A stretch of 64,000 bases of DNA from Promethearchaeota archaeon (GTDB lineage Archaea; Asgardarchaeota; Lokiarchaeia; Sigyniarchaeales; SOKP01), in the NCBI GenBank assembly GCA_018238625.1, contig JABCSY010000006.1, positions 9,704 to 73,703 on the forward strand. Direction: 5' to 3'. The translations under genes and the position numbers were made by a program. The notes beneath the pieces are model-generated. The model was not told where the DNA came from. It did not search any database and saw only the letters and a list, made by a program, of their open reading frames with translations. The first letter of the stretch is position 1. Each line of letters opens with the position of its first letter. Of this stretch, positions 1 through 64,000 are shown one piece after another.

Positions 1-1506
1 GATATCACTGCGCGCAAGAAAGCAGAACAGAAATTAAAAGAATCCGAAGAAAAGTATCGAAGTATACTTAAAAGAATTAAAGAGAGTTATTTTGAAGTTG
101 ATCTAAGAGGTAATTATACTTTTTTTAATAACTCTTTAGTTGAAGTCCTTGGATACTCTAAAGATGAATTACTTGGTTTAAATTTTGGTCGTCTCATGGA
201 TAAGGAAAATAAACGGAAGGTGTTTAAAGTGTTTAACGAAGTCTACAACAGTAGTAAAGAAAAAGAGAATTTTCAATTCGAAGTTATGAAGAAAAATGGA
301 GAAATAATAGCAGCTGAAACTTCTATATATTTAAAATACGATCAAGATGGAAATAAAATTGGATTTGGTGGCATAGTACGTGATATAACTGACCGCAAGA
401 AAGCGGAGAAAGCGCTTAAGGAGAGTGAAGCCAGATTCAAGGGGATTTTTGAGTCTAAAATGATTGGTACATTTTTCTGGGATGCAAATGGCGATATTAC
501 CAACGCTAATGATGTCTATCTTGAGATGGTAGGATATTCTAAGGATGAAGTTCTTTCTGGAACTGTACGCTGGAAGGATTTAACACCCCCGGAATATACA
601 GATCTTGATAATAAAGCTTTAGAGGAGATTACTACTAAGGGTGTAATGACCCCCATCGAAAAAGAATACATTCGTAAAAATGGAAGCCGCTTTCCCATTC
701 TTATAGGTGGATCGGCATTACCTGGTTCTACACTTGGCGGTGTGAGTTTTGCTCTGGACATTACCGAGCGCAAGAAAGGGGAACAGATAATCAAAAATTT
801 ATTAGAAAAATTAAGGCGAATTAATATCGAACTCGAGCAGTTTGCTTATGTAGCATCCCATGATCTAAAAGAACCTCTTCGAATGATTTTAAGTTTTGCC
901 CGACTATTGGCAAGACACTATAAAGGCAAAGTAGATGAGGATGCTGATGACTTTATTGATTTTATAGTTGCTGGAGCTATGAGAATGCAAAAATTGATAA
1001 ATGCTTTGTTATCTTATTCTCAAATCGGGAGAAGCGATAAACAATTCAGATTGATTGATGTAGATATCGTTTTAAAAGAAGTTATTGCTAATTTAAGGCA
1101 CTTAATTGAAGAATCAAACACAATCATTACTATTGATCCTTTACCTAAATTAGTAGCAAATGAGGTGGAATTTATTCAATTATTTCAAAATTTAATTTCT
1201 AATGCTATAAAGTTCCATGGAGAAAGTCCTCCTCTTATTCATGTTTCAGTAAAACTTCAAAAAAAACAGTGGATATTTTCTGTTCGCGATAATGGGATAG
1301 GGATTGATTCAAAGGACTATAAGCGAATTTTCATAATCTTTCAGCGCTTACGTACAAAGTACGAATATGAGGGCACTGGAATAGGCTTATCCATATGTAA
1401 AAAGATATTAGAGCATCATAAGGGAAAGATATGGGTGGAATCAGAAGTAGGAAAAGGTTCTACTTTTTACTTCTCAATCCCAAAAGAGATTGATATAAAA
1501 AGCTAA
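1..1506 (+). CDS. Multi-PAS sensor histidine kinase, 5' end outside the window
   Basis: Frame is open from base 1 (DITARKKAEQKLKESEEKYRSI...) and continues into the ORF at 196. PAS/PAC repeats (DITDRKKAE, DITERKKGE), H-box FAYVASHDLKEPL, N-box QNLISNAIKF, G-boxes DNGIG and GTGIGL. Confidence 0.93.
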   Translation, partial: DITARKKAEQKLKESEEKYRSILKRIKESYFEVDLRGNYTFFNNSLVEVLGYSKDELLGLNFGRLMDKENKRKVFKVFNEVYNSSKEKENFQFEVMKKNGEIIAAETSIYLKYDQDGNKIGFGGIVRDITDRKKAEKALKESEARFKGIFESKMIGTFFWDANGDITNANDVYLEMVGYSKDEVLSGTVRWKDLTPPEYTDLDNKALEEITTKGVMTPIEKEYIRKNGSRFPILIGGSALPGSTLGGVSFALDITERKKGEQIIKNLLEKLRRINIELEQFAYVASHDLKEPLRMILSFARLLARHYKGKVDEDADDFIDFIVAGAMRMQKLINALLSYSQIGRSDKQFRLIDVDIVLKEVIANLRHLIEESNTIITIDPLPKLVANEVEFIQLFQNLISNAIKFHGESPPLIHVSVKLQKKQWIFSVRDNGIGIDSKDYKRIFIIFQRLRTKYEYEGTGIGLSICKKILEHHKGKIWVESEVGKGSTFYFSIPKEIDIKS

Positions 1507-1582
1507 ATTAATCACAAGAAAGAATCAGAGTTAAAGAAGTTAAGAATTAAACTTTAGAAAATTTGAGAGCTAAACGATTAAA

Positions 1583-2023
1583 ATGAAACAAAGGAATGAA
1601 GCAAAACCATTTGAAATATTATTGGTAGAAGTTAATCCTGCTGATGTTCGTTTAACTATGGAAGCCCTAAAAGAAAGTCCCAGGAATATTAAGCTTCATG
1701 TAGTAGAAAATGGCATAGAAGCATTACATTTTTTAAGGAAAGAGAAAGATTATAGGGCAAGTCCAACACCAGATCTTATTTTTTTAGACTTAAATTTACC
1801 TAAAAAAAATGGTCGAGAGGTCCTAGCTGAAATAAAGGAGGATATAAATCTTAAACAAATTCCTGTAGCTGTTCTTACAATTTCGTCAGCAGAAGAAGAT
1901 ATTGTAAATGCTTATGAAAATCATGCAAATTGCTATATAATAAAACCTTTGGATTTAGATCAATTCGTTAAAAAAATATTGAATATAATAGAATTCTGGT
2001 CATTAAGTGTTAGATTACCTTAA
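1583..2023 (+). CDS. Single-domain response regulator (Rcp1-like receiver)
   Basis: ILLVE..., PDLIFLDLNLPKKNGREVL (phosphoacceptor Asp), YIIKP; directly follows the kinase. Confidence 0.92.
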   Translation: MKQRNEAKPFEILLVEVNPADVRLTMEALKESPRNIKLHVVENGIEALHFLRKEKDYRASPTPDLIFLDLNLPKKNGREVLAEIKEDINLKQIPVAVLTISSAEEDIVNAYENHANCYIIKPLDLDQFVKKILNIIEFWSLSVRLP

Positions 2024-2079
2024 CATATAGAATGTATAAATAAGATTAAATTGAATTAAAAAGAGCTAGAAAGAGAGAA

Positions 2080-4308
2080 ATGCAGAGTAATAATGGTTTA
2101 AATCAAATTATATACATGCTTCTAATCGAAGATAATACCGGTGATATACGAATAATAAAAGAACTCCTTAAGGAGGCTAAAGAATTTATATTCGATTTGC
2201 GTATTGCCGAAAATTTTTCGAAAGGATTGATTTGTATCAAAGAGGCTTCGTTTGATATTATTCTTCTAGACCTTATGCTCCCGGACAGCTCTGGTATAGA
2301 AACATTAGAACGGATGTTAGATGAAATTTCGATAAGTCCCATTATTGTGCTTACAGGGATGGATAACATGAATTTAGCAATTAAGGCAGTTAAAGCAGGT
2401 GCTCAAGATTATTTAGTTAAAGGACAGATTGAAAGCAATTCATTAATACTCTCAATATTTCATGCAATTGATAGACATAAAATGAAGCAAACTATTGAAT
2501 CATTAGTATATAAATTACAAAAAGATGAGATTCAATTACGCAAAATAATAGAAGAGAACGCTGATAGTATTGTCATTGTCGATAAAAAAGGAGTAGTCCG
2601 TTTTGTAAACCCAATTGCAGAAAAATTTTTTGGACGATATAAGAATGAATTTATTGGGGAAAATTTTGGTTACCCTACTGGACCAGAAACTCAAGAGATA
2701 ACTATTATACGAAAGTCTGGTAATATCGCAATTGCTGAAATCAATTCAGTAGAAATAGATTGGGAAGGTGAAATTGCTGATTTATTAACTATTCGAGATG
2801 TATCTGAACATCGAATGTATGAATTGCGCATACAAGAATCTGAAAAGAGATATCGAGATTTATTTGAAAAATCTCCATATCCAATTTTAATTTTAAACAA
2901 ACAAGGCGTAGTTATTGACTGTAATTCCGGTTTAGAGCAATTACTTGATTTTAAAAAAGAGGTTATAATTAATAAAAATTATAAAGAAACTCCCTTGGCT
3001 AATCCGGAGTATTTAGAATTATTTGATAAGGTTCACAGTGAAATATTAAAAGGAAATTTCCCAAATCCGATAGAAATTAAATATTTAAAATCAATAAAAG
3101 ACGAAATTATTTGGCTTAAACTAAATTTTTCATCTATAATTATAGGAAACCAGGCTTTAATTTATATTTTAATTCAAGATATTACAGAAATTAAGCAATC
3201 AGAGCAAGAAGTAAAAAGATTGGAGCAAACGCTTCATGAAATGAATGCGTTGATAGAGGATGCTCCTCTAGCAATATTTTTAATTGATAAAACGAGTAAG
3301 ATTTTAAGAGCTAATAAAAAAGCTTTAAATTTATTTCAATATCATTTAGATGAGATATTAAATCTAAATATATTCGATTTAGTTAGTTCAGAATTTTCAG
3401 AAATTATTACAACGCACTATACTAAAGAATTATATGATTCTTCAGAACCAATTAAGATAGAAATCGTAGTTCAAAAAAAAGATGGAAAAAAGATTGATGT
3501 AGAAATTACCTCTAGAATAATAAGAATCGCAAATAATATGATTATTCAATCTTTTTTTTCCGATATTACTGAGCGTAAAAAATATGAAAGGAATCGTCAA
3601 GAATTATTAGACAAATTAATTTCCTCCTTAGAATTTAAATCGAGATTCCTCGCAACTATGTCTCACGAGTTAAGAACGCCTTTAAATGCTATAATCGGCT
3701 TTACATCATTATTGTTAGACAGAAGTTATGGACAGTTAAATGAAGATCAAATTGATTTTTTGGAAGATGTTACTTCAGAAGCAGATCATTTAAAAAAATT
3801 AATCGACACGATTTTAGATTTATCGATTATTGATATGGGTAAATTTGAACTAACTACAGAAAATTTTGAGTTACTCTCCATTACAAAAGAAATAGTTTCA
3901 ATTGTAAATCATTTATTTAAGAAGAAAAGATTAGATATTAGTTTAGAAGGTATAAATAAACATATTTATATTAAAGCAGATCAATTTAGGTTTAAGCAAA
4001 TTTTATATAATTTAATTGATAATGCGATAAAATTCACAGAACACGGTAAGATTACGTTTAGATGCATAGAAAAAGACGATTATTGGGAGTTTCATGTTGA
4101 AGACACCGGAATAGGGATTGCAAAGGAAGATTATGATGTAGTGTTTAGAGAATTTGGTAGAATTAAAAACGATAAAAGAGAAAATGTTCCTGGTTCAGGT
4201 ATAGGTCTAGCACTATCAAAAAGATTAGTACAGCTTCACGGGGGAGATATCTGGTTTGAAAGCGAAGTAGGGAAAGGTACAACCTTCATTTTTACAATCC
4301 CCAAATAA
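2080..4308 (+). CDS. Hybrid receiver-PAS-histidine kinase
   Basis: N-terminal receiver (LLIEDN, ILLDLMLPD, YLVKG), three PAS-like segments, H-box MSHELRTPLNAI, NLIDNAIKF, DTGIG, GSGIGL. Confidence 0.93.
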   Translation: MQSNNGLNQIIYMLLIEDNTGDIRIIKELLKEAKEFIFDLRIAENFSKGLICIKEASFDIILLDLMLPDSSGIETLERMLDEISISPIIVLTGMDNMNLAIKAVKAGAQDYLVKGQIESNSLILSIFHAIDRHKMKQTIESLVYKLQKDEIQLRKIIEENADSIVIVDKKGVVRFVNPIAEKFFGRYKNEFIGENFGYPTGPETQEITIIRKSGNIAIAEINSVEIDWEGEIADLLTIRDVSEHRMYELRIQESEKRYRDLFEKSPYPILILNKQGVVIDCNSGLEQLLDFKKEVIINKNYKETPLANPEYLELFDKVHSEILKGNFPNPIEIKYLKSIKDEIIWLKLNFSSIIIGNQALIYILIQDITEIKQSEQEVKRLEQTLHEMNALIEDAPLAIFLIDKTSKILRANKKALNLFQYHLDEILNLNIFDLVSSEFSEIITTHYTKELYDSSEPIKIEIVVQKKDGKKIDVEITSRIIRIANNMIIQSFFSDITERKKYERNRQELLDKLISSLEFKSRFLATMSHELRTPLNAIIGFTSLLLDRSYGQLNEDQIDFLEDVTSEADHLKKLIDTILDLSIIDMGKFELTTENFELLSITKEIVSIVNHLFKKKRLDISLEGINKHIYIKADQFRFKQILYNLIDNAIKFTEHGKITFRCIEKDDYWEFHVEDTGIGIAKEDYDVVFREFGRIKNDKRENVPGSGIGLALSKRLVQLHGGDIWFESEVGKGTTFIFTIPK

Positions 4309-4344
4309 TCTTGAGAATAAATTTGGACTTTTAAAATAAATTAT

Positions 4345-5496
4345 CTACTTTTTTTTTATTCTGGTTTCTGGTATTAATATTATAAAATTACTACCCTTAG
4401 TATGATCTCCTTTAATGCTATCTTCTACCCTAATTTGTCCTTTGTAACTATCTAACAGTCTTTTTACAAGGGATAAACCTATACCCATTCCGCCAATATA
4501 ATTGTTATCTGGAGAAGCTCTAGTAAAAATTGAGGCTTTCCTCGAATCCTCTATGCCAGTCCCGTTATCTATAAACTCTATTTTGACACAGCTTATTTGA
4601 TTTTCTTTCTTTTTCGAAATTTTAATTGCTATTTCTACACTCAGATTTTCGTTATGTTTTACAGCATTAACTAAAATATTTTCAAAAACATCTAATAAAA
4701 GCTCATTTGCTTGAACATAGACTCTCTTATAAGAAGAGTGAATTTTTATATTAATATTATGGGTCTGATATCCGTCTTTTAAATTATTAATTGAAGTCTT
4801 TAAAAGACTAAGTATTTCTTTTGATTGAATAGGCGTTGTGTATTCTTCAAGTTGAGATAGCTTACGAACATTAGAGATTAATGTTGAACCTCGAATGATT
4901 TGATTTTCGATAATTCCTATTATATCCACAATATCATTTTTAACATCTAGATTCATCATTTGAAATTTACAGAGTTGGGCAACTGATAATATCCCCTGTA
5001 AAACATTACTCATATCGTGAGCAAAAATATCTTTGTAAAAATTAGCCCGTTGGAATTCTTCTTCAATTTTATTTTTAGAAAGTTCTAGTTCTAGCTTGAC
5101 TTGCTGTCTTTCAATTGCATATAAAATTGAGCGTTCTAATAATACGGGATCAATTTTTCCTTTAACTAAATAATCTTGCATTCCAAGTTTAAGGGAATTA
5201 ATCGCTAATTCTTCATCATCCCTTCCTGTAAGTATAATAATTGGCATAGCCTCAACCTTTTCACGAATAATAGATATCGTGTTAAGCCCTGTGCAATCGG
5301 GAAGATTAAGGTCCAATAGGATTACATTTATCTCGCTTTTTAGAAGCTCTTCTAATCCCTCGCTAAGCGTCTTGTGATTAAAGAAATTGAATTGAAATCT
5401 TTTTGCCTCTTTTAACATTTCTTCAATCAATCGAGCATCTCCAGGATTATCTTCGATGATTAGGACCGAGATCTCTTCTTTAATTAGTATTTTCAA
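4345..5496 (-). CDS. Receiver domain plus histidine kinase
   Basis: LIIEDNPGD, ILLDLNLPD, H-box FAHDMSN, NILVNAVKH, DNGTG, GMGIGL. Confidence 0.9.
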   Translation of the reverse strand: MKILIKEEISVLIIEDNPGDARLIEEMLKEAKRFQFNFFNHKTLSEGLEELLKSEINVILLDLNLPDCTGLNTISIIREKVEAMPIIILTGRDDEELAINSLKLGMQDYLVKGKIDPVLLERSILYAIERQQVKLELELSKNKIEEEFQRANFYKDIFAHDMSNVLQGILSVAQLCKFQMMNLDVKNDIVDIIGIIENQIIRGSTLISNVRKLSQLEEYTTPIQSKEILSLLKTSINNLKDGYQTHNINIKIHSSYKRVYVQANELLLDVFENILVNAVKHNENLSVEIAIKISKKKENQISCVKIEFIDNGTGIEDSRKASIFTRASPDNNYIGGMGIGLSLVKRLLDSYKGQIRVEDSIKGDHTKGSNFIILIPETRIKKK

Positions 5497-5865
5497 AACC
5501 TATTTTAATTTTGTGGAGTTATTTTTTAATATAACCTTTAAAAACATTCATTTACTAAACAATTATCAATCTATCTTCCTATTTTAGGATTTTAAAATAA
5601 ATTGGAATTTTCGAAATTTAACAACTATAAAAAAGAACTAATATTAAAATGTTACCCCAAAAAATTATTTAAATGTGTTATTCCTAAACTTTTTAGTTTT
5701 CTACACTACTCAAACTTGATTTGGCACAAGAACTTATTTTTTGTTATAAAAAAGTTTAAATATAAACTAAAATATTATCTTTTTGTACAAATATTAGTAA
5801 ATATTTTTTATATTCTAAAAAATTAAATTAAAAATAAATTAGACAAAATCGCAAACCAAAGAATT

Positions 5866-6675
5866 ATGATTGTATTCGAGCCTGATAAGTCCATTTCCAT
5901 GGAGCTTCTTGGCGTAGGATTGACAAAATTATCCGATTTAAATGCTGGAGGGAAAATAAATATAATTTACCAAAAAGGAATAGGCGACCAACTCATCCAA
6001 AAATTAATTAATTTAAATAAAGAGAAAATATTAGGAAACAAACGAGGATTTTTAATTGATAATATTTGTAATTATACCGCATATATTCACTATTTTGACA
6101 ATAAACACAAGGAAATAACCGTTATAATTTATCTGGATACGAAAAAATCAATATTAAAATTCTCTAAATTTTATTATTTCTCGAAGAAATTAAACGAAGC
6201 ACTTTCCTCTAAAAGATCACTTTCAGAAATTCAGCAAATTTGTGAACAAGATTTCGAAATTCCAAAATCAAATTCTTTATTAGCGCTTCTTATAATAAGC
6301 ACAGCTGGACATTTATATTTTTCAAAAATTAATTACAACAAAACGAAACTCGCAAATGTTGAACTTCAAATCAGCGGTTTTATATCTGCTCTATTATCAT
6401 TTACGAAAGAATTGATTGGTCAAGGGCCGGGTATAAGCCTTAAAGAGATAAATTTTGGAAATCAGCGAATTTATCTAATTATAAAAAATGATGTCGTTTT
6501 TGCTTATTTGGTCGAAAAAGAAAAAATATTAAAAATTGATAAAAGGTATATGCAACTAATCTCTGATGAGTTTATAACTTTATTCAAAGATCGAGTAAAT
6601 CCACAAACTTTTGATGGAGATGTCTCCCATTTCAAAAGATTTGGAAGCATAGTGGATAATTATTTCGTTATTTAA
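5866..6675 (+). CDS. Hypothetical protein with C-terminal longin/roadblock-like domain
   Basis: C-terminal pattern LLIISTAGHLYFSK...LQISGFISALLSFTKEL...LKEINFGNQRIYLII resembles Asgard longin-like domains (pattern recognition only). Confidence 0.6.
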   Translation: MIVFEPDKSISMELLGVGLTKLSDLNAGGKINIIYQKGIGDQLIQKLINLNKEKILGNKRGFLIDNICNYTAYIHYFDNKHKEITVIIYLDTKKSILKFSKFYYFSKKLNEALSSKRSLSEIQQICEQDFEIPKSNSLLALLIISTAGHLYFSKINYNKTKLANVELQISGFISALLSFTKELIGQGPGISLKEINFGNQRIYLIIKNDVVFAYLVEKEKILKIDKRYMQLISDEFITLFKDRVNPQTFDGDVSHFKRFGSIVDNYFVI

Positions 6676-6812
6676 TCATTTTAGGCAAATATAATCCTAC
6701 TTTATTCTTTTTCCGTTTCTCTAAAAAAAGGATATCTGTATTTACAATTTAAGTTCTTCAGATATATAAATTTAAAAAAGAATTGATATCTACAGGTGAA
6801 TTAATCAAAACT

Positions 6813-8354
6813 TTAACGAAAAATCTGATTTAAGCATTCAACCGTTTGCTTTTCGTCCTTAGCCAAGTAGTTCTGTTTGAAGATAGATGCAAAAAACGCG
6901 CGATCTTTTGGGTTGAAATATTTATAACCAAATTTATTCCAAGCGGTTTTTTTATTTAAGGGCGCAAGCAAAGCGATTTGATCTTTTACTAATTGAGTTA
7001 GTATGATTGGAACTTCTTCTTTGTTATTCGGTGTGAAAGCGTTCAATAAAATATCGTCGTTAAAGTTATCCCAAGTATCCTTGAATTGTATACAAAATCT
7101 TCTAATATCGACCTTGTTTTCTACGATTAATTTTGCCAAAGCTTTTATAGCGATTTCATAAGAAGTAGGGTTACTATTTGATGGGTTTGATATTAAAGTG
7201 CTTGGTAAACTACTTCCGTTGTTTTTATTTTGAGGTAAGTTATACTCCGGAAGAATTTTTATCTGGTTTAACCCCATGATATTTCTGACGTCTTTAATAT
7301 TTCCACCTGTGTCAAAAAACCGTTTGTTTATAATGTATGTCAGAAGCTTTTGAGCGTGAACATCTCCAAAGTAAGGGTAATCTGAGGCGTATAGAAGGTA
7401 TTCGGACCAATCTCGCTTATCGACTCTTATTTTATTTTGTGCCTTAAACCATGTTCTAAAATCTTCTAAAAAGTTCCCAGCCCCCTCTCCATGAAGCATA
7501 GATAAATCGCCATAAGTATTTGGTTGGACAATCGCATTATAGACTTCGTAATCGCCAATATTTCCTTGAGCGAAATGTGCGATTATAACCTTGAAATGAG
7601 GTAATAACTCGGGATAATGTTGAGCTAACGTTGTCCTAGTAGTCCTAATTAACTCGGCGATGTCTAATATCGAGCCTCTACCGCGAGTGTCGAATAATAC
7701 GGGCATTGAATGGCTTGCGGCTTCAATTAAAACCTTTTGTGGTTTACCTGTTTTAATATTATCGATCCATCTTTCTGATCGAGGATGTAATTTTAGACCC
7801 CGGAGACCTAATACTTCTCGAGCGTATGTTACCTCCTTAATTGCCTTTTCACCTTCCATAGGATCGCAGCGAGCGTATCCAATTAGTTTCATAGAAAATG
7901 GGAAGCGCGTAGTAAATCTGGAAACGTTAATGTTGCTAGCTCGATACAAAGCTTCTGGATGTTTATTTCTAAACACATCTTGAAAAGGAAAAACAACGCC
8001 TTGATCGATGAAAGAATAAAATTTCGACTTTTCTTTTAAATCAGAATACCTTTTTCCCAAAGTTTCTAACGCAGCATATAATTTATCTGTAAAAGGATAG
8101 GGGTTGAACGACCAAGCAATTTTAGTCGATTTCCCGTCCATTGAAGTTTTAAAGGATTGTTCTCCGGTTTTTACCCATTCTGATTTTAATCTTCCTTGAA
8201 CGTTACCCCAAAAATCAAAAGTTCCTGTACCCGGTGCTAGTGGATTCATCATTGTTGCTCCATCCACGTCTTCTCCTAAATGCGAGTGGGCATCGATTAC
8301 ATATATGTTTTCTATTCGCGTTTTTCCTTCTTGTTCGATAGTTGCTGTTAGCAT
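6813..8354 (-). CDS. Amidohydrolase-superfamily metallohydrolase
   Basis: VIDAHSHLG (HxH), GLKLHP, IIAHF, LLYASDYPY motifs. Confidence 0.82.
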   Translation of the reverse strand: MLTATIEQEGKTRIENIYVIDAHSHLGEDVDGATMMNPLAPGTGTFDFWGNVQGRLKSEWVKTGEQSFKTSMDGKSTKIAWSFNPYPFTDKLYAALETLGKRYSDLKEKSKFYSFIDQGVVFPFQDVFRNKHPEALYRASNINVSRFTTRFPFSMKLIGYARCDPMEGEKAIKEVTYAREVLGLRGLKLHPRSERWIDNIKTGKPQKVLIEAASHSMPVLFDTRGRGSILDIAELIRTTRTTLAQHYPELLPHFKVIIAHFAQGNIGDYEVYNAIVQPNTYGDLSMLHGEGAGNFLEDFRTWFKAQNKIRVDKRDWSEYLLYASDYPYFGDVHAQKLLTYIINKRFFDTGGNIKDVRNIMGLNQIKILPEYNLPQNKNNGSSLPSTLISNPSNSNPTSYEIAIKALAKLIVENKVDIRRFCIQFKDTWDNFNDDILLNAFTPNNKEEVPIILTQLVKDQIALLAPLNKKTAWNKFGYKYFNPKDRAFFASIFKQNYLAKDEKQTVECLNQIFR

Positions 8355-8630
8355 TTTATTTATTTTTATTGCTTTAACTTTTTTTTTTTCTTATTTCTAT
8401 AGAAGAAATTTTGATTACTTTAGATTATATCAAGTTGTCTCCTTATATATTCTTAAGTAATAATTATTCCTTATATATTATAGCGTTTCGATTGTTTCTA
8501 AAAGATTGTTCAAAAAAATTTTGAATAATTAATTTTATATAAATATTATATTTTATATTCAAATTTCTTTTTTGTTAAAAAGTTAGTTTTAAGTTAGTAT
8601 TAAAAATAACCCCGATATTAAAAATTTAAT

Positions 8631-9119
8631 TTACCATTCAATCTCTTCGCCAAAATGTTTTATTGGCCAAGCCCAGTAATGCTTTTCCTTTTTAACTCCT
8701 TTTTTTTTCAATTCTTTAAATAAATTCTCCTTTTGTTCTTTTACCAATCCCAATGGGTCATACAGAAGTCTCCCTTCATCCAATGCATATAAAATAAGAT
8801 CGGTTTTGATTCGAACTAAATTTTTAAATTCACTTTCAGTCATCCAAAGCGAATCTACTCTTGAAGGTGAGAACTCCATTAATTTTAATTTCAGCGCGCT
8901 TCTTTTTCTATGATGTTCTGGCAGTTCATTGTCTTTAAAAATTATAATTAAATCAATATCACTTCGCTTTTCTTCTGAATAAATGGCATCTCCTCTAGCC
9001 AATGAACCAAATAAAACAATTCCTACGATGATTTTATTTACTTGAAATAGTTGAGTTAAGTAGTTTTCCAATTTTGTTGAATAATACTCGTTATTTAAAA
9101 ACTTCAAATTTATGTCCAT
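8631..9119 (-). CDS. Minimal nucleotidyltransferase (MNT, antitoxin-like)
   Basis: LFGSLARGD...SDIDLII motif; overlaps the upstream HEPN gene. Confidence 0.87.
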   Translation of the reverse strand: MDINLKFLNNEYYSTKLENYLTQLFQVNKIIVGIVLFGSLARGDAIYSEEKRSDIDLIIIFKDNELPEHHRKRSALKLKLMEFSPSRVDSLWMTESEFKNLVRIKTDLILYALDEGRLLYDPLGLVKEQKENLFKELKKKGVKKEKHYWAWPIKHFGEEIEW

Positions 9120-9631
9120 TGTTTCAATTCTCCGAGTAATGATTCTAATCGATCTAAATCTTTAAATTCTTCTTTTGTCATGTTCAAGCTCTTCTTAAGA
9201 AGCTTTAAATATAAAATTACGATCTTTTCAAGATTTATGAGAAAATCTTTGATATTTTCGAAGGATTGATAAATCTCTTCAGCGATAATTAATTTATTAT
9301 TCTTGATTGTTCCATATCGAGTTTGAACCCCTTCATTCTCAAAAAATTTTGAATGTTTTAGAATTTTTTTAAGTATCTCTTTTGTTTCTAAATCTATCGC
9401 TAAAGAAGACTCACTTTTTAGAACATCTTTTAAAATATCTGTTGGAACATGGGTTTTTTCCACTTTCAAACCCATAAAACTTAGGATAGCTTTATTTAAT
9501 TTTTCTACTGCAAACTGACTTCTAAACGCTACAAGAGAAAAATAATCATTTTGAAGACTATTTATCACGATTTTTATATCACTTATAGCGGATTTGATCA
9601 AACTTTTTCCTTGAGAAAAATTAGTATTCAT
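9110..9631 (-). CDS. HEPN domain protein
   Basis: AFRSQFAVEKLNKA...KTH...TRY pattern; paired with the MNT gene. Confidence 0.8.
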   Translation of the reverse strand: MNTNFSQGKSLIKSAISDIKIVINSLQNDYFSLVAFRSQFAVEKLNKAILSFMGLKVEKTHVPTDILKDVLKSESSLAIDLETKEILKKILKHSKFFENEGVQTRYGTIKNNKLIIAEEIYQSFENIKDFLINLEKIVILYLKLLKKSLNMTKEEFKDLDRLESLLGELKQWT

Positions 9632-9860
9632 TTTATATGATATATATTTTCATTTATTCTACTAAATAATTATCTTTTTATTTATAAATTTTTATGAGTT
9701 TTATTCCTAAATCATTTGGAACGATTCAATTTTATTTCATTATTATAATAACATTATATTATTCTTATGCTGGAATTTAAAACAATCATTAGATTTTAAT
9801 CGTTAATTTTCCTTTTGTTAGCATAAATAATCTGTGAAAGATAAAAAAAAATCAATTATA

Positions 9861-11561
9861 TTACTCTCTCATTTCTTTTGGAAGAGACAATACGCCTGTA
9901 AGCGGATTATTTAACGGATCTTGACAATATTCAATTGTGAAATATATTAAATCATTTAAAATATTTGGATCTTGTCCTGCCTTTAGTTTATAATCGTAAA
10001 GAGATAATTGATACTCCGCCTCAGTTATTGGAGGTTCCGCGTAGCTTACATTTCCAAAAACTGATTGAAGTATAGGTTTCAAAAACGGCGAGTAGAGAAA
10101 ACCAAGTTCTTTTAATTCGTCTTTTAAGTAGAAAAACATCCTTTGAACTGCTTGCATCATATACCTAATAGGTTGATTCTCAGGCCCTAAATATTGTTCT
10201 GCAAAATTCGGGTCATATTGCGCGAGATGTTCTCGAGTAAGATTTTGAGGGCGGAATAACGATATTAACCCTCTTTCGATGGTAGTCTTTCTATTATACG
10301 CGATCGTCTCGCTACCCGCGTCCGGCACCCATACTCCTTGGTCTAATAACTTTCGAGTTTTATAACACATCGCTTGTAGTAATAAGGCGATCCCTATTCT
10401 ACGGCATATTGAAATTTGAGCGTCGCTAACTCTTATTTCAATTGTTCCCCAATCTGTGAATGGAAACACGTCTTGGAAGCGTCCATCCTCTAAACTCGCT
10501 TTCTGGACAACTTGAAGGAAGTAGTCGATTGTATCTTGGTCTCCCGAAGTTATATAGGGGGGAAAATGTTTAGGGTCGTTGTTACTTAACATTGTAGTGT
10601 TATTTTTTAACCTTAAAGAACGTACGCAATTTGGCGCTGTAATTCTATTATTAACTATTTTAATAACATCTGTTGGCTTATTATTTAATATAGGTGAATT
10701 ACATGTAAGAGCAATTATATGCGGAATAAAGTTACGAATCATACAATATGACTGCACTTTTTCTAAATCAGATTTAAAGGAGCCAATGTGGCTATGGTCC
10801 GCCTGGGTCAACCCGCGCATATATTCTTTAGCTGCTGGGTTAATGGCTGAAGCTATGATGTGTAAGTCTCTTGGTAGGGTGTTTTTTGCTAAAAGAAATA
10901 AGGTTGATCCCCAATAAGCCAACTCCTCAACATATTCACATGGGGGCGTCACGAGTTCTAATATATAAGTAACTGCTGTAACATTACCATCACGACCAAA
11001 AGTATCAATGTCAACGACATTTCCATCTGGAAGCGGATATCTAATATCCATTACATATCCTTTTTCAATGTCATCCTTCCCATAAGGCCTTGCCAATACT
11101 TTTTGTCGAATATAATCGGGCACAGGTAAGAAATCGTCTCTTCCTTGGTATAAAATCTGATCCATAATTTTTATGGCATCTTTTACGATCTCTTTCATCC
11201 GATAAACCATTTCATCACCGGGCGGGTAGTTACCACTGTCATCTGCGATAATTAATTCCATTTCAATTCCATGCGTGAAGGGTAAAGGGGTCCAATGCTC
11301 GATATCGGCTAAGATTTCCCCCCAAGATCTTTCGGGTATAAGTACTTCTCTGTAATCCGTTCCAAGAAACAATTGATCCGAAGATCTATCTATGGGTTCT
11401 CCAATAAAAACGCCTGAAGGAAGCCCCGACGCTGCTTTTGCCTTAGACTTATGCTTTTTACCCGTATCTTGTCCCATAATTTGCGAGAACGTATCGTATT
11501 CATCTCCGCCTGATCCTTTCTTCTTTTTCTTTTTTTTATCCTTAGCCATAAATTCCTTCAC
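9861..11561 (-). CDS. Glutamate-cysteine ligase family 2 / carboxylate-amine ligase
   Basis: FTHGIEMELII, ILELVTPP, HSHIG, ALTCNSP, WGTIEIRVSD motifs. Confidence 0.75.
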   Translation of the reverse strand: MKEFMAKDKKKKKKKGSGGDEYDTFSQIMGQDTGKKHKSKAKAASGLPSGVFIGEPIDRSSDQLFLGTDYREVLIPERSWGEILADIEHWTPLPFTHGIEMELIIADDSGNYPPGDEMVYRMKEIVKDAIKIMDQILYQGRDDFLPVPDYIRQKVLARPYGKDDIEKGYVMDIRYPLPDGNVVDIDTFGRDGNVTAVTYILELVTPPCEYVEELAYWGSTLFLLAKNTLPRDLHIIASAINPAAKEYMRGLTQADHSHIGSFKSDLEKVQSYCMIRNFIPHIIALTCNSPILNNKPTDVIKIVNNRITAPNCVRSLRLKNNTTMLSNNDPKHFPPYITSGDQDTIDYFLQVVQKASLEDGRFQDVFPFTDWGTIEIRVSDAQISICRRIGIALLLQAMCYKTRKLLDQGVWVPDAGSETIAYNRKTTIERGLISLFRPQNLTREHLAQYDPNFAEQYLGPENQPIRYMMQAVQRMFFYLKDELKELGFLYSPFLKPILQSVFGNVSYAEPPITEAEYQLSLYDYKLKAGQDPNILNDLIYFTIEYCQDPLNNPLTGVLSLPKEMRE

Positions 11562-11591
11562 TTTTTAATTTTAGTTTGAAAAATTATTAAA

Positions 11592-13478
11592 TTACATTAT
11601 TGTTTGGATAAACGCTTTAAATGTATCGTAATCGTTTAAGAATTCATATGATAGAATTAAATTAACTATTTTGAAATTACTACCATAGAATATGCTGTTT
11701 AGATTATCAACAGTTTTGCCCCCCTTAAATAAAGAGTCGTCTATTATTAAATCAACGCGATCTCCAAGCTTTTTAATAATTTTGGTTTTAATTGGATTCG
11801 TCTCATTTAATTCAGAAGAGAGAATAATTGTAGGTTTTCCTAAATAGGGAATAAAGTCAAAATTAAAAACAACAACTTGTTTTGAAATTTTCTCGGGTTG
11901 GAAGAACTTTTTTAACGTAGATTGTATTACTACTAATTCTTCTTGATCGTGATTGTTGCTTGATGGATAAATGTAATACGCAAAAGATTTATCCGAACTG
12001 TACTTTAACTCTGAATAAACTCTATCAATGATAGGAAATATGCCAAAATCAAAACTAAATAGCGATATGAGAGCAATGTTGAAGTTATAATCGCCCATTA
12101 GAATGTTACTGCTTGCATTTCCTCCAATGAGGGAAAACTGATTTATTTCCTTAGAGCTTTTTGAAGCGTAAGTATTTAATAGAAAGAATTGAGAAAATGT
12201 TCCTATAGGTTCAACTTTAGTTTTTTTCTCTTTAACCATCTCGTAAATTTCGTTAAATAAGTCTTTTGCAACTCTTTCTCTTAGCCCTACCGAGCTTATT
12301 TCCCCTATGACCGTGTCAGCAGCTTCTGGACAATCTAATTCCGCAATAATGCATATAGCTCCTCTAAAAAATGCGTAAGCCGGGTTCTTATAATCTTTAG
12401 CTGATAAAACAATTTTATTAGAATTAAGAATAATTTGATTGATTTGATTTATAATTTTAAGAATTAATACATTATTCTTTTTTTCATGCAATTTTTTTAT
12501 AATGTTAAATAGAACTTTAATTTTAAGGATCTCATCTTCAATAGACTCAGAAAGTTTAAGAGCTAAATTGAAACCATTTTCCAGAGATTTGCTAATGATG
12601 TTAATAAGTGCTTTTTCCTTTAGCGAAGCGTCGTCGATAAAAGAAAGAACCCTGATAACTTGATCTTGATTAGTATTTAGTAAATCAAGCGCTATTTTTT
12701 CTACTACTTGATTTTTTTTATTTTTATCGTTTAAATTTTTAATAACTTCTATTGTAGCGTCTAAATTAACTGTTGCATTGGCTCTAATTAAGTTATAATA
12801 AAGCTTTTTTTTTTCTCCTTCATCAGATAGTTTTAACGAGTATTCTAACGCCTTAAAAAAATTACCCATCGAGAGATATGATTTTGCTAGAACTTTTAAT
12901 TTATTATCAATTTCAACAAGCTTAACCCCAGTATCTCCATCTAATAATGGCGTATCGGAAGTTTGCAGGTTTTTTTGTGTTTCGCTATGAATTTTTATTA
13001 ATTCTTTAATTTCCTTCTCAATTATCTTAACTTCACTTTTACTAGACGCTATAAATAAGTCTTTTGAGTTAAACCCATCTCCATCATCGAATTCGAGAAC
13101 TTGTATATTTTTCAAAATTTTATTTATTTTACTTGCGGAAATAGTCTCTCTTATCTTTTGTATATCTACCACGTATTCGACCAATTTCATCCAATAGGCA
13201 TTGATTGTTAATTTTCCGTACCCATCAGCGGTTGGTTTCAATGTTAAATCTATTTTCCTAGTTTCTCCTGATTTAAATAGAACTTCTTTGTTGAACTCTT
13301 CTGGGTTAACCTCAATATCTAGATTTTCTCCCTCAAAAACAAATTTAAAATGTTCCTCCTTTTTAGAATTATTCACAACTTCTAAAGAAACAGAATTTTT
13401 TAAACTAGGAATTAGAAGATTTTGAGGAAACTTTTTTATAGTTATGGAGATTACTTGATTAGGGTCTGAGATTGCCAT
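11592..13478 (-). CDS. Hypothetical protein (Ig-like N-terminus and helical repeats by appearance)
   Basis: 628-aa ORF co-oriented with neighbours; no recognisable catalytic motif. Confidence 0.7.
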   Translation of the reverse strand: MAISDPNQVISITIKKFPQNLLIPSLKNSVSLEVVNNSKKEEHFKFVFEGENLDIEVNPEEFNKEVLFKSGETRKIDLTLKPTADGYGKLTINAYWMKLVEYVVDIQKIRETISASKINKILKNIQVLEFDDGDGFNSKDLFIASSKSEVKIIEKEIKELIKIHSETQKNLQTSDTPLLDGDTGVKLVEIDNKLKVLAKSYLSMGNFFKALEYSLKLSDEGEKKKLYYNLIRANATVNLDATIEVIKNLNDKNKKNQVVEKIALDLLNTNQDQVIRVLSFIDDASLKEKALINIISKSLENGFNLALKLSESIEDEILKIKVLFNIIKKLHEKKNNVLILKIINQINQIILNSNKIVLSAKDYKNPAYAFFRGAICIIAELDCPEAADTVIGEISSVGLRERVAKDLFNEIYEMVKEKKTKVEPIGTFSQFFLLNTYASKSSKEINQFSLIGGNASSNILMGDYNFNIALISLFSFDFGIFPIIDRVYSELKYSSDKSFAYYIYPSSNNHDQEELVVIQSTLKKFFQPEKISKQVVVFNFDFIPYLGKPTIILSSELNETNPIKTKIIKKLGDRVDLIIDDSLFKGGKTVDNLNSIFYGSNFKIVNLILSYEFLNDYDTFKAFIQTIM

Positions 13479-13640
13479 CTTAGTGTATCTTATTTAATTT
13501 TAATATTTCTATTAATTGCGCATATCAGATATTTATTACGAATTAACAATGCATGCGTAAAAGCGCTATTTTACCTTAATATCAACAATATAAAATTTAT
13601 TGATTTTAAATTTTTACAAAAAGAAAACTTCCCTTTTCTT

Positions 13641-14366
13641 CTATTTTCCTTTTCTTCTATTTCTCGCCAAGTAATCTTTGATATCTTCAATTATCATTTC
13701 TTTATTATAATCAGGCCATAGGTCAGTTCTAAATTTGAACTCTGCATAAGATGCGTCCCATAACAGAAATCCCGAAATTCTAGCGCCATCTTCCATGCCT
13801 GTGCGAATGATGTAATCTAACTCTGGAAAACTTTTCGTATATAAATAGCTCTTGATTAAATCTCGCGTAATATCTTCTGACTTAATATTATCTTCCGTTA
13901 TCTTTTTCACAGCGTCTACGATTTCTTCTTGGCCGTCATACATAATGCACAAGTTAATGAAATTTTGGTTATGGTCCTTTGTAAATTCAATTAATTCTTT
14001 GATTTTCTCCTGGACATCTTCAGGTAGCAAATGCACTCGGCCAATTACGTCAAATTTAACTTTCTCTTCTCTAACGGTTGATTCATTTATTACTGTATCC
14101 ACTGCTTTTAAAATTATCTTAAAAATATATCTAAGTTCGCTAACACTTCTTTTCCGCGCGTTTTCGAGGGATAAGGCGTAAATGCTCAAATAATGAATTC
14201 CTGCGTCAAAAAAATCAAATAACCTATCTTTTAAATTCTCGTACCCTATTAAATGGCCCACATTTGCCTCAAACAATTTTTTTTTTGCCCATCTACGATT
14301 ACCATCTAAAATTAAACCAATGTGTTTAGGCAGCTTATTTGCGGGTATGTCCTTTAACTCTTCCAA
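13641..14366 (-). CDS. uppS: cis-prenyltransferase (polyprenyl diphosphate synthase)
   Basis: PKHIGLILDGNRRWA, YALSLEN, DYIIRTG...RISGFLLW motifs. Confidence 0.93.
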   Translation of the reverse strand: MEELKDIPANKLPKHIGLILDGNRRWAKKKLFEANVGHLIGYENLKDRLFDFFDAGIHYLSIYALSLENARKRSVSELRYIFKIILKAVDTVINESTVREEKVKFDVIGRVHLLPEDVQEKIKELIEFTKDHNQNFINLCIMYDGQEEIVDAVKKITEDNIKSEDITRDLIKSYLYTKSFPELDYIIRTGMEDGARISGFLLWDASYAEFKFRTDLWPDYNKEMIIEDIKDYLARNRRKGK

Positions 14367-14664
14367 GATAATTTAACCTTTAGAGACATTACTACAATTG
14401 ATACTACTATTAATATTAATAGGAATATGAGATTTATTTATTATAAATTTTTATTATTTGAATTACAATTCATATTTTCTCTTATTACCACGATTAAGAA
14501 TTTGAACTGTTGAGATTATTAGAAATTTAAGAAATCTTATATAACTACCTCATATAATAAGAATAATGTTTAACTAGATAAGTTTTTGAATAAATATTTA
14601 ACTAAATAAACATTACATTTAACAATCGAACCAATTTAAACCAGCGTTAAAAGAGAGATCCCTA

Positions 14665-16293
14665 ATGATAAGCAACGAATACTTGTTTTCTGATATCGGA
14701 ATCGATAGTGTAGGGTTTTATGCTCCAAAATATTATGTCAAGTTAAAAGATCTCGCTGTTGAGCGGAAAGTAGACCCTGATAAATATAAAAAGGGTCTTA
14801 TGGCAATAGAAATGAGAATACCCGATGTGAACGAGGATATCATTTCTCTGGGATTGAAGGCAGGATATCAAGCTTTAGTAAAGGGAAACATATCTCCTAA
14901 GAGTATTGACGCTCTTTTCGTAGGAACAGAGACTATAACATATGCAGTAAAGTCGGTTTCAAACATCTTCGCCGAATTGTTAGGGATATCAACCAATTCT
15001 GTTTGCCAAGACGTCTATAACGCGTGCGCAGGTGGAACTCTAGCCCTTCTCAACGCGATTGCTTTGGTAGAAAAAGATATTATAAAAAAAGCACTTGTCA
15101 TAAGTGTTGATATTTCTTCATATCAAATAGGCAGTCCAAGTGAGGCTACTCAAGGTTCAGGAGCAATTGCTTTAGTTATCTCAAAAAACCCTAGGATTGC
15201 GACCTTTGGTGAAAAATTTGGAAAGGTTTCGGGAAATGTTGACGATTTTTTCCGCCCAGCTAATGAAAAAAATGCTAAAGTTTTTGGTCATTATTCAGTA
15301 AGTACTTATCTCAATTTTCAATTGAAAGCATACGACGATTTGATTAACAATATAGGGGATTTTCACGCTGATTTCTACACATTTCACGCGCCCTTTTCTA
15401 AACTACCAATAAAAATCATGCAACAGATAATCCAAAAACGCTGGATAAAGCATATTCAAAACCTTCCAAGGGTAAAAAAAGATCAAATAACATCGTCCCT
15501 CCTTAAGAAACTTGATTATTTTATGCACGATATTACTGTTTTACCAGAGTGGTTATATTTGAAACTGAAAGAGAGAGGTTACTCCTCCGAAACATTGGAA
15601 AATATATCATACAAACTTATAGCAAATGTTAAAGGTAAAGTACTTCCACAATTAAGAGTGCCTTCGCATTTCGGGAATCTTTACAACGCTAGTATCTGGG
15701 CTCAAATCATTTATCTTCTTGAAAATTATTCTCGAGCAAACGACACGATTTATTTTGGTTCATATGGGTCTGGGGCGACATGCATTTCTGGATTGTTAAA
15801 AGTTAAGGAAGGTTTTAAGACAGTCGTTGATAAAAGTCCAAAGATTAATGATTTTATTGAAAATAAAGAACGCAAAAGTGTGAAAGAATACGAGTTAATA
15901 AGGTCTGGTGATTATGTGCCTACAACGGTATTAGGTGAAATTGCTGAACACGAGATCAATAAAAACAGAGGGTTTACGCTTCATTTTTGCGATGATGGGT
16001 GTATCATTCCAAATATAGAAGGATTAGATCATTGTCCAAAAGGACATTCTGGTTTTCACAAGAGATTTTTTCCATTGTTTGCGATATTAAAGTCAGAACC
16101 AATCGTAAATCCTAACGAAAATGATCTTAGTTTCCTCAGCAATGGGTTAGTAAGGATTGCTGGTAACGCTAAACAGGGGGCTTGTTTAGAGTACGAGATA
16201 AGACGCATTGAAAATAAAGAAGAAACAAATATTAACGCTATTGGTTTATTAAACTGGAGCCCCTTGTATGTTCCCGTTCAAAGAATTTATTGA
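14665..16293 (+). CDS. HMG-CoA synthase with C-terminal Cys/His-containing DUF35-like extension
   Basis: VGTET, YNACAGGT (catalytic Cys), EATQGSGA, FHAPFSK, GNLYNAS, GSYGSG; about 130 extra C-terminal residues. Confidence 0.9.
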   Translation: MISNEYLFSDIGIDSVGFYAPKYYVKLKDLAVERKVDPDKYKKGLMAIEMRIPDVNEDIISLGLKAGYQALVKGNISPKSIDALFVGTETITYAVKSVSNIFAELLGISTNSVCQDVYNACAGGTLALLNAIALVEKDIIKKALVISVDISSYQIGSPSEATQGSGAIALVISKNPRIATFGEKFGKVSGNVDDFFRPANEKNAKVFGHYSVSTYLNFQLKAYDDLINNIGDFHADFYTFHAPFSKLPIKIMQQIIQKRWIKHIQNLPRVKKDQITSSLLKKLDYFMHDITVLPEWLYLKLKERGYSSETLENISYKLIANVKGKVLPQLRVPSHFGNLYNASIWAQIIYLLENYSRANDTIYFGSYGSGATCISGLLKVKEGFKTVVDKSPKINDFIENKERKSVKEYELIRSGDYVPTTVLGEIAEHEINKNRGFTLHFCDDGCIIPNIEGLDHCPKGHSGFHKRFFPLFAILKSEPIVNPNENDLSFLSNGLVRIAGNAKQGACLEYEIRRIENKEETNINAIGLLNWSPLYVPVQRIY

Positions 16294-16443
16294 CCAATAA
16301 TCCATTGTGGAAGAGTTCCTCTGCCGGTATTATAATAAATAATGACATCTTCTATTTTTCACCATTCTATCAACCAAAAGTTCAATATTATCTAGGGCAA
16401 GACAATTAGAAGATGATATAAATAATTTCAAATTAAGATTAAT

Positions 16444-17736
16444 GTGAATAAAGATATGCAAGAAATTCGTTCAGATATATCGGGTTTTTATAAGTTATCC
16501 TTAGAAGAACGCCAGCATCAATTAGCTAAATTGATTAACTTAAAACACGAAGAAATTAAATTATTGCAAGCTTTGGGGTATTTTACGTCCAATCAAATTG
16601 ACACGCTAATAGAAAATGTAATTGGGAGCTACCAATTGCCCTTGGGGATTGCTTTAAACTTTAAGATTAATGGAAAAGATTATATTTTGCCCATGGTGAT
16701 TGAAGAACCTTCAGTAGTGGCCGCTGCTTCTAACGCAGCTAAGATAGCAAGAAAAAACGGGGGTTTTCAGTCTGAAGAAGTTAAATCAATCATGATTTCT
16801 CAAATCCAAATAACTCAATTAAAAGATATTGCTGCTGCCAAGGAAATTTTAGCGAGAAATAAGGAAAAAATCTTAAAAATTGCAAATGAGCAAGATCCCT
16901 TATTAAATAAGCTAGGTGGAGGTGCTATAGATATTGAGCTTCGAGAAATAGAAACAAAAAAAGGAAAAATGCTAATCCTTCACCTTCTGGTTAATGTCTT
17001 AGACGCTATGGGTGCTAATGTAGTAAATACGATGGCTGAAGCCGTAAGTCCTTACATTGAAGAAATTAGCGAAGGGAAGATATATCTGCGAATTGTATCT
17101 AACTTGGCTACACATCGAATTGCGAAATGTAAAGCCACATTTGATAAGAACTTGCTGGGTGGAGAAGAAGTAGTTGAGGGTATTTTAAACGCTTATGAAT
17201 TTGCGCTCGCCGATCCCTATAGAGCAACGACCCATAATAAAGGGATAATGAATGGAATAATTGCGTTAACTTTAGCAACAGGAAATGACACTCGTGCTAT
17301 TGAAGCAGGAGCTCACGCATACGCTTCCTTGAGCGGTAAATACAAACCTCTTACGAAATTTAAATCTGACTCAGAGGGTAATTTAGTTGGCGAGATAGAA
17401 GTTCCTTTAGCTCTTGGAATTGTTGGAGGAATGACAAAAATTCATCCAATGGCACGTTTAGCACTGAAAATTTTAGGTGTTAAGAGTGCAGAAGAGTTAT
17501 CTCAAATTGCTGCGGCGTTAGGGTTAGCCCAGAATGTAGCCGCCTTAAGAGCCTTAGCATCAGAAGGTATCCAGAAGGGTCATATGACACTTCATTCTCG
17601 TAATATAGCGAAATTAGCTGGTGTACCCGAAAATTTGATTGAAGAGGTTGCAAATAAAATAGTAGAAGATAAAAAAATAAGAGTAGATTACGCAAAGGAA
17701 GTTTTAAAGGAAATAATTAAAAGTAAAAACCTTTAG
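16444..17736 (+). CDS. mvaA: HMG-CoA reductase, class II
   Basis: IENVIG, EEPSVVAAAS, DAMGANVVN, RATTHNKGIMNG, GNDTRAIEAGAH, EGIQKGHMTLH. Confidence 0.95.
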   Translation: MNKDMQEIRSDISGFYKLSLEERQHQLAKLINLKHEEIKLLQALGYFTSNQIDTLIENVIGSYQLPLGIALNFKINGKDYILPMVIEEPSVVAAASNAAKIARKNGGFQSEEVKSIMISQIQITQLKDIAAAKEILARNKEKILKIANEQDPLLNKLGGGAIDIELREIETKKGKMLILHLLVNVLDAMGANVVNTMAEAVSPYIEEISEGKIYLRIVSNLATHRIAKCKATFDKNLLGGEEVVEGILNAYEFALADPYRATTHNKGIMNGIIALTLATGNDTRAIEAGAHAYASLSGKYKPLTKFKSDSEGNLVGEIEVPLALGIVGGMTKIHPMARLALKILGVKSAEELSQIAAALGLAQNVAALRALASEGIQKGHMTLHSRNIAKLAGVPENLIEEVANKIVEDKKIRVDYAKEVLKEIIKSKNL

Positions 17737-17817
17737 TTTTATAAAAAGTGTTTCATAAACTCCTCTAATAAAAAGCGATATAATTGATAACTGCATAACG
17801 ATAAATAAAATTTTGAG

Positions 17818-19128
17818 ATGATATTTATGGGATTTAGAGATTATATAAATAAAATTGATGAGAAAGGTCTCCTTCAAAAGGTAGATATCGAAACTTCGAA
17901 GAATTTAGAGATTTCTGGAATTTTAAAAGAGAAAGAACCAACTTCCTTAATGTTTAATAATGTTAAAGAATCTGAATTCAGGTTGGTTGGTAATATGTTC
18001 TGTACTAAGAATGTGATTGCTTCGTATTTCAATGTAACTCCCACAGACATCATACCAATGCTTTCAAAAGCAATTACTGAATGTTCAGAACCCGAAATCG
18101 TACCAAATGCTCCTTGTCAAGAAGTTATAGCATCAAGCGTAGATTTAGATAAATTACCAATTTTATTTCATTGCGAAAAGGACGGCGGGAATTACATAAG
18201 TTCTGCTGTCGTAATCACAAGAGACCCAGATTACGGACAAAACATGGATTTTCATCGGGCTATGCAATTTTCCAAAAACAAATTTTCTACTCGAATAGTT
18301 AGAGGTCGACATTTTCATACATTTTTAGAAAAAAATAGCGAATTAGATGTTGCTTTTTGCATAGGTAATACTCCTAACATTCTAATTGCCGGAGCTACGT
18401 CTGTGGATATTGGGGTTGACGAATTACATATTGCAAATGCATTAGAACCAATAAAAGTTGTTAAAGCAAATACAGTTGATCTTTTAATCCCTGCAGATGC
18501 AGAATTTGTATTAGAAGGGCGTGTCTATTTAGAAGAAAAACACGCTGAAGGCCCTTTTCTCGACTTAACAGAAACTTATGATATTATAAGAGAAGAACCC
18601 GTTTTTGAAGTTAAAAAAATAACTCATAGAAAGGACGCGATCTGGCAAGCGTTATTACCCGGTGCGCTTGAACATAAAATATTGATGGGTATGCCAAGAG
18701 AACCAACTATTTTCAATAAAGTGAACGAATCTGGTGTTAAATGCCTAGATGTTAATATAAATCCTGGAGGATGTTCGTGGCTACATGCAATTGTGCAAAT
18801 TGATAAAAAATCAGAAGATGATGGCAAAAAAGCTATTGAAGGTGCATTTATTGGACATAGTAGTTGCAAACACATATTTATTGTGGATAAAGATATTGAT
18901 ATTTACGACCCGTTATCTGTGGAATGGGCGATGGCAACTCGCTTTCAAGGCGATGTTAATATGAAAATTAAAGATAAGGAACCTGGAAGTAGTTTAGATC
19001 CTAGCGCAGAACCAGGAACGAAAATGACAACTAAAATGGGATTTGATTTAACGAAACCCTTAGTGACTAAAGGAAAGAGCTTTGATAGAGCTAGTTTCCC
19101 AAAAGTAGATTTGAACAAATATTTTTAA
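17818..19128 (+). CDS. UbiD-family decarboxylase, likely trans-anhydromevalonate 5-phosphate decarboxylase
   Basis: DGGNYI, EFVLEG, EGPFLDLTETYD, VDKDIDIYD...VEWAMATR; operon context with AcnX subunits. Confidence 0.88.
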   Translation: MIFMGFRDYINKIDEKGLLQKVDIETSKNLEISGILKEKEPTSLMFNNVKESEFRLVGNMFCTKNVIASYFNVTPTDIIPMLSKAITECSEPEIVPNAPCQEVIASSVDLDKLPILFHCEKDGGNYISSAVVITRDPDYGQNMDFHRAMQFSKNKFSTRIVRGRHFHTFLEKNSELDVAFCIGNTPNILIAGATSVDIGVDELHIANALEPIKVVKANTVDLLIPADAEFVLEGRVYLEEKHAEGPFLDLTETYDIIREEPVFEVKKITHRKDAIWQALLPGALEHKILMGMPREPTIFNKVNESGVKCLDVNINPGGCSWLHAIVQIDKKSEDDGKKAIEGAFIGHSSCKHIFIVDKDIDIYDPLSVEWAMATRFQGDVNMKIKDKEPGSSLDPSAEPGTKMTTKMGFDLTKPLVTKGKSFDRASFPKVDLNKYF

Positions 19129-19147
19129 TACAAAGCATTTGAGGATT

Positions 19148-20341
19148 ATGAGACTAGAACAAATAGAAAAAGATATGCTTGACGGAAAGCATGGAAAGTC
19201 CGCCCAGAAATCCATGGAAATATTAACCACTTTAGGCGAAATATTTGGTGCTGAATGTATGGTTGATGTTTATGGGGTTCAAATAGCAGGAGTTTCCTAC
19301 GCTAATCTTGGAGAAGCGGGGTTGGAATTCTTGAACGAAATGGCAGAGGATGGAAAGGTCAGGGTTTTAACTACTTTAAATCCCGCTGGAATGGATCGCG
19401 AAAATTGGCGAGCGTTAGGGATAGACGAAGAATTTTTTAAAAATCAGAATCGAGCTATAGATGCTTTTGCAAAAATGGGAATAATTACGACGTGTTCTTG
19501 TACACCTTATTTAATTGGAAACGCACCCCATTATGGACAGCACATTGCTTGGGCCGAAAGTAGCGCTGTTTGTTATTCCAACTCTGTTATTGGAGCTCGA
19601 ACGAATCGAGAGGGAGGACCAAGCGCTCTAGCAGCGGCTATAACCGGTAAGACGCCTAAATACGGCTATCATTTGGAAAAGAATCGTCATGGCCAAGTCT
19701 TGTTTAAGATAAACGCTTCAGTCAAGGGTACTGATGAGTTTGGCGTGTTGGGAAAATTTATTGGCGATAAACTAGTTGAAAATGGAAAAAAAATCCCTTA
19801 TATTGCGGGAATTCCTTCTGCTACCGTTGAAGAACTTAAGTCCTTTTGCGCTTCAGTCGCTACCTATGGTGGAACGGCATTATTCCACATGGAAGGAATT
19901 ACTCCTGAGTACAATAAGTACGCTAAACCAAGTGAAATTGTCATCGAAATCAATCAGGACGATTTAGATAAAACTCGTGCTGAGCTTATTGACGACGATC
20001 TTGAGATAGATTTTGTAAGTCTAGGTTGTCCTCACGCTTCAATTCACGAAATAGCGGAAATTGCGAAATTGTTAGAGGGAAAAAATGTAAAGAAAGAATT
20101 TTGGATTACTACGGCACGACCTACAAAAAGGATCGCAGACGAAGCCGGTTATTCTAAAATTATTGAAGAAGCTGGAGCAAAATTTGCGGCAGACACCTGT
20201 TGCGTCGTAGCTCCAATTAAAGGTCGCTTCAAGGGAATTATGGTCGATTCAGCAAAGGCGTGTTATTACGGCCGCGCAAAAAATAAATTTAAAGTAAAAA
20301 TTGGTTCAATAGAACAATGCGTTGAGGAGGCGATTAAATGA
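19148..20341 (+). CDS. Aconitase X catalytic subunit, likely phosphomevalonate dehydratase large subunit
   Basis: TTLNPAG, TCSCTPY, AWAESSA, GARTNREGGP, LGCPHAS, DTCCVVAP, DSAKA. ATG at 19148 follows GAGGA. Confidence 0.92.
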   Translation: MRLEQIEKDMLDGKHGKSAQKSMEILTTLGEIFGAECMVDVYGVQIAGVSYANLGEAGLEFLNEMAEDGKVRVLTTLNPAGMDRENWRALGIDEEFFKNQNRAIDAFAKMGIITTCSCTPYLIGNAPHYGQHIAWAESSAVCYSNSVIGARTNREGGPSALAAAITGKTPKYGYHLEKNRHGQVLFKINASVKGTDEFGVLGKFIGDKLVENGKKIPYIAGIPSATVEELKSFCASVATYGGTALFHMEGITPEYNKYAKPSEIVIEINQDDLDKTRAELIDDDLEIDFVSLGCPHASIHEIAEIAKLLEGKNVKKEFWITTARPTKRIADEAGYSKIIEEAGAKFAADTCCVVAPIKGRFKGIMVDSAKACYYGRAKNKFKVKIGSIEQCVEEAIK

Positions 20342-20727
20342 AGCTAGAAGGACGGAAAATTTATAAAGGAATTGCGAAAGCAGAAGCGATAGTAACTAAA
20401 GATGGGATCTCATTTTATGGTGGCGTAGATCCTGACACCGGTATAGTTGTTGAGGTTGGGCACGATCTTGAAGGACAATCAATAACCGGAAAAGTGCTAG
20501 TCTTTCCTACTGGTAAAGGCTCGACTGTAGGGTCGTACACGATGTATAGGATGAAAAAGAACAACAAGGCTCCAGCAGCAATCGTAAACGAAGAGATCGA
20601 TACTATAATAGCAGTGGGTTGTATAATTAGTGAAATTCCATGCGTAGATAAAATTGATATTAAAAATATTAAGACTGGGCAAAAATTAATTGTAAATGGT
20701 TCAGAAGGTACTGTGGAGGTGAAATAA
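20338..20727 (+). CDS. Aconitase X swivel subunit (DUF126), phosphomevalonate dehydratase small subunit
   Basis: ISFYGGVDPDTG, GKVLVFPTGKGSTVGSY; 4-nt ATGA overlap with the large subunit. Confidence 0.92.
   Translation: MKLEGRKIYKGIAKAEAIVTKDGISFYGGVDPDTGIVVEVGHDLEGQSITGKVLVFPTGKGSTVGSYTMYRMKKNNKAPAAIVNEEIDTIIAVGCIISEIPCVDKIDIKNIKTGQKLIVNGSEGTVEVK
20714..20721 (+). promoter_or_regulatory. Shine-Dalgarno sequence for mvk exon 1
   Basis: TGGAGGTG lies 6 nt upstream of the ACG at 20728. Confidence 0.6.
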
Positions 20728-21694
20728 ACGGGAACTGGAAAAGGATACGGTAAGACCATTCTCTTTGGCGAAATTTACTTCTCATTTCGGTAGTAGACGC
20801 AATCATTTTGTAGTTTATGGTCTTCCCGCTATTGCTTCGGCTTTAGGTACCTATACAACCGCAGATGTTAAAGTTGTTGAAGGGCAAAATTGGACTGTTG
20901 ACGATCAGAGACCCGCTACACCGGGTTATAAAAAAAAGAAATACGATGAAGCTATGCAATCAATTAGAAATGTATTGGAACTTTTAAAAATAGATACAGA
21001 TAGTCAAAAACTTGAAATAACTTTTACCGGAGATTTATTTGCTGCGAGTGGAGTTGGAGCTTCTGCTGCTCAATGCACATCTCTTACTCGTGCACTCAAC
21101 GATTGCTTTAATCTAAAATTAGACGATGAAAAGATAAACGAGGCTGCGTACGAAGGAGAAAAAGCTTATCACGGAACCCCTTCTGGTATTGACAACACGG
21201 CTTCGACTTACGGTGGTTTGATTTGGTTTGTGAAAAATTTAAGTGGTGGAAAAAATACGATGGACTTCCTTCAATCGCCAAAAAAGATGCCCTTAGTAAT
21301 CGCAAATTCAGGAATAACGGCTTCAACAACGGAAGTAGTTGCTGATGTTCGACGTTTAAAGGAAGCTAATTCAGAAGAATTTGAGAAGATACTAAACGAA
21401 TATAAGACTCTATCAGAAAAAGCAAAAAAAGCCTTGCTTGAAGGTGATATTGCCATTATAGGTAAATTAATGAATCAAAACCACGAATTACTTCAAAAAA
21501 TCTCAGTTTCAGGAGAAATAAACGATAAATTAGTGGAGATAGCACTAAAAAATGGAGCGGTTGGAGCTAAAATGACGGGAACTGGTCGGGGAGGTTTAGT
21601 AATCGCTTTAGCAGAAAATGAAGAAATGCAAGAATTTATCGCCAAGGCTATCGAAAAAGAAGGCTATGCCGCCTGGAGAACAATGATAGGATGA
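20728..21694 (+). CDS. mvk: Mevalonate kinase, split gene (exon 1 20728-20772, exon 2 20804-21694)
   Basis: Exon 1 reads (ACG)GTGKGYGKTILFGE and exon 2 reads HFVVYGLPAIA, which together give the GHMP motif GKxILFGEHxVVYG. Also SGVGASAA, HGTPSGIDN, GAKMTGTGRGG. The ORF-track N-terminus MAKFTSHFGSRRN is read-through of the insert. Confidence 0.9.
20773..20803 (+). other. Putative 31-nt bulge-helix-bulge-type intron in mvk
   Basis: ATTTACTTCTCATTTCGGTAGTAGACGCAAT. Inner stem TTTACT/AGTAGA (one G-U), central helix GGCG/CGCA (3 of 4 pairs), bulges AAA and ATC. Cutting after the 2nd nt of each bulge joins GAA|CAT (Glu-His). Confidence 0.78.
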
Positions 21695-21707
21695 GTGTTA
21701 ATTAAAA

Positions 21708-23612
21708 TTGAAAAGTAGTAATGAAATATTTCTGTTAAAATTGGGTGGAAGTTTATTAACGGATAAAAATATTCCTTTTTCTATCCGAACAGAAGTTGTA
21801 AATAGCGCAATTCAACAAATTATAGATGCTAATAAAAAATTGATCTTAATCCATGGAGGAGGTTCCTTTGGACATCCGATCGCTAAAAAATATGGTATTT
21901 CTCAAGGAATCGATATTTCTATTAAAAATCAGATATTTGGGCTAACTAAAACGCACGAAGCGATGATTAAATTCAATTCGCAAATAATTGAAGGATTTTT
22001 GGAAAAAAAATATCCAGCTCTTTCCATTCAACCTTCTAGTATTTTTATCAAACATTTAAACGAGATTTCTTTTGAATCTATCGAGCCAATTGAAACTTCG
22101 CTTGATCTTGGAGTTCTACCCGTTTTATATGGAGACATTATTCTTAATAAAGAAGGCAATTTTTCAATAATTTCTGGAGATCGCATAATTTTGGAATTGT
22201 GTAAAAAATTGAATAAGTATAGCATTTCTAAAGTTATTTTTGCTATTGAAAAAGATGGAATTTTTGTTGAAAGTATTGAAAATGATAAAAAAATCATAAA
22301 ATTAGCCTCAGAAATTAGTCTTGATGAGTTAGATAAAATTAAATTAGCCAATTTAGGAAATAAGATTGATGTTACGGGAAGTATTAGAGGAAAAATACAG
22401 GCTATTAAAGAAATTTGTAGATTAAATATTCCGGTTCAAGTTATAAACGGTCTGACGGATGGTAATATTTTAAAGGCCTTAAGCAGTCAAAAATTAAAAT
22501 GTACGAGCATTAGTGGAATTCACGACGAAAAAAGGTTATCAGAGATTTACATGAGAAAGATAGAACATCTCAAGATACCAATCACATCTAATGTCCAACA
22601 CATAAAAAATTATTTTGACGATATAAAATTAATTCATCATTCGCTTCCGGAAGTAGAACTAAATGATATTGACATCTCAACAATGTTTTTTAATAAAAAA
22701 ATTTCTGCTCCAATTTGTATTTCCGCTATAACCGGTGGCCATCCAATCTCTAAAGCAATAAACAGAATTTTAGCTAAAGCCGCAGAAGAAGAAAACATCA
22801 TAATGAGCGTAGGAAGCCAACGCATAGGCTTGGAAGATCTCTCTACCATTGAGTCTTTTGAGGTTGTTCGCGAAGTTGCGCCTAACATTCCGATAATTGG
22901 AAACATAGGAATCGGCCAAATAAATTCTTCCACCTTTAAAAAAGAAGATTTTATCGAATGTATTGAAATGGTAAAAGCAGATGTAATGGCTATTCATTTT
23001 AATGCTTTACACGAATTGGTCCAAAGCAACGGGAATATTTCCTACAAAAATTTCTTAGAAAAATTTCAAAAATTTCGAAAAGAAATTAACATTCCAATCA
23101 TCGCAAAAGAAGTGGGAACTGGCTTCAATAAGGACTTAGCCTTGAGTCTTGATTCGCTAGGATTCGATGGATTTGATGTCGGAGGCACTGGAGGTACAAG
23201 TTTTGCTGCAATTGAATCTCACCGCGATAATTTTAGTTTTGAAAAATATACGAGAAGACTCGCAGATTCTTTTAGAGAATGGGGTATCCCCACACCTCTA
23301 ACCATTCTTTATGTAAGAGAAGTTACTAAAAAATTGATTATAGCCACTGGTGGACTAAGGAATGGAATAGATATTGCTAAAAGCATCGCATTAGGTGCTG
23401 ATATCGGAGGATTTGCTTATAAATTTCTATTATCCGCTTGGAAAGATTACAACAACAACACTTTTAATCATACAATTAAAGAAATTAAAACATTGAAAGA
23501 CGAGTTGCGTTCTTCCTTATGGTTAACGAACGTAACAAACTTAAAAAAACTTAAGGGCAATAAGGACAAGCGAGTTCTGCTTGGAGAACTCTATCAATGG
23601 GTAAATCAATAG
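21708..23612 (+). CDS. Fused isopentenyl phosphate kinase and type 2 isopentenyl-diphosphate isomerase
   Basis: N-half LKLGGSLLTDK, HGGGSFGH, PVLYGD, SGD, DVTG (IPK). C-half RKIEHL, SAITGG, VGSQR, HFNALHELVQ, KEVGTG, GTGGTSF, ATGGLRNG (IDI-2). Confidence 0.92.
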   Translation: MKSSNEIFLLKLGGSLLTDKNIPFSIRTEVVNSAIQQIIDANKKLILIHGGGSFGHPIAKKYGISQGIDISIKNQIFGLTKTHEAMIKFNSQIIEGFLEKKYPALSIQPSSIFIKHLNEISFESIEPIETSLDLGVLPVLYGDIILNKEGNFSIISGDRIILELCKKLNKYSISKVIFAIEKDGIFVESIENDKKIIKLASEISLDELDKIKLANLGNKIDVTGSIRGKIQAIKEICRLNIPVQVINGLTDGNILKALSSQKLKCTSISGIHDEKRLSEIYMRKIEHLKIPITSNVQHIKNYFDDIKLIHHSLPEVELNDIDISTMFFNKKISAPICISAITGGHPISKAINRILAKAAEEENIIMSVGSQRIGLEDLSTIESFEVVREVAPNIPIIGNIGIGQINSSTFKKEDFIECIEMVKADVMAIHFNALHELVQSNGNISYKNFLEKFQKFRKEINIPIIAKEVGTGFNKDLALSLDSLGFDGFDVGGTGGTSFAAIESHRDNFSFEKYTRRLADSFREWGIPTPLTILYVREVTKKLIIATGGLRNGIDIAKSIALGADIGGFAYKFLLSAWKDYNNNTFNHTIKEIKTLKDELRSSLWLTNVTNLKKLKGNKDKRVLLGELYQWVNQ

Positions 23613-24160
23613 CCCCCCCATCTCTTTATCCCGCTTTCAATACCTATTTGATCAAGTATTCTTCCTACGAAATAATTATTTAGTTCATTGATATTTTTAG
23701 GTTTAATATAATAAGAAGGAATTGGTGGCGCGATTATAACTCCAATTCTTGCTAATTTAAGCATATTTTCAAGGTGTATCGCGCTAAAAGGAGTTTCTCG
23801 AACTACTAATACGAGTTTTCTTCGTTCTTTAATTGTTACATCTGCGGCTCTGGTTATTAAGTTATCTGCATAACCGTTAGCAATAGAAGCCAAAGTTTTC
23901 ATCGAGCACGGAATAATTACCATAGCATCAATTTTATAAGAACCACTGGCGGGGTTTGCCGTTAAATCATTAACATCGTAATGTTTTGTTGATAAATCAA
24001 TAATATCATTTAGCTTGAAATCAGTTTCAATGTCAATGATTTTCTCAGCTACTCTTGATATTATTAATTCAGTTACAACTTCTTTTTTCTTCAGTTGTTG
24101 TAGCAAGATAATCGCTAGGTTAGCCCCACTAGCGCCCGTGATAGCAACTAACAAAACCAA
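23606..24160 (-). CDS. ubiX: Flavin prenyltransferase
   Basis: VAITGASG, ASGS, PCSMKTLASIANG, RAADVTIKERRKLVLVVRETP. Confidence 0.95.
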   Translation of the reverse strand: MVLLVAITGASGANLAIILLQQLKKKEVVTELIISRVAEKIIDIETDFKLNDIIDLSTKHYDVNDLTANPASGSYKIDAMVIIPCSMKTLASIANGYADNLITRAADVTIKERRKLVLVVRETPFSAIHLENMLKLARIGVIIAPPIPSYYIKPKNINELNNYFVGRILDQIGIESGIKRWGGY

Positions 24161-24444
24161 TATTTTTCACCACTAGAGTTTAAGGTATTTTAATTATTAA
24201 TTATTCTTTAATTATTTATAGTTCTTATCTATTTTCTCTAAATTATGATAAAAAAAAAATATTGAAAAAGTTAGTGGAATTAATGAAAAGTTAAATTGGG
24301 ATGGTTCATTTAATTACTAAGATGTTAATTACTTTAGTTATAATTCATCTTATTTAGGTTATTATACATCAACTTAACACAAATATTTTGAGGAGATAAA
24401 TTATTAGCCAAGAAAACCTTGATGATAAGCTTATAATTCGGGAT

Positions 24445-25026
24445 TTGGTGGAACACCATCGCGAGGATGACCTTAGATGTTCTTATAAAGTTGTAAATAT
24501 TGTAGCTACAGTTATTACCGAAATTGATGCTTCGATTGATTTAAACCAAATAATTCAAGAACTCTCCAACGTGGAATATCATCCTGATCGTTTTCCAGGC
24601 CTAATTATGAGAATTGAAAATCCACATGCTACTTTATTAATTTTTTCTTCGGGTAAAATGGTAATTACTGGTCTTAAAAAAACCGTAGATGCTAACTTGG
24701 CAGCTCAACAAGCAGTTGAAAAGTTGCAGAACATCGGATTTAATATAAAAAACCCAAAAGTTACCATTCAAAATTTTGTAGCAACTAGTAGTCTGAATAT
24801 TAATGTTGATTTAAACATGTTAACTATTATGATGGACAATGTTATGTACGAACCTGAAGTATTTCCAGCAGCAATTTACAAAATGCCAGTTCCAAAGGTA
24901 GTTTTCTTAATTTTTTCGTCTGGCAAAATAGTATGTTTAGGTGCTAAAGTAAAGGAAACAATTGATGAAGCTATACCGATACTAATTAAACAACTTAGTG
25001 AATCTGAGGTTACAGATTTATTTTAA
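24445..25026 (+). CDS. tbp: TATA-box binding protein
   Basis: Two direct repeats: VNIVAT...YHPDRFPGLI...IFSSGKMVITG and QNFVAT...YEPEVFPAAIY...IFSSGKIVCLGAK. Confidence 0.93.
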   Translation: MVEHHREDDLRCSYKVVNIVATVITEIDASIDLNQIIQELSNVEYHPDRFPGLIMRIENPHATLLIFSSGKMVITGLKKTVDANLAAQQAVEKLQNIGFNIKNPKVTIQNFVATSSLNINVDLNMLTIMMDNVMYEPEVFPAAIYKMPVPKVVFLIFSSGKIVCLGAKVKETIDEAIPILIKQLSESEVTDLF

Positions 25027-25050
25027 AAGTATTTTAAAACAATAGAGCTA

Positions 25051-26313
25051 TTACAAAAAGGAAATCATATCTTTTATTGCTCGGCTCACTAAATAAAGTT
25101 GTATATTTCTAGCCCCACCAATAATCTCTTGCACTTTTGCAACCTCTAAAGCTTTATCGATTCGTAGGTTATCTGTGAAAGCAATTCCTCCGCATAATTG
25201 CTGAGTCTCATACGAAATTTTGTGAGCTAAGTTCGAGGCAAGGAATTTCGCTCCTGAGCTAAACGATGCGTTGTACTTTATGTATTTTTTCTCTTCAAAA
25301 TGTTGGCGTTCTATAGTCTTATCGTATTCTGTTGCGCTTGTGAAACCTAACTCCGTAGCGGCCATTAACTCCGTAATTAGCTGAGTAATGGGGAAAGAAA
25401 CACCTTGAAAGTCGTATATCGGGCGATTAAATTGAGATCTTATGTTTGTATATATAAGAGCCGTAATTGCAGTAAGCCAAGCGATACCAAGGCTAGAACC
25501 TATAATAGCGCACCTTTCAGCAACTAACCCAGAAAAAAGGTTCTTATATCCTTGACCTTTAGCCCCAAGAACATTTTCTTTGGGAATTTTAACTGAATTA
25601 AAAATTGTTTGTCCAATTTCTACCCGGGGAACGGATTGAATGCCAAGCCTGTTAGTTTCTAAACCTTCAAAACCTCGCTCAACAATTACTTGGTACATTG
25701 TGCCTCGAGGATTTGATGTGTCTGATACGCCATAAACTATGAAATAGTCCGCGTTAGGTCCATTTGTCGTGTATAATTTTTCCCCATCCATAATTAGATA
25801 ATCTCCCTTTTCCTGAATTTTAGTTTTCATATTAACCGCATCAGACCCTTGGTACTTTTCCGTTATACATATACAACCAATCTTTTCACCCGTTACGATT
25901 TGATGTAAAACCTCAGTGATACGCTCGCTTTTACCAAATTGGAATAAAGGATTTGCAAATATTACGCCAGTTACTACTCTTGCCAAGTCTAGTTCAGGAT
26001 CGACGATCGAGGTTGCCATAGCTAATAACATCTCATATCGCATATTACACCTATTACAATCACCAAAATTATTTAATCTTTGAATGTAATTTTTTTTCCC
26101 AAGAATAGGAAAAAGCTCATACACCTCTGTGTTGAGGTCTATATTAGGTTCAATATGTTTAAGCAGAAAAAGTTCTAATTCTTCTAAAAAAGCTCTCTCT
26201 TCTTCGGTAATGAGGGGCATAATAAAATTATTAAAAATTTTATAGATATTTTTAGTTGTTAATTTTTCCTTTACTTCTTCGTCTAAAATATCTACTCCAG
26301 TTATTTTTTTCAT
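25051..26313 (-). CDS. Acyl-CoA dehydrogenase family protein
   Basis: CITEKYQGSD, GEKLYTTNG, RSQFNRPIYDFQGV, QLCGGIAF, EIIGGARNIQ. Confidence 0.9.
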   Translation of the reverse strand: MKKITGVDILDEEVKEKLTTKNIYKIFNNFIMPLITEEERAFLEELELFLLKHIEPNIDLNTEVYELFPILGKKNYIQRLNNFGDCNRCNMRYEMLLAMATSIVDPELDLARVVTGVIFANPLFQFGKSERITEVLHQIVTGEKIGCICITEKYQGSDAVNMKTKIQEKGDYLIMDGEKLYTTNGPNADYFIVYGVSDTSNPRGTMYQVIVERGFEGLETNRLGIQSVPRVEIGQTIFNSVKIPKENVLGAKGQGYKNLFSGLVAERCAIIGSSLGIAWLTAITALIYTNIRSQFNRPIYDFQGVSFPITQLITELMAATELGFTSATEYDKTIERQHFEEKKYIKYNASFSSGAKFLASNLAHKISYETQQLCGGIAFTDNLRIDKALEVAKVQEIIGGARNIQLYLVSRAIKDMISFL

Positions 26314-26401
26314 TCTAAGCTCTATTCCTTATTATTTCATCTTTTTTATTTACTTTTTCAGTTTATTAAGTAAAATGAAGGATAAAATCCTTACTCTCTC
26401 T

Positions 26402-26833
26402 TTAGGGATTCTTAGGGATAGGATCTATGACTTCAAGTCCGGATATTCTTTTGAAAGCATTATCGTGCGTACAAATCTTTTTAATTCCTTTCTTTTTTAA
26501 AAAAGATAGGATAGTAGCATCTCGGCTTCCTATTCCCAAATGAGTATGATCACATAGTTCAGAAAAGATAGATCCTAAATCTTCAAAGAGTAAATTACCA
26601 AAATAAAAATCTATCGATGAGAAAATTTCCCATTTCTTTTTTGCAACAGATACACCTAATTTTTTGACTAGATAATGCATCGTTTCAATCATTATAACTG
26701 TATTTACAGCAATTGTGTAATTATCATAAATCTCATCAAAAAACTTCTTGACATAAGGATGTTCTGGAGTTGTTTGATCAAAAAGATAAACCCAAAAATT
26801 AGAGTCAATAAAGATTATTCTTTCAGTTTCCAT
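26402..26833 (-). CDS. vapC: PIN-domain toxin (VapC-like)
   Basis: IFIDSNFWVY, E in IETMH, RDATIL, THDNAF. Confidence 0.88.
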   Translation of the reverse strand: METERIIFIDSNFWVYLFDQTTPEHPYVKKFFDEIYDNYTIAVNTVIMIETMHYLVKKLGVSVAKKKWEIFSSIDFYFGNLLFEDLGSIFSELCDHTHLGIGSRDATILSFLKKKGIKKICTHDNAFKRISGLEVIDPIPKNP

Positions 26834-27054
26834 ATTTTTTTAATCGACTCCGGTGTGGGTGTTTCTTCTGAAGGAATTTTTATGCATCCAACAAGTTCTT
26901 TAAAAATAATTTCCTTAGATGGTTTCTTATATAATATTATCTTATCTGAATTTGTGGTAACTGTTAATTTATCACCAGTCTTTATTCCTAATTTCTTTCT
27001 TACTTTAGATGGAAGCGTTAATCTTCCTCTTTCATCAATTTCGATTTTTCCCAT
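26815..27054 (-). CDS. AbrB/MazE-type antitoxin
   Basis: IEIDERGRLTLPSKVRKKLGIKTGDKL; overlaps vapC. Several in-frame ATGs upstream make the start uncertain. Confidence 0.85.
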   Translation of the reverse strand: MGKIEIDERGRLTLPSKVRKKLGIKTGDKLTVTTNSDKIILYKKPSKEIIFKELVGCIKIPSEETPTPESIKKIWKLKE

Positions 27055-27114
27055 ATTATTTCCCATATCACTACCCATACCCATTATAATACCCACAAAT
27101 ATTTAAATTTATGC

Positions 27115-28182
27115 TCAAAATTTCCTTTCTAACACAAATTTTAATAGGTTTTCATAAAACTCTAACTCAGAATTCTGAATAACTGGCTTTAATTTTTCAA
27201 GGGCAACTTTCGCTTCTTTATAATAAATATCTGCAAGCTTTTTACTACGATTAATGACATCTGCTTTAAGAAACAATTCTCTTACTTCTTGAACTTCCTC
27301 TTGAGTCATATTAATGCTTTCGAGTAATTCATTGAGTCTGATTTTATCATTATCTTTTAGCGTATTATTGGCCTTTATTAATAAACATGTTTTTTTTGAT
27401 TCTCTAATATCTCCGTCTATTGGTTTTCCCGTTGTTGTTTCATCACCAAAGGTTCCTAAAATGTCGTCTATTATCTGGAATATAATTCCTAAGTTTTTTC
27501 CATAAATAGATAAATATGATTTATATTTTTCTTCCACTTTTGCGTAATTAGCACCAATTAATATCGATTTTTCTAGTAATGCTCCCGTTTTAAGAGAAAC
27601 CATGTGGATATAATCTTCCATTTTTAGATTTTTCTTGTTTACCATATCAATTTCGATCAAAACACCATTTGCTATTTCTCTAAAAGCATGTTCGTAATAT
27701 TGAATTGCTCTGAGATTTAAGTTATTATCAAAATTGTTAAAAAAAAAAGCTTCTATACCTAGAAAAAATGCGGAATCTCCCCCAATAATACCTATCGAAT
27801 TACCATAATCTTCAGCTGCTATTTTTTTAAGCCTATTTTCTAAGTAAAATTGCCTAAATCTATAATGAAACGCGGGTTTTCCTCGTCTAAAATTATCCTT
27901 ATCAATAATATCATCGTGGATTAAAGTAGCGTTATGTAGGAATTCGACACCAACGCTTGGGAAGATAATATCGTCGTTTTGTTTTTCACTAAAAGCGTTA
28001 TAAGTAGCGATACAAAGTAATGGACGAATTCTTTTTCCTCCCGCTAAGAAATAGTCTCGTAATTCTGAATAATAGGCTTTTAAGAACGAAATCTTTACTT
28101 CTTTTAATTGTCTATTATAGATTAATGCTATTGCATCGTTTATCTTAGGTTTATAAAAACTCACGTATTCAGTAAATTTCAT
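27115..28182 (-). CDS. Polyprenyl (geranylgeranyl) diphosphate synthase
   Basis: GGKRIRP, LIHDDIIDKDNFRRG, LKTGAL, FQIIDDILG, GDIRESKKT. Confidence 0.92.
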   Translation of the reverse strand: MKFTEYVSFYKPKINDAIALIYNRQLKEVKISFLKAYYSELRDYFLAGGKRIRPLLCIATYNAFSEKQNDDIIFPSVGVEFLHNATLIHDDIIDKDNFRRGKPAFHYRFRQFYLENRLKKIAAEDYGNSIGIIGGDSAFFLGIEAFFFNNFDNNLNLRAIQYYEHAFREIANGVLIEIDMVNKKNLKMEDYIHMVSLKTGALLEKSILIGANYAKVEEKYKSYLSIYGKNLGIIFQIIDDILGTFGDETTTGKPIDGDIRESKKTCLLIKANNTLKDNDKIRLNELLESINMTQEEVQEVRELFLKADVINRSKKLADIYYKEAKVALEKLKPVIQNSELEFYENLLKFVLERKF

Positions 28183-29302
28183 ATAGACTCACTTGATCCA
28201 TTAAATTTTTCATGGCTATTACTGAACTACGATGATTTTCCCACAACGATAAGAATTTCTTCAAATTTTCATCACTTTGAAAAATCTTGTCTCTTAAAAT
28301 CCGTTTTGCTTTTAAAACTCTGAGAAATTTATTGTCTAAAATTCCTTCATAAATAGAACCTAATTTATCTAACTTGTCTTTTTCTTCGCATGTTTTAATA
28401 GCGTCAATAGCAAATTGACCCGACATCATGGCATAGGGTATCCCTTTTCCAGAAATTGGGTCTACGATTCCTCCAGAATCACCTATAGCAAAAACTTTAT
28501 CTTCATATAATTTAGATCTTAACCCAACGGGAATTAAATGGGGTTTAAAGATTTCCATTGTTGAATTTTTTAGCGCTAGTTTTACAAATGGAAGCTCTAG
28601 AAATTTTCTAAATTCTTCTCTTGAATTTTTCACTAAATTAATTTGATTACCCCATCCTACTGTAATCCTCTCAGTTTTTGGAAACAACCAAGCGTAACCA
28701 ACACGAATAAGGCTTTCAATACCAAAAAACAAATGAACTGTATCATGTCCAAGAGTTTTATCTATATTGGACTTAGTAGTTTTCATCTCTTGAGTAATCG
28801 TTAAAATTAAGTCTTCACTTTTGAAAAAAGGCCAATTTAGCAATTTTAAAGTGGGCGAAGTAACGCCATCAGCGGCAATTATGTATTTTGCAGTATATTT
28901 TTCTCTGTTAGTACTGATATTGTAAAAGGTATCAACTTTTTCAATGTTAATCATAAGCTCTTTCTCTTTTAATAAGGCTCCACTATCAACAGCCATGTCA
29001 GTTAAAAATTTATCAAAAGTGCTTCGCCAAACGACAGCACCTTTACCTTTTTTAGAATAAGTTTCTCCGTCAACATGGTGCAATTCTAAAGATTCAATAA
29101 CCCTACCAATTTTATCTTCTGGGTAGTTTATTTCGTCTATTAGTTCCCATGCCGTAGCTCCTCCACACGCTTTATATCTTCCTTTCTCACCAAGCGTTTC
29201 TTTTTCAAGGATACAGGTTGAATACCCGTTTTCGGAGGCTACTTTAGCTGCAACAGAACCTCCTGGTCCTGCGCCTATGATAATAATATCAAAATTTTTC
29301 AT
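28169..29302 (-). CDS. Geranylgeranyl reductase family flavoprotein
   Basis: IIGAGPGGS, KACGGA, IAADGVTS, GYAWLFPK, GDSGGIVDPISGKGI. Confidence 0.88.
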   Translation of the reverse strand: MKNFDIIIIGAGPGGSVAAKVASENGYSTCILEKETLGEKGRYKACGGATAWELIDEINYPEDKIGRVIESLELHHVDGETYSKKGKGAVVWRSTFDKFLTDMAVDSGALLKEKELMINIEKVDTFYNISTNREKYTAKYIIAADGVTSPTLKLLNWPFFKSEDLILTITQEMKTTKSNIDKTLGHDTVHLFFGIESLIRVGYAWLFPKTERITVGWGNQINLVKNSREEFRKFLELPFVKLALKNSTMEIFKPHLIPVGLRSKLYEDKVFAIGDSGGIVDPISGKGIPYAMMSGQFAIDAIKTCEEKDKLDKLGSIYEGILDNKFLRVLKAKRILRDKIFQSDENLKKFLSLWENHRSSVIAMKNLMDQVSLYEIY

Positions 29303-29471
29303 AAGTTTTTCGACCTTTTATTTTATTTAGAAGTTAGCTAAAAAGTTGATGATACTATAAAAAGAGTATCACATAACCAATATTATTAAAAATAGATATA
29401 TTTTAAACTGGATTTTAGGATTTTTAAATAATAAAAGTAAATTTTAAATGGCGAAAATTAGATAAATATAT

Positions 29472-30221
29472 ATGAGTTATACTCCATTTGAACTGCGTGT
29501 AATGCCACTCTTTTTTTATTACCTACTGCTTTCTGGGCTAGGGCTCCTACTTACAATAAAAATGTTTTTGAAATGGCGCGAAAGGAAAGTACCTGCTCCC
29601 TTATATTTGACTCTCGTTTTTATTTTTCTAACTACCGCTTTGGTAGGACTTACAATAGGCTTGTCTGAGGCCGTAATTACGGGATTTTATAAAGAAATAT
29701 ATAGAATCTCTTTACCATTTGCTTATGGTATGGTTCTTTTTGCAGATTTCTTTTTGTTTCTTTTCGTGAGTCAGATAACAGAAAAAGGAAGAAAGGTGCT
29801 TATCCCGTTATTTATTATAGGGATAGGTGTATTCATTATGCTATTTTTACCTTGGAATTGGTGGGGGGTACCTCCTGAAGACTATGAAGGCTTATTAAAT
29901 ATTAGAATATACTCAACGTTGAGTCTAATATTATATTCATATGTTATTTACGTTTTAATCGCCATTACATGTCGTAAGGCAATGAAAAAAACAGATGACA
30001 AGATAACTTCTACAGGCTTAAATTTATTATTTTATTCAATGATCTCTATGATTCTTTTCTTTCTAATGTTTATTGGGGATACTTTAATGATACAACTATT
30101 CGATCATCCCGGTTACTCTGAGTTTGTTTATGTTGCTTGGATATTTGCTATAATCTTTTATGTTTTATCTTATTTATCGCTGGTTATGCCTAAGTGGCTT
30201 GTTAATCGGATTGAAAAATAA
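29472..30221 (+). CDS. Multi-pass membrane protein (about 7 hydrophobic segments)
   Basis: 249-aa ORF with regularly spaced hydrophobic stretches. Confidence 0.7.
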   Translation: MSYTPFELRVMPLFFYYLLLSGLGLLLTIKMFLKWRERKVPAPLYLTLVFIFLTTALVGLTIGLSEAVITGFYKEIYRISLPFAYGMVLFADFFLFLFVSQITEKGRKVLIPLFIIGIGVFIMLFLPWNWWGVPPEDYEGLLNIRIYSTLSLILYSYVIYVLIAITCRKAMKKTDDKITSTGLNLLFYSMISMILFFLMFIGDTLMIQLFDHPGYSEFVYVAWIFAIIFYVLSYLSLVMPKWLVNRIEK

Positions 30222-30255
30222 AATACAAAAATAATTTTTTTTTATTTAATTTTAT

Positions 30256-33078
30256 TTAATAGTTATTCTCAAGCTCAAGTTTTATCGTTACTATTATGTG
30301 CGGTTCCAAAGTTAAATCAAGATGATTCCCTTTACTTGAATCAATTTTTGCCTTAATGTCGTTTTCTGGCTTTTCTTCCAAAAAGTTTACAATATCCGCA
30401 CTTTTGATGGAAGTTTTTTCGTGTAATGTTAACCTAGCTTTTTGAGTGGTTGGAGTGATGTTGTAGACTCTAACAACTAAAAACTCTCCTTCCTCCGATT
30501 TCTTCAAAGCGCTAAGCATCACATTCCTGTTATCGATTTCAAGAAAGCTTAATTCAGCGGGTAAATAAGGTTTTAACGGTTGAGTAGGTGCTGGTTTAAA
30601 ATATGAGATGATTCCAACAGGTGCTAGGATAACTTTATTCGAAGCTCTCATTGATGTTCTAACTATTGAGGGAACCACCACCTCAAAAGGGTTGTTAAAT
30701 TCTTTACTTTTTATGTGAACGCTCGAATCTAACCAATTAGACTTGTTTCCTTCGACGACGAGAGAAAGTTCGAAAGTATGCTTGCCAAGACATTGAGCTT
30801 CTGGAGTATTTAGGTCTGGACCGGCGTTACTCCTTCTCGAGGCAAAATCGCCTCTTGAAAGCCATTCAATACACCGCAGTAATGTAATAGCCAGCGAAAT
30901 AGTTCCATCTTTGTTTATAACTGCTTCGTATTCGGGTAATCCTTTGTTTATAACCGAAAAAGTTCTTGATGCATCGTTAACAGACACAAAGTCTTTCTGA
31001 TGGTTAGTAGGTAAAGGCTGTTGGGCCCACCCTTCAGACTCTGGCATCTCAACATCTCGCGAAATGACGTAAAAATGACCGTCGGATTCTACTTTTTTAG
31101 ATTTAATATTTGAAGGAAAAATTACTCGTATTCGATGGTCTTTACTATTGTTTTCTAATTCAATCTTAAAATCAATTCGTTTAATGTCTTTATATACCGT
31201 TATATAGATATCAATTAAGTTTGAAATTAGATATTCGTCTCTACTATATCTATCATCGGTTAAAGAATTAGGCAAATTGATGTTTGCTCGTATTTTTATC
31301 GTTTTTTGGGTTGCCCCGTCTAAAAACGGTGTTATTTCTAGAACATTCAGATCTTCTGAGGTGAATTTTAGATCAGTTTGATTATCATATGGTCCAGAAA
31401 AGTCATATTCGTCCCCCCAATCTCCTACATCTTCAAAATAACAAATATTTTCGTACAAAGTTTTGCTTTCCTTATCTAAAACATCGATTTTTCCTTTAAA
31501 ACTTATGTCGATTTTGAAAAACTGATTTTCTAAGCTATTTATACCTAACTTCAATTGTTCGCTCTTTACTACAGATTCTTCTGGTTTTTCTCCTGGTACG
31601 ATATAATAACACCTGTATCCACAAGCAGGAACCTCGGCTAAGAACGAACAATAATAACTAATCGAACCAATAATTCGATATCTTGGTTCTTCGTTGATTT
31701 GAACGTATTGGTATGAGATCTCGTTACCTTCAGAGTCGAGAATTTTGAAAGCGTCTGGATTTTTAAATCCAGCTTTTTTAGTCATAGATATAATGTTAAT
31801 ATTTGCGATATCTTTTCGTTTCCAAGGAAGAGGATTAAATACTACGATCGGAATTTTATTCTCGTCTTCCTCAACTGTGATCAAATCGTATAGATACAAT
31901 AATGAATTTTTAAACACTTCAACACCGATTTGCTCCGCCCAATCAAACCTAGTTTTCATTTCTCTATGAACTTGATCAATAGAACAGCCACATATGCTAT
32001 CGTGGGGGTGGTTTTTAATAAGCCATTTTAAACCTGTGAGCATATAAGCTTGAGGGTAATTAAAATTTTTATATTTATCGAGAGACCATATAATTGTTGA
32101 TAAGGGTTCTGTATATTTTTCGTACAGATATTCAATTGCTGTGTTTCTCTGTTTGATCCACATGCGAGCTGAAAATACTCCTGAAAGTAGATGAGCGTAC
32201 TTTCCCCCTCTTAATTCGCCTTTGAACTGTTTTAACTCTGGATTACAGCCTAATACTTTATCGATGTAATATTCAAAATCGTTTTGTTCTAAAAGTTTCT
32301 CGGGATACATTTCGTTCCATTGTCTGACTATTTCAGGAATTTCCGATCGAGCTTCATGATGATCTGAACCGCTATTCAGAAGAACATAAGGTGTAGCTGT
32401 GAATTTTTCGAACTTGGAAACAACCCTTTTTATCTTATGAAGCGCTAGTTTATATTTTCCACTTTTTTTTGATAAATTAAGATCAGCAACCGAACCGTAG
32501 CTCTGCTTTAAAAATATTCCTAAAATAGAGCTAGAATCTCCGGGGGAATTCCAAATAAATTCAATGTTCAAGTTGTTTTCTTCGAATTCGTTACCAAACC
32601 CTCGCCAGAATAAAATCGAAGGGATTTCAAATCCTTGAAGTATTTGAGGTAATTGAGCAATGTGGCCAAATGGATCAGGGATATAGCCTGCCTTCATAAC
32701 CCTTCCAAATCTTTTAGCAACTTTATGTCCAATTATTAAGTTCCTAATTAGAGATTCGCCACTTACCAAAAACTCATCTGGTAAAATATACATAGGGCCA
32801 ATCGAAAGCCGCCTTTCTTTTACGTATTTTTTTATCTCATCTTCAAATTCAGGTCGAACTTCAAGATAGTCTTCTATCGGAATCGTTTGTCCGTCAAGAG
32901 TGAAGTTTTTATAATTTGGGTCGCTTCTTAGGATATCTAAGAGCTTATCCATCATAAGAACTAGTCTTCCTCTATACTCTTGAAACGGGAGATACCAATC
33001 ATGCTTTATACATCAATTGTATAAAGTTTCACGGTCCCAATGAGTTTCAGGAACTATAATTATGTTATTAGCTTTCAC
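30256..33078 (-). CDS. Glycoside hydrolase family 38 alpha-mannosidase, split gene (exon 1 33078-33028, exon 2 32997-30256)
   Basis: Exon 1 (GTG)KANNIIIVPETHWDRE plus exon 2 WYLPFQEYRGRLVLMMDKLL gives HWDREWY. Also FTLDGQ, PDEFLVSGESLIRNL, YIPDPFGH, HPHDSICGCS. Confidence 0.92.
32998..33027 (-). other. Putative 30-nt bulge-helix-bulge-type intron in the GH38 gene
   Basis: Minus strand ACTTTATACAATTGATGTATAAAGCATGAT, containing an in-frame TGA. Perfect 9-bp stem CTTTATACA/TGTATAAAG, central helix CGTG/CATG (one G-U), bulges AAA and ATT. Cutting after the 2nd bulge nt joins GAA|TGG (Glu-Trp). Confidence 0.82.
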
Positions 33079-33197
33079 TTTAATTACTTGATTTTATAAT
33101 TTAATAATAATAATTGGAATTAATTTTACTTAATATTACATATCTTTTTGAAAATATTAAGATAAAAGAAGAAAAAAAATCAGATTTTCTTTTGTAA

Positions 33198-34058
33198 TTA
33201 TCTCATTGAAGATTCTTTACTATCTATCTTTAAAGGATTTGTTAAAGGTTCAGTAATTCCAATTTTTTTTGCTATTTTTTGTATGTATCTCTTTCTATGT
33301 TTTGCTGTGATATCTAATATAACAAATGCTGGAACAGCCATGACAATTAATAAAAAAGGTAATAATGGAATTAGAAAAACACCCGGATTAATGTCAACAA
33401 CTGCCAATGTATCAATTGTAAACTTCGCATAAATAAAAACAATAGAAATTCCTGCATATCCTTTTAGGATGTAATTATACCAACCTCCCACGCTCCGTAC
33501 TTCTATAGGGTCTCGTATCCCGTTTACTTTTTCTTTATTTGTAAAGACAATCCCTCCATCAAGTAAAAACCAAATTGGTGAAAAAAGACCCATGGATATT
33601 CCAAACATTAAAGGAAGAATTGTCACAAGCGTCACCAAGGGAATTTTTAATTTGTCACTTACCTCTACTACATAAGTTGGAGATAATATTATATTTTGAA
33701 CCCATTCAAACTGTGAAAACATTAGCGCAAAATTTATCGCCATGAGTGTTGGCCAAATTGCTTTAAAACCAATCTTTACTTTAAATGGCTCAGGTCGGTC
33801 TTGGATTCCATATTTCATCCTAATTCCTAAAGTATATTTATGAACAATTAGAAAAATAGGACCTAAGATATATCCTATAAAAATACTTCCAATGATCCCC
33901 GCAATTGCTGACATCCAAAATATGTAATACATTTGAAAGCCTAAATGATCTGGTAATAATTGAGTATACCCTGGAGAATCAACGAAAATTGTAAGCGCAA
34001 GAACTCCTAGCACGACTGAGAAAACAATTAGATGCTTTTTATAACTAATTTCTGACAT
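33198..34058 (-). CDS. Hypothetical membrane protein
   Basis: 286-aa ORF with about 6 hydrophobic segments. Confidence 0.7.
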   Translation of the reverse strand: MSEISYKKHLIVFSVVLGVLALTIFVDSPGYTQLLPDHLGFQMYYIFWMSAIAGIIGSIFIGYILGPIFLIVHKYTLGIRMKYGIQDRPEPFKVKIGFKAIWPTLMAINFALMFSQFEWVQNIILSPTYVVEVSDKLKIPLVTLVTILPLMFGISMGLFSPIWFLLDGGIVFTNKEKVNGIRDPIEVRSVGGWYNYILKGYAGISIVFIYAKFTIDTLAVVDINPGVFLIPLLPFLLIVMAVPAFVILDITAKHRKRYIQKIAKKIGITEPLTNPLKIDSKESSMR

Positions 34059-34169
34059 TTTCTAATCTAGATTTGTTTTAATTTAATTAAATGGAATAGG
34101 GTTTTAAGGTAAAAAAGGATTACAAATTATTTTGACTATATTGTTAAAAAACTGTTTCATTAGTTAAGA

Positions 34170-35690
34170 TTAATACTTAAAAACAGATTTTCCAACAACG
34201 CTGAAATGTGGTTTTTCGCCTAATAAATCTAAGAGCGTCGGAACCATATCCGTCGTTTTACAGTACGATAACTCCGTTGAGGGGATGTTTGGAGACCCTC
34301 CTATGATGAATGGCACAGTCATCGACTTTTTAAGTCCTATATCGTGAGTATATGGAGAATAAGGTTTAGATTCCCCATGTTCATAACCAAATCCATATTC
34401 GCCAATCGTGGATATCATAATATCGCAAGAACGCGGATTTTTAAAATATCGAGGGATTTGATCTACTATCATCGGAAAATCAATTTTATTCGTTCCTTCT
34501 AACCACTCATCAATATTGTGAGCTTTATTATCTAAAAGCGCAGCGGATTCCTCGTAAGCTTCGTATTTGTATAAATCGCTTTCATCAACGATATATTTTG
34601 TTCGTTGATTTTTTCCATGACCCTCATATTCAATAATGTTTTTTGAAATTTTTCCTGATTTCTCGTTTAGATGTTCCACATATATTCTCCCTTTGTCAGG
34701 TGTGTTATCGTCGTCGCGGTAATACATCAATTTCACGCCCGGAATCTTCCATAAAGTTTCAAATAAATTCAATTTAGTCTTTCCTAAACCGCTTGGAACA
34801 AATTCTTTTAATTGGTTAGTAGTCGGATGATGATGCCAATCTTTCCCTGGAAAGTTGAAAAATCCAACTGAACCAAAGCTAACGTCAAAATCACCAATTC
34901 CTTTTCTAGGTAAGTATTGCATTAAACCCAATTCTTTAAAATAAGGTTCAACGTCATACAATTTTTCAGTTTTATAGTTTCCATGATCTGAAATAATTCC
35001 AATCGCAGTTGAATCAAAATACCCTTTTTCCTTTAACATTTTAATTATTAGGCCAATAGATTCATCGCATTTAATAATTTCATTAATGTATTGTGGATGA
35101 GAAAACCCTTTTTTATGCATAAGGTCGTCTGTTTTGGGGATATAAGCAACGCTTACTTTAGGTACTTCTTTGTTTGAAAAGATTTTTTTAGGATCTTTAT
35201 ATATCTCTTCAACCCCCTTTAATATCGATTGAGTGGTGTATTCTACTGGGGGAATTAATACCGATCCTCGATTAAAAAGGTTCAACGAGCTTAAAAAATT
35301 ACCTTCTCCTGCTTGTTCAAAAATAGTTCGACAATTTGGTCCTAAATCATTGTTAAATTTTAGGATATGGCTTCCCTTTCCGCCATTTCGGATAATTGGA
35401 AATTTCTTTCCTTCTGATGGCGGGTCTGTTCTGCCAACCCAATGATACATTGGTATACCACTTCCTTCTATAGGATAGTATCCCGAATAGGCTCCAAGAA
35501 CTATATTAGTGTAACAAGGATATGTAATACTCGGAAAAGAAGTAGTACAATTTTGGCACGAGATTCCACTCTCAGCAAGTTGAGCTATATTTGGTAGCTT
35601 TCTTTGCTTAATTAAATCAAAAAGGTGGGACGCTCGGACATCATCAATAACGATTAAAATTACTTGATTAACTAAACTATTTCGAGGCAT
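34170..35690 (-). CDS. Alkaline phosphatase superfamily (nucleotide pyrophosphatase/phosphodiesterase-like)
   Basis: VILIVIDD, SFPSITYP (nucleophile Thr), DDLMHKKG, IISDHG, TDMVPTLLDLLG. Confidence 0.85.
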   Translation of the reverse strand: MPRNSLVNQVILIVIDDVRASHLFDLIKQRKLPNIAQLAESGISCQNCTTSFPSITYPCYTNIVLGAYSGYYPIEGSGIPMYHWVGRTDPPSEGKKFPIIRNGGKGSHILKFNNDLGPNCRTIFEQAGEGNFLSSLNLFNRGSVLIPPVEYTTQSILKGVEEIYKDPKKIFSNKEVPKVSVAYIPKTDDLMHKKGFSHPQYINEIIKCDESIGLIIKMLKEKGYFDSTAIGIISDHGNYKTEKLYDVEPYFKELGLMQYLPRKGIGDFDVSFGSVGFFNFPGKDWHHHPTTNQLKEFVPSGLGKTKLNLFETLWKIPGVKLMYYRDDDNTPDKGRIYVEHLNEKSGKISKNIIEYEGHGKNQRTKYIVDESDLYKYEAYEESAALLDNKAHNIDEWLEGTNKIDFPMIVDQIPRYFKNPRSCDIMISTIGEYGFGYEHGESKPYSPYTHDIGLKKSMTVPFIIGGSPNIPSTELSYCKTTDMVPTLLDLLGEKPHFSVVGKSVFKY

Positions 35691-35784
35691 AATTAAATTA
35701 AAAATATTATTTTAGTGGATAAATTCGCAATACATTAAAAAATTTTTTTATCGAACGCGATTACGGTTACTTTTATCATTTTTC

Positions 35785-37117
35785 GCAAAAGAAAACACGT
35801 TCCTTTAGGGATGCGATGAATTTTGCATCACTAAAAATTGAACCTCTTCTTCTTTAAATACAAGAAAATAATAGATTAACCAATGCAACTCGTTCGACAA
35901 GTTCAATTCAAACGATCAAATCTCTTGGACGAGATAACTTTTCTTTCAAAAAACTTGTTTAACGTTGCCACCTACACGGTTCGACAACGGTTCTTCGTGG
36001 ATCGTCATTGGGCTCGATATAACGAGTTATGGAAATTGCTAAAAACTCACGAGGCGTATAAAAAGCTTCAAGAGACGTGCGGTTCTCATCCGCCACAGCA
36101 AGTCCTTAAACAAGTAGATCGAAACTTCAAGAGCTTTTTTAAAGCGATTAAAATATGGAAAAAAGAACCGTCTAAATTTCAAGGAATGCCAAGGCTCCCA
36201 CATTACAAACGTAAGAACGGTCGTAATTTGGTCTATTTCACTTCATTACAATGTAGGTTGAAGGACGGTTTTGTTTTACTCACGAGAAAGATGGAAAGAT
36301 TAGGCTTTCCGAAAATAAAAACGGATCTCGAAAGCGTGAAAGGAGTTCGCATCGTTCCTTTCGGGGATCGATATAACATCGAATTGATCTACGACTACGA
36401 GCCACTAGACTTGTACTTGAACGAGGATAACGTGTTAGGGATCGATTTAGGACTTAACAACATCGTAACTGCGTCAGATAACGTTGGAAACAACCCACTG
36501 ATTATCAAGGGCGGTGTCGTGAAGTCGATCAATCAATTCTATAACAAGCAATTAGCCAAATACAAATCATTCAGCAAGATTTGTAACGACACCGAATTGA
36601 CTAAGCGCATCTTGAAGCTTCATCGAAAGCGAAACAATAAAATTAGAGATTTTTTCCACAAAACTTCGAGAAAAGTAATCAATTACTGCATTTCTAACGA
36701 TATAGGAACGATAATCATCGGGTATAACGAAGGTTGGAAGCAAATGATCGCGATAGGGAAGAAAAACAACCAGAACTTCGTTTCCGTGCCATTGTTAAAA
36801 CTCGTTCGGCAAGTAGAATACAAGTCCGAGATGGTTGGAATTAAAGTGGTGAGAATCACCGAAGAATATACTTCGCAAACGTGCTCTTCGTGTGGAGTCG
36901 TACGCAAGTCAAACCGCAAGTATCGCGGTCTATATGCGTGTAAAGATTGCGGAGTTGTTCTAAACGCCGATGTGAACGCTTCAAGAAACATGATACAGAA
37001 AGGAGTCCCTGAGTCCAAGTGGTTAGGGGATAGAGGATGCTTGAACCATCCATTAGTGTTAAAAGTTTAACGACTCTTAACCTGCGAATCCAAGCCCTTT
37101 AGGGTGTGGTAGTTCAA
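35785..37117 (+). mobile_element. IS200/IS605-family element carrying tnpB only (IS1341-like); ends approximate
   Basis: Higher GC than flanks. Related subterminal hairpins share CCTTTAGGG (left CACGTTCCTTTAGGGATGCG at about 35796-35815, right CAAGCCCTTTAGGGTGTGG at 37091-37109). Right end GTTCAA. No tnpA present. Confidence 0.8.
35883..37070 (+). CDS. tnpB: TnpB RNA-guided endonuclease
   Basis: KNLFNVATY, LGIDLGLNN (RuvC-I), EEYTSQTCSSCG...YACKDCG zinc finger, LNADVNASRN (RuvC-III). Confidence 0.93.
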   Translation: MQLVRQVQFKRSNLLDEITFLSKNLFNVATYTVRQRFFVDRHWARYNELWKLLKTHEAYKKLQETCGSHPPQQVLKQVDRNFKSFFKAIKIWKKEPSKFQGMPRLPHYKRKNGRNLVYFTSLQCRLKDGFVLLTRKMERLGFPKIKTDLESVKGVRIVPFGDRYNIELIYDYEPLDLYLNEDNVLGIDLGLNNIVTASDNVGNNPLIIKGGVVKSINQFYNKQLAKYKSFSKICNDTELTKRILKLHRKRNNKIRDFFHKTSRKVINYCISNDIGTIIIGYNEGWKQMIAIGKKNNQNFVSVPLLKLVRQVEYKSEMVGIKVVRITEEYTSQTCSSCGVVRKSNRKYRGLYACKDCGVVLNADVNASRNMIQKGVPESKWLGDRGCLNHPLVLKV

Positions 37118-37168
37118 TCAAGCGTGATTCCAAAAAGTTTTTGATGTTTAAAATATTTAATAAGACAA

Positions 37169-38269
37169 ATGAGTGAAGCAATTGAAAGAAATTTTATTGT
37201 GGGAATCTTAGGGGATAATTTTGATATTAATAATCTAATAGGACAAGCGTTAGGTTCCCCCGGAACAAAATCAGATATTCTATTTTACAATCGCTTGGAT
37301 GTAAGCCTAAATCAAGTGTTTTGTGGGCTAACTCCTATTGACTATCCCGAAAAAATTAAACCGCTTTTACAAACTCTAGCAATATCTAATATTCATTGTC
37401 TTGTAATAGATTTAAATGTGGGGTTAAATGCCTCTATTGGAGAAATATTAGTTGGAATGGATTTATTTTATCAACTCTTTAAAACTAAAGCTTTAATAGT
37501 GATAGCTGGGATAAACTCGAAAACAGAGTGGAAGCTGCCTGAGATAAGAAAGAAGCTCGAAGCAATTTTGGAGAGCACTAGTTTGAACAATACAGAAATA
37601 TTCGAGTTAAAAATCAAAGAGGATTACGAAAATTTAAAGAAGAAAATTATTGATCTTGGCATTAAACTTCTGGAAAAAGAGCCAAATTCCGAAGAAAATA
37701 CTAAGATATTAATCGATCACGTGTTTCCAGTTAAAGGAATTGGTACTGTGATACTTGGAATTGTAAAGCAAGGAAAGGTTCAAAGCGGTCAAATGCTCGA
37801 AATAGTAGGTTATGAAGCAGCAGTAAAAAAAGTAATAATTCGAAGCATACAGAAACACGATAGAACTTTTAAGGTCGCCTACGAGGGCGATCGAGTAGGT
37901 CTTGCTTTAAAGGGAAATATTTCACCCCATGATGTTAGTCGAGATAATCTTTTAGTTAGTCCTGGAGTTTTTAAACAAGAACTTGAAATAAAAGCTAAGG
38001 TTTTTATAAATCAGTATTATGCGCCCAAAGGGGGAATAATAAAACCCGGCGATGGAGTTCAGTATTACGGTTTAGTAGGCTTAAAATTATCTCCTCTCAA
38101 ATTTATTGAAGGCCAAGAATTAACTCCCGGTAAGAGCGGAGTCGTCAAGATTCTTTTTGATAAAACAGTAGTTCACGATGCCGAGGGACTTAAAGGAATT
38201 ATTACAGAATTAAATCGCTTCAATAATAAGCTACGCATTGTAGGATATTTTTTGCAAATCGAGGACTAA
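37169..38269 (+). CDS. SelB-like / EF-Tu domain II protein with a degenerate G domain
   Basis: ILIDHVFPVKGIGTVILGIVKQG, IRSIQKHD, GDRVGLALKG; no intact GxxxxGKS/T P-loop. Confidence 0.78.
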   Translation: MSEAIERNFIVGILGDNFDINNLIGQALGSPGTKSDILFYNRLDVSLNQVFCGLTPIDYPEKIKPLLQTLAISNIHCLVIDLNVGLNASIGEILVGMDLFYQLFKTKALIVIAGINSKTEWKLPEIRKKLEAILESTSLNNTEIFELKIKEDYENLKKKIIDLGIKLLEKEPNSEENTKILIDHVFPVKGIGTVILGIVKQGKVQSGQMLEIVGYEAAVKKVIIRSIQKHDRTFKVAYEGDRVGLALKGNISPHDVSRDNLLVSPGVFKQELEIKAKVFINQYYAPKGGIIKPGDGVQYYGLVGLKLSPLKFIEGQELTPGKSGVVKILFDKTVVHDAEGLKGIITELNRFNNKLRIVGYFLQIED

Positions 38270-38277
38270 GAATTCAA

Positions 38278-39204
38278 TTAAGTTTTATACTTATTAATTT
38301 TTAAATTTTCTAAAATCTTTTTCATGAGCTTATACAACACTCCTTCTTCAAACGATTCTGTAGCGACTACTAGTGATTTAAGATTTATATTAGGTATATC
38401 AAGCGGTACCATTAGCATTCTGAGTATTTTATCGTCTACATTTATTAAATGTGTTTCTCCATCATTAAGATCTATCGTTTTTTTCTTTTGAGTTAAATGG
38501 TAAAAGATTCGATAAGACTCATAAATTAAATTAATATCGAAATCATTAGATTTTGATTGGACAATTATACCATTATTATAATCTGTAATATAACAGATCG
38601 ATTTCGAAAAATCCCTAACGCTAACATCGAGAGATTTTTTAAGAGAAAAAGTTTTATCGGAAAATTTACTAAGGATTTCAGAAAAAGCATTATGAATACT
38701 ATAAACGAATTCTTCATCTATACTCGTGAAATAAAGCAAATGTTCCATAGGTAAGTTGATGATACTCTGAATTTGGTATGTAAGTATTTTAACATTATTT
38801 CTAATAGCCTTTGGAATTAGATCGATTTTATGAAAAATTATCATCAGTTTTGTTTCTTTATTAATCCTTTTAATAATATTATGTACTTCTTTAATCTCAT
38901 CAGCGATTTCCTGTGAATTACTTTGCCAATTATCGTAATCAAAAATATAAATAACAGCGGCGGCATTTCCAAAAGCAATAATTTGTTCTGATTCTTCTTT
39001 CAGTAAACTATCTAATTCTTGTCCAGAAGTATCAAAAACGCTTAACTCTAAATCTAACCAAGAATAGTTTGATGTTTCTATTCCTCGAGTTGGCTCGAGA
39101 GAATGAACTAAAAGCTCGTTGGGGTCCCCACCCTCAAATATAATTCTTTTTAATGTTGATTTTCCTACACCCGCTCTTCCTAATAATAATAGTTTTCGTG
39201 CCAT
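38278..39204 (-). CDS. Rag/Gtr1-like small GTPase with C-terminal roadblock-like domain
   Basis: KLLLLGRAGVGKST, LEPTRGIE, FDTSGQE, IYIFD, FHKIDLI, YFTSI. HKxD and TSI are typical of Rag GTPases. Confidence 0.8.
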   Translation of the reverse strand: MARKLLLLGRAGVGKSTLKRIIFEGGDPNELLVHSLEPTRGIETSNYSWLDLELSVFDTSGQELDSLLKEESEQIIAFGNAAAVIYIFDYDNWQSNSQEIADEIKEVHNIIKRINKETKLMIIFHKIDLIPKAIRNNVKILTYQIQSIINLPMEHLLYFTSIDEEFVYSIHNAFSEILSKFSDKTFSLKKSLDVSVRDFSKSICYITDYNNGIIVQSKSNDFDINLIYESYRIFYHLTQKKKTIDLNDGETHLINVDDKILRMLMVPLDIPNINLKSLVVATESFEEGVLYKLMKKILENLKINKYKT

Positions 39205-39394
39205 AAAAGATCATCTTGTTATTTTAGATTTTCATTTATTAAATAGGATATTCCAATAGTTAAGCAATGACAATTTTTATATTTAAATTTAAAGAAAAAA
39301 TAGATTGATAAATATTCATTAATTAAAAGTTTTAATAAGTTCGAAGAGCTAAATATAAGCAATAAAATGCATATTAAAGATTACTAATTTTATA

Positions 39395-40468
39395 ATGGAA
39401 ACTGTTCACAAATTTTTTTTTAAGAATTCTTCTGATATGAGCGAAGTAAAATCAGATACAATTGATTTGGTAATAACTTCGCCCCCCTACCCTATGATAG
39501 AAATGTGGGATAAGTTATTTTCAACGCTGAACGAAGATATCCAACAATCCCTTCAAGAGGGAGACGGTTATAGCGCTTTTAATCTTATGCATGAAGAGTT
39601 AGAAAAGATTTGGAAAGAAGTTGTGAGAGTGGTAAAACCGGGGGGAATTGTTTGTATCAATGTTGGAGATGCTACAAGAAATATTAATAAAAATTTTCAA
39701 CTATTTACTAACCATGTTAGGATAACTACTTTTTTTCAAAACAATGGATTTATAGTTTTACCATGCATTCTATGGAGAAAACCAACAAATAGTCCTAATA
39801 AATTCTTAGGCTCAGGTATGTTGCCAACAAATGCATATATAACCCTTGAACACGAGTATATATTAATTTTTAGAAAAGGAGATAAAAAAAGGAAGCTGTC
39901 TCCTGGCCTAGAGCATAGATATAATAGCGCTTATTTTTGGGAAGAAAGAAATAAATGGTTTTCAGACTTGTGGCCAGATATCAGAGGTATGTCCCAAAAA
40001 TTGAGTAGTATAAATGAAAATAAAAAAATAATAAGAGAAAGATCAGCAGCTTTTCCTTTAAAGCTACCATATAGATTGATTAATATGTTTTCTATTTATG
40101 GAGACACGGTTTTAGATCCTTTTTGGGGGACAGGTACAACGACTTTCGCTGCGATGGTTTCTGGGAGAAATTCTATTGGGTACGAGATTAATTCTGAGTT
40201 TTTAGAAGGCTTTAAAATCAATCTTAAAGAACTAAAAAATACGACTAAATCGATTAACAATAACCGAATTAAAAATCATATTGAATTTATAGAAAGTTAC
40301 AAGAAATCAGGAAAGGAGCCTAAATATCTAGCGAATAACTATAAGTTTCCTGTTATCACAAAACAAGAAATTGAAATTTTATTATTTTCCATAATAAATT
40401 ATATCGAAAATAACAATGAATTTACTGTTAACTATAGTAAATTTGAGTTAGAACAAAAAGATAATTGA
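39395..40468 (+). CDS. Site-specific DNA methyltransferase (N4-C/N6-A, beta class)
   Basis: DLVITSPPY precedes VLDPFWGTGTT; AFP and GYEI motifs. Confidence 0.9.
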   Translation: METVHKFFFKNSSDMSEVKSDTIDLVITSPPYPMIEMWDKLFSTLNEDIQQSLQEGDGYSAFNLMHEELEKIWKEVVRVVKPGGIVCINVGDATRNINKNFQLFTNHVRITTFFQNNGFIVLPCILWRKPTNSPNKFLGSGMLPTNAYITLEHEYILIFRKGDKKRKLSPGLEHRYNSAYFWEERNKWFSDLWPDIRGMSQKLSSINENKKIIRERSAAFPLKLPYRLINMFSIYGDTVLDPFWGTGTTTFAAMVSGRNSIGYEINSEFLEGFKINLKELKNTTKSINNNRIKNHIEFIESYKKSGKEPKYLANNYKFPVITKQEIEILLFSIINYIENNNEFTVNYSKFELEQKDN

Positions 40469-40606
40469 TATACTCAAACATCGAATATCTATCCTTAAAT
40501 AAACTACATAAGCAGTAATATAGCCATAGCAAGTCCCAACTCTCGCGGAGAATTCATCAAATAACTTCCCTAATTGGGCTTTTTTATTTGAATCATTAAA
40601 TAGGAC

Positions 40607-41473
40607 TTATTCGTTACAATCAATTGATTTTTGGAGGTTAATTTTAATGAAAGCTTCTTCTTGTCTGTTTCTTTGTTCTGATTTTACCGATCTGTTTACT
40701 TGCGACAAAAACTTCATTGCGTTAGTTTTGCCTTCGTTAATGTTTTCAATTAATTCTTCTTTGCTTAAAGCTCCAGAAATAACTAGCGCCGTTTGAAACG
40801 ATTGGTCTGGTTCTAAAGTTTTGAATTCAATTTGCAAAGCCGATAAGATCTCTCCAGCCTCGCCGTGTAAAGTATTTGACAGATTCAACCTTTCGTTATT
40901 GATTTTAAAGTCTTTCGTTAAACAAGTTTCGTAATTCGTCGATTTTGATATGGGAGAAAAACCAGCATATAAACCTGTATGATCGTATTGGTAAAGTATA
41001 TCGTTCTCTTCGTTATAACCAGATAAGTCGTTATCGAAACCCTCTAATCCGTTGACGTCAAAGTCAAACACAAAGTACATCGAGAAGTCAATTAAACTGA
41101 AATCGGAAATATTCTTTAGCGTGAAAAAAGTGTTGACGTAAGGAACTTTTGGACGATTAAAAACGTCAATATACAAACGAATCGAAGAATGTTCCTTTTT
41201 AAATGTAATCGGTTGAATTTTCTTTTCTCTTATTAATATTTTTAAGTATTCTTTTACGTCAAAATCTAGCGTTATGCGGTCGATCACAGTTCCCGTCCGG
41301 CTGTTTACCATTTTATAGATCGGCGTTGGCTCAATATTTTTCAACACAACAGGAATAGTGCCAATTTTTTTGCCTATTAATTTAAAACTAAACCATGGCC
41401 CGGCAAACTGCTGTTCTGTCAAAAAGAGCAAATATTTTCCCTGATATGTTAATTCTTTTATCGAAAACCCCAT
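40607..41473 (-). CDS. Hypothetical protein
   Basis: 288-aa ORF with no recognised motif. Confidence 0.7.
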   Translation of the reverse strand: MGFSIKELTYQGKYLLFLTEQQFAGPWFSFKLIGKKIGTIPVVLKNIEPTPIYKMVNSRTGTVIDRITLDFDVKEYLKILIREKKIQPITFKKEHSSIRLYIDVFNRPKVPYVNTFFTLKNISDFSLIDFSMYFVFDFDVNGLEGFDNDLSGYNEENDILYQYDHTGLYAGFSPISKSTNYETCLTKDFKINNERLNLSNTLHGEAGEILSALQIEFKTLEPDQSFQTALVISGALSKEELIENINEGKTNAMKFLSQVNRSVKSEQRNRQEEAFIKINLQKSIDCNE

Positions 41474-41643
41474 TAAATAACCTGACTGATTTCAAGTAGC
41501 CAAAACATCGTTGAATAATACTTTTAATACTATTTTTTTACAACCTCCTTTATTTATTTCTAAATAAATATTTAACAAACTTGATGCTAGTCTTACAATA
41601 ATAAGAATATATACGAAAATTAAAAAAGTTTCTAGCGATTAAT

Positions 41644-42621
41644 TTACGCTTTTTCAATAAATCTGTAGGCAATATAAAGGAAAGCCTCGTTGACATTTTC
41701 GCCTGTTCGGGCAGAAGTCAAAATGTGGTGAAAGCCTAGTTGTTTGGCAACAACCTTTATTTCTTCTTCGCTAATAACTATTTCTTCTTGTAAATCCGAT
41801 TTATTTCCAACTATCACGACGGGTATATCTCTCGATACAGAAGTTTTGATGTCCTTATACCATTTCTTAACGCTTTCTAGATTGTTTGGACGAGTTCTGT
41901 CAATTACAATAAAAGCTGCGCTTGCTCCTTCGTAAAATCTCTGTCTATAAGGTGCCATTGAGCCTATTTGACCCCCAATATCCCATAGGACGAAATTAAT
42001 GTTTGTATCTTCGTTCATTACAACGGATTTTTTAGAGATCTCAACTCCAATAGTAGAGATATATTTTTCATTGAATTCGTTATCGACAAATCTCTTAATT
42101 AATGAGGTTTTCCCCGTTCCATAATCGCCATTTAGAATGAGTTTTGCCGTAAATTGACCCTTCGGTAGCTTACCCTCCTTTCTTTTTGATAAAACTCGAA
42201 TAATTTCTGGAATATCCGTAGAAACATTATCGAAACCATCGAGAATCAGTTCTACTTTACCGGCAATATATTCCGAATAAATTCTTAGTTCTGTATTTGA
42301 AGTAGTTGGATCAGCGATTGTAGTTAATATACAATGAGGTCCCATGGAACAATAAGCAAATTTTTTATCTTGCATTGAGGTTATATTAAAAAAATTGCTC
42401 TGGGTTTTATATTCACTTTTTATTCTGTCAATATAAACATCAAGAAATGCTGAAATTGCTCCAATTACTAAATTCGATTCGTGTCCTCCTTTTTCTTTAC
42501 TCTCAGAGGCGATAATAAAACCATCTCTATCGCAAATTGTCACCGCTGCGGCACCATCTACATCGAACATGTAGTTTTCTAATAATGACTGAATTAAATC
42601 GATATTGGGTAGACCTTCCAT
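41644..42621 (-). CDS. Roadblock/LC7 domain fused to a Rab-like small GTPase
   Basis: N-terminal DVDGAAAVTICDRDGFIIAS...IGAISA (roadblock). C-terminal GDYGTGKTS, YISTIGVE, WDIGGQ, VGNKSD, TSARTGENVNEAF. Likely start is MEGLPN at 42621. Confidence 0.88.
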   Translation of the reverse strand: MEGLPNIDLIQSLLENYMFDVDGAAAVTICDRDGFIIASESKEKGGHESNLVIGAISAFLDVYIDRIKSEYKTQSNFFNITSMQDKKFAYCSMGPHCILTTIADPTTSNTELRIYSEYIAGKVELILDGFDNVSTDIPEIIRVLSKRKEGKLPKGQFTAKLILNGDYGTGKTSLIKRFVDNEFNEKYISTIGVEISKKSVVMNEDTNINFVLWDIGGQIGSMAPYRQRFYEGASAAFIVIDRTRPNNLESVKKWYKDIKTSVSRDIPVVIVGNKSDLQEEIVISEEEIKVVAKQLGFHHILTSARTGENVNEAFLYIAYRFIEKA

Positions 42622-42778
42622 AGAATTCAACTTTGTTGGTAGCTTTCTTAAAATTATATTAGTTTTAAAAAATATAAATATAGCTATTAGAAAATTGTTA
42701 CATGAAGTCATTTTTAAACTCTGAGTATCTCCATGACATAAACTTATTTATTTTCTAATTTGCATTGATTTTTGTAGA

Positions 42779-42931
42779 ATGGAAGAAAATTTTTTAAAGC
42801 ACGAGGAAAACATAGCAAAAATTCTGAGTCGCGTAGTTTCCCTATGCAAACAAGCAGATCTTACGGACCTATCAAAAAAAGGAGAACAAGTTCTAAAGAA
42901 CTACGACAAAGCAAAATCGTTAAGAAAATAA
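42779..42931 (+). CDS. 50-aa small protein, absent from the ORF track
   Basis: MEENFLKHEENIAKILSRVVSLCKQADLTDLSKKGEQVLKNYDKAKSLRK*; similar to the next small ORF. Confidence 0.65.
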   Translation: MEENFLKHEENIAKILSRVVSLCKQADLTDLSKKGEQVLKNYDKAKSLRK

Positions 42932-43060
42932 TTTAACGGTTCAGAATTACTTTTTGTCGATTCTTAAGGAAGTTATCTCGTTTTATTCCAAAAACAATAT
43001 GTTTAGAGTTATATCACAATATTATTCTTTTTTTTATTCGAAGTATTTGTTCTATATTTT

Positions 43061-43225
43061 ATGATAGACAATATACATTTGGAAAACGACTTGTTTGAAG
43101 AAAAGCAAATTGAAAAAGTTTTATTTAGAGCCGTTGATCTCTTTAAAAAAACCGGACTAACAGAATTAGCTGAAAAATGGGACAGAATTCTGAAAAATTA
43201 TGTAGCAAAAAAAGAATTAGTTTAG
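43061..43225 (+). CDS. 54-aa small protein, paralog of 42779-42931, absent from the ORF track
   Basis: MIDNIHLENDLFEEKQIEKVLFRAVDLFKKTGLTELAEKWDRILKNYVAKKELV*. Confidence 0.65.
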   Translation: MIDNIHLENDLFEEKQIEKVLFRAVDLFKKTGLTELAEKWDRILKNYVAKKELV

Positions 43226-43285
43226 TATTCATTTTTTTAATTACTTTTTTCCAATATCTCTCAAATTTTATAGAAGCATGAAGGA

Positions 43286-45169
43286 TCATAAATTCTTCAA
43301 AACTTTAGATATATAATTACGTTGCTCATTTGTTATTCGATAGAGATCGAAAACAACTGAATTAATTTTATTTTGTAAATTAGTATAGTGTTCGGTATCA
43401 AATTTATCTAATTTCAGGATGGTTTTGACGAGTATTATAATTTCTCTTGAAAGATTCTTTTCAATATCGATTTCAGGAACTACTATAGGCATACTCTTTA
43501 AATTCTCTATAAGAATCCTTGGGAATAATTTTTTATAAGAGCCAAATGATTTAATAAAGTAAAACGTTAATAGTTGCGAATTTAAAAGCCCTAGAAGGTA
43601 ATAATTATTAAATTCTGTAATAGGAGATTTAAGTATTTTTAAGTTGTAAAGCGATTGCGAAGTCAATGAACCCTTATCATAAGTAGCACATATTAAGCTA
43701 TTTTCTACTAACTGTCTTACTATTACGCGATTTTCGTAGCGATTCAACTCCTTATAATTAATGCCTTGTTTAGTCGTATCAATATATTTTAAATCTTTGA
43801 CTTGGTATCGATTAATAGAATAGAGAAATGGTTTATATTTTTTTTTTAAATCGCCTTTAATACTTTTTATTATTATACATTCTATAGAATCTTTGCTTAA
43901 TTCTGATTTACATTCTTTGCAAATATAATTATTTTTTGGAAGAGGAAAATATTTTTTACAAGTATTACAGAATATAACCTTTCCATTTTTACCTAATTCA
44001 ACGCCCCTCCATAGATCTATTTTAAAATTTGGATTAGCATTTAAATCATTTAATTCTGGAAAATTTATGTTCAAAAACTCGATAATTTCTCTATCCTGGT
44101 CATTTAAATTAATTAGAAATCGATAACTCCATTTTTCTATTATATTTTGACTGATTTTACTTGGCTCAGTTCGATTTTTATCATGTTTGATTTGAATTAG
44201 GTTTGTTAATCTTTTGGTTTCATCAGATTCTTTTTGTAAAGTAATTACAATATTTGAAACGACGGGATCATCGAATTGAGGACCGCTATAATAAATCTCC
44301 CTTATTTTAGTTGACTCATATATATATCTCCTAAGAATCTTACGATTTGATAACACGAGTAAAGAATCTGGGATTATATATCCAAGTAAACCATTTTGCT
44401 TTAATATTTGAATTCCTATTTCGGTAAACAGTTGATAATAGTCATACTGTCCTTTATTGGTCTCCAAAGGGAGGTTTTCAATCATTTTTCTATAATCGTG
44501 TGGAATCGCTCGAATAAATAAATATGGGGGATTCCCAACTACATAGTCGTATTTATTATTAAAATTAAATTGAAGAGTATCTTTATTGAGAATATTAAAT
44601 ACGGGTATTAGGTAATCTTTATTTGATTCTAAAATTATTGTGATGAGTTCGAAAAGCGTATAATAAAAGTTGATTTGGCATAAAATACAAGCAATTGGAT
44701 TTATGTCAATACCAAAGATATTCGCTTTAATTTTATTGATAATTTCTATCGCTTGTTTAGGCGTTAACTCTGGGTTCTCTTTCGAATTAATTTGCTTTTT
44801 TAATTTTTCTAAGAGAACTTTTACAGCTCTAATTAAAAAACTTCCTGAACCACAACTTAAATCTATTAATTTTTTATTTTCAATCTCTTGCCGTTCTGTG
44901 TAGCCAACTCTATTTAGTATGTAATCAACGATTTGAATGGGAGTGAAAAACTCGCCCATTGTTTTTCTTTGGGAATGAGGAATAATCTTTTCGTAAGATT
45001 TCGCTAGGATATCCAAATCATGAATTTTTTTGGATTCAATCTTAGTTAAATTTTTGACTATATTATGGATGAAATCGTTTATTTCTTTATCTTTTAAATC
45101 GATTCCATATCGTTTTATTAGGTTTGAAATTACTCGCTTATCTATTAGGAATTTTTGAAAATCGCTCAT
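43286..45169 (-). CDS. N6-adenine DNA methyltransferase (gamma class, TaqI/Eco57I-like)
   Basis: GEFFTP, DLSCGSGSFL, FGIDIN, YVVGNPPY, LLGLLNSQL; internal CxxC...CxxC. Confidence 0.88.
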   Translation of the reverse strand: MSDFQKFLIDKRVISNLIKRYGIDLKDKEINDFIHNIVKNLTKIESKKIHDLDILAKSYEKIIPHSQRKTMGEFFTPIQIVDYILNRVGYTERQEIENKKLIDLSCGSGSFLIRAVKVLLEKLKKQINSKENPELTPKQAIEIINKIKANIFGIDINPIACILCQINFYYTLFELITIILESNKDYLIPVFNILNKDTLQFNFNNKYDYVVGNPPYLFIRAIPHDYRKMIENLPLETNKGQYDYYQLFTEIGIQILKQNGLLGYIIPDSLLVLSNRKILRRYIYESTKIREIYYSGPQFDDPVVSNIVITLQKESDETKRLTNLIQIKHDKNRTEPSKISQNIIEKWSYRFLINLNDQDREIIEFLNINFPELNDLNANPNFKIDLWRGVELGKNGKVIFCNTCKKYFPLPKNNYICKECKSELSKDSIECIIIKSIKGDLKKKYKPFLYSINRYQVKDLKYIDTTKQGINYKELNRYENRVIVRQLVENSLICATYDKGSLTSQSLYNLKILKSPITEFNNYYLLGLLNSQLLTFYFIKSFGSYKKLFPRILIENLKSMPIVVPEIDIEKNLSREIIILVKTILKLDKFDTEHYTNLQNKINSVVFDLYRITNEQRNYISKVLKNL

Positions 45170-45410
45170 AAAGTTCGGTTTTAGGTATTATAAATCAAAT
45201 TATTTTTATCAAATTATATTTCCATTTAATTTAATCTGAATAAAGTTTATTATTTAATATTTAATTATGAGTTCTTTAAAAATATGCAAATAAAATATTC
45301 ACATAAAACTTCTTATAGGTTGTTGAACCAATATTTATATAAAAATATTCAATATCTTCTTTGACACAAAAGGAAGAAATTAAAAATAATTAAGAAATCC
45401 CTTAAAATTA

Positions 45411-46511
45411 ATGATTGCAAGCATATTTATTGTCGCTTACTTTACGATATGTTCTATTGGTTTAATATACGGATTATTTCACAGAGAAAATTACAAGCCT
45501 GAAGTAGGTTTTTTTATCGTAATTATGCTATATGTAGCGAGTGAAAGTGTTTACTTCATTTTATTTAATCTATCAGTCGAGACCTTTTTTGACGTAAATT
45601 TAGCCCTGATATTATGGAGTGTATCGATCTTTGCTAGAGTAATATCAAATGGGACATGGTCTGCTATTCATAGTATGGAATTAAACAAATCTAGCCGAGT
45701 TAGATTTTTACCCGTTATTATATACATCTTATTGGGAGGGATTATACTTAGCTTATTGTTCAATCCCGTTTCGTTTTTAGTTACCCAGACTGAATTTGAG
45801 TACTATTACTTTTTCAGTAACCTCCCCTTATTAATTTCGATTGTTTCATTCAATGGGTTTATTGTAGTTATTTCTTGGATTACGCAAATAAAAGGATACA
45901 AAGATATTAACGATAGAAAGTTAGGTAAACTCTATTTCCTCTTCGTATTTCTCTTATGTTTAAAAATCCTATGGTATACTCTCTATATATTAACTCTAAA
46001 TTCACTTTTTAAAATTCTACATCAAACGTTTTACATTATTTTTATAGGATTTGTAGTCTTTCTTGTAGTTAAGAAACCAAATGTGCTCGTAGTTTTCACT
46101 AATAAAATATACGATTTTATTATTTTCCATAAATCTGGCATCTTACTATATTCTTTTAATTTCGAAAAACAATCAGAAGTCGATGAATCATTTTTAAAAG
46201 GGAGTATACTGATCGGAATTAATCACATTTTAGCTAATTTATCAAACGTCGAAAATCAGATAACCCTTATTAAGATGAGCGATCGAGCGATTGTTTTTAA
46301 CTATAACAACCAATTAGGTTACGCAGTTTTACTAATCGCAAAACACAAAAATAAAATACTCGAAAGCGCAGTAGATAATTTTACGAATAAATTTGCCGAG
46401 ATCAATAAAGATAGCTTAAAAAAGCTAGGTGGTCTAATTGATGTTTCAATTTTTAAAAATGCTCACGATCTAATCGAAGAATATTTTAGCCATTATTTAA
46501 CTGGAAAATAA
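45411..46511 (+). CDS. About 7-TM membrane protein with C-terminal longin-like domain
   Basis: Hydrophobic N-terminal 220 aa, then IFHKSGILLYSFNF...ILIGINHIL...GYAVLLI. Confidence 0.72.
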   Translation: MIASIFIVAYFTICSIGLIYGLFHRENYKPEVGFFIVIMLYVASESVYFILFNLSVETFFDVNLALILWSVSIFARVISNGTWSAIHSMELNKSSRVRFLPVIIYILLGGIILSLLFNPVSFLVTQTEFEYYYFFSNLPLLISIVSFNGFIVVISWITQIKGYKDINDRKLGKLYFLFVFLLCLKILWYTLYILTLNSLFKILHQTFYIIFIGFVVFLVVKKPNVLVVFTNKIYDFIIFHKSGILLYSFNFEKQSEVDESFLKGSILIGINHILANLSNVENQITLIKMSDRAIVFNYNNQLGYAVLLIAKHKNKILESAVDNFTNKFAEINKDSLKKLGGLIDVSIFKNAHDLIEEYFSHYLTGK

Positions 46512-46702
46512 ATAAAGCACCTACATTTTTACACAGATTTGTATCGTAATTTATGTTTTTAAAAGATTTTATCACATTTTTTTAGAAATACGTTCAGTAA
46601 TTCTTAAAAACCAATAATTCTTCTCTATTTATAAGAATATTTTTTGATATTTCTAAGAAATCTCATAGTTTTTCTTATTTAAATTTTGAACCATTTTAAA
46701 TT

Positions 46703-47851
46703 ATGAATTATACTACTTCCATATCGCTCATCATTGGCTATATTATTATATTATGTTTAAGTGCTATAACAATAATTCACATCATCCGATATCGAAAAAA
46801 ATATGGAACGGAACTAATAGCTTTTTTGCTTGCGGCAACAGTTCTTACCGGGGGTATTATTTATTCAACATTATTCGTCTTTTCAGTTACTTTTTTCATA
46901 TCAAATGAAATCAACGTTTTATTCTGGAAACTATCACTTGTATCTGGGGTTATTTCACTAATAATATCTTCATTCGTGTATTCATTTTTTAACGAATATA
47001 AAAAAATTAAACCTTTTCCATTTCTATACTACACGCTCCTTCTTGGCATGTTGATTGGGGCTTTACTAACTCCTGATTCAATCGAATTAATTCTTGATAT
47101 CCCCCCTCCTTCGTCGTTTTCAGTTATAGATCCGGCTCTAATTAATTTTCGCTTTAACTTTATAACTGGAGCAATAATTATATTGTTGCAAAGTTTAATC
47201 ACGATTTATTATCTTTATATCGCTTCTTTAATTAATATCCGATCAAAAAAAAAGGAAGAAAGTTTGCCTTTAATATTAAATACTATTGTTTTTACGATTC
47301 CCATATTAATGAATATTTATTACGTAATATTACAACAGACCATCTTTAGAGAGTTATACATAATTCTTATTTGGATAACATACTTTGCCGTTAATATCAT
47401 GCTAATTAAAAAACCAGAGATGTTTTTCGTTATACCAAATAGAATTTATTCAATTAATATTTATCACAAATCAGGCATCTTACTATATTCTTTTAATTTC
47501 GATAAAAAATCAGATAAAAAAGATGAATCACCCATCTGGGGGAATATCCTTATAGGTCTAAATCATATTCTCAGCGAGTTTATTGGCAAAAAAGATAAAA
47601 TTGACGTCATCCAAACAAAGAAATCGGATATCGTTGTTAAATATGAAATTGACTATGGATACGCTTTGGTAGTTATCACTAATAAAAAAAATAGCATAAT
47701 AGAAGACCTTATGCTAAACTTTTCGATTGAATTTAAAAGAAAATATGAGGCTGAGCTAACCGATCTTCAAGATATAAATCGGTTAATTAACGTTTCCGAA
47801 TTCAGCGGCGCAAAAGAAATGGTTGAGAAAAACTTTCAATTGTATTTATAA
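46703..47851 (+). CDS. About 7-TM membrane protein with C-terminal longin-like domain (tandem paralog)
   Basis: Same architecture; IYHKSGILLYSFNF...ILIGLNHIL...GYALVVI. Confidence 0.72.
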   Translation: MNYTTSISLIIGYIIILCLSAITIIHIIRYRKKYGTELIAFLLAATVLTGGIIYSTLFVFSVTFFISNEINVLFWKLSLVSGVISLIISSFVYSFFNEYKKIKPFPFLYYTLLLGMLIGALLTPDSIELILDIPPPSSFSVIDPALINFRFNFITGAIIILLQSLITIYYLYIASLINIRSKKKEESLPLILNTIVFTIPILMNIYYVILQQTIFRELYIILIWITYFAVNIMLIKKPEMFFVIPNRIYSINIYHKSGILLYSFNFDKKSDKKDESPIWGNILIGLNHILSEFIGKKDKIDVIQTKKSDIVVKYEIDYGYALVVITNKKNSIIEDLMLNFSIEFKRKYEAELTDLQDINRLINVSEFSGAKEMVEKNFQLYL

Positions 47852-47983
47852 TCCAGAACATTCGCGAAATATGGAAATTACTAAATTATAGATATCTAAA
47901 CATTTTTTAATAGGTGTAACTATAGGATTCATAAAGAAGTTATAATTCAATTAAAAAACTTTAAGATTTAACAATTTCATAAA

Positions 47984-48196
47984 ATGGAACAATTAGAAAT
48001 TCAAGATAAAGAATGGGCGAGCGATTGGAAGGTTATCGTAGAAGTTTTTAACACAATAGATCACCTTAAAGGATTATTTGAAAGCTTTAACGTACCATAC
48101 TTGAGAGAAATACAACAAAAAGTTTTAATTTTAAATCTTGAAAAGTATGCCTGGTCTTTGCAAAATTATATTATAGAGAAATATTCTAGAGCGTAA
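47984..48196 (+). CDS. Small hypothetical protein
   Basis: 70-aa ATG-started ORF with protein-like composition in an otherwise AT-rich gap. Confidence 0.6.
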   Translation: MEQLEIQDKEWASDWKVIVEVFNTIDHLKGLFESFNVPYLREIQQKVLILNLEKYAWSLQNYIIEKYSRA

Positions 48197-48415
48197 AGCA
48201 CGATAGCCCTTTTCTATTTGACTTTTCTTAGTTAAAAGAGAAATGTTGTAATATTAGACATATAATTATAAATTTAAATAAGTAGAATATGCTAAATTTA
48301 TATTTTGATATTGAAATAGTTTAAAATTGCTTATTTTTATATGTGAAAGAATCTAATACCTTATATAAATTTTAAAAATAAACAATAAAATAATTAAATT
48401 ATTGGTTTTAAAAAG

Positions 48416-49795
48416 ATGAATCAAAATAAAGATAGAAGTACTCAAGGATTTGGGGCGCTACAAAAGTGGAGTTTCGGTTCAATTTCGTTCGGACTATTTT
48501 TTATTAATAGTGCATTTAATACATGGGTTTTTTCTTTTTATTATGTCGCTGTTGGCTTGGATATAGCGTTAATAATGTTAGCATATGTTTTGTGGACAAT
48601 TTGGAACGCAGTAAATGACCCACTAATTGGTTACTTTTCAGATCGTACACATACACGTTGGGGTCGACGAAAACCATATATAATGCTTGGATTAATACCT
48701 GTTCTCATAATCGAGATAATTTTATGGTTGCCCCCTGTTGGTAATCAAATGCTAGGCTTTATCTATCTTCTTACCATGCTTATATGTTATGATACCTTCT
48801 ATACTATGTTGGCATTACCTTCAGATTCATTATTTCCTGAATTGTATACATCTGTAGAAGAACGGGCACAAGTAAATACTATTAGACAAGTTTTATCTAC
48901 AGTTGGGTTGATATTAGCTTTCTTAGTTCCAGGTTTTTTCATTGAAGAATTGGAAGAGATGTCTGGTTACCTAACAAATGGTATTGTTACATCGATAATC
49001 GTAGGAATAACAATGCTTATTTTTCTAAAATGGGGTGCTGTTGAACGCGTAGAATTTAAAGAAGACTACAAACAAGCATTTTCCTTTTTTGGAGGATTAA
49101 AATATGCTTTAAAGAATAAAGGTTTTGTATTCTATACACTCATGTTTTTCTTATATGAGTATGTCCTACTGGTGCTCGCAACAACCGTACCATTGTATGG
49201 TAAACATGTTCTAGGCGTAGGTACATTTCCTACATCGATAATGTTAGGGCTGTTGTTTATCGTAGGAATTGTCACGGTAATAATTTGGAGGAAGTTAGAT
49301 GTTAAACTTGGAAGCAAAAAAGGATATTTTATCTCAATTGTCGCATATTTTGTTGCTTCAATCCCATTGTTATTTATAGAGACATACGAAATAGCATTAA
49401 TTGTAGTATCTTTAATGGGCTTTGGATTTGGAGGCATGTTGTATTTCATTTACTTGATTATTGCAGATGTTATTGACGAGGATGAGTTAAAAACGGGCGT
49501 ACGGCACGAAGGAATCTTCTTTGGAATTACAAATTTCTTCATGCGACTTTCAATGGTTCTTTCTATTTTAACTGTAGGGCTCGTATTCACAGCGTCGGGT
49601 TGGGGAGATTACCAACCTTCTCCAGGTGTAGATGAAATTTTTGGACTTAGATTATTAGTATTTCTGTTCCCAGCCATTGCACTAGGTCTAAACCTGATTT
49701 GCTTAAAATTTTACCCCTTCTCAAAATCTAGAGTTGAAGATATTAAGCAACAAATCACGGAACTTCATAACCAGAAGAAAGAAAAAGTTACTTAA
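48416..49795 (+). CDS. MFS transporter, glycoside-pentoside-hexuronide family
   Basis: WNAVNDPLIGYFSDRTHTRWGRRKPY, ADVIDEDELKTGVRHEG. Confidence 0.92.
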   Translation: MNQNKDRSTQGFGALQKWSFGSISFGLFFINSAFNTWVFSFYYVAVGLDIALIMLAYVLWTIWNAVNDPLIGYFSDRTHTRWGRRKPYIMLGLIPVLIIEIILWLPPVGNQMLGFIYLLTMLICYDTFYTMLALPSDSLFPELYTSVEERAQVNTIRQVLSTVGLILAFLVPGFFIEELEEMSGYLTNGIVTSIIVGITMLIFLKWGAVERVEFKEDYKQAFSFFGGLKYALKNKGFVFYTLMFFLYEYVLLVLATTVPLYGKHVLGVGTFPTSIMLGLLFIVGIVTVIIWRKLDVKLGSKKGYFISIVAYFVASIPLLFIETYEIALIVVSLMGFGFGGMLYFIYLIIADVIDEDELKTGVRHEGIFFGITNFFMRLSMVLSILTVGLVFTASGWGDYQPSPGVDEIFGLRLLVFLFPAIALGLNLICLKFYPFSKSRVEDIKQQITELHNQKKEKVT

Positions 49796-49867
49796 ATTAA
49801 CTAAAAAATTATTTTAATATTCTTTTTTTTTATTTTTTTTAGGCTCAAGTTCTAATCTTAATATAAC

Positions 49868-51145
49868 TTATAGATTTTTTAAGGCTTGATCCAAATCTCT
49901 GATCAAATCACTAGGATCTTCTAAACCGACCGAAAATCTAAAGTGAGTATCAGACATTCCCATGGTTCGCTTTTCCCACGAAGCTAGATCAATTCCCGTC
50001 ATAACGGCAGTATATTCTATTAATGAAGTCGTGTCTCCTAACGATACTCCAACTTTGATTAGTTTTAATAAATCGATAAACTTATAACTAGCATCCATCG
50101 ACTCCAATTCGAAGCCAATCATGCCACCAAAATCCGTCATTTGCTTTTTAGCGATTTTGTGACCCAAATCTGATTCTAAACCCGGGTAAACAACACTTGT
50201 CACTTTTGGATGTTTACTCAAGAATTCTGCTATTTTTATTGCACTTGAACTATGTCTTTTCATTCGCAAGCTAAGAGTTCTACATCCGCGCAAAATTAGC
50301 CATGCGCTAAACGGGCTTAAAACGGCACCTTGTGTTTCTAACCAGAAATACCGAATATTTTGTAGAGCGTTTTTAGGACCTATTATTGCTCCACCAAGGC
50401 AATCACCGTGGCCATTAATAAATTTAGTTAAACTTTCAATTACCAAATCAGCACCTAATTCTATTGGTTTTTGTAACGCTGGACTTGCGAATGTGTTATC
50501 CACGATACATTTTCCACCTATTTCGTGAATAAGTTCAGCGCATTTCTGAATGTTTATTATGTCAATTGTGGGGTTTGCTGGCGTTTCAACAAATACAAAC
50601 TTAGTTTGTTCGTCAATAGCCTTTTTGACAGCGTTTAAATCCCGCATATCAATTATTCTCGGTTCGTATCCCATTTGTGGGTATACATTTGTAAAAAGGC
50701 GATATGTTCCCGTGTATTGATTTTTATGCATAATAAAGTTTGGAATATGATCTGGTTTACTTTGAGGAAAATATTTAGAAAAATTTTTCGGTTTCACTCT
50801 CTTAATCCGTTTTTGGAGGACGCTCGAACAAGCAAGATGAACAGCCGCCATCCCAGAAGCAACGGATATAGCATCTTCTCCCCCATGCAATGTCGCGAGT
50901 TTCTTATCCAAAGCAAACAATGTAGGATTTTCTGTTCTCGAATAAAAGTAATGGTGTTTTAAAAGCTCTGTTAGAGAGGAGTATACGTATGATTTAGTCG
51001 CATATAAAGGTACGCGTAAACTATGGGTAGTGCTAGGGTATGGATCTTCTCCAGCTCTGATTAGTTGTGAATCAAATTCTAAGTTATCCCACTTTTCTCT
51101 TAATTCTTTATTGATTTGATCTTGTGGTTTTTTTTCTGCCATCAT
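49868..51145 (-). CDS. PLP-dependent Cys/Met metabolism enzyme (methionine gamma-lyase / cystathionine lyase family)
   Basis: YSRTENPT, ASGMAA, ETPANP, VDNTFASP, ESLTKFINGHGD, VSLGD, FSVGLED. Confidence 0.9.
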   Translation of the reverse strand: MMAEKKPQDQINKELREKWDNLEFDSQLIRAGEDPYPSTTHSLRVPLYATKSYVYSSLTELLKHHYFYSRTENPTLFALDKKLATLHGGEDAISVASGMAAVHLACSSVLQKRIKRVKPKNFSKYFPQSKPDHIPNFIMHKNQYTGTYRLFTNVYPQMGYEPRIIDMRDLNAVKKAIDEQTKFVFVETPANPTIDIINIQKCAELIHEIGGKCIVDNTFASPALQKPIELGADLVIESLTKFINGHGDCLGGAIIGPKNALQNIRYFWLETQGAVLSPFSAWLILRGCRTLSLRMKRHSSSAIKIAEFLSKHPKVTSVVYPGLESDLGHKIAKKQMTDFGGMIGFELESMDASYKFIDLLKLIKVGVSLGDTTSLIEYTAVMTGIDLASWEKRTMGMSDTHFRFSVGLEDPSDLIRDLDQALKNL

Positions 51146-52653
51146 TATCCCTCCAGACCAATAATTTCTTGAGGATCGTCAGATTCATCTAACCCTTCGG
51201 CTTTTCGAAATTCATCCATGGTGCGGGATGCTATAATTTTAAAGTACTCTTTTAGTTCTTTATCAACTTCTGGAGCAATTCCGGGGCCTACTTGGTTTTC
51301 AAGTATTAAATTAACTTTTTCTTTAGCTCTCACGATTATATCTTTTGATCCGTTCCTTCTCCAAACCCCTCTTTTATCTCTATCTGCTAATTTTGGGACA
51401 AAAATTTCTTTCCTAGTATTTTTTGATGTGTGCTTTAACATCATATAATTCTTCCCCTCATTTGCTACCCTTTTAATTTCATTTATAGCAAGTGTTTCCT
51501 CGTTGAATCTAATCCCTTTCATTCCATGATTAATCATATCAATTAATTCATCATCAATAACGAGTAATTCTAACGCTTCCGCTAAAGAAGATTCGTAGGT
51601 TCCCGCACACGTAATGTAATTTATTCCCGCTTGTACAGCGAAGAAGAGCGTCATAAATCTCTCAAATCCGTTTTGAATATCGAAACATTTTGATTCTGTA
51701 ACGGCTCCTGGACCTCTAGAAGGAATCTTATAGAAGCGAGCTAACTGAGCTGCAGCTGCAGTGATTAAACCCGTTTCTATTGATCCCCAAGCAACATTCC
51801 CGCTGGGAGGATCCATTGGACAATTCATTGTCGAATAAAAAACAGGTGTTCCAGGATTAATGAGTTCAGTAAGAACGATTGAAGATAAGACTTCCATATT
51901 TGTTTGTATTAACAATCCCGCTAAAGTTACTGGTGCAGTCGCTCCAGCACTAGCCGCAGACGCAATAATTATTGGCTGCTTGTATTTTGCAAAAACGAAT
52001 AAGCCATTTAACATAATTTTAGTAAGCATAAGTGGACTTGTTGGGTTAAAAAACCCAATTAACCTTGGTCTTTTTTTTAGTTCATCTTCACCGCCAGCGA
52101 TAATTGAAGTTAGATCCATCATATCCTTGCTTGCAACCCTCCCATAACACCCTAATCCAAAGGGTTTGTAACTATGTTCTGCCCAAGCACGTATACTGTG
52201 ATAATGAGTTTCCGTATAGGGCACATCGTTTGGCCACACGTCTACGTGCGAACAAACTATGTTTTTTAGACTGTCTACGATCCGAATTTGACTTATAGTA
52301 TCTTCAAGCAACGATTTTCGTACTCCGCTTTTTTTTTCAGGGGCGTACATTTTAACTGGCGTACCAACGGTCGCAAATTTTGTACTGGATGTATTTACTT
52401 CAAACTTAAACGAACCGTCTGGCCCCCATAGACTGAAAGAATCGGGCACGATTTTAATAGTGTCTTTTACAAGGCTTTCAGGAAATTTTACATATTTACT
52501 ATTTTTATCAAATTCGGCTCCATTGTCAATTAGAAGATTCCTAGCTTCGGTAGACTCTATTCTAACGCCAATTGTTTCTAATAGTTCAATAGTGTTTTGA
52601 TGTATAAGTTCAATTTCATCCTTTGTTAAAACTTCAATTTGATTCATTCTCAT
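51145..52653 (-). CDS. MttB-superfamily corrinoid methyltransferase, non-pyrrolysine
   Basis: NPTSPL, GATAPVTLAG, NPGTPV, IPSRGPGAVTESK, AGTYES...LVIDDE; no in-frame TAG. Confidence 0.88.
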   Translation of the reverse strand: MRMNQIEVLTKDEIELIHQNTIELLETIGVRIESTEARNLLIDNGAEFDKNSKYVKFPESLVKDTIKIVPDSFSLWGPDGSFKFEVNTSSTKFATVGTPVKMYAPEKKSGVRKSLLEDTISQIRIVDSLKNIVCSHVDVWPNDVPYTETHYHSIRAWAEHSYKPFGLGCYGRVASKDMMDLTSIIAGGEDELKKRPRLIGFFNPTSPLMLTKIMLNGLFVFAKYKQPIIIASAASAGATAPVTLAGLLIQTNMEVLSSIVLTELINPGTPVFYSTMNCPMDPPSGNVAWGSIETGLITAAAAQLARFYKIPSRGPGAVTESKCFDIQNGFERFMTLFFAVQAGINYITCAGTYESSLAEALELLVIDDELIDMINHGMKGIRFNEETLAINEIKRVANEGKNYMMLKHTSKNTRKEIFVPKLADRDKRGVWRRNGSKDIIVRAKEKVNLILENQVGPGIAPEVDKELKEYFKIIASRTMDEFRKAEGLDESDDPQEIIGLEG

Positions 52654-52825
52654 TGTGATTTCAAACCAGATAAGATATTTAAATTCTCTTTTAACAAGAT
52701 ATTATTTCATTATTTTAGTTCTAGAAACCATTAATTTATCTACTTTTTGAAAAACTTTTTTTTTCATAGAGGTTAGTAGATAACTAATAACTTTATTTTA
52801 AATTCTATTATTCAAAGGAGTTAAA

Positions 52826-53467
52826 ATGTCATTAGAAGAACAAGTGAAAGAACTTGTTGAGGAATGGGATGAGGATGGCTTAAAAGATCTATGTCATTCA
52901 GTGTTAGATAACGAAGAAGCATCAGCAGAAGACCTCTTGGAAATTATTGGCAACCTCATGAAATTTATTGGTTCTCAATTTGAAAATGAAGATATTTTTC
53001 TACCTGACTTAATTGGTGCTGCGGGAGTCGTTAAAGTCGCAATCGACGAAGTCTTAGACCCTGCAATCAGAGCTTCTGGTAGTGAAAAGAAAACGCTCGG
53101 AAAAATTGTTATTGGAACCGTTGAAAGCGATGTACATAGTATTGGGAAGGATTTAGTATCGTCTTTTCTATTTTCAAATGGATTCGATGTCTATAATTTA
53201 GGGGTAGAGGTTACTGCTGACGAATTTATTACTAAAGCAGAAGAAGTTGGCGCCAAAATTATAGGAATGTCTTCGTTATTAACGATGTCTATGGATTTTC
53301 AACGACAAGTTATAGAAGAATTGAAAAAAAGGGGATTGAGGGAGAAATATAAGGTTATCGTTGGTGGTGCTCCTACAACAGATGAATGGTCTGAGCAAAT
53401 TGGAGCCGATGGCTGGGCAGATGATGCTATTGAAACGGTAAGTTTAGTAAAGAAATTAATTGAATAG
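52826..53467 (+). CDS. Methyltransferase cognate corrinoid protein
   Basis: GTVESDVHSIGKDLV (DxHxxG), IGMSSLL, IVGGAP, IGADGW. Confidence 0.92.
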   Translation: MSLEEQVKELVEEWDEDGLKDLCHSVLDNEEASAEDLLEIIGNLMKFIGSQFENEDIFLPDLIGAAGVVKVAIDEVLDPAIRASGSEKKTLGKIVIGTVESDVHSIGKDLVSSFLFSNGFDVYNLGVEVTADEFITKAEEVGAKIIGMSSLLTMSMDFQRQVIEELKKRGLREKYKVIVGGAPTTDEWSEQIGADGWADDAIETVSLVKKLIE

Positions 53468-53497
53468 ATAAAAATAAGAGTGTAAGTCTGATTAACT

Positions 53498-55021
53498 ATG
53501 AAAATGGAAAAATTGAAAGTATTATCTACAGATGAAATTGAATTAATTCATTCTGCATCAATGGAATTACTATCAACCGTCGGTATTAAGATTGATGATC
53601 AAGAAGTTAGAGAGTTACTTCAGGAAAAAGGTGCTGTTATTAATGATAATACCAAATTTGTAAAATTTCCTGAAAATTTTATTGAAGAGCAGATAAAAAA
53701 AGTACCCAGTTCTTTTAAATTACACGGGCCTGATGGATCTTTTAATTTTGAAGTAAATACGCACGATACCATTTTTGCAACTATAGGAACTCCAGTTAAA
53801 ATATACGACCCAGAGAAAAAAAGCGGAGTACGAAAATCGTTGCTTGAAGATACAATTAAACAGATACGCGTCGTAGATAGCCTGGAAAACATCGTATGTT
53901 CGCACGTAGACGTGTGGCCGGGAGATATACAATATACGACTATCCACGCTCGTTGTATCTACGAATGGGCTAAGAATACTAAGAAACCTTACGGTCTAGG
54001 CGTTTATGGGAAGCTTGCAAGTACAGATGTGATAAACATGGTCTCTATGATTGTAGGAGGAAACGATGAATTAATCAACAGACCTCGTCTTGTTGGGTTT
54101 TTTAACCCTACTAGCCCGCTTCATTTACCCCAAATCATGACAAATGGATTGCAAATCTTTGCGAAATACAAGCAGCCAACAATAATTGCTCCAGAAGCTC
54201 TTGCTGGATCCTCAGCACCAGTTACTTTAGCGGGATTATTAGCCCAAACCAACGCTGAAATTTTGGGTGGTGCTATTCTTGCTCAGATTTTTAACCCGGG
54301 AGCTCCAATTTTTTATGGAACCGTGTCCCACATAACTGACATGCGATCTGGGAACTCTGCTATTGGGAGTATTGAAACTGGACTTATAACTGCAGGTATT
54401 GCACAACTTGCGCGATTTTACAACATCCCTTCAAGAGGTCCCGGTTTGGTAACCGATTCTAAATGCTTCGACCTACAAAACGGTTTTGAACGATTTCAGA
54501 CGCTTTTACTTGCGGCACAAGCGGGTATAAATTACATTACGTGCGCTGGAACTTACGAAGCTACTTTAGTCGAAGCTTTGGAGCTTCTTGTAATTGACGA
54601 CGAGTTAGCTGGCATGGTAAAAAGAGCAACTGAGGGTATTAATGTAAACGAAGATACGATAGGGTTAGAAACTATTAAGAAAATAGCTTTGAATGAAAAG
54701 CCTGGTGCTACTTTCTTGGCTGAAAAACACACGCGTAAACATATGAAGCAAGAATTATATATGCCAATTCATAAACTTATTAATAGAAATAGAAGAAGTA
54801 CTTGGCGAAAGAAGGGTTCAAAAGATATTATGGAGTCAGCTCGCGAAAAAGTCGAGGAAATATTGCGGGACTATAACCCTCCTGAACTTTCTCAAGATAT
54901 CCATTCTGAACTACAAGAATATATTAAAAAAGTAGAAGAAAGAACGATCGACGATTACATGAAAGCCGAAGGGATGGCATCGGGGAGCGTTTCTTTACCA
55001 GGTACGGATATCTCAATTTAG
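53498..55021 (+). CDS. MttB-superfamily corrinoid methyltransferase, non-pyrrolysine (paralog)
   Basis: NPTSPL, GSSAPVTLAG, NPGAPI, IPSRGPGLVTDSK, AGTYEA...LVIDDE; no in-frame TAG. Confidence 0.88.
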   Translation: MKMEKLKVLSTDEIELIHSASMELLSTVGIKIDDQEVRELLQEKGAVINDNTKFVKFPENFIEEQIKKVPSSFKLHGPDGSFNFEVNTHDTIFATIGTPVKIYDPEKKSGVRKSLLEDTIKQIRVVDSLENIVCSHVDVWPGDIQYTTIHARCIYEWAKNTKKPYGLGVYGKLASTDVINMVSMIVGGNDELINRPRLVGFFNPTSPLHLPQIMTNGLQIFAKYKQPTIIAPEALAGSSAPVTLAGLLAQTNAEILGGAILAQIFNPGAPIFYGTVSHITDMRSGNSAIGSIETGLITAGIAQLARFYNIPSRGPGLVTDSKCFDLQNGFERFQTLLLAAQAGINYITCAGTYEATLVEALELLVIDDELAGMVKRATEGINVNEDTIGLETIKKIALNEKPGATFLAEKHTRKHMKQELYMPIHKLINRNRRSTWRKKGSKDIMESAREKVEEILRDYNPPELSQDIHSELQEYIKKVEERTIDDYMKAEGMASGSVSLPGTDISI

Positions 55022-55042
55022 GAATTAATGTAAATTAAAAAT

Positions 55043-55762
55043 TCATATCTTTTTATTTGATTTTCTTTTTATATATTTTTTAGCTAAGTCTAGTAAATTT
55101 ATTTTCAACATAGCATATAAGAAGATCACCATAATATATAGTGAGACTACGCTTAGAATCCAACTTTCTCCTCCTAATAAACTGCAAATATTTAAGAAGT
55201 TATAAGAGAAAATTAACATTAAACCTAATTTCCCAAGCCAACACCAAAATATTGTCCTTTTCAAAGAATATTTTATTAATCCAAGGGGAATTGTAATAAG
55301 ATCATCCGATATGGGTGTTAAGGCGGCAAAAAATATAGCAAGAGGAGCAATTCTTGGATGTTCTACTAAAAACTGTTGATAATTCTTTAATTTCTTTCTC
55401 TGTTCTTCAGAAATGAACTCTGAGGCGCCTCTACCAACAAAATATCCTCCCAATTCGCCAAATAAACAACCCAAACTTGCTACTAGGGCGACTATCATAG
55501 GGACGATCAAATTTAATTGTAAAAATGGAAGAGAGCTAAAGCATACTACAAATGTATATGGTGTAGGTATAGGTAATAGGTTGCCTATTAAACAAACAAG
55601 AAATGTTATTAGAAGCCCAGATGCTAGATTTTGAAAAGGGGGATATTTGGAAAGGTTTTCTATAGCTTCCCTATGAGCTTCATTTAATAGGAAATTAATT
55701 GAAATGATTGTAAGCACTATTAACAGAATTATAAAGATGTAATCTATTCGTTTTAACTTCAT
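55043..55762 (-). CDS. DedA/VTT (SNARE-associated) family membrane protein
   Basis: LLPIPTP, GCLFGELGGYFVGRG, FAALTPISDDLITIPLGL. Confidence 0.82.
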   Translation of the reverse strand: MKLKRIDYIFIILLIVLTIISINFLLNEAHREAIENLSKYPPFQNLASGLLITFLVCLIGNLLPIPTPYTFVVCFSSLPFLQLNLIVPMIVALVASLGCLFGELGGYFVGRGASEFISEEQRKKLKNYQQFLVEHPRIAPLAIFFAALTPISDDLITIPLGLIKYSLKRTIFWCWLGKLGLMLIFSYNFLNICSLLGGESWILSVVSLYIMVIFLYAMLKINLLDLAKKYIKRKSNKKI

Positions 55763-55834
55763 TTAATTCATAATTCATGATGTAATTAAGTAAATTAAAA
55801 AGAAGTTCATTAAATAGTTGATCGTTTGGAAACA

Positions 55835-55987
55835 TTAAGGGTTTGAAAGTATCGTAATAATAACGCTTACTAAAATACTACCAAGAAATATTGATATTAG
55901 AACAACTGCTAACCGAGCTTGTTTTTTCTGCTTTTTTCGTATATACTTCTTTCTTTTTTGATACGGTCTTGGTTTTAATGAGCTCAT
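55835..55987 (-). CDS. 50-aa basic peptide with a C-terminal hydrophobic helix, absent from the ORF track
   Basis: MSSLKPRPYQKRKKYIRKKQKKQARLAVVLISIFLGSILVSVIITILSNP*; ATG is 4 nt after the stop of the gelsolin-like gene. Confidence 0.68.
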   Translation of the reverse strand: MSSLKPRPYQKRKKYIRKKQKKQARLAVVLISIFLGSILVSVIITILSNP

Positions 55988-55991
55988 TTTA

Positions 55992-56759
55992 TTAATTATT
56001 ATCTTTAAGTGGCTGTTTTTTTATGATATCTTCGCCTTCTCCTTCTTCTCCCAATTCTACTTTTTGCAATAGTTCGGTTAATACAACTTTATTAAACGAA
56101 AAAAGCATTCTGGGGATATATTTATCAGCTAAATAGGTGCCATCGTCGATTTCTTCTTTTAAAGGGAATAACTGCTTTTCTTTGACTACAGAACCTAGAT
56201 AATTTCGTTCATATTCGCGATACCCAAAGATATTATTTTTTACAATAACAATTTTTCGTTCAAATCCTTCAGGGATTCCCGCTTTTTCAAGTATTAGGAG
56301 TATTTTTTCCCTCGATAAAGACTCGAGAAGCTCAAGATCTTCAGCTGTACCTTCATAAGCGGGTCCAGTTTGAGTAAGTTCATAATCGATCGCTTTTTCT
56401 AACCCTAACATTACTTTAAAACCATGTGTTTCGTCATCTTGGTCAACAGCAGTAATTTTAAAGGCAATCCCGTGTTTATCCCTTATAGCTGGAGCCATCT
56501 TTGCCGCGATGAATTTCATTCTTGTCGTAGTATTGTAGCCGTGCCAAAGCCAAACGCGGTAGTGTTGAGGATCTGTAAAAAGTAGAACGAAATCATCATC
56601 TAACAAATCTTGTAATCGTAGGTCCGGATCAATTATTAATTCTTCAAAATCACCAATACTATCGTTAAATTGATAAACGATAATCTCTTGAACTTGTCTT
56701 TCAGGAATATTTTCTTCTTCTTTCGTGTTATTTTTAGCTGGGGATTGCTCATCTGGCAT
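55992..56759 (-). CDS. Gelsolin-like domain protein with C-terminal extension
   Basis: LLDDDFVLLFTD...VWLWHGYNTTTRMKFIAAKMA...ITAVDQDDETHGFKVMLG matches the gelsolin repeat pattern. Confidence 0.75.
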   Translation of the reverse strand: MPDEQSPAKNNTKEEENIPERQVQEIIVYQFNDSIGDFEELIIDPDLRLQDLLDDDFVLLFTDPQHYRVWLWHGYNTTTRMKFIAAKMAPAIRDKHGIAFKITAVDQDDETHGFKVMLGLEKAIDYELTQTGPAYEGTAEDLELLESLSREKILLILEKAGIPEGFERKIVIVKNNIFGYREYERNYLGSVVKEKQLFPLKEEIDDGTYLADKYIPRMLFSFNKVVLTELLQKVELGEEGEGEDIIKKQPLKDNN

Positions 56760-56848
56760 TTTATTTAATTTAAATAGCTTTAATTACTTAATAGATAGTT
56801 AGGATTAATAATATATTATTATTTTTGCTTTAAAAATAGATGTAGAAT

Positions 56849-57643
56849 TTATTTCAGAAATTCTATTATAGCATTTAAGACTAAATTTGGTTCTTCGACA
56901 AAAGGAGCATGTGCGCTTTTACTAAACCATGCGATTTGGGAATATGTAATTAATTTAGCGAGGATTTCGGCGTTTTGAGGTGGAACTAAAATATCCTTCT
57001 TTCCATGCATGATTAAGGTAGATGTCACTAATTCTTTTAATTTATCGCATGTATTGAGCGATTCAATTGCCTTTGTTTGACGTACGTAATTTTCTGACGA
57101 CATTGGCGTTTTTGCCATGTTTTGAATTGCATATCCAATAAGCTTAGGGTTTTTTTTTATGAATTCGTTTGAATAAAATATAGTCAAAGTTTCTTCTGCT
57201 ATTTCCTCTATAGTTCGCCCCCCTCTTGGTTTATCTATGATTCGCAATACTTCTGGAGATGCTAAAATGGATTTAGGTCCACCACAACTTGTGGAACATA
57301 AAATTAACTTATTTACTCTATCATAGTTTAGAACCAACTCTTGGGCAATACCACCTCCCATTGAGTGTCCGAAAAGATGAGTATATTCAATGTTTAAAGC
57401 ATCCATTAAACCAATTGTGTCGTCTGCTAGTGTTTTTATCGTGTAATCCAGTTTGGGATCGTCAGATTGTCCTGTTCCTCTATTATCGAACACAATAACT
57501 TTAAAATGTTTTGCTAATTCTTTAAGAAAATATCTCCCCCACCAGCTAGTGTTTGCCCCCAAACCTAAGATCATTAATAGAGGATGACCCTCGCCGTAAA
57601 CTTCGTAGTATAAATGAAAATTATTAATATTAACCTTAGGCAT
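56849..57643 (-). CDS. Alpha/beta hydrolase
   Basis: FDNRGTGQS, GHSMGG, HGKKDILVP, SAHAPF catalytic triad motifs. Confidence 0.92.
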   Translation of the reverse strand: MPKVNINNFHLYYEVYGEGHPLLMILGLGANTSWWGRYFLKELAKHFKVIVFDNRGTGQSDDPKLDYTIKTLADDTIGLMDALNIEYTHLFGHSMGGGIAQELVLNYDRVNKLILCSTSCGGPKSILASPEVLRIIDKPRGGRTIEEIAEETLTIFYSNEFIKKNPKLIGYAIQNMAKTPMSSENYVRQTKAIESLNTCDKLKELVTSTLIMHGKKDILVPPQNAEILAKLITYSQIAWFSKSAHAPFVEEPNLVLNAIIEFLK

Positions 57644-57840
57644 TATTTAAATTCCCCTTTCGATTAGTTATCGATGTATAAGATTTTAATTTATTTTAAT
57701 ATTAGGATTTTCTTAATTTTAGTATTTTAAATACTGGACTTTAACAACTACAAAGTTCACAAGATATAAAAATTTCGAGTAATTATATTCCTCAGGCTCT
57801 AATTTTATTGGCAATGGAAACTTTCGAAATTTAATTCATT

Positions 57841-57925
57841 GCGGGAATTGCCAAGCTTGGTCAAAGGCGCTGGACTCAGAATCCAGTCCCGTAGGAGTTC
57901 GGGAGTTCGAATCTCCCTTCCCGCA
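57841..57925 (+). tRNA. tRNA-Leu (CAG), intronless, CCA not encoded
   Basis: Acceptor stem GCGGGAA/TTCCCGC plus discriminator A; anticodon stem CTGGA/TCCAG with loop CT-CAG-AA; long variable arm; T-arm GGGAG-TTCGAAT-CTCCC. Confidence 0.93.
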
Positions 57926-58276
57926 TTTAACCACAATACTAATACCTAAGAATTAGAGGATTGGATTTGTAATTCATTATACTTTCAAAATAATTGGGAA
58001 AGATTATACCTCAATTCTTTTTATATAAAAAATCTTCACTCACACTACCAAAAGATAAATATCAAAGGTGGGGAAGGAACTATGGTTTTTTATGCCATTA
58101 GTTTTTATTATAAAACGTAGATTTAGATTACATTTAACTATTTATTTTGAGGCTAGGAATTCTGCCATGTGTCCCTATAATATATAATTCTTTCATTATT
58201 AACCCCAACGGAAGGCATTCTTTCTTGGATCTTGATAAGAAACAATACATTTTAACTATAAAATTATTCATAAATC

Positions 58277-58328
58277 TTTAAGTCAACTTAAATTTTTAAT
58301 AAGACTTAAATATTAAAGTCAACTATAA
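58277..58328. promoter_or_regulatory. Three imperfect 16-bp palindromes at 18-bp spacing (candidate operators)
   Basis: TTTAAGTCAACTTAAA (58277), TTTAATAAGACTTAAA (58295), TTAAAGTCAACTATAA (58313), upstream of a gene pair that includes a TetR regulator. Confidence 0.45.
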
Positions 58329-58371
58329 TCCTTATAACATAAAAATTATAAAATGTAAGGGGATATAACAA

Positions 58372-59103
58372 ATGGAGTTAATTCTTTATCAGATCACACT
58401 AATTTGCTCTCTTCTATCAATTCAATATTTATGCGGTTTATTAGTCAAGAAAAAAGACATAAAAGTGAATTATACGAGAAAGATTGTGCATTTTGCATTG
58501 TTTTTTCTTCCATTTTTTCTAGAACCATTCTTCTTCCAGAACACTAGTCCAAATAATCACGGAGTAGGAATGATGGTAAGCTTATCTACATATTTTCTAT
58601 TAATTAAACCAATAAGGAGCCGCGTAAAACCTCTTAATACAGCGTTTATGTCATTGGATAGACCAGAAGATCGACCTAATACATTGAAATGGATTTTTCT
58701 GCAGAATATATTAGCAGCTCTTGTTATGTTTCCTCTAAGTATTATGTTCTCAATAAATAATATGGAATTTCTGATTTTTATTCCTATTTTTATAAATGCA
58801 ATTGGTGATGGACTTGCAGAACCAATTGGCATCCGATTTGGCAAGCATAAATATCAGACATATGCATTATTTAGTAAAAAAAAGTATGTTCGAAGTATTG
58901 AAGGTAGTTCATGTGTTTTTATTACGAGTTTAGCTTTGATAATAATATTTTCACCCTGTTTTACATTTATACAATTTTCACTCGCTTTACTTATTATTCC
59001 AATTTCCATGACGATTAGTGAGGCTTTTTCCCCTCATACTCTTGATAACCCGTTTCTTTTTTTGGTGTGCGGATTATTGTTAGTTTTTATTATTCAAATA
59101 TAG
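58372..59103 (+). CDS. Phytol/dolichol kinase family (CTP-dependent polyprenol kinase) membrane protein
   Basis: YTRKIVH, AIGDGLAEPIGIRFGKH, RSIEGS, EAFSPHTLDN. Confidence 0.83.
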   Translation: MELILYQITLICSLLSIQYLCGLLVKKKDIKVNYTRKIVHFALFFLPFFLEPFFFQNTSPNNHGVGMMVSLSTYFLLIKPIRSRVKPLNTAFMSLDRPEDRPNTLKWIFLQNILAALVMFPLSIMFSINNMEFLIFIPIFINAIGDGLAEPIGIRFGKHKYQTYALFSKKKYVRSIEGSSCVFITSLALIIIFSPCFTFIQFSLALLIIPISMTISEAFSPHTLDNPFLFLVCGLLLVFIIQI

Positions 59104-59186
59104 TCTTAAATTATTATTTCGTATGTTTTAATAAGAACATATAATTTTAAAGTAATGTTATTAGTATTTAAAGAAGTAAAAAGTTC

Positions 59187-59876
59187 ATGAATTTGATGGG
59201 TTTGAGTGGGATGTTGAAATTAAATGATCTTCCTCTACGCGAAGTTAAAAAAGCTAAAACTAAACTTGAATTTTTAAGAGTATTGGAAGAAAAATTGAAG
59301 AGTCGACCATTAGAACTTATTAATATTACTGAACTCTGTAAAGATGTAATGATCTCCGAGGTTACTTTCTATAATTATTTCAAAAAGAAAACAGATTTAA
59401 TTTTATATCACAATAAACTTTTAGAAATTGAAATTTGGATTAAATTAAGTGGACTCCATGTAAATTATACTGGTCTTCAGGCTATCGGGCATATTTTTGA
59501 GATAATCTCTGATAAAGTAGAGGATAACATGTTACTCATGAGAGAGTTTTTATTAGTTATGGTTAACAGCCGTGGACCCCCAATCGTTCCACAAATAACC
59601 ACAGCAGAAATATTAATGAAGTTTCCTAATTTAAACAAAATTCCTCCTCCCGATATATCCATCCCTTTAATGATCGTAGAAAATATCAAAAAATCAATTA
59701 AAAAGGGAGATTTAAAAAATGATATTGATATACCAACTGTTCTAAATGCAATAATTACTATTCTTATTGGATTGCCGTTCGCTTTACTATTTTCTGGAAA
59801 AATTAAGAAACCAAAGGATTTGCGTAATTCCTTTAAATACCAGTTGAAATTATTATGGAAAGGTCTTAATTCATAG
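59187..59876 (+). CDS. TetR/AcrR family transcriptional regulator
   Basis: LREVKKAKTK...INITELCKDVMISEVTFYNYFKKKTDLI helix-turn-helix. Confidence 0.88.
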   Translation: MNLMGLSGMLKLNDLPLREVKKAKTKLEFLRVLEEKLKSRPLELINITELCKDVMISEVTFYNYFKKKTDLILYHNKLLEIEIWIKLSGLHVNYTGLQAIGHIFEIISDKVEDNMLLMREFLLVMVNSRGPPIVPQITTAEILMKFPNLNKIPPPDISIPLMIVENIKKSIKKGDLKNDIDIPTVLNAIITILIGLPFALLFSGKIKKPKDLRNSFKYQLKLLWKGLNS

Positions 59877-59882
59877 GTAGAT

Positions 59883-62042
59883 TTAAATTACATGTAATTC
59901 ATTATTGCATTTAGGGCAAAATAAAGGTAACTCCTCTGGACATGGTTCTAAATCTTCGCTATTCAGTAATTTTCTCCAACAAATTAATTTGCCATCTTTT
60001 TCGATCATATCTCGACCATGGTGTTGAGGTATTATATTTTTAGTTTCACAACTTTGACAAATAATTAATTTTGCATTGCTTTCTAAGTTCTCCAAAGAGA
60101 GTTCTTTAAACTTTATTTTATACCTGAAAATGGTCATTCCGTTGATTAAAACGAGTAAGGACACGCCCATATCTGCTATTCCAACCGCCAGCCACAGGGA
60201 CATAAAGCCTAAAACCGTGAGAATCGCGAAAGTAACTTTGACAATTATCGAAGTCCAAATGTTTTGTCTTATGATTCTATTGGTCCTTTTGGTAATGTCA
60301 AAAAAGGTTATAATTTTCTTTAAATCGTCGCTCATAATAATAACATCCGCTGTTTCTAAAGTTAAATCCGTTGCCGAAGCACCAATCGCAATTCCTAAAT
60401 CTGATAATGCTAAGGCAGGAGCATCGTTTATTCCGTCACCAACCATAGCCACTCCTTTAAAACTCTTTTTTAACCTTTCAATTTCCTCTAACTTTTGATC
60501 GGGTAACAATTCTCCACGGTAAGAATCTATATCTAAGCACTCCCCTATTGTGTTACACACTAACTGGTTATCCCCTGAGATAAGAACTGACTTATAACCT
60601 CGCTTTTTCAAACCGTCGACTAAGAGGGGTGCTGAAACTCTTAACACGTCTCTGATCGTAATCATTCCCATAATTGTTTTTTTGTTTCCAAGTAATATAG
60701 GAATAGTTCCTGATAATTTGGTTTCTTCAAAGATATCTTCAGGAAGGTCAAACTTTAATTCTTCAAGGTAATTCTTACTTCCTACATAATATACTTCCCC
60801 TTGAATTACTCCTTGAATACCTTTACCTTTAGTGATTTTAAAATCTTCTACATTATATAACGGTAATTGCATTTGTTTCGCTTGATTAACGATAGCTTTT
60901 CCAATTGGGTGTTCTGAAAGATTTTCTAAGCTAGCAGCTATTTTAATAATCTCTTGATTATTACTGGAATAATTAATGATGTTAAAAACCTTTAAATTTG
61001 CTTCCGTGAGAGTTCCGGTTTTATCTAAAGCGATTATTTCGATATTTTTCGCTATTTCAATAAATTTGTTTCCTTTAACCAATATTCCTTCCTTTGCTAA
61101 TTTTGTGAGTGCGGCTATATTAGCTAAAGGAGTTGACAATGTGAGAGCACAAGGACAAGAAACTACTAATAAAATTAAACCTCGGTAAAACCACATGTTA
61201 AAATCTAAATTAAATACGACCGTGGGTACAATCATAACAAAGAGCGCGCTAATCAATATAATTGGCGTATAATATTTAGCAAACTTTTCAATAAACCGCT
61301 CGCTATCGCTTTTGTTTTGTTGAGCTAATTTAATACTTTCGGCTATTTTAGCCACAACTGTGTTTGAACTCTCTCTTATTACTTTTACATCCACAAAACT
61401 ATCGTTGTTAATACTCGCGGCAAAAATTTCATCGTTTTCTTCTTTGAAAATAGGTAATGACTCGCCAGTTATTGCACTTTCGTCGAAATACGACTTCCCT
61501 TTTACGATTATTCCATCCAGAGGGGCTTTCATTCCTGGTTTAATACCGATTATCTCACCGATTTTTACGGTTTCAGTCGGTACTTTCTCGTAGCTATCTT
61601 CAATCCTTAATAGAGCGTCATCTGGAGCTAATTCAAGCAATTCTTTAATCGCATTTTTAGATTTTTCTGTAGTTAATTCCTCTAAATATTCCGCTATTGC
61701 ATAAAGTAAAATTGCCATAGCTCCTTCCTGACCGTGCAATATAAAGAACGAAGCAATACCTGCAACTATCATTAGGATATTGGCTGTAATCCTTTTAGAT
61801 AAGACATCTTCTAAAGCTTCTTTTAATATTCCAGAACCTGAGAGCAGAATTGAAGCAACAGCTAAAACCTGACTTAATAAAACATAATCAGTTAGAAGCT
61901 CTAAAGCGATAGATAATCCAAGCAAGATCAATGATGGAATTATGAAGTACCAAAATCTTCTTTCAAAAAAAGATTCATTTTCTTCTTCAAAACCTTCGTC
62001 GAGACACAGTGTCTTTGTACATTGAGTTATATGACTCATCAT
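59883..62042 (-). CDS. Heavy-metal P1B-type ATPase with Cys/His-rich C-terminal tail
   Basis: TGESLP, SCPCAL, DKTGTLT, SEHPIG, GDGINDAPAL; tail CQSC...HHG...C...C...CPKC. Confidence 0.93.
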   Translation of the reverse strand: MMSHITQCTKTLCLDEGFEEENESFFERRFWYFIIPSLILLGLSIALELLTDYVLLSQVLAVASILLSGSGILKEALEDVLSKRITANILMIVAGIASFFILHGQEGAMAILLYAIAEYLEELTTEKSKNAIKELLELAPDDALLRIEDSYEKVPTETVKIGEIIGIKPGMKAPLDGIIVKGKSYFDESAITGESLPIFKEENDEIFAASINNDSFVDVKVIRESSNTVVAKIAESIKLAQQNKSDSERFIEKFAKYYTPIILISALFVMIVPTVVFNLDFNMWFYRGLILLVVSCPCALTLSTPLANIAALTKLAKEGILVKGNKFIEIAKNIEIIALDKTGTLTEANLKVFNIINYSSNNQEIIKIAASLENLSEHPIGKAIVNQAKQMQLPLYNVEDFKITKGKGIQGVIQGEVYYVGSKNYLEELKFDLPEDIFEETKLSGTIPILLGNKKTIMGMITIRDVLRVSAPLLVDGLKKRGYKSVLISGDNQLVCNTIGECLDIDSYRGELLPDQKLEEIERLKKSFKGVAMVGDGINDAPALALSDLGIAIGASATDLTLETADVIIMSDDLKKIITFFDITKRTNRIIRQNIWTSIIVKVTFAILTVLGFMSLWLAVGIADMGVSLLVLINGMTIFRYKIKFKELSLENLESNAKLIICQSCETKNIIPQHHGRDMIEKDGKLICWRKLLNSEDLEPCPEELPLFCPKCNNELHVI

Positions 62043-62287
62043 GATTTATGAATTCAATTACGTCTAAAAAGGTTCACATAATATAATAAAAAGGATCTAA
62101 CTTCCGTTAAAAAATGTGAATACAATAGTTTTTGTTGTTTAACTATTAAAAATTAACAGTTTTAGTTTTAGCTTCAAATTTTTTGAATTAAAACTCAAGT
62201 TCTTTTTCTTTTATAAAATATAAATTGTTAATTAAATATTATTACAAAGCGTGAATTACGTTTTAAAAGAGTTATAAAAGGTTACAA

Positions 62288-63178
62288 TTAAGGGGCGACA
62301 TATGCTTCTTTACGACCTTCATGATCTTTAAGCTTTAATTCGTTTCTAACGGCATCTCTTACGAGAATTCCACCTATATGGAGTATCGAATCCTTTAATA
62401 TTAAATCTTTATCCATTGATGCATTGCAAGGATAAGAATGATGAGCTTTACTAATTCTTTCGTTTAAACTCGTTTCATCGTCTTCTATATATTTAGCTTT
62501 CAATTGTTGGAGAATGTAAAATGTTGAGCCGCATGGCGCACTTTGTAAAACGCATGTATCTAAAATTGATTTTCCATCGTCGCTCAAAATGAATGAAACA
62601 ATAGGTTCTCCTATTTTATAATAATCAATGAATTCAATAACATTATCGTGATTTTTAGTGAGATTAAACCCTACTTTGTTGTATTCGTTCAGTTCTTTAC
62701 TCATTGCACAAAAAGGTTTTGGAAACGCTGCTTGAATTCCCAATCTTTCAAAATCCTCTAATACCTGCACCTGTAAACCCGGTTGGACCCACTTTGGGTT
62801 TTCAATAGGGACAATTACCGCTTTAATATTCGCATCCTTTAAATATTCTGGTAATCCGGAGAGTAAATCTTGATGAATCCCAACCACTAATAAAAAATCT
62901 ACTTGAGGCAAGGTTTTCGGTAAATATTCTTCAGGGTCTTCAATAAAATCTGGTACATTTTCTCCTATGAGGTCGTAAAAGTAAATTGAACCAGAGAAAT
63001 TACCTAGATACTCTCTACACTTATCGCATTTGACATCTTTTTCGAGTAATTCACATGCTTTACAAAATTCATCGTCGTTTATTAGATTTCCAACGAATTT
63101 TTGCGCTAACATTACAGTATCTGGATCTGGACCATAAAAGATTCCAAGTTTGTATTGTTTTTGTTGAGAACTCATCAT
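62288..63178 (-). CDS. DUF166-like archaeal protein
   Basis: IHQDL, FPKPFCAM, SAPCGSTFY, HHSYPCNASM...LHIGG pattern. Confidence 0.65.
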   Translation of the reverse strand: MMSSQQKQYKLGIFYGPDPDTVMLAQKFVGNLINDDEFCKACELLEKDVKCDKCREYLGNFSGSIYFYDLIGENVPDFIEDPEEYLPKTLPQVDFLLVVGIHQDLLSGLPEYLKDANIKAVIVPIENPKWVQPGLQVQVLEDFERLGIQAAFPKPFCAMSKELNEYNKVGFNLTKNHDNVIEFIDYYKIGEPIVSFILSDDGKSILDTCVLQSAPCGSTFYILQQLKAKYIEDDETSLNERISKAHHSYPCNASMDKDLILKDSILHIGGILVRDAVRNELKLKDHEGRKEAYVAP

Positions 63179-63393
63179 ATTATCTATAAAATGAATTTTT
63201 TTTATATGTTACTCTGATAATTTATAAAAAACCATATAATTTTTGCCTTGAACATCTTCGCTTATTATTCTAATTTTAATAATGCTAATACAGAAATTTA
63301 ATACAAATATTTGATATTTAATATTAAATAACAGCGTTCCATAAATCAGAATATAATATATATTAATCGCCGTTTTAATTTCGTTTTATCAAA

Positions 63394-64000
63394 ATGGAGC
63401 TTTTAAAAATTAGAAAAGAACTCATTACCGATCTCAGAGAAGATTTCCCTGACCTGGTTGATAAATTTAATCATTTTGTTATATCTCCCTTAGAAAGTAA
63501 GCAAAATACCGTTATCAGCTTAGCTTTTAACAAGGAAACGGAAAGACTACCTAAAGAAATGATAGTTAAAATATTTAGAACTAAAAATGCCGATAACGAA
63601 TATAATACTTTAAAACGATTGAATAAACAAAAGTTATTAATCCCCGACATAATATTTTATAGAAAACCTTATTTGTTCCTTGAAAAAGCGGAAGGGGTTA
63701 ATTTATGCGATTACATTAACGATAAGTTAGTTAATGTTGCTGATCTAAACGAGTTAGACGCTGATGTTAAAAAAGATATTACTATTTGTGTTGAGAAATT
63801 AGCAGATTGGTTTACTCAATTACATACAAACAATACGATTGGAAAGAACGAGCTTTCAGAAATTATAGTTCTAAATAAAGGCGACACTCGTTTAAGAGAT
63901 TTTGTATATAATCCTTCAAATAACGAATTGTATGGTATGGATTTCGAAGAGTCTTACGAAGGAAATCACATTGACGACATTGCATGGGTTTGTTGCTCTT
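63394..64000 (+). CDS. Protein-kinase-like phosphotransferase (APH/Kdo-like), truncated by the window end
   Basis: Open frame MELLKIRKE... with IVKIF, NEYNTL, LFLEKAEG, LNKGDTRLRDF and GMDFEES running to the end of the window. Confidence 0.75.
   Translation, partial: MELLKIRKELITDLREDFPDLVDKFNHFVISPLESKQNTVISLAFNKETERLPKEMIVKIFRTKNADNEYNTLKRLNKQKLLIPDIIFYRKPYLFLEKAEGVNLCDYINDKLVNVADLNELDADVKKDITICVEKLADWFTQLHTNNTIGKNELSEIIVLNKGDTRLRDFVYNPSNNELYGMDFEESYEGNHIDDIAWVCCS

Follow-up and report, generated by a model that had tools for sequence, protein, structure and literature searches.

Organization of the mevalonate kinase locus

The window (the whole stretch of 64,000 nucleotides that was analysed, to which all positions refer) contains a mevalonate kinase gene, mvk, whose GKTILFGE|HFVVYG motif is broken by a 31-nt insert (Table 1). 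The neighbouring genes encode a UbiD-like protein, the large and swivel subunits of AcnX, an AA_kinase and FMN_dh fusion and a UbiX-like flavoprotein, and all of them are intact. The host belongs to Promethearchaeota (Asgard), and its genome is ~98% complete; the genomes analysed are metagenome-assembled, and the estimated contamination of G000 is 7.6%. The exon-1 frame, read from 20728, shows the peptide TGTGKGYGKTILFGE followed by IYFSFR and two consecutive stop codons, TAG at 20791-20793 and TAG at 20794-20796. The frame shifted by one base shows N-HFVVYG and continues from 20804 to the stop codon at 21692-21694. Since the exon-1 frame stops and HFVVYG lies one base over, deletion of exactly 20773-20803 joins GKTILFGE to HFVVYG. 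The residues of the GKxxLFGEHxVVYG motif presumably have catalytic roles in mevalonate kinase. The GE-HF junction is exact in orthologues without the insert, such as L058, whose exon-1 peptide is identical to that of the window. The first-pass annotation had described a frameshifting 31-nt insert in the GE|H motif, a frame restored by its exact removal, and intact neighbouring genes: the insert is real, as the two frames can be read directly and the first contains stops, the restored frame corresponds to the junction of the insert-free orthologues, and the neighbours are full-length ORFs with full-length Pfam matches.

Table 1. Features of the mvk locus, with positions in the window, strand and basis of each assignment.
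Feature	Position	Strand	Basis
Shine-Dalgarno-like GGAGGTGA, 5 nt 5' of the ACG codon	20715..20722	+	read from sequence
mvk exon 1, 15 codons, TGTGKGYGKTILFGE	20728..20772	+	frame translation, orthologues
Predicted distal exon-exon clamp, 5' strand, AAGACCAU	20752..20759	+	pairs 8/8 with 20817-20824
Predicted central helix, exon-1 strand, GGCG	20767..20770	+	pairs with 20798-20801
Predicted bulge 1 (A A | A), 5' cut 20772/20773	20771..20773	+	unpaired in core minimum-energy fold
Probable mvk intron, 31 nt, in-frame TAG TAG at 20791-20796	20773..20803	+	sequence, RNA contig, family comparison
Predicted intron hairpin, UUUACU 20774-20779 with AGUAGA 20792-20797 and two inner pairs	20774..20797	+	folding
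Predicted central helix, intron strand, CGCA	20798..20801	+	folding, family pairing
Predicted bulge 2 (A U | C), 3' cut 20803/20804	20802..20804	+	folding; RNA contig junction
mvk exon 2, 296 codons and stop codon	20804..21694	+	TIGR00549 match
Predicted distal exon-exon clamp, 3' strand, AUGGUCUU	20817..20824	+	folding, RNAalifold, family pairing

Exon 1 does not contain ATG, GTG or TTG as a start codon. The ACG codon at 20728-20730, which is immediately 3' of the TAA of the upstream gene, occupies the conserved start position, where 43 of 70 orthologues show ATG. The Shine-Dalgarno-like GGAGGTGA is kept in the orthologues located behind the AcnX swivel gene. Translation may begin at the ACG or by re-initiation behind the TAA of the upstream gene. 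The gene directly upstream of mvk is not that of the AcnX small subunit in 12 of the 28 insert-bearing orthologues, so the insert is independent of that operon arrangement.

Exon 2 alone matches TIGR00549 with 214.6 bits (cut-off 163.05) over profile positions 11-276 of 276, and insert-free L058 shows 239.8 bits over positions 3-276. Both PF00288 and PF08544 are found in mvk. This is the only gene of the genome above the TIGR00549 cut-off, and the runner-up, the C97 ORF, reaches 137.5 bits. C97 encodes a GHMP-family paralogue of 314 aa with a galactokinase-like N-terminus, and it is found in genomes both with and without the insert in mvk. The check for another mvk that the first-pass annotation had proposed therefore yields no second bona fide copy.

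Distribution of the insert and selection on both exons

The junction was compared in 91 genomes of the family, 31 belonging to the genus of the window and 60 to other genera; three further genomes were left out: G004 (the end of a contig cuts the site), G127 and G137 (the N-terminal part is absent). The insert is found at the identical codon boundary in 54 of the 91 genomes, in three sizes: 31 nt in 49 genomes, 30 nt in four and 28 nt in one. Occupation of the same boundary in so many genomes places the insert beyond chance. The insert-bearing set contains 54 species of five genera, and all 54 genes show an in-frame stop inside the insert. In the genus of the window the insert is missing in 10 of the 31 genomes. 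Two genomes of this genus, G012 and G023, show a best match merely 34-35% identical, which belongs to a different mvk type. The insert was probably gained once in the family and later lost precisely several times.

Both exons are under purifying selection, which answers the dN/dS check suggested in the first-pass annotation: exon 1 shows a pN/pS of 0.16 (28 insert-bearing orthologues) and exon 2 a dN/dS of 0.08-0.23. Purifying selection extends to the 15 exon-1 codons that would be untranslated if the protein started at TTG 20765, and together with the conservation of one insert site across 54 species and five genera and the intact remainder of the pathway operon it argues against a pseudogene or crippled copy, in which the insert would be a lesion that became fixed and the function would come from another kinase or from the TTG 20765 product. 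Such a copy would account for the frameshift, the in-frame stops and the exon 1 without a canonical start codon, and C97 (with its 137.5 bits on the mvk model) or the different mvk type of G012 and G023 could suggest a substitute; however, C97 is below the cut-off, has a galactokinase-like N-terminus and occurs independently of the mvk insert. This explanation is considered very improbable.

RNA evidence

The RNA evidence consists of a single assembled contig, which belongs to a close relative. Metatranscriptome run X2 contains a contig of 1592 nt, ~92% identical to the window, which jumps from 20772 to 20804 with the position of the jump unambiguous. The variants of this contig fit the insert-bearing clade (39 of 40 shared with L009). 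Members of this clade are 91-93% identical to the window and the nearest insert-free relatives ~84%, and the insert is present in six of the six genomes of the clade. The insert is retained in X4, an RNA-library contig of the same study as X2, and in run X1, which is probably DNA; run X3 has no coverage at the site and is neutral in this respect. The joined X2 contig may also represent DNA carry-over or an insert-free strain ~92% identical to the window.

An artefact, either mis-assembly or a mixture of insert-bearing and insert-free strains, is hardly credible: the insert is present in 54 independently assembled genomes that have diverged and show compensatory changes, a contig joined from 31-letter words requires real reads spanning the junction, and the joined contig fits the insert-bearing clade by identity and by variants, with the known insert-free relatives at ~84%. 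The points in its favour are the metagenomic origin of the assemblies, the estimated contamination of 7.6% in G000, the insert-free alleles in 10 of the 31 genomes of the genus, and the fact that the RNA evidence is made of contigs.

The absence of the 31 nt from the RNA contig also bears on translational recoding, by which the ribosome would cross the insert of an unspliced mRNA through a +1 frameshift or a bypass. Inserts of 31 and 28 nt would require a net +1 shift, and split genes of similar appearance have been confused with frameshifts before, according to the accessible part of PMC2738675. Nevertheless, inserts of 28, 30 and 31 nt would require differing shifts, and the in-frame stop is present in 54 of 54 genes, including the four with 30 nt. 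Reading through would also split the invariant GEH motif with ~10 additional residues, and the insert is not conserved as protein. The final three nucleotides of the insert are GAA or GAG in none of the 54 genes, so a bypass would have no landing codon matching the GAA/GAG take-off codon. Recoding is thus given very little weight.

Predicted bulge-helix-bulge fold

The region around the insert is predicted to fold as a motif of bulge-helix-bulge (BHB) type (Table 1). When the 35-38-nt core is folded without constraints, the minimum-energy structure has at least three central-helix pairs in 53 of the 54 insert-bearing genomes and leaves both bulges unpaired in 51. The first three central-helix pairs are GC in 54 genomes; CG in 50, UA in three and UG in one; and GC in 50 and GU in four. 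The fourth is G.A in 33 genomes (window included), GU in 20 and GC in one; the G-A mismatch noted in the central helix by the first-pass annotation is present, with G20767 opposite A20801. The intron hairpin has 4-9 pairs (median 8) among the 54 genomes, and four of eight pairs are changed on both sides. In alignment A2, 84.7% of the cells are paired, versus 37-45% with slid partners. Its covariation includes five doubly changed pairs, with a score reached in 2 of 500 shuffles; the covariation is modest, as 19 of 500 shuffles have at least as many pairs changed on both sides.

Bulge 2 is part of a 15-nt single-stranded stretch and shows a loop-like end, not a closed bulge. The intron-side helix is present, and the exon-exon helix that would adjoin bulge 2 is missing, with one U-A pair at most (by eye). 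The clamp is separated from the core by 7 nt on the 5' side and 12 nt on the 3' side. Since the adjoining exon-exon helix is missing and the 3' cut site lies in an unpaired stretch, the motif is relaxed (bulge-helix-loop-like) and differs from the strict hBHBh' form. With 79 nt of context, just 14 of 28 sequences have a minimum-energy fold that contains the central helix, and for the window the BHB fold lies 0.8 kcal/mol higher than the most stable one. De novo RNAalifold prediction with 28 sequences recovers the clamp and not the central BHB, and instead pairs exon-1 GCGAA with exon-2 UUUUG, without covariation. The single-sequence fold of an 81-nt stretch of the window does not return the BHB (z = -1.48).

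The exon bases that form the motif differ between genes with and without the insert. The Gly codon that contributes to the central helix is GGC in 50 and GGU in four of the 54 insert-bearing genes; in three of the four GGU cases the intron has CAC, which restores a U-A pair, and the remaining one shows U.G. In the 37 insert-free genes the same codon is GGA in 15, GGU in 11, GGG in six and GGC in five. A clamp with at least seven of the eight pairs is found in 52 of 54 insert-bearing genes versus three of 37 insert-free genes. On the well-supported branches of the tree, four of four independent pairs agree on the insert-linked exon pattern.

With the central helix fixed through its base pairs, a rule that places each cut between the second and third nucleotides of the bulge predicts exactly the junction that restores the frame, which is the junction of the RNA contig. 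If the insert were removed from the RNA through self-cleavage or by a different nuclease and ligase, this coincidence would be unexplained, as would the constraint on helix and clamp exon bases solely where the insert is present; the BHB-like fold would then be incidental or serve another purpose, such as stability or pausing. This possibility is unlikely, even if the motif is non-canonical, with G.A in 33 of 54 genomes and no outer helix adjacent to the 3' site. At the gathering score, the region has no match in Rfam. To our knowledge, self-splicing introns are all larger than 28-31 nt, and the size of the insert makes self-splicing unlikely.

Splicing enzymes and search for other introns

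The genome contains two EndA ORFs, of 200 and 201 aa, with PF01974 matches of 97.7 and 73.8 bits. The first one aligns end to end with the solved chain 3p1z_B (E 8e-35). By eye, one EndA ORF shows Tyr, His and Lys at the expected places, which we take to be the EndA motif residues, and the other is without His. RtcB is also encoded (556.8 bits), at C24:7978-9285, and the EndA ORFs are located in the regions C58:7294-7518 and C7:25627-25875. According to the accessible text of PMC5829648, Asgard archaea have an (alpha-beta)2 EndA with an L1 insert linked to a broad substrate range, and this type of EndA does not need the strict BHB form.

ARAGORN finds 28 tRNA genes in the genome, 17 of them containing introns. 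A genome search with covariance model R1, which spans 38 positions and derives from 28 intron cores, finds the mvk locus alone, with 53.6 bits, the next-best match showing 22.6 bits and an E value of 0.06; the intron is thus not a repeat family. A scan of G000 for frame-merging BHB-like motifs shows no detectable excess, with 886 motifs versus 838 in the control, in which the 3' partners were displaced by 2. At thresholds that mvk passes, the scan gives eight candidates versus 13 in the control, and mvk is recovered. Eight scan candidates flanked by long frames on each side resemble, by eye, adjacent genes or antisense frames. G000 may contain a handful of further mRNA introns.

Proposed splicing of the mvk mRNA

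The insert at 20773-20803 is most likely an archaeal intron of BHB type in the coding sequence of mevalonate kinase, spliced by EndA and RtcB (probability about 0.85). The first-pass annotation had preferred a spliced intron to a pseudogenising lesion, and this preference agrees with the conservation of the insert, the purifying selection, the BHB geometry and the co-adaptation of the exons; further support comes from the presence of EndA and RtcB, the lack of a second bona fide mvk and the RNA-library contig. Points that weigh against it are the relaxed motif, the G.A mismatch, the folds obtained de novo and with 79 nt of context, the modest covariation, the single RNA contig and the ACG in place of a canonical start codon. 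The gating of isoprenoid flux by splicing inside a polycistronic mRNA, which the first-pass annotation had also suggested, is speculative.

In the proposed mechanism, GGCG at the end of exon 1 would pair in the pre-mRNA with a CGCA that lies close to the 3' intron end, the intron hairpin would stack on this central helix, and the 8-bp exon-exon clamp would keep the ends together. A two-subunit EndA would cleave after A20772 and after U20803, each cut being placed 2 nt 3' of a central-helix strand, and RtcB would ligate the exons to give GKTILFGE|HFVVYG and restore the reading frame. Unspliced RNA would give a peptide of 21 residues, or a protein initiated at TTG 20765 and lacking the GKxxLFGE segment. 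EndA and RtcB are probably the acting enzymes, and the cleavage is predicted.

If this is the case, tRNA-splicing machinery is able to serve an essential metabolic mRNA over long evolutionary times, and the mvk intron offers a defined relaxed substrate for studies of the specificity of Asgard EndA. The 54 intron-bearing and 37 intron-free orthologues form a natural series for codon constraint and precise intron loss. Gene callers start mvk at TTG 20765 or call the gene broken, and reconstructions of the pathway in these Asgard genomes may misjudge mevalonate kinase as truncated.

Comparison with known systems

The cbf5 pre-mRNA intron of Crenarchaeota was reportedly described by Watanabe and colleagues in 2002. 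In the part of Yokobori et al. (2009, PMC2738675) that was accessible, this intron is cleaved between the second and third nucleotides of its bulges. As far as that account extends, mvk and cbf5 share, as a prediction on the mvk side, a short coding-sequence intron whose BHB is mostly relaxed and the same cut rule, hosts with a hetero-oligomeric EndA, a patchy distribution in relatives that is read as gain and loss, and an annotation in which the intron is confused with frameshifts. They differ in the product (a mevalonate-pathway metabolic enzyme in mvk and an RNA-modification enzyme in cbf5) and in the host, Promethearchaeota (Asgard) versus Crenarchaeota. The mvk motif has a loop-like 3' site, a distal 8-bp exon-exon clamp and a central helix mostly with G.A. 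Splicing of mvk is read from one metatranscriptome contig, and that of cbf5, in the same partial account, from cDNA and in vitro cleavage.

A second reported case is HVO_1309 of Haloferax volcanii, with a BHB intron in the 5' UTR which the consulted part of Schwarz et al. (2020, PMC7714728) describes as confirmed by knock-down and an in vitro assay. On that description, both cases extend the substrates of the tRNA splicing endonuclease beyond tRNA and rRNA to an mRNA, as a prediction in mvk; in HVO_1309 the intron is located in the untranslated leader, the coding sequence is uninterrupted and the EndA is of a different type. A literature search of the accessible article texts gave no result for mevalonate kinase or for mRNA introns in Asgard archaea. 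In the sources covered by that search, cbf5 of Crenarchaeota is the sole archaeal coding sequence reported with a BHB intron, in addition to the 5'-UTR case (PMC7714728). The mvk gene would thus be the second such gene, and it belongs to the archaeal group closest to eukaryotes.

In the accessible part of the 2026 preprint (bioRxiv 10.64898/2026.10.13.758758), Asgard tRNA genes are heavily interrupted, with introns at canonical and non-canonical positions. Judged from the same portion, the mvk intron resembles archaeal tRNA introns in a recognition motif that is half built from exons, in the presumed enzymes and in repeated gain and loss, and differs from them in having an mRNA as its host RNA and codons as the exon part of its motif. 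The synonymous sites of these codons are therefore constrained.

The HAC1/XBP1 mRNAs of eukaryotes contain a very short frameshifting intron, which is removed in the cytoplasm by a structure-recognising endonuclease and followed by joining of RtcB type. IRE1, as this endonuclease is called, is regulated by stress and not related to EndA, and the active protein is made from the spliced mRNA alone. A role of RTCB in the unfolded protein response is described in the accessible part of PMC10944509. The likeness of mvk to HAC1/XBP1, predicted on the mvk side, is in the way of working: a short frameshifting intron, an endonuclease that recognises structure and a ligase of RtcB type. It is a functional likeness, with IRE1 in one case and EndA in the other, and no family membership is claimed.

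It is conceivable, although improbable, that mvk is spliced under certain conditions only, through a switch between the BHB fold and a competing fold, which would couple mevalonate kinase synthesis to the tRNA-maturation capacity of EndA and RtcB. In the competing fold, exon-1 GCGAA(A) would pair with exon-2 UUUUG(U) and the 5' site would be buried. Such a switch would be an Asgard counterpart of the regulated mRNA splicing of HAC1/XBP1 type, and membrane-lipid supply would be coupled too. The BHB and competing folds differ by 0.4-0.8 kcal/mol in the clade of the window.

Gene organization around the insert

The window is AT-rich (GC 0.28-0.36). In one frame, 20728-20772 encodes TGTGKGYGKTILFGE and continues into IYFSFR and two TAG codons, and the HFVVYG... 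frame, one base over, contains 296 codons from 20804, with its stop at 21692-21694. Deletion of exactly 20773-20803 (31 nt) restores GKTILFGE/HFVVYG; the frames, read directly, confirm the position and description of the insert that the first-pass annotation had placed in the GE/H motif of the mevalonate kinase gene (mvk). Its statement that the neighbouring pathway genes are intact also holds, with full-length Pfam matches for the flanking ORFs. The gene set around mvk corresponds to the anhydromevalonate form of the mevalonate pathway known from archaea. The ORF downstream of mvk is a single frame of 634 aa, with an amino-acid-kinase-family domain (isopentenyl phosphate kinase-like, residues 7-247) and an FMN-dependent dehydrogenase-like domain (type 2 IPP isomerase-like, residues 451-616), and apparently fuses two successive steps of the pathway.

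Flanking genes of mvk and predicted structural elements of the insert (window coordinates)
Feature	Coordinates	Strand	Description
UbiD-like	17818-19128		Full-length Pfam match, intact
AcnX	19139-20341		Full-length Pfam match, intact
AcnX swivel domain	20338-20727		Full-length Pfam match, intact
AA_kinase + FMN_dh fusion	21708-23612	+	Full-length Pfam match, intact
UbiX-like flavoprotein	23606-24160	minus	Full-length Pfam match, intact
Central helix	20767-20770 with 20798-20801		Predicted pairing of GGCG (last exon-1 bases) with CGCA (near the insert 3' end)
Bulge 1	20771-20773		AA/A, 3 nt, 5' strand
Bulge 2	20802-20804		AU/C, 3' of the other helix strand
Insert hairpin	20774-20779 with 20792-20797		UUUACU with AGUAGA, plus two inner pairs; abuts the central helix
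Clamp	20752-20759 with 20817-20824		AAGACCAU with AUGGUCUU; closes an internal loop of 7 and 15 nt

At 20725-20730 the stop of the upstream gene (TAA) adjoins an ACG. Among 70 orthologues, the start position is ATG in 43, TTG in nine and GTG in six. ACG directly follows the upstream stop in nine ingroup sequences (the window, L008, L009, L010, L040, L041, L058, L059 and L068), none of which has a further in-frame start codon; two of the nine are insert-free, and a tenth ACG, in the outgroup orthologue L025, lies within a longer open frame. A strong GGAGGTGA is located 5 nt 5' of the ACG, and mvk is under purifying selection in the ACG clade. This arrangement suggests ACG initiation or termination-reinitiation coupling.

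Distribution of the insert

The family contains 135 species genomes, 93 of them with a window-type mvk at E <= 1e-60. The junction was read in 91: 31 belong to the genus of the window (g1; among them is G006, with an mvk that is cut short beyond the junction) and 60 to other genera; the census leaves out G004 (site cut by a contig end), G127 (partial) and G137 (N-terminal part absent). An insert is present at exactly the same codon boundary in 54 of the 91 genomes, with 31 nt in 49, 30 nt in four and 28 nt in one; by genus, it is carried by 21 of 31 genomes in g1, 25 of 40 in g22, 4 of 4 in g16, 3 of 7 in g21, 1 of 4 in g12 and 0 of 5 in g15. GE and H are adjacent in the remaining 37, and the insert is also absent from more distant Asgard relatives. 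Read in the exon-1 frame, every one of the 54 inserts contains a stop, even the four with a length divisible by three. An artefact is contradicted by the 54 independent assemblies, in which the inserts are divergent and co-varying. In G006, the insert-bearing mvk (L027) matches only query residues 1-121 and 247-296 and its open frame stops after 155 codons, the gene being either broken or mis-assembled in the middle.

Predicted fold of the insert

The predicted layout of the insert is the bulge-helix-bulge (BHB) of archaeal tRNA and cbf5 introns, a motif also described in a 2026 preprint (bioRxiv 10.64898/2026.10.13.758758). PMC2738675 places the endonuclease cut in those introns between bulge nucleotides 2 and 3, and this rule, applied to mvk, removes exactly 20773-20803. 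The unconstrained minimum-energy fold of the core (35-38 nt) contains at least three central pairs in 53 of 54 genomes and leaves both bulges free in 51; in 36 the hairpin directly follows a 3-nt bulge, as in the strict arrangement. In an alignment of 28 intron cores, 84.7% of cells are paired, versus 37-45% with partners slid, and 5 of 12 pairs show changes on both sides, a count reached by 19 of 500 shuffles; the covariation score is reached by 2 of 500. Across the 54 genomes, the four central pairs are GC (54); CG (50), UA (3) and UG (1); GC (50) and GU (4); and G.A (33), GU (20) and GC (1), so that in most genomes the fourth pair is the G-A mismatch noted in the first-pass annotation.

The 3' end is non-canonical, with no exon-exon helix beside bulge 2 and the distal clamp instead. 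RNAalifold pairs exon-1 GCGAA(A) with exon-2 UUUUG(U) (20768-20773 with 20807-20812), an alternative that is the minimum-energy fold in the clade of the window, only 0.4-0.8 kcal/mol below the BHB fold, and that is predicted to bury the 5' cut site. Covariation is absent from this pairing, since codon constraint acts on both strands.

We file the mvk insert as a relaxed BHB intron in coding sequence, new in gene and phylum. Its nearest known counterpart is the crenarchaeal cbf5 intron, which Schwarz et al. (2020, PMC7714728) name as the only other mRNA example up to then; a known mRNA intron of Haloferax lies in the 5'-UTR. No report of a mevalonate kinase intron or an Asgard mRNA BHB intron was found in the literature, subscription journals and supplements aside. 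The unconventional splicing of HAC1/XBP1 is alike in effect (a short frameshifting intron, a protein endonuclease and an RtcB-type ligase) but unrelated.

RNA evidence

The run search gave seven RNA-labelled runs, four of them with any share of words, and that small (0.05-0.07); four of the runs were aligned to the window at 85% likeness. Run X2, which is metatranscriptomic, contains a 1592-nt contig covering 20295-20772 and 20804-21917, which lacks exactly the 31 nt between them, at an unambiguous position, and shows 132 differences from the window (about 92% identity). A contig of X4, from the same study, spans 19500-20895 and retains the insert, as does X1, probably DNA. At the 32 listed places covered in both X2 and X4, the X4 contig has the same variant letters as the X2 contigs, and the listed variants match insert-bearing relatives (39 of 40 for L009). 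The L009 clade, in which all six genomes carry the insert, shares 91-93% DNA identity with the window, and the nearest insert-free relatives about 84%. A joined contig is what splicing predicts, and the evidence here is one assembled sequence of a relative, as distinct from raw reads or DNA-matched RNA; the splicing proposed earlier has its exact junction in this contig, while the X4 contig keeps the insert.

Recoding, by frameshift or bypass across the insert, is contradicted by this insert-free RNA contig, by the three insert lengths, by the in-frame stop in every insert and by the lack of conservation of the insert as protein. The last three insert nucleotides are GAA or GAG in 0 of 54, so there is no landing codon matching the take-off codon. 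Removal at the RNA level by an agent other than the endonuclease EndA and the ligase RtcB would fit the relaxed motif, EndA cleavage of the insert being itself a prediction, and is the one rival reading that keeps some probability, though a low one.

Selection and search for a second mvk

Exon 1 shows a pN/pS of 0.16 (14 codons after the start position, 28 insert-bearing orthologues), with the GKTILFGE segment near-invariant as protein while its codons vary, and exon 2 a dN/dS of 0.08-0.23 (window versus nine insert-bearing relatives). Each exon is thus maintained in its own frame as a coding sequence, which excludes simple decay; selection on exon 1 also argues against a product starting at TTG 20765 without exon 1.

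The window is contig C175 of a 4.29-Mb, 201-contig assembly (97.9% complete, 7.6% contamination). Exon 2, used as query against this genome, matches itself and then only distant GHMP kinases. Exon 2 alone scores 214.6 bits with the NCBIfam mevalonate kinase model TIGR00549, above its cut-off of 163.05, and covers profile positions 11-276 of 276; a 314-aa protein on C97, the best-scoring paralogue, reaches 137.5 bits, and the remaining GHMP paralogues look HddA-like, galactokinase-like and pantoate-kinase-like. Therefore, no second bona fide mvk was found in the genome by exon 2 search and TIGR00549 scoring. Against pseudogenisation, which the first-pass annotation had disfavoured, stand the purifying selection acting on the two exons and the failure to find a substitute gene. 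The further idea of that annotation, that splicing could gate isoprenoid flux, is not supported, and neither is regulation of splicing: 12 of 28 insert-bearing orthologues have no AcnX swivel gene directly upstream, and many relatives have no intron. A hint in that direction is the competing fold of the window's clade, close in energy to the BHB fold.

In two other genomes of the window's genus, G012 (L028) and G023 (L029), the best match to the window mvk is a mevalonate kinase of only 34-35% identity that has the commoner N-terminus PGK..L.GEHAVVYG, as in the neighbouring family, which suggests that mvk was replaced there by another type.

Exon constraints and history of the insert

Since the central helix and the clamp are built of codons, constraint is expected only where the intron is present, and the counts show this pattern. 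The helix Gly codon is GGC in 50 and GGU in four of the 54 insert-bearing genes, never GGA or GGG; in three of the GGU genes the intron has a compensating CAC, and the fourth forms U.G. The 37 insert-free genes contain GGA (15), GGU (11), GGG (6) and GGC (5). At least seven of the eight clamp pairs form in 52 of 54 insert-bearing versus 3 of 37 insert-free genes (means 7.7 and 5.2), although neither these nor the Gly-codon counts are phylogenetically independent. On the tree of 69 distinct orthologues, well-supported branches give only four independent contrasts, all in the same direction, and with so few the sign test (p 0.125) falls short of significance.

This quick IQ-TREE of 69 distinct proteins contains 27 insert-bearing and 42 insert-free rows, the truncated L027 being excluded. 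The insert is absent from all 11 outgroup rows and present on the first two branches of the ingroup (L092 and a clade of eight); elsewhere its presence and absence form a mosaic. Parsimony gives 11 insert changes, at least four of them forced by starred branches, and a tree that groups all insert-bearing rows into one clade is rejected by the AU test (log-likelihood difference 203, p 1e-79). Because the inserts are alignable (mean column identity 84%), a single origin followed by repeated precise losses is the simplest reading; recombination between alleles would give the same pattern as repeated loss. Three insert-free genes, unlike the other 34, show a clamp still well paired (L171 of G066, 8/8; L168 of G067 and L170 of G100, 7/8 each) and may be recent precise losses.

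Candidate splicing machinery and other introns

The genome of the window encodes RtcB and two ORFs with tRNA-intron endonuclease domains (200 and 201 aa). The first aligns end to end with the solved chain 3p1z_B (E 8e-35), the catalytic chain of a heterotetrameric crenarchaeal enzyme; in the second, inspection by eye shows no catalytic His, and the ORF partly matches a beta-subunit model. Kaneta et al. (PMC5829648) assign to Asgard archaea an (alpha-beta)2 EndA with the L1 insert.

No relatives of the mvk intron were found elsewhere in the genome, and a motif-plus-open-frame scan gave no excess over the slid control, a scan that a few introns could escape; the genome does not, therefore, appear to hold many such mRNA introns. 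ARAGORN finds only 28 tRNA genes in this genome (about 98% complete), 17 of them with a predicted intron of 5-107 nt. This count fits the heavily interrupted tRNA genes described for Asgard archaea in the 2026 preprint (bioRxiv 10.64898/2026.10.13.758758), and many tRNA genes are probably interrupted in ways that ARAGORN misses. The window itself holds one uninterrupted tRNA-Leu(CAG), at 57840-57926.

Follow-up and report, generated by a model that had tools for sequence, protein, structure and literature searches.

Archaeal bulge-helix-bulge (BHB) introns are cut after the second base of each bulge, a rule taken from the tRNA literature, and the LAGLIDADG endonuclease I-DmoI is encoded in an rRNA intron. 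Eukaryotes splice HAC1 and XBP1 mRNAs in the cytoplasm by the Ire1/RtcB route, a stress-regulated reaction that changes the reading frame or the product and in which a protein endonuclease releases a very short intron by cutting at stem-loops, after which a tRNA ligase seals the exons. In archaeal protein-coding genes, tRNA-type introns were previously known from cbf5 of the Crenarchaeota and from one 5' untranslated region (UTR) of Haloferax (PMC7714728). The cbf5 pre-mRNA, which specifies a pseudouridine synthase, contains a BHB intron (Watanabe 2002; Yokobori 2009, PMC2738675) whose splicing was demonstrated experimentally, and it was described in 2020 as the only coding-region case (PMC7714728). 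These introns are short, often have a relaxed BHB and show patchy gain and loss among relatives, and no associated homing endonuclease is reported in the consulted portion of that paper (PMC2738675). The intron of HVO_1309 of Haloferax volcanii, whose mRNA is processed by the archaeal splicing endonuclease as tRNA and rRNA are, lies in the 5' UTR, outside the coding frame, and was demonstrated by knock-down and in vitro (PMC7714728). An intron of another class, the group I intron of cyanophage psbA, has no open reading frame and is accompanied by the free-standing endonuclease F-CphI, an arrangement termed collaborative homing (Zeng, Bonocora and Shub 2009, as given in PMC6083498). Literature searches, supplementary lists aside, turned up no BHB coding introns for Asgard archaea, GH38 or LeuRS.

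A 30-nt insert with the features of such an intron was found in a GH38 alpha-mannosidase gene of a Promethearchaeota archaeon (Lokiarchaeia-type Asgard), in a stretch of 64,000 nt (the window). On comparative sequence grounds it is highly probable that these 30 nt (33027-32998) are a BHB intron in the GH38 mRNA. The insert resembles the cbf5 introns in its shortness, its position in an archaeal coding sequence, its relaxed motif and its patchy distribution among relatives, and dependence on a hetero-oligomeric EndA is thought likely in both; unlike in cbf5, the hosts are GH38 and a bacterial-type LeuRS, the phylum is Asgard and splicing is predicted from sequence. The HVO_1309 intron shares an mRNA as substrate but not the location within a reading frame. 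Recognition motif and enzymes would be those of archaeal tRNA and rRNA introns, although here the host is an mRNA and the endonuclease gene, where present, lies outside the intron, upstream of GH38 and on the other strand. The excision of a very short mRNA intron by a protein endonuclease, with joining by a tRNA ligase, would be common to this system and HAC1/XBP1, but Ire1 acts on twin stem-loops rather than a BHB. If confirmed, these cases would bring GH38 and bacterial-type LeuRS into the list of host genes and would mean that the prokaryotes most closely related to eukaryotes have interrupted coding sequences and need RNA splicing to obtain an active enzyme. For annotation, gene callers will give either a truncated GH38 protein without metal ligands or a pseudogene.

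Table 1. Features of the GH38 locus and its predicted intron (positions in the window)
Feature	Position	Strand	Description
Predicted BHB mini-intron, 30 nt, ACTTTATACAATTGATGTATAAAGCATGAT	32998..33027	minus	In-frame TGA; no counterpart in 59/73 distinct orthologs
Central helix, 5' strand CGTG	33030..33033	minus	Exonic, Arg codon and first base of Glu codon; pairs with 33000-33003
Central helix, 3' strand CATG	33000..33003	minus	Intronic; the variants CATG, CACG and CGCG all pair with CGTG
5' bulge AAA	33027..33029	minus	Predicted cut 33028/33027, the junction of insert-free orthologs
3' bulge ATT	32997..32999	minus	Predicted cut 32998/32997; junction confirmed by insert-free orthologs
Intron hairpin (h')	33004..33026	minus	Perfect 9-bp stem, 33026-33018 with 33012-33004; 5-nt loop, 33017-33013
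Outer helix, exon-2 side	32987..32996	minus	G32996 with C33034; TCCC 32990-32987 with GGGA 33038-33035 across a 5-nt internal loop
Outer helix, exon-1 side, GGGAC	33034..33038	minus	Partner of 32987..32996
GH38 exon 1	33028..33078	minus	GTG start at 33078; 17 codons, VKANNIIIVPETHWDRE, ending in HWDRE; holds putative Zn ligands H13 and D15
GH38 exon 2	30256..32997	minus	TGG at 32997 opens 913 codons plus stop; starts with W18, WYLPF
Upstream neighbor, 286-aa membrane protein	33198..34058	minus	Fills the slot that holds a LAGLIDADG endonuclease gene in six other insert-bearing loci
Conserved upstream gene, 506 aa	34170..35690	minus	Delimits the variable slot on its left; present upstream of GH38 in every examined locus that extends to it

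An earlier sequence-only reading had described an insert with a stop codon that splits HWDRE/W, and this was borne out on the minus strand, where the unspliced insert reads TLYN*CIKHD with a single TGA 4 codons in. The stem, loop and bulges that it described could likewise be read directly from the sequence. The central helix, which it called fully paired, comprises four pairs (CGTG/CATG), one of them a G.U wobble, so that the description holds if the wobble is counted and fails otherwise. Two 3-nt bulges around a 4-bp helix constitute the archaeal BHB motif, and because its shape is that of an archaeal tRNA-type intron, the insert is probably cut from the mRNA. If each bulge is cut behind its second base, the joined sequence would read exactly HWDRE/WYLPF, with unambiguous borders. 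The outer helix (h) is weak, consisting of 1 bp, a 5-nt internal loop and four nearly invariant pairs, and the GH38 motif is thus of the relaxed kind. A whole-genome scan for this geometry (a 4-bp helix in which one G.U was tolerated and a stem no shorter than 5 to 6 bp) gave 26085 matches over both strands and 87 lengths, corresponding to a chance of ∼3.5e-5 per given register. A thermodynamic folding prediction, which had been suggested as a check, did not favor the motif: the MFE structure was not the BHB, the z score was -1.59 and 17 of 200 shuffled sequences folded as well.

The gene on either side of the insert was then compared with characterized GH38 enzymes. In the Streptococcus pyogenes enzyme (SpGH38), H13, D15, D125 and H351 coordinate Zn, and W18 provides the surface on which the sugar stacks (PMC2815779). 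Alignment of the predicted product with the solved GH38 chains 3lvt and 5kbp exhibited a 10-residue gap exactly at the insert, and by this homology the claim that the metal ligands are encoded in exon 1 holds, with W18 as the first residue of exon 2. The PDPFG motif (around the nucleophile Asp) and the HPHD motif (second His) were aligned and conserved relative to 3lvt, and we read them as equivalents of the catalytic Asp and the second Zn-binding His of the SpGH38 numbering. Four Pfam domains were detected above their cut-offs in the order PF01074 (Glyco_hydro_38N, from profile position 14), PF09261 (Alpha-mann_mid), PF07748 (Glyco_hydro_38C) and PF17677 (38C2). The downstream reading frame, put at about 900 codons in the sequence-only reading, is intact, with 899 codons when counted from the first ATG. 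Among insert carriers, exon 2 was intact in 14/14, the last 10 residues of exon 1 were invariant despite synonymous variation in I, V, P, E, T and H codons, and the dN/dS values between carriers L001, L002 and L003 were 0.127 to 0.138, the same as for pairs of a carrier and a noncarrier. The exon 1 start codon of orthologs specified M, V or L at the same position. Sequence comparison indicated that both exons of carriers are under purifying selection.

The insert was present in 14 and absent from 59 of 73 distinct orthologs. In all carriers it was 30 nt long and at the same place, and the insert-free genes read HWDRE/WYLPF at the exact predicted junction. A translatable 10-aa insertion, which would have spoken against an intron, was found in none of the orthologs; all 14 inserts contained one or two stops, which were TGA, TAA or TAG at varying positions. 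As the kind, number and place of the stops vary among carriers, the insert is not decoded. Over the 14 sequences, 95.6% of the cells of the whole motif were paired. The central helix was paired in every carrier (100%) despite the three variants of its 3' strand, and six of the nine pairs of the hairpin stem were changed on both sides, with 91.3% of cells paired. These values were matched by none or one of 500 shuffles, a control that ignores relatedness, and registers slid along the alignment were 33 to 59% paired. A difference was also detected in the exon bases. CGTG was present in 14/14 carriers versus 11/59 insert-free genes and GAC-CGT-GAA in 14/14 versus 3/59, with 21 synonymous versions in use in the insert-free set, while the outer helix was 100% paired in carriers and pairing competent in 14/14 carriers versus 28/59 insert-free genes. 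By this comparison, fixation of the exon bases that make up the motif is confined to carriers.

A second 30-nt insert was detected in the same genome at PMGYD/SFGLPAE of the bacterial-type LeuRS gene (G000:C152), with a canonical BHB that includes a 4-bp outer helix. Over nine aligned sequences, 99.3% of the cells of this motif were paired and three pairs were compensatory, as judged against a shuffle control that ignores relatedness, and the outer helix was pairing competent in 10/10 distinct carriers versus 1/87 insert-free genes. One relative had an insert of 29 nt, which shifts the frame unless it is excised. The thermodynamic fold of the LeuRS insert region did not single out the BHB. An argument from an essential single-copy LeuRS was dropped: the insert-bearing copy is a bacterial-type paralog, and an intact archaeal-type LeuRS was present alongside it in 4/5 relatives checked, so that LeuRS provides no essential-gene argument. 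No LAGLIDADG gene was found within ∼1.3 kb of the LeuRS introns.

The genome was searched for the machinery that splicing would need. Two EndA paralogs (PF01974; 97.7 and 73.8 bits) with open reading frames of 200 and 201 aa (L096:1453-2055 and L097:1435-2040, both minus strand) and an RtcB gene (556.8 bits) were detected, and 17 of the 28 tRNA genes found by ARAGORN had predicted introns. One EndA paralog has what we take to be the Y/H/K catalytic residues, and the other presumably is without the His. The EndA type of the euryarchaeon Haloferax volcanii is different. Asgard EndA is described as the (alpha-beta)2 type with a loop that gives broad specificity (PMC5829648), and Asgard tRNA genes as heavily interrupted (preprint 10.64898/2026.10.13.758758). 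In the proposed mechanism, exonic CGUG of the pre-mRNA would pair with intronic CAUG, flanked by the two bulges and the intron hairpin; a two-subunit EndA would cut within each bulge at the positions in Table 1, and RtcB would join the exons. We infer that cleavage and ligation occur in vivo. The mature mRNA would specify a 930-residue enzyme with an intact HWDREW, translation of the unspliced mRNA would end after 21 residues and a product of exon 2 alone would be without H13, D15 and the stacking W18. The proposal of the sequence-only reading, an intron without whose splicing the enzyme would not be active, agreed with every comparative test applied, namely, junction, stops, covariation, exon bases, selection and the presence of enzyme genes, and the insert is best described as a predicted intron.

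Other fates of the insert were weighed against splicing. The in-frame stop, and a locus that is a hot spot of recombination and in relatives has a homing-endonuclease gene close by, could point to a dead or dying gene in which the insert is a scar, for example, of endonuclease-driven recombination, that knocked out GH38 and was never removed. Such a gene would not be expected to keep a 913-codon exon 2 intact in all carriers, a dN/dS of ∼0.13 between carriers, a conserved exon 1 protein with synonymous changes, compensatory changes that maintain the hairpin or carrier-specific fixation of the exonic pairing partners of the insert, and we regard this account as very unlikely. Ribosomes might instead hop over the 30 nt, with the hairpin aiding take-off, as in phage T4 gene 60 and the yeast mitochondrial 'byps' elements. 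Bypassing of the gene 60 type involves matching take-off and landing codons and a stop adjacent to the take-off codon. The insert is short, its hairpin begins just after the last exon 1 codon, a stop lies inside and nearly every copy has a length divisible by 3, all of which would suit a hop, but the codons do not match (GAA versus GAT, the last insert codon, in GH38; GAC/GAT versus AAG/AAA in LeuRS) and the take-off codon has no stop next to it. The features that are conserved are instead those of a BHB, a 4-bp helix and two 3-nt bulges in fixed register with both borders; they extend to exon bases on the 3' side of the insert, and bypassing is highly improbable.

Excision by a route other than EndA plus RtcB, through another nuclease or self-cleavage, or cleavage or regulation that is not followed by rejoining, was also considered. 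The geometry is exactly that of an EndA substrate, however, and the cut sites restore the right frame; Rfam gave no family match at the insert, its only match in the window being a tRNA at 57841-57925, and we know of no ribozyme as small as this insert. Cleavage by EndA is itself a prediction, and a BHB element in a Haloferax 5' UTR alters expression (PMC7714728). We give these routes very little credence. The genome is metagenome assembled, with an estimated contamination of 7.6%, which raises the question of an assembly or binning artifact. The same insert was nevertheless recovered in 14 distinct genes from metagenome-assembled genomes of different record series, and 14 DNA runs from several studies contained 40 to 97% of the sampled words of the stretch, so the likelihood of an artifact is close to negligible.

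Transcripts were sought in four runs, two of which were metatranscriptomes and two of which were labeled RNA-Seq but were probably DNA. Contigs from the two metatranscriptomes covered 31912-32827 and 32421-32647, stopping ∼170 nt short of the junction; none of the contigs from the four runs extended into 32998-33027, and no joint was listed. A genome-wide scan for BHB introns that merge reading frames (4-bp helix, stem of at least 5 to 6 bp and length up to 100 to 160 nt, which misses weaker or longer introns) yielded 547 candidates compared to 587, 610 and 588 with decoy bulge lengths. There being no excess over decoy geometries, the class of BHB plus open reading frame is rare, and the scan proves nothing by itself. 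When 231 candidates of 20 to 45 nt were judged by eye, a subjective procedure, only GH38 and LeuRS were convincing. Other candidates were adjacent genes, such as a histidine kinase and response regulator at C77 and an Mrp-like gene at C39. Two further aminoacyl-tRNA synthetase genes were rejected as intron hosts: the flagged TAA of MetRS at C156 lies upstream of the likely TTG start, and that of IleRS in G008 is a point change in a conserved motif with no insert. The cbf5 gene of this genome had neither a stop nor a gap, and blastn-short detected no further copies of the intron in the genome. A covariance model of the two intron families recovered only the two known sites from the genome itself (63 and 54 bits; next match, 18.5 bits). 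When it was applied to 42 genomes of the genus, a single weak match (23.9 bits), in noncoding-looking sequence, was obtained besides the GH38 and LeuRS sites.

At the DNA level, the GH38 intron is a presence/absence polymorphism. Insert presence required at least 10 changes on a FastTree tree and was as scattered as shuffled labels. One 30-nt haplotype was identical in genes with 62 to 65% identity, while 5 to 6 differences were found between genes with 91% identity, and insert-free sisters were set apart from carriers by clustered changes in a block that covers the site and sequence upstream of it. The intron has probably moved between lineages by recombination.

A LAGLIDADG gene was located just upstream of GH38 in 6/13 insert-bearing loci versus 0/54 insert-free loci with full flanks, and the six loci fell in separate clades. 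The motifs LGFLYADG and LGYYDGDG were conserved in four aligned proteins, and the profile PF14528 was matched at 27.2 bits (cut-off, 22.5). A sequence search against the PDB gave no match; an AF2 model of moderate confidence (mean pLDDT, 67.8) was used for fold comparison, and all of the top 30 listed PDB chains were LAGLIDADG enzymes, maturases or intein endonucleases, with E values from 1e-5; the fold matches included chains of I-DmoI. The two motifs, family profile and modeled fold indicated that this neighbor in relatives is a LAGLIDADG homing endonuclease.

The movement of the intron may be driven by this free-standing enzyme. In such a scheme, the endonuclease would cut insert-free GH38 alleles at the HWDRE/W site, the mini-intron would split the target, by which a carrier would be protected, and repair would carry the intron into new lineages, either alone or together with the endonuclease gene. 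This logic, an intron that splits the target of an enzyme that spreads it, is the one proposed for psbA and F-CphI, where an intron without its own endonuclease likewise lies in a conserved coding motif and an optional free-standing endonuclease adjoins the host gene. The psbA intron, however, belongs to the self-splicing group I ribozymes and resides in a phage, and F-CphI, whose cleavage was demonstrated, is of the Endo VII type, whereas the GH38 pair, known from sequence alone, would combine a protein-spliced 30-nt BHB with a LAGLIDADG enzyme in a cellular archaeal genome. That the two form a two-part mobile element of the collaborative-homing kind is a tentative proposal, to which we assign a little less than an even chance. 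Its support comes from the endonuclease genes upstream of insert-bearing GH38 genes, the haplotype shared by divergent genes, the scattered presence on the tree, the block of changes in insert-free sisters and the G016 arrangement described below; for cleavage of the allele that lacks the element, the association with the intron and the G016 exon 1 provide indirect evidence. A real link would offer a testable mechanism of intron gain and loss and would explain the position of the introns in the most conserved motif of the protein, and collaborative homing, if true, would be a route by which introns are still being gained in the prokaryotes nearest to eukaryotes. In one genome (G016), the insertion site marks the exact end of the native promoter and an orphan exon 1; next come the endonuclease gene, a new exon 1 and the intron. 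Both the BHB mechanism and the link to a homing endonuclease go beyond what the sequence-only reading had described.

An alpha-mannosidase (GH38) gene of the window was split by a 30-nt insert. The minus strand read as the sequence-only reading had claimed, with a stop-containing insert dividing the metal-binding motif HWDRE/W, an unspliced translation beginning TLYN* and an intact downstream frame of about 900 codons. Counted from its first ATG, the exon 2 frame encoded 899 amino acids; it matched four Pfam GH38 domains, the N-terminal one beginning only at profile position 14 and so leaving space for exon 1 ahead of it. Chains from solved bacterial GH38 structures (3lvt and 5kbp) aligned over the entire read-through protein with a 10-residue gap precisely at the insert. 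In the S. pyogenes enzyme, the catalytic zinc is described as bound by H13, D15, D125 and H351, with W18 stacking on the sugar (PMC2815779). The counterparts of H13 and D15 fell in exon 1, as had been stated for the metal-ligand His and Asp, and exon 2 began with the counterpart of W18. The host genome comprises 4.29 Mb in 201 contigs and has a G+C content of ∼32%.

Features of the split GH38 gene and of the LeuRS inserts (bare coordinates refer to the window; G000, the window's own genome; G008, a related genome; C, contig; L, locus)
Feature	Position	Strand	Description
GH38 exon 1	33078-33028	minus	GTG start; 17 codons; VKANNIIIVPETHWDRE
GH38 insert	33027-32998	minus	30 nt; translates TLYN*CIKHD; one TGA
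GH38 exon 2	32997-30256 (stop)	minus	913-codon frame
Central helix	33033-33030 (exon) with 33003-33000 (intron)	minus	CGTG with CATG; 4 bp, one G.U
Bulges	33029-33027; 32999-32997	minus	AAA; ATT; 3 nt each, 3' side of each central-helix strand
Intron hairpin	between the two bulges	minus	9-bp stem, 5-nt loop
Outer helix, exon side	flanks central helix	minus	weak: one C-G pair, 5-nt internal loop, GGGA with TCCC
LeuRS insert	G000:C152:29126-29097 (L107)	minus	30 nt; TAA; between PMGYD and SFGLPAE
Third insert	same LeuRS gene, YYK/WDQ; L108/L140 (G008:C316), L146		30 nt; two genomes; stops; 8-bp stem

A total of 95 GH38 loci were gathered from 41 related genomes and a species-level genome collection, and the 90 loci with at least 600 exon 2 residues represented 73 distinct genes. 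Comparison with insert-free orthologs, a check proposed in the sequence-only reading, detected an uninterrupted HWDRE/WYLPF in 59 of these genes and a 30-nt insert at exactly the HWDRE/W site in the other 14 (carriers). Orthologs with a translated 10-aa insertion at this site would have refuted the intron, but every one of the 14 inserts contained one or two stops, which differed in kind and position. The insert could alternatively mark a gene broken by these stops. Exon 2 had a dN/dS of 0.127 to 0.138 among carriers, equal to that between carriers and noncarriers, and the final ten residues of exon 1 were unchanged across the 14 carriers, with synonymous variation in the I, V, P, E, T and H codons. 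The low dN/dS and the conservation of exon 1 despite synonymous changes indicated that both exons are kept as coding sequence, which is not how a stop-broken gene behaves.

The insert and its flanks could be arranged as a bulge-helix-bulge (BHB), the motif of archaeal introns and the substrate of the archaeal tRNA splicing endonuclease. The 9-bp stem, 5-nt loop and two 3-nt bulges described previously were all present; the central helix, described as fully paired, did pair at all four positions, one of these being a G.U pair. The tRNA literature places the cut after the second base of a BHB bulge, and cutting both bulges at this position excises precisely the 30 nt of the insert. The folding prediction suggested in the sequence-only reading did not select this structure, as the RNAfold minimum-energy fold of the region was not a BHB and the z-score was only -1.59; hence, folding energy by itself provides no argument. 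In an alignment of the 14 carrier sequences (A1), 95.6% of cells paired in the proposed structure, both-sided changes were observed at 6 of the 9 hairpin pairs and the central helix was paired in every carrier (CATG, CACG or CGCG facing CGTG). Slid registers paired only 33 to 59% of cells, and the observed values were reached by 0 or 1 of 500 shuffles, which take no account of relatedness and hence constitute support rather than a probability. More telling than the shuffle test were the exon positions required for pairing with intron bases. GAC-CGT-GAA was present in 14/14 carriers compared to 3/59 insert-free genes, in which 21 synonymous versions of this stretch were detected, and the outer helix was pairing-competent in 14/14 carriers compared to 28/59 insert-free genes.

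The genome contains an RtcB (ligase) gene and two genes with a splicing endonuclease (EndA) domain. One EndA paralog had Tyr, His and Lys at what we presume to be the catalytic places, while the other lacked the His. Such a pair, only one member having the full Tyr/His/Lys set, would be as expected for the two-subunit EndA, with a loop conferring broad specificity, that has been described for Asgard archaea (PMC5829648). Only 28 tRNA genes were found by ARAGORN in this genome, despite an estimated completeness of 98%, and many others are therefore probably too interrupted for recognition. Introns were predicted in 17 of the 28, in line with a 2026 preprint describing Asgard tRNA genes as heavily interrupted (10.64898/2026.10.13.758758). 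The tRNA-Leu(CAG) gene of the window (57840-57926) was uninterrupted.

Contigs of two metatranscriptome runs mapped to part of GH38 exon 2, at 31912-32827 (X17, ∼93% identical) and 32421-32647 (X18, ∼96% identical), hinting that this gene or that of a close relative is present in RNA libraries, possibly through DNA carry-over. All of these contigs end short of the exon junction, and splicing is therefore inferred from the sequence comparisons. Overall, the junction, the covariation, the exon-base constraint, selection and the EndA and RtcB genes supported, at the level of sequence, the earlier proposal that the insert is an intron and that an active enzyme appears to need splicing. The finding is real and beyond chance, and the insert is very probably a BHB intron of a relaxed kind, with both the host gene and the phylum being new for such introns. 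Earlier BHB introns have been described in the coding region of cbf5 of Crenarchaeota (PMC2738675, PMC7714728) and in a 5' UTR of Haloferax (PMC7714728). A literature search, with supplementary lists outside its reach, detected no report of a BHB coding intron for Asgard archaea, GH38 or leucyl-tRNA synthetase (LeuRS).

A whole-genome scan for BHB geometries that merge reading frames yielded no excess over decoy geometries, and surfaced a second convincing case in a LeuRS gene. This motif was canonical, combining a TATG/CATA helix with a 7-bp hairpin and an outer helix of 4 bp. Alignment of nine distinct carriers (A3) exhibited 99.3% pairing and three compensatory pairs. In a later census, the outer helix was pairing-competent in 10/10 distinct carriers compared to 1/87 insert-free genes. 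The insert was found in 9/42 genomes of the genus, with 10 distinct versions overall. One version, in genome G056, was 29 nt long (L233, G056:C33:27696-27739) and would shift the frame unless excised; another, in two genomes (L146; L229, G057:C64), was 30 nt long and free of stops. The dN/dS between two carriers was 0.106. An argument from gene essentiality was dropped, since the gene with the insert is the bacterial-type paralog and 4/5 relatives checked also had an intact LeuRS of the archaeal type. The third insert, in the same gene, had an A.G mismatch in the central helix and extra unpaired bases. A layout of 1 + 23 + 4 + 2 nt was common to all three introns. The window's genome holds two bacterial-type LeuRS fragments, on C30 (74-1771, minus) and C152, which were 79% identical and both truncated by contig ends, one with the intron and the other without; either these are paralogs or the bin includes a second strain (contamination estimate, 7.6%).

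The distribution of the GH38 intron, detected by a covariance model in 8/42 genomes of the genus, was odd. Intron presence required 12 changes on a FastTree phylogeny of the 73 proteins, at least 10 being forced by well-supported branches, and label shuffles required as many (mean, 12.9). The 30-nt sequence of the window was identical at two loci (L048 and L086) though their proteins were 62 to 65% identical to that of the window, and was one base different at L050 and L069; conversely, it differed at 5 to 6 positions from L002 and L003 despite 91% protein identity. Between carriers and insert-free sisters, changes were clustered at the final exon 1 codons and upstream, while exon 2 was 90 to 98% identical.

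In a related genome, G016, a window-type promoter and exon 1 copy ended exactly at the insertion site (L003:11-61 = L240:6080-6203, G016:C65). This orphan exon 1 had codons of the insert-free-gene type, and 5 nt beyond it lay the 3' end of an opposite-strand gene for a 419-aa protein. On the far side of this gene, a second exon 1, preceded by a promoter unlike the first, led into the intron and exon 2. The 419-aa protein had two LAGLIDADG motifs and a PF14528 match over the cut-off; the best 30 PDB chains listed for its model (moderate confidence; pLDDT, 67.8) were all LAGLIDADG homing endonucleases, maturases or intein endonucleases, including I-DmoI. Homologs with 54 to 58% identity were present at five more GH38 loci, in the interval that separates GH38 from the conserved upstream gene, divergent to GH38 and 63 to 286 nt from its start. 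Among loci with at least 1,300 nt of upstream sequence (six more had flanks too short for scoring), an endonuclease gene was present upstream of 6 insert-bearing loci and absent from 7, compared to 0 and 54, respectively, of the insert-free loci (Fisher's test, 1.7e-5, with related genomes not being independent). The six endonuclease-positive loci fell in separate tree clades. The corresponding interval of the window encoded a 286-aa membrane protein in place of the endonuclease, and no LAGLIDADG endonuclease gene was detected within ∼1.3 kb around the LeuRS introns. This endonuclease family was common in the genus (27/42 genomes), with several matches lying within open frames of 980 to 1,350 aa, suggestive of putative inteins with endonuclease domains.

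The pattern of intron and endonuclease observed at GH38 is that predicted by collaborative homing, a model known from a group I intron of the cyanophage psbA gene (PMC6083498). A free-standing endonuclease would cleave GH38 alleles lacking the insert at the point of intron insertion, and carrier alleles would be shielded from this enzyme by their intron. By analogy, a new mode of intron spread of the collaborative-homing type is a serious possibility, which we advance tentatively.

Other observations were made on further genes. In an isoleucyl-tRNA synthetase gene (L239, G008:C145), a single TAA replaced a residue of a conserved motif (…HGP*DFEVG…) without an insertion, representing either a nonsense mutation or a sequencing error of this low-coverage contig. 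A 464-aa LAGLIDADG homolog was encoded on C12 of the window's genome (L244:2040-3434, minus), upstream of an uninterrupted gatA (3888-5378, plus) and in divergent orientation to it. A 30-nt BHB-like match, which may be due to chance, preceded the start of gatA by ∼50 nt (C12:5836).
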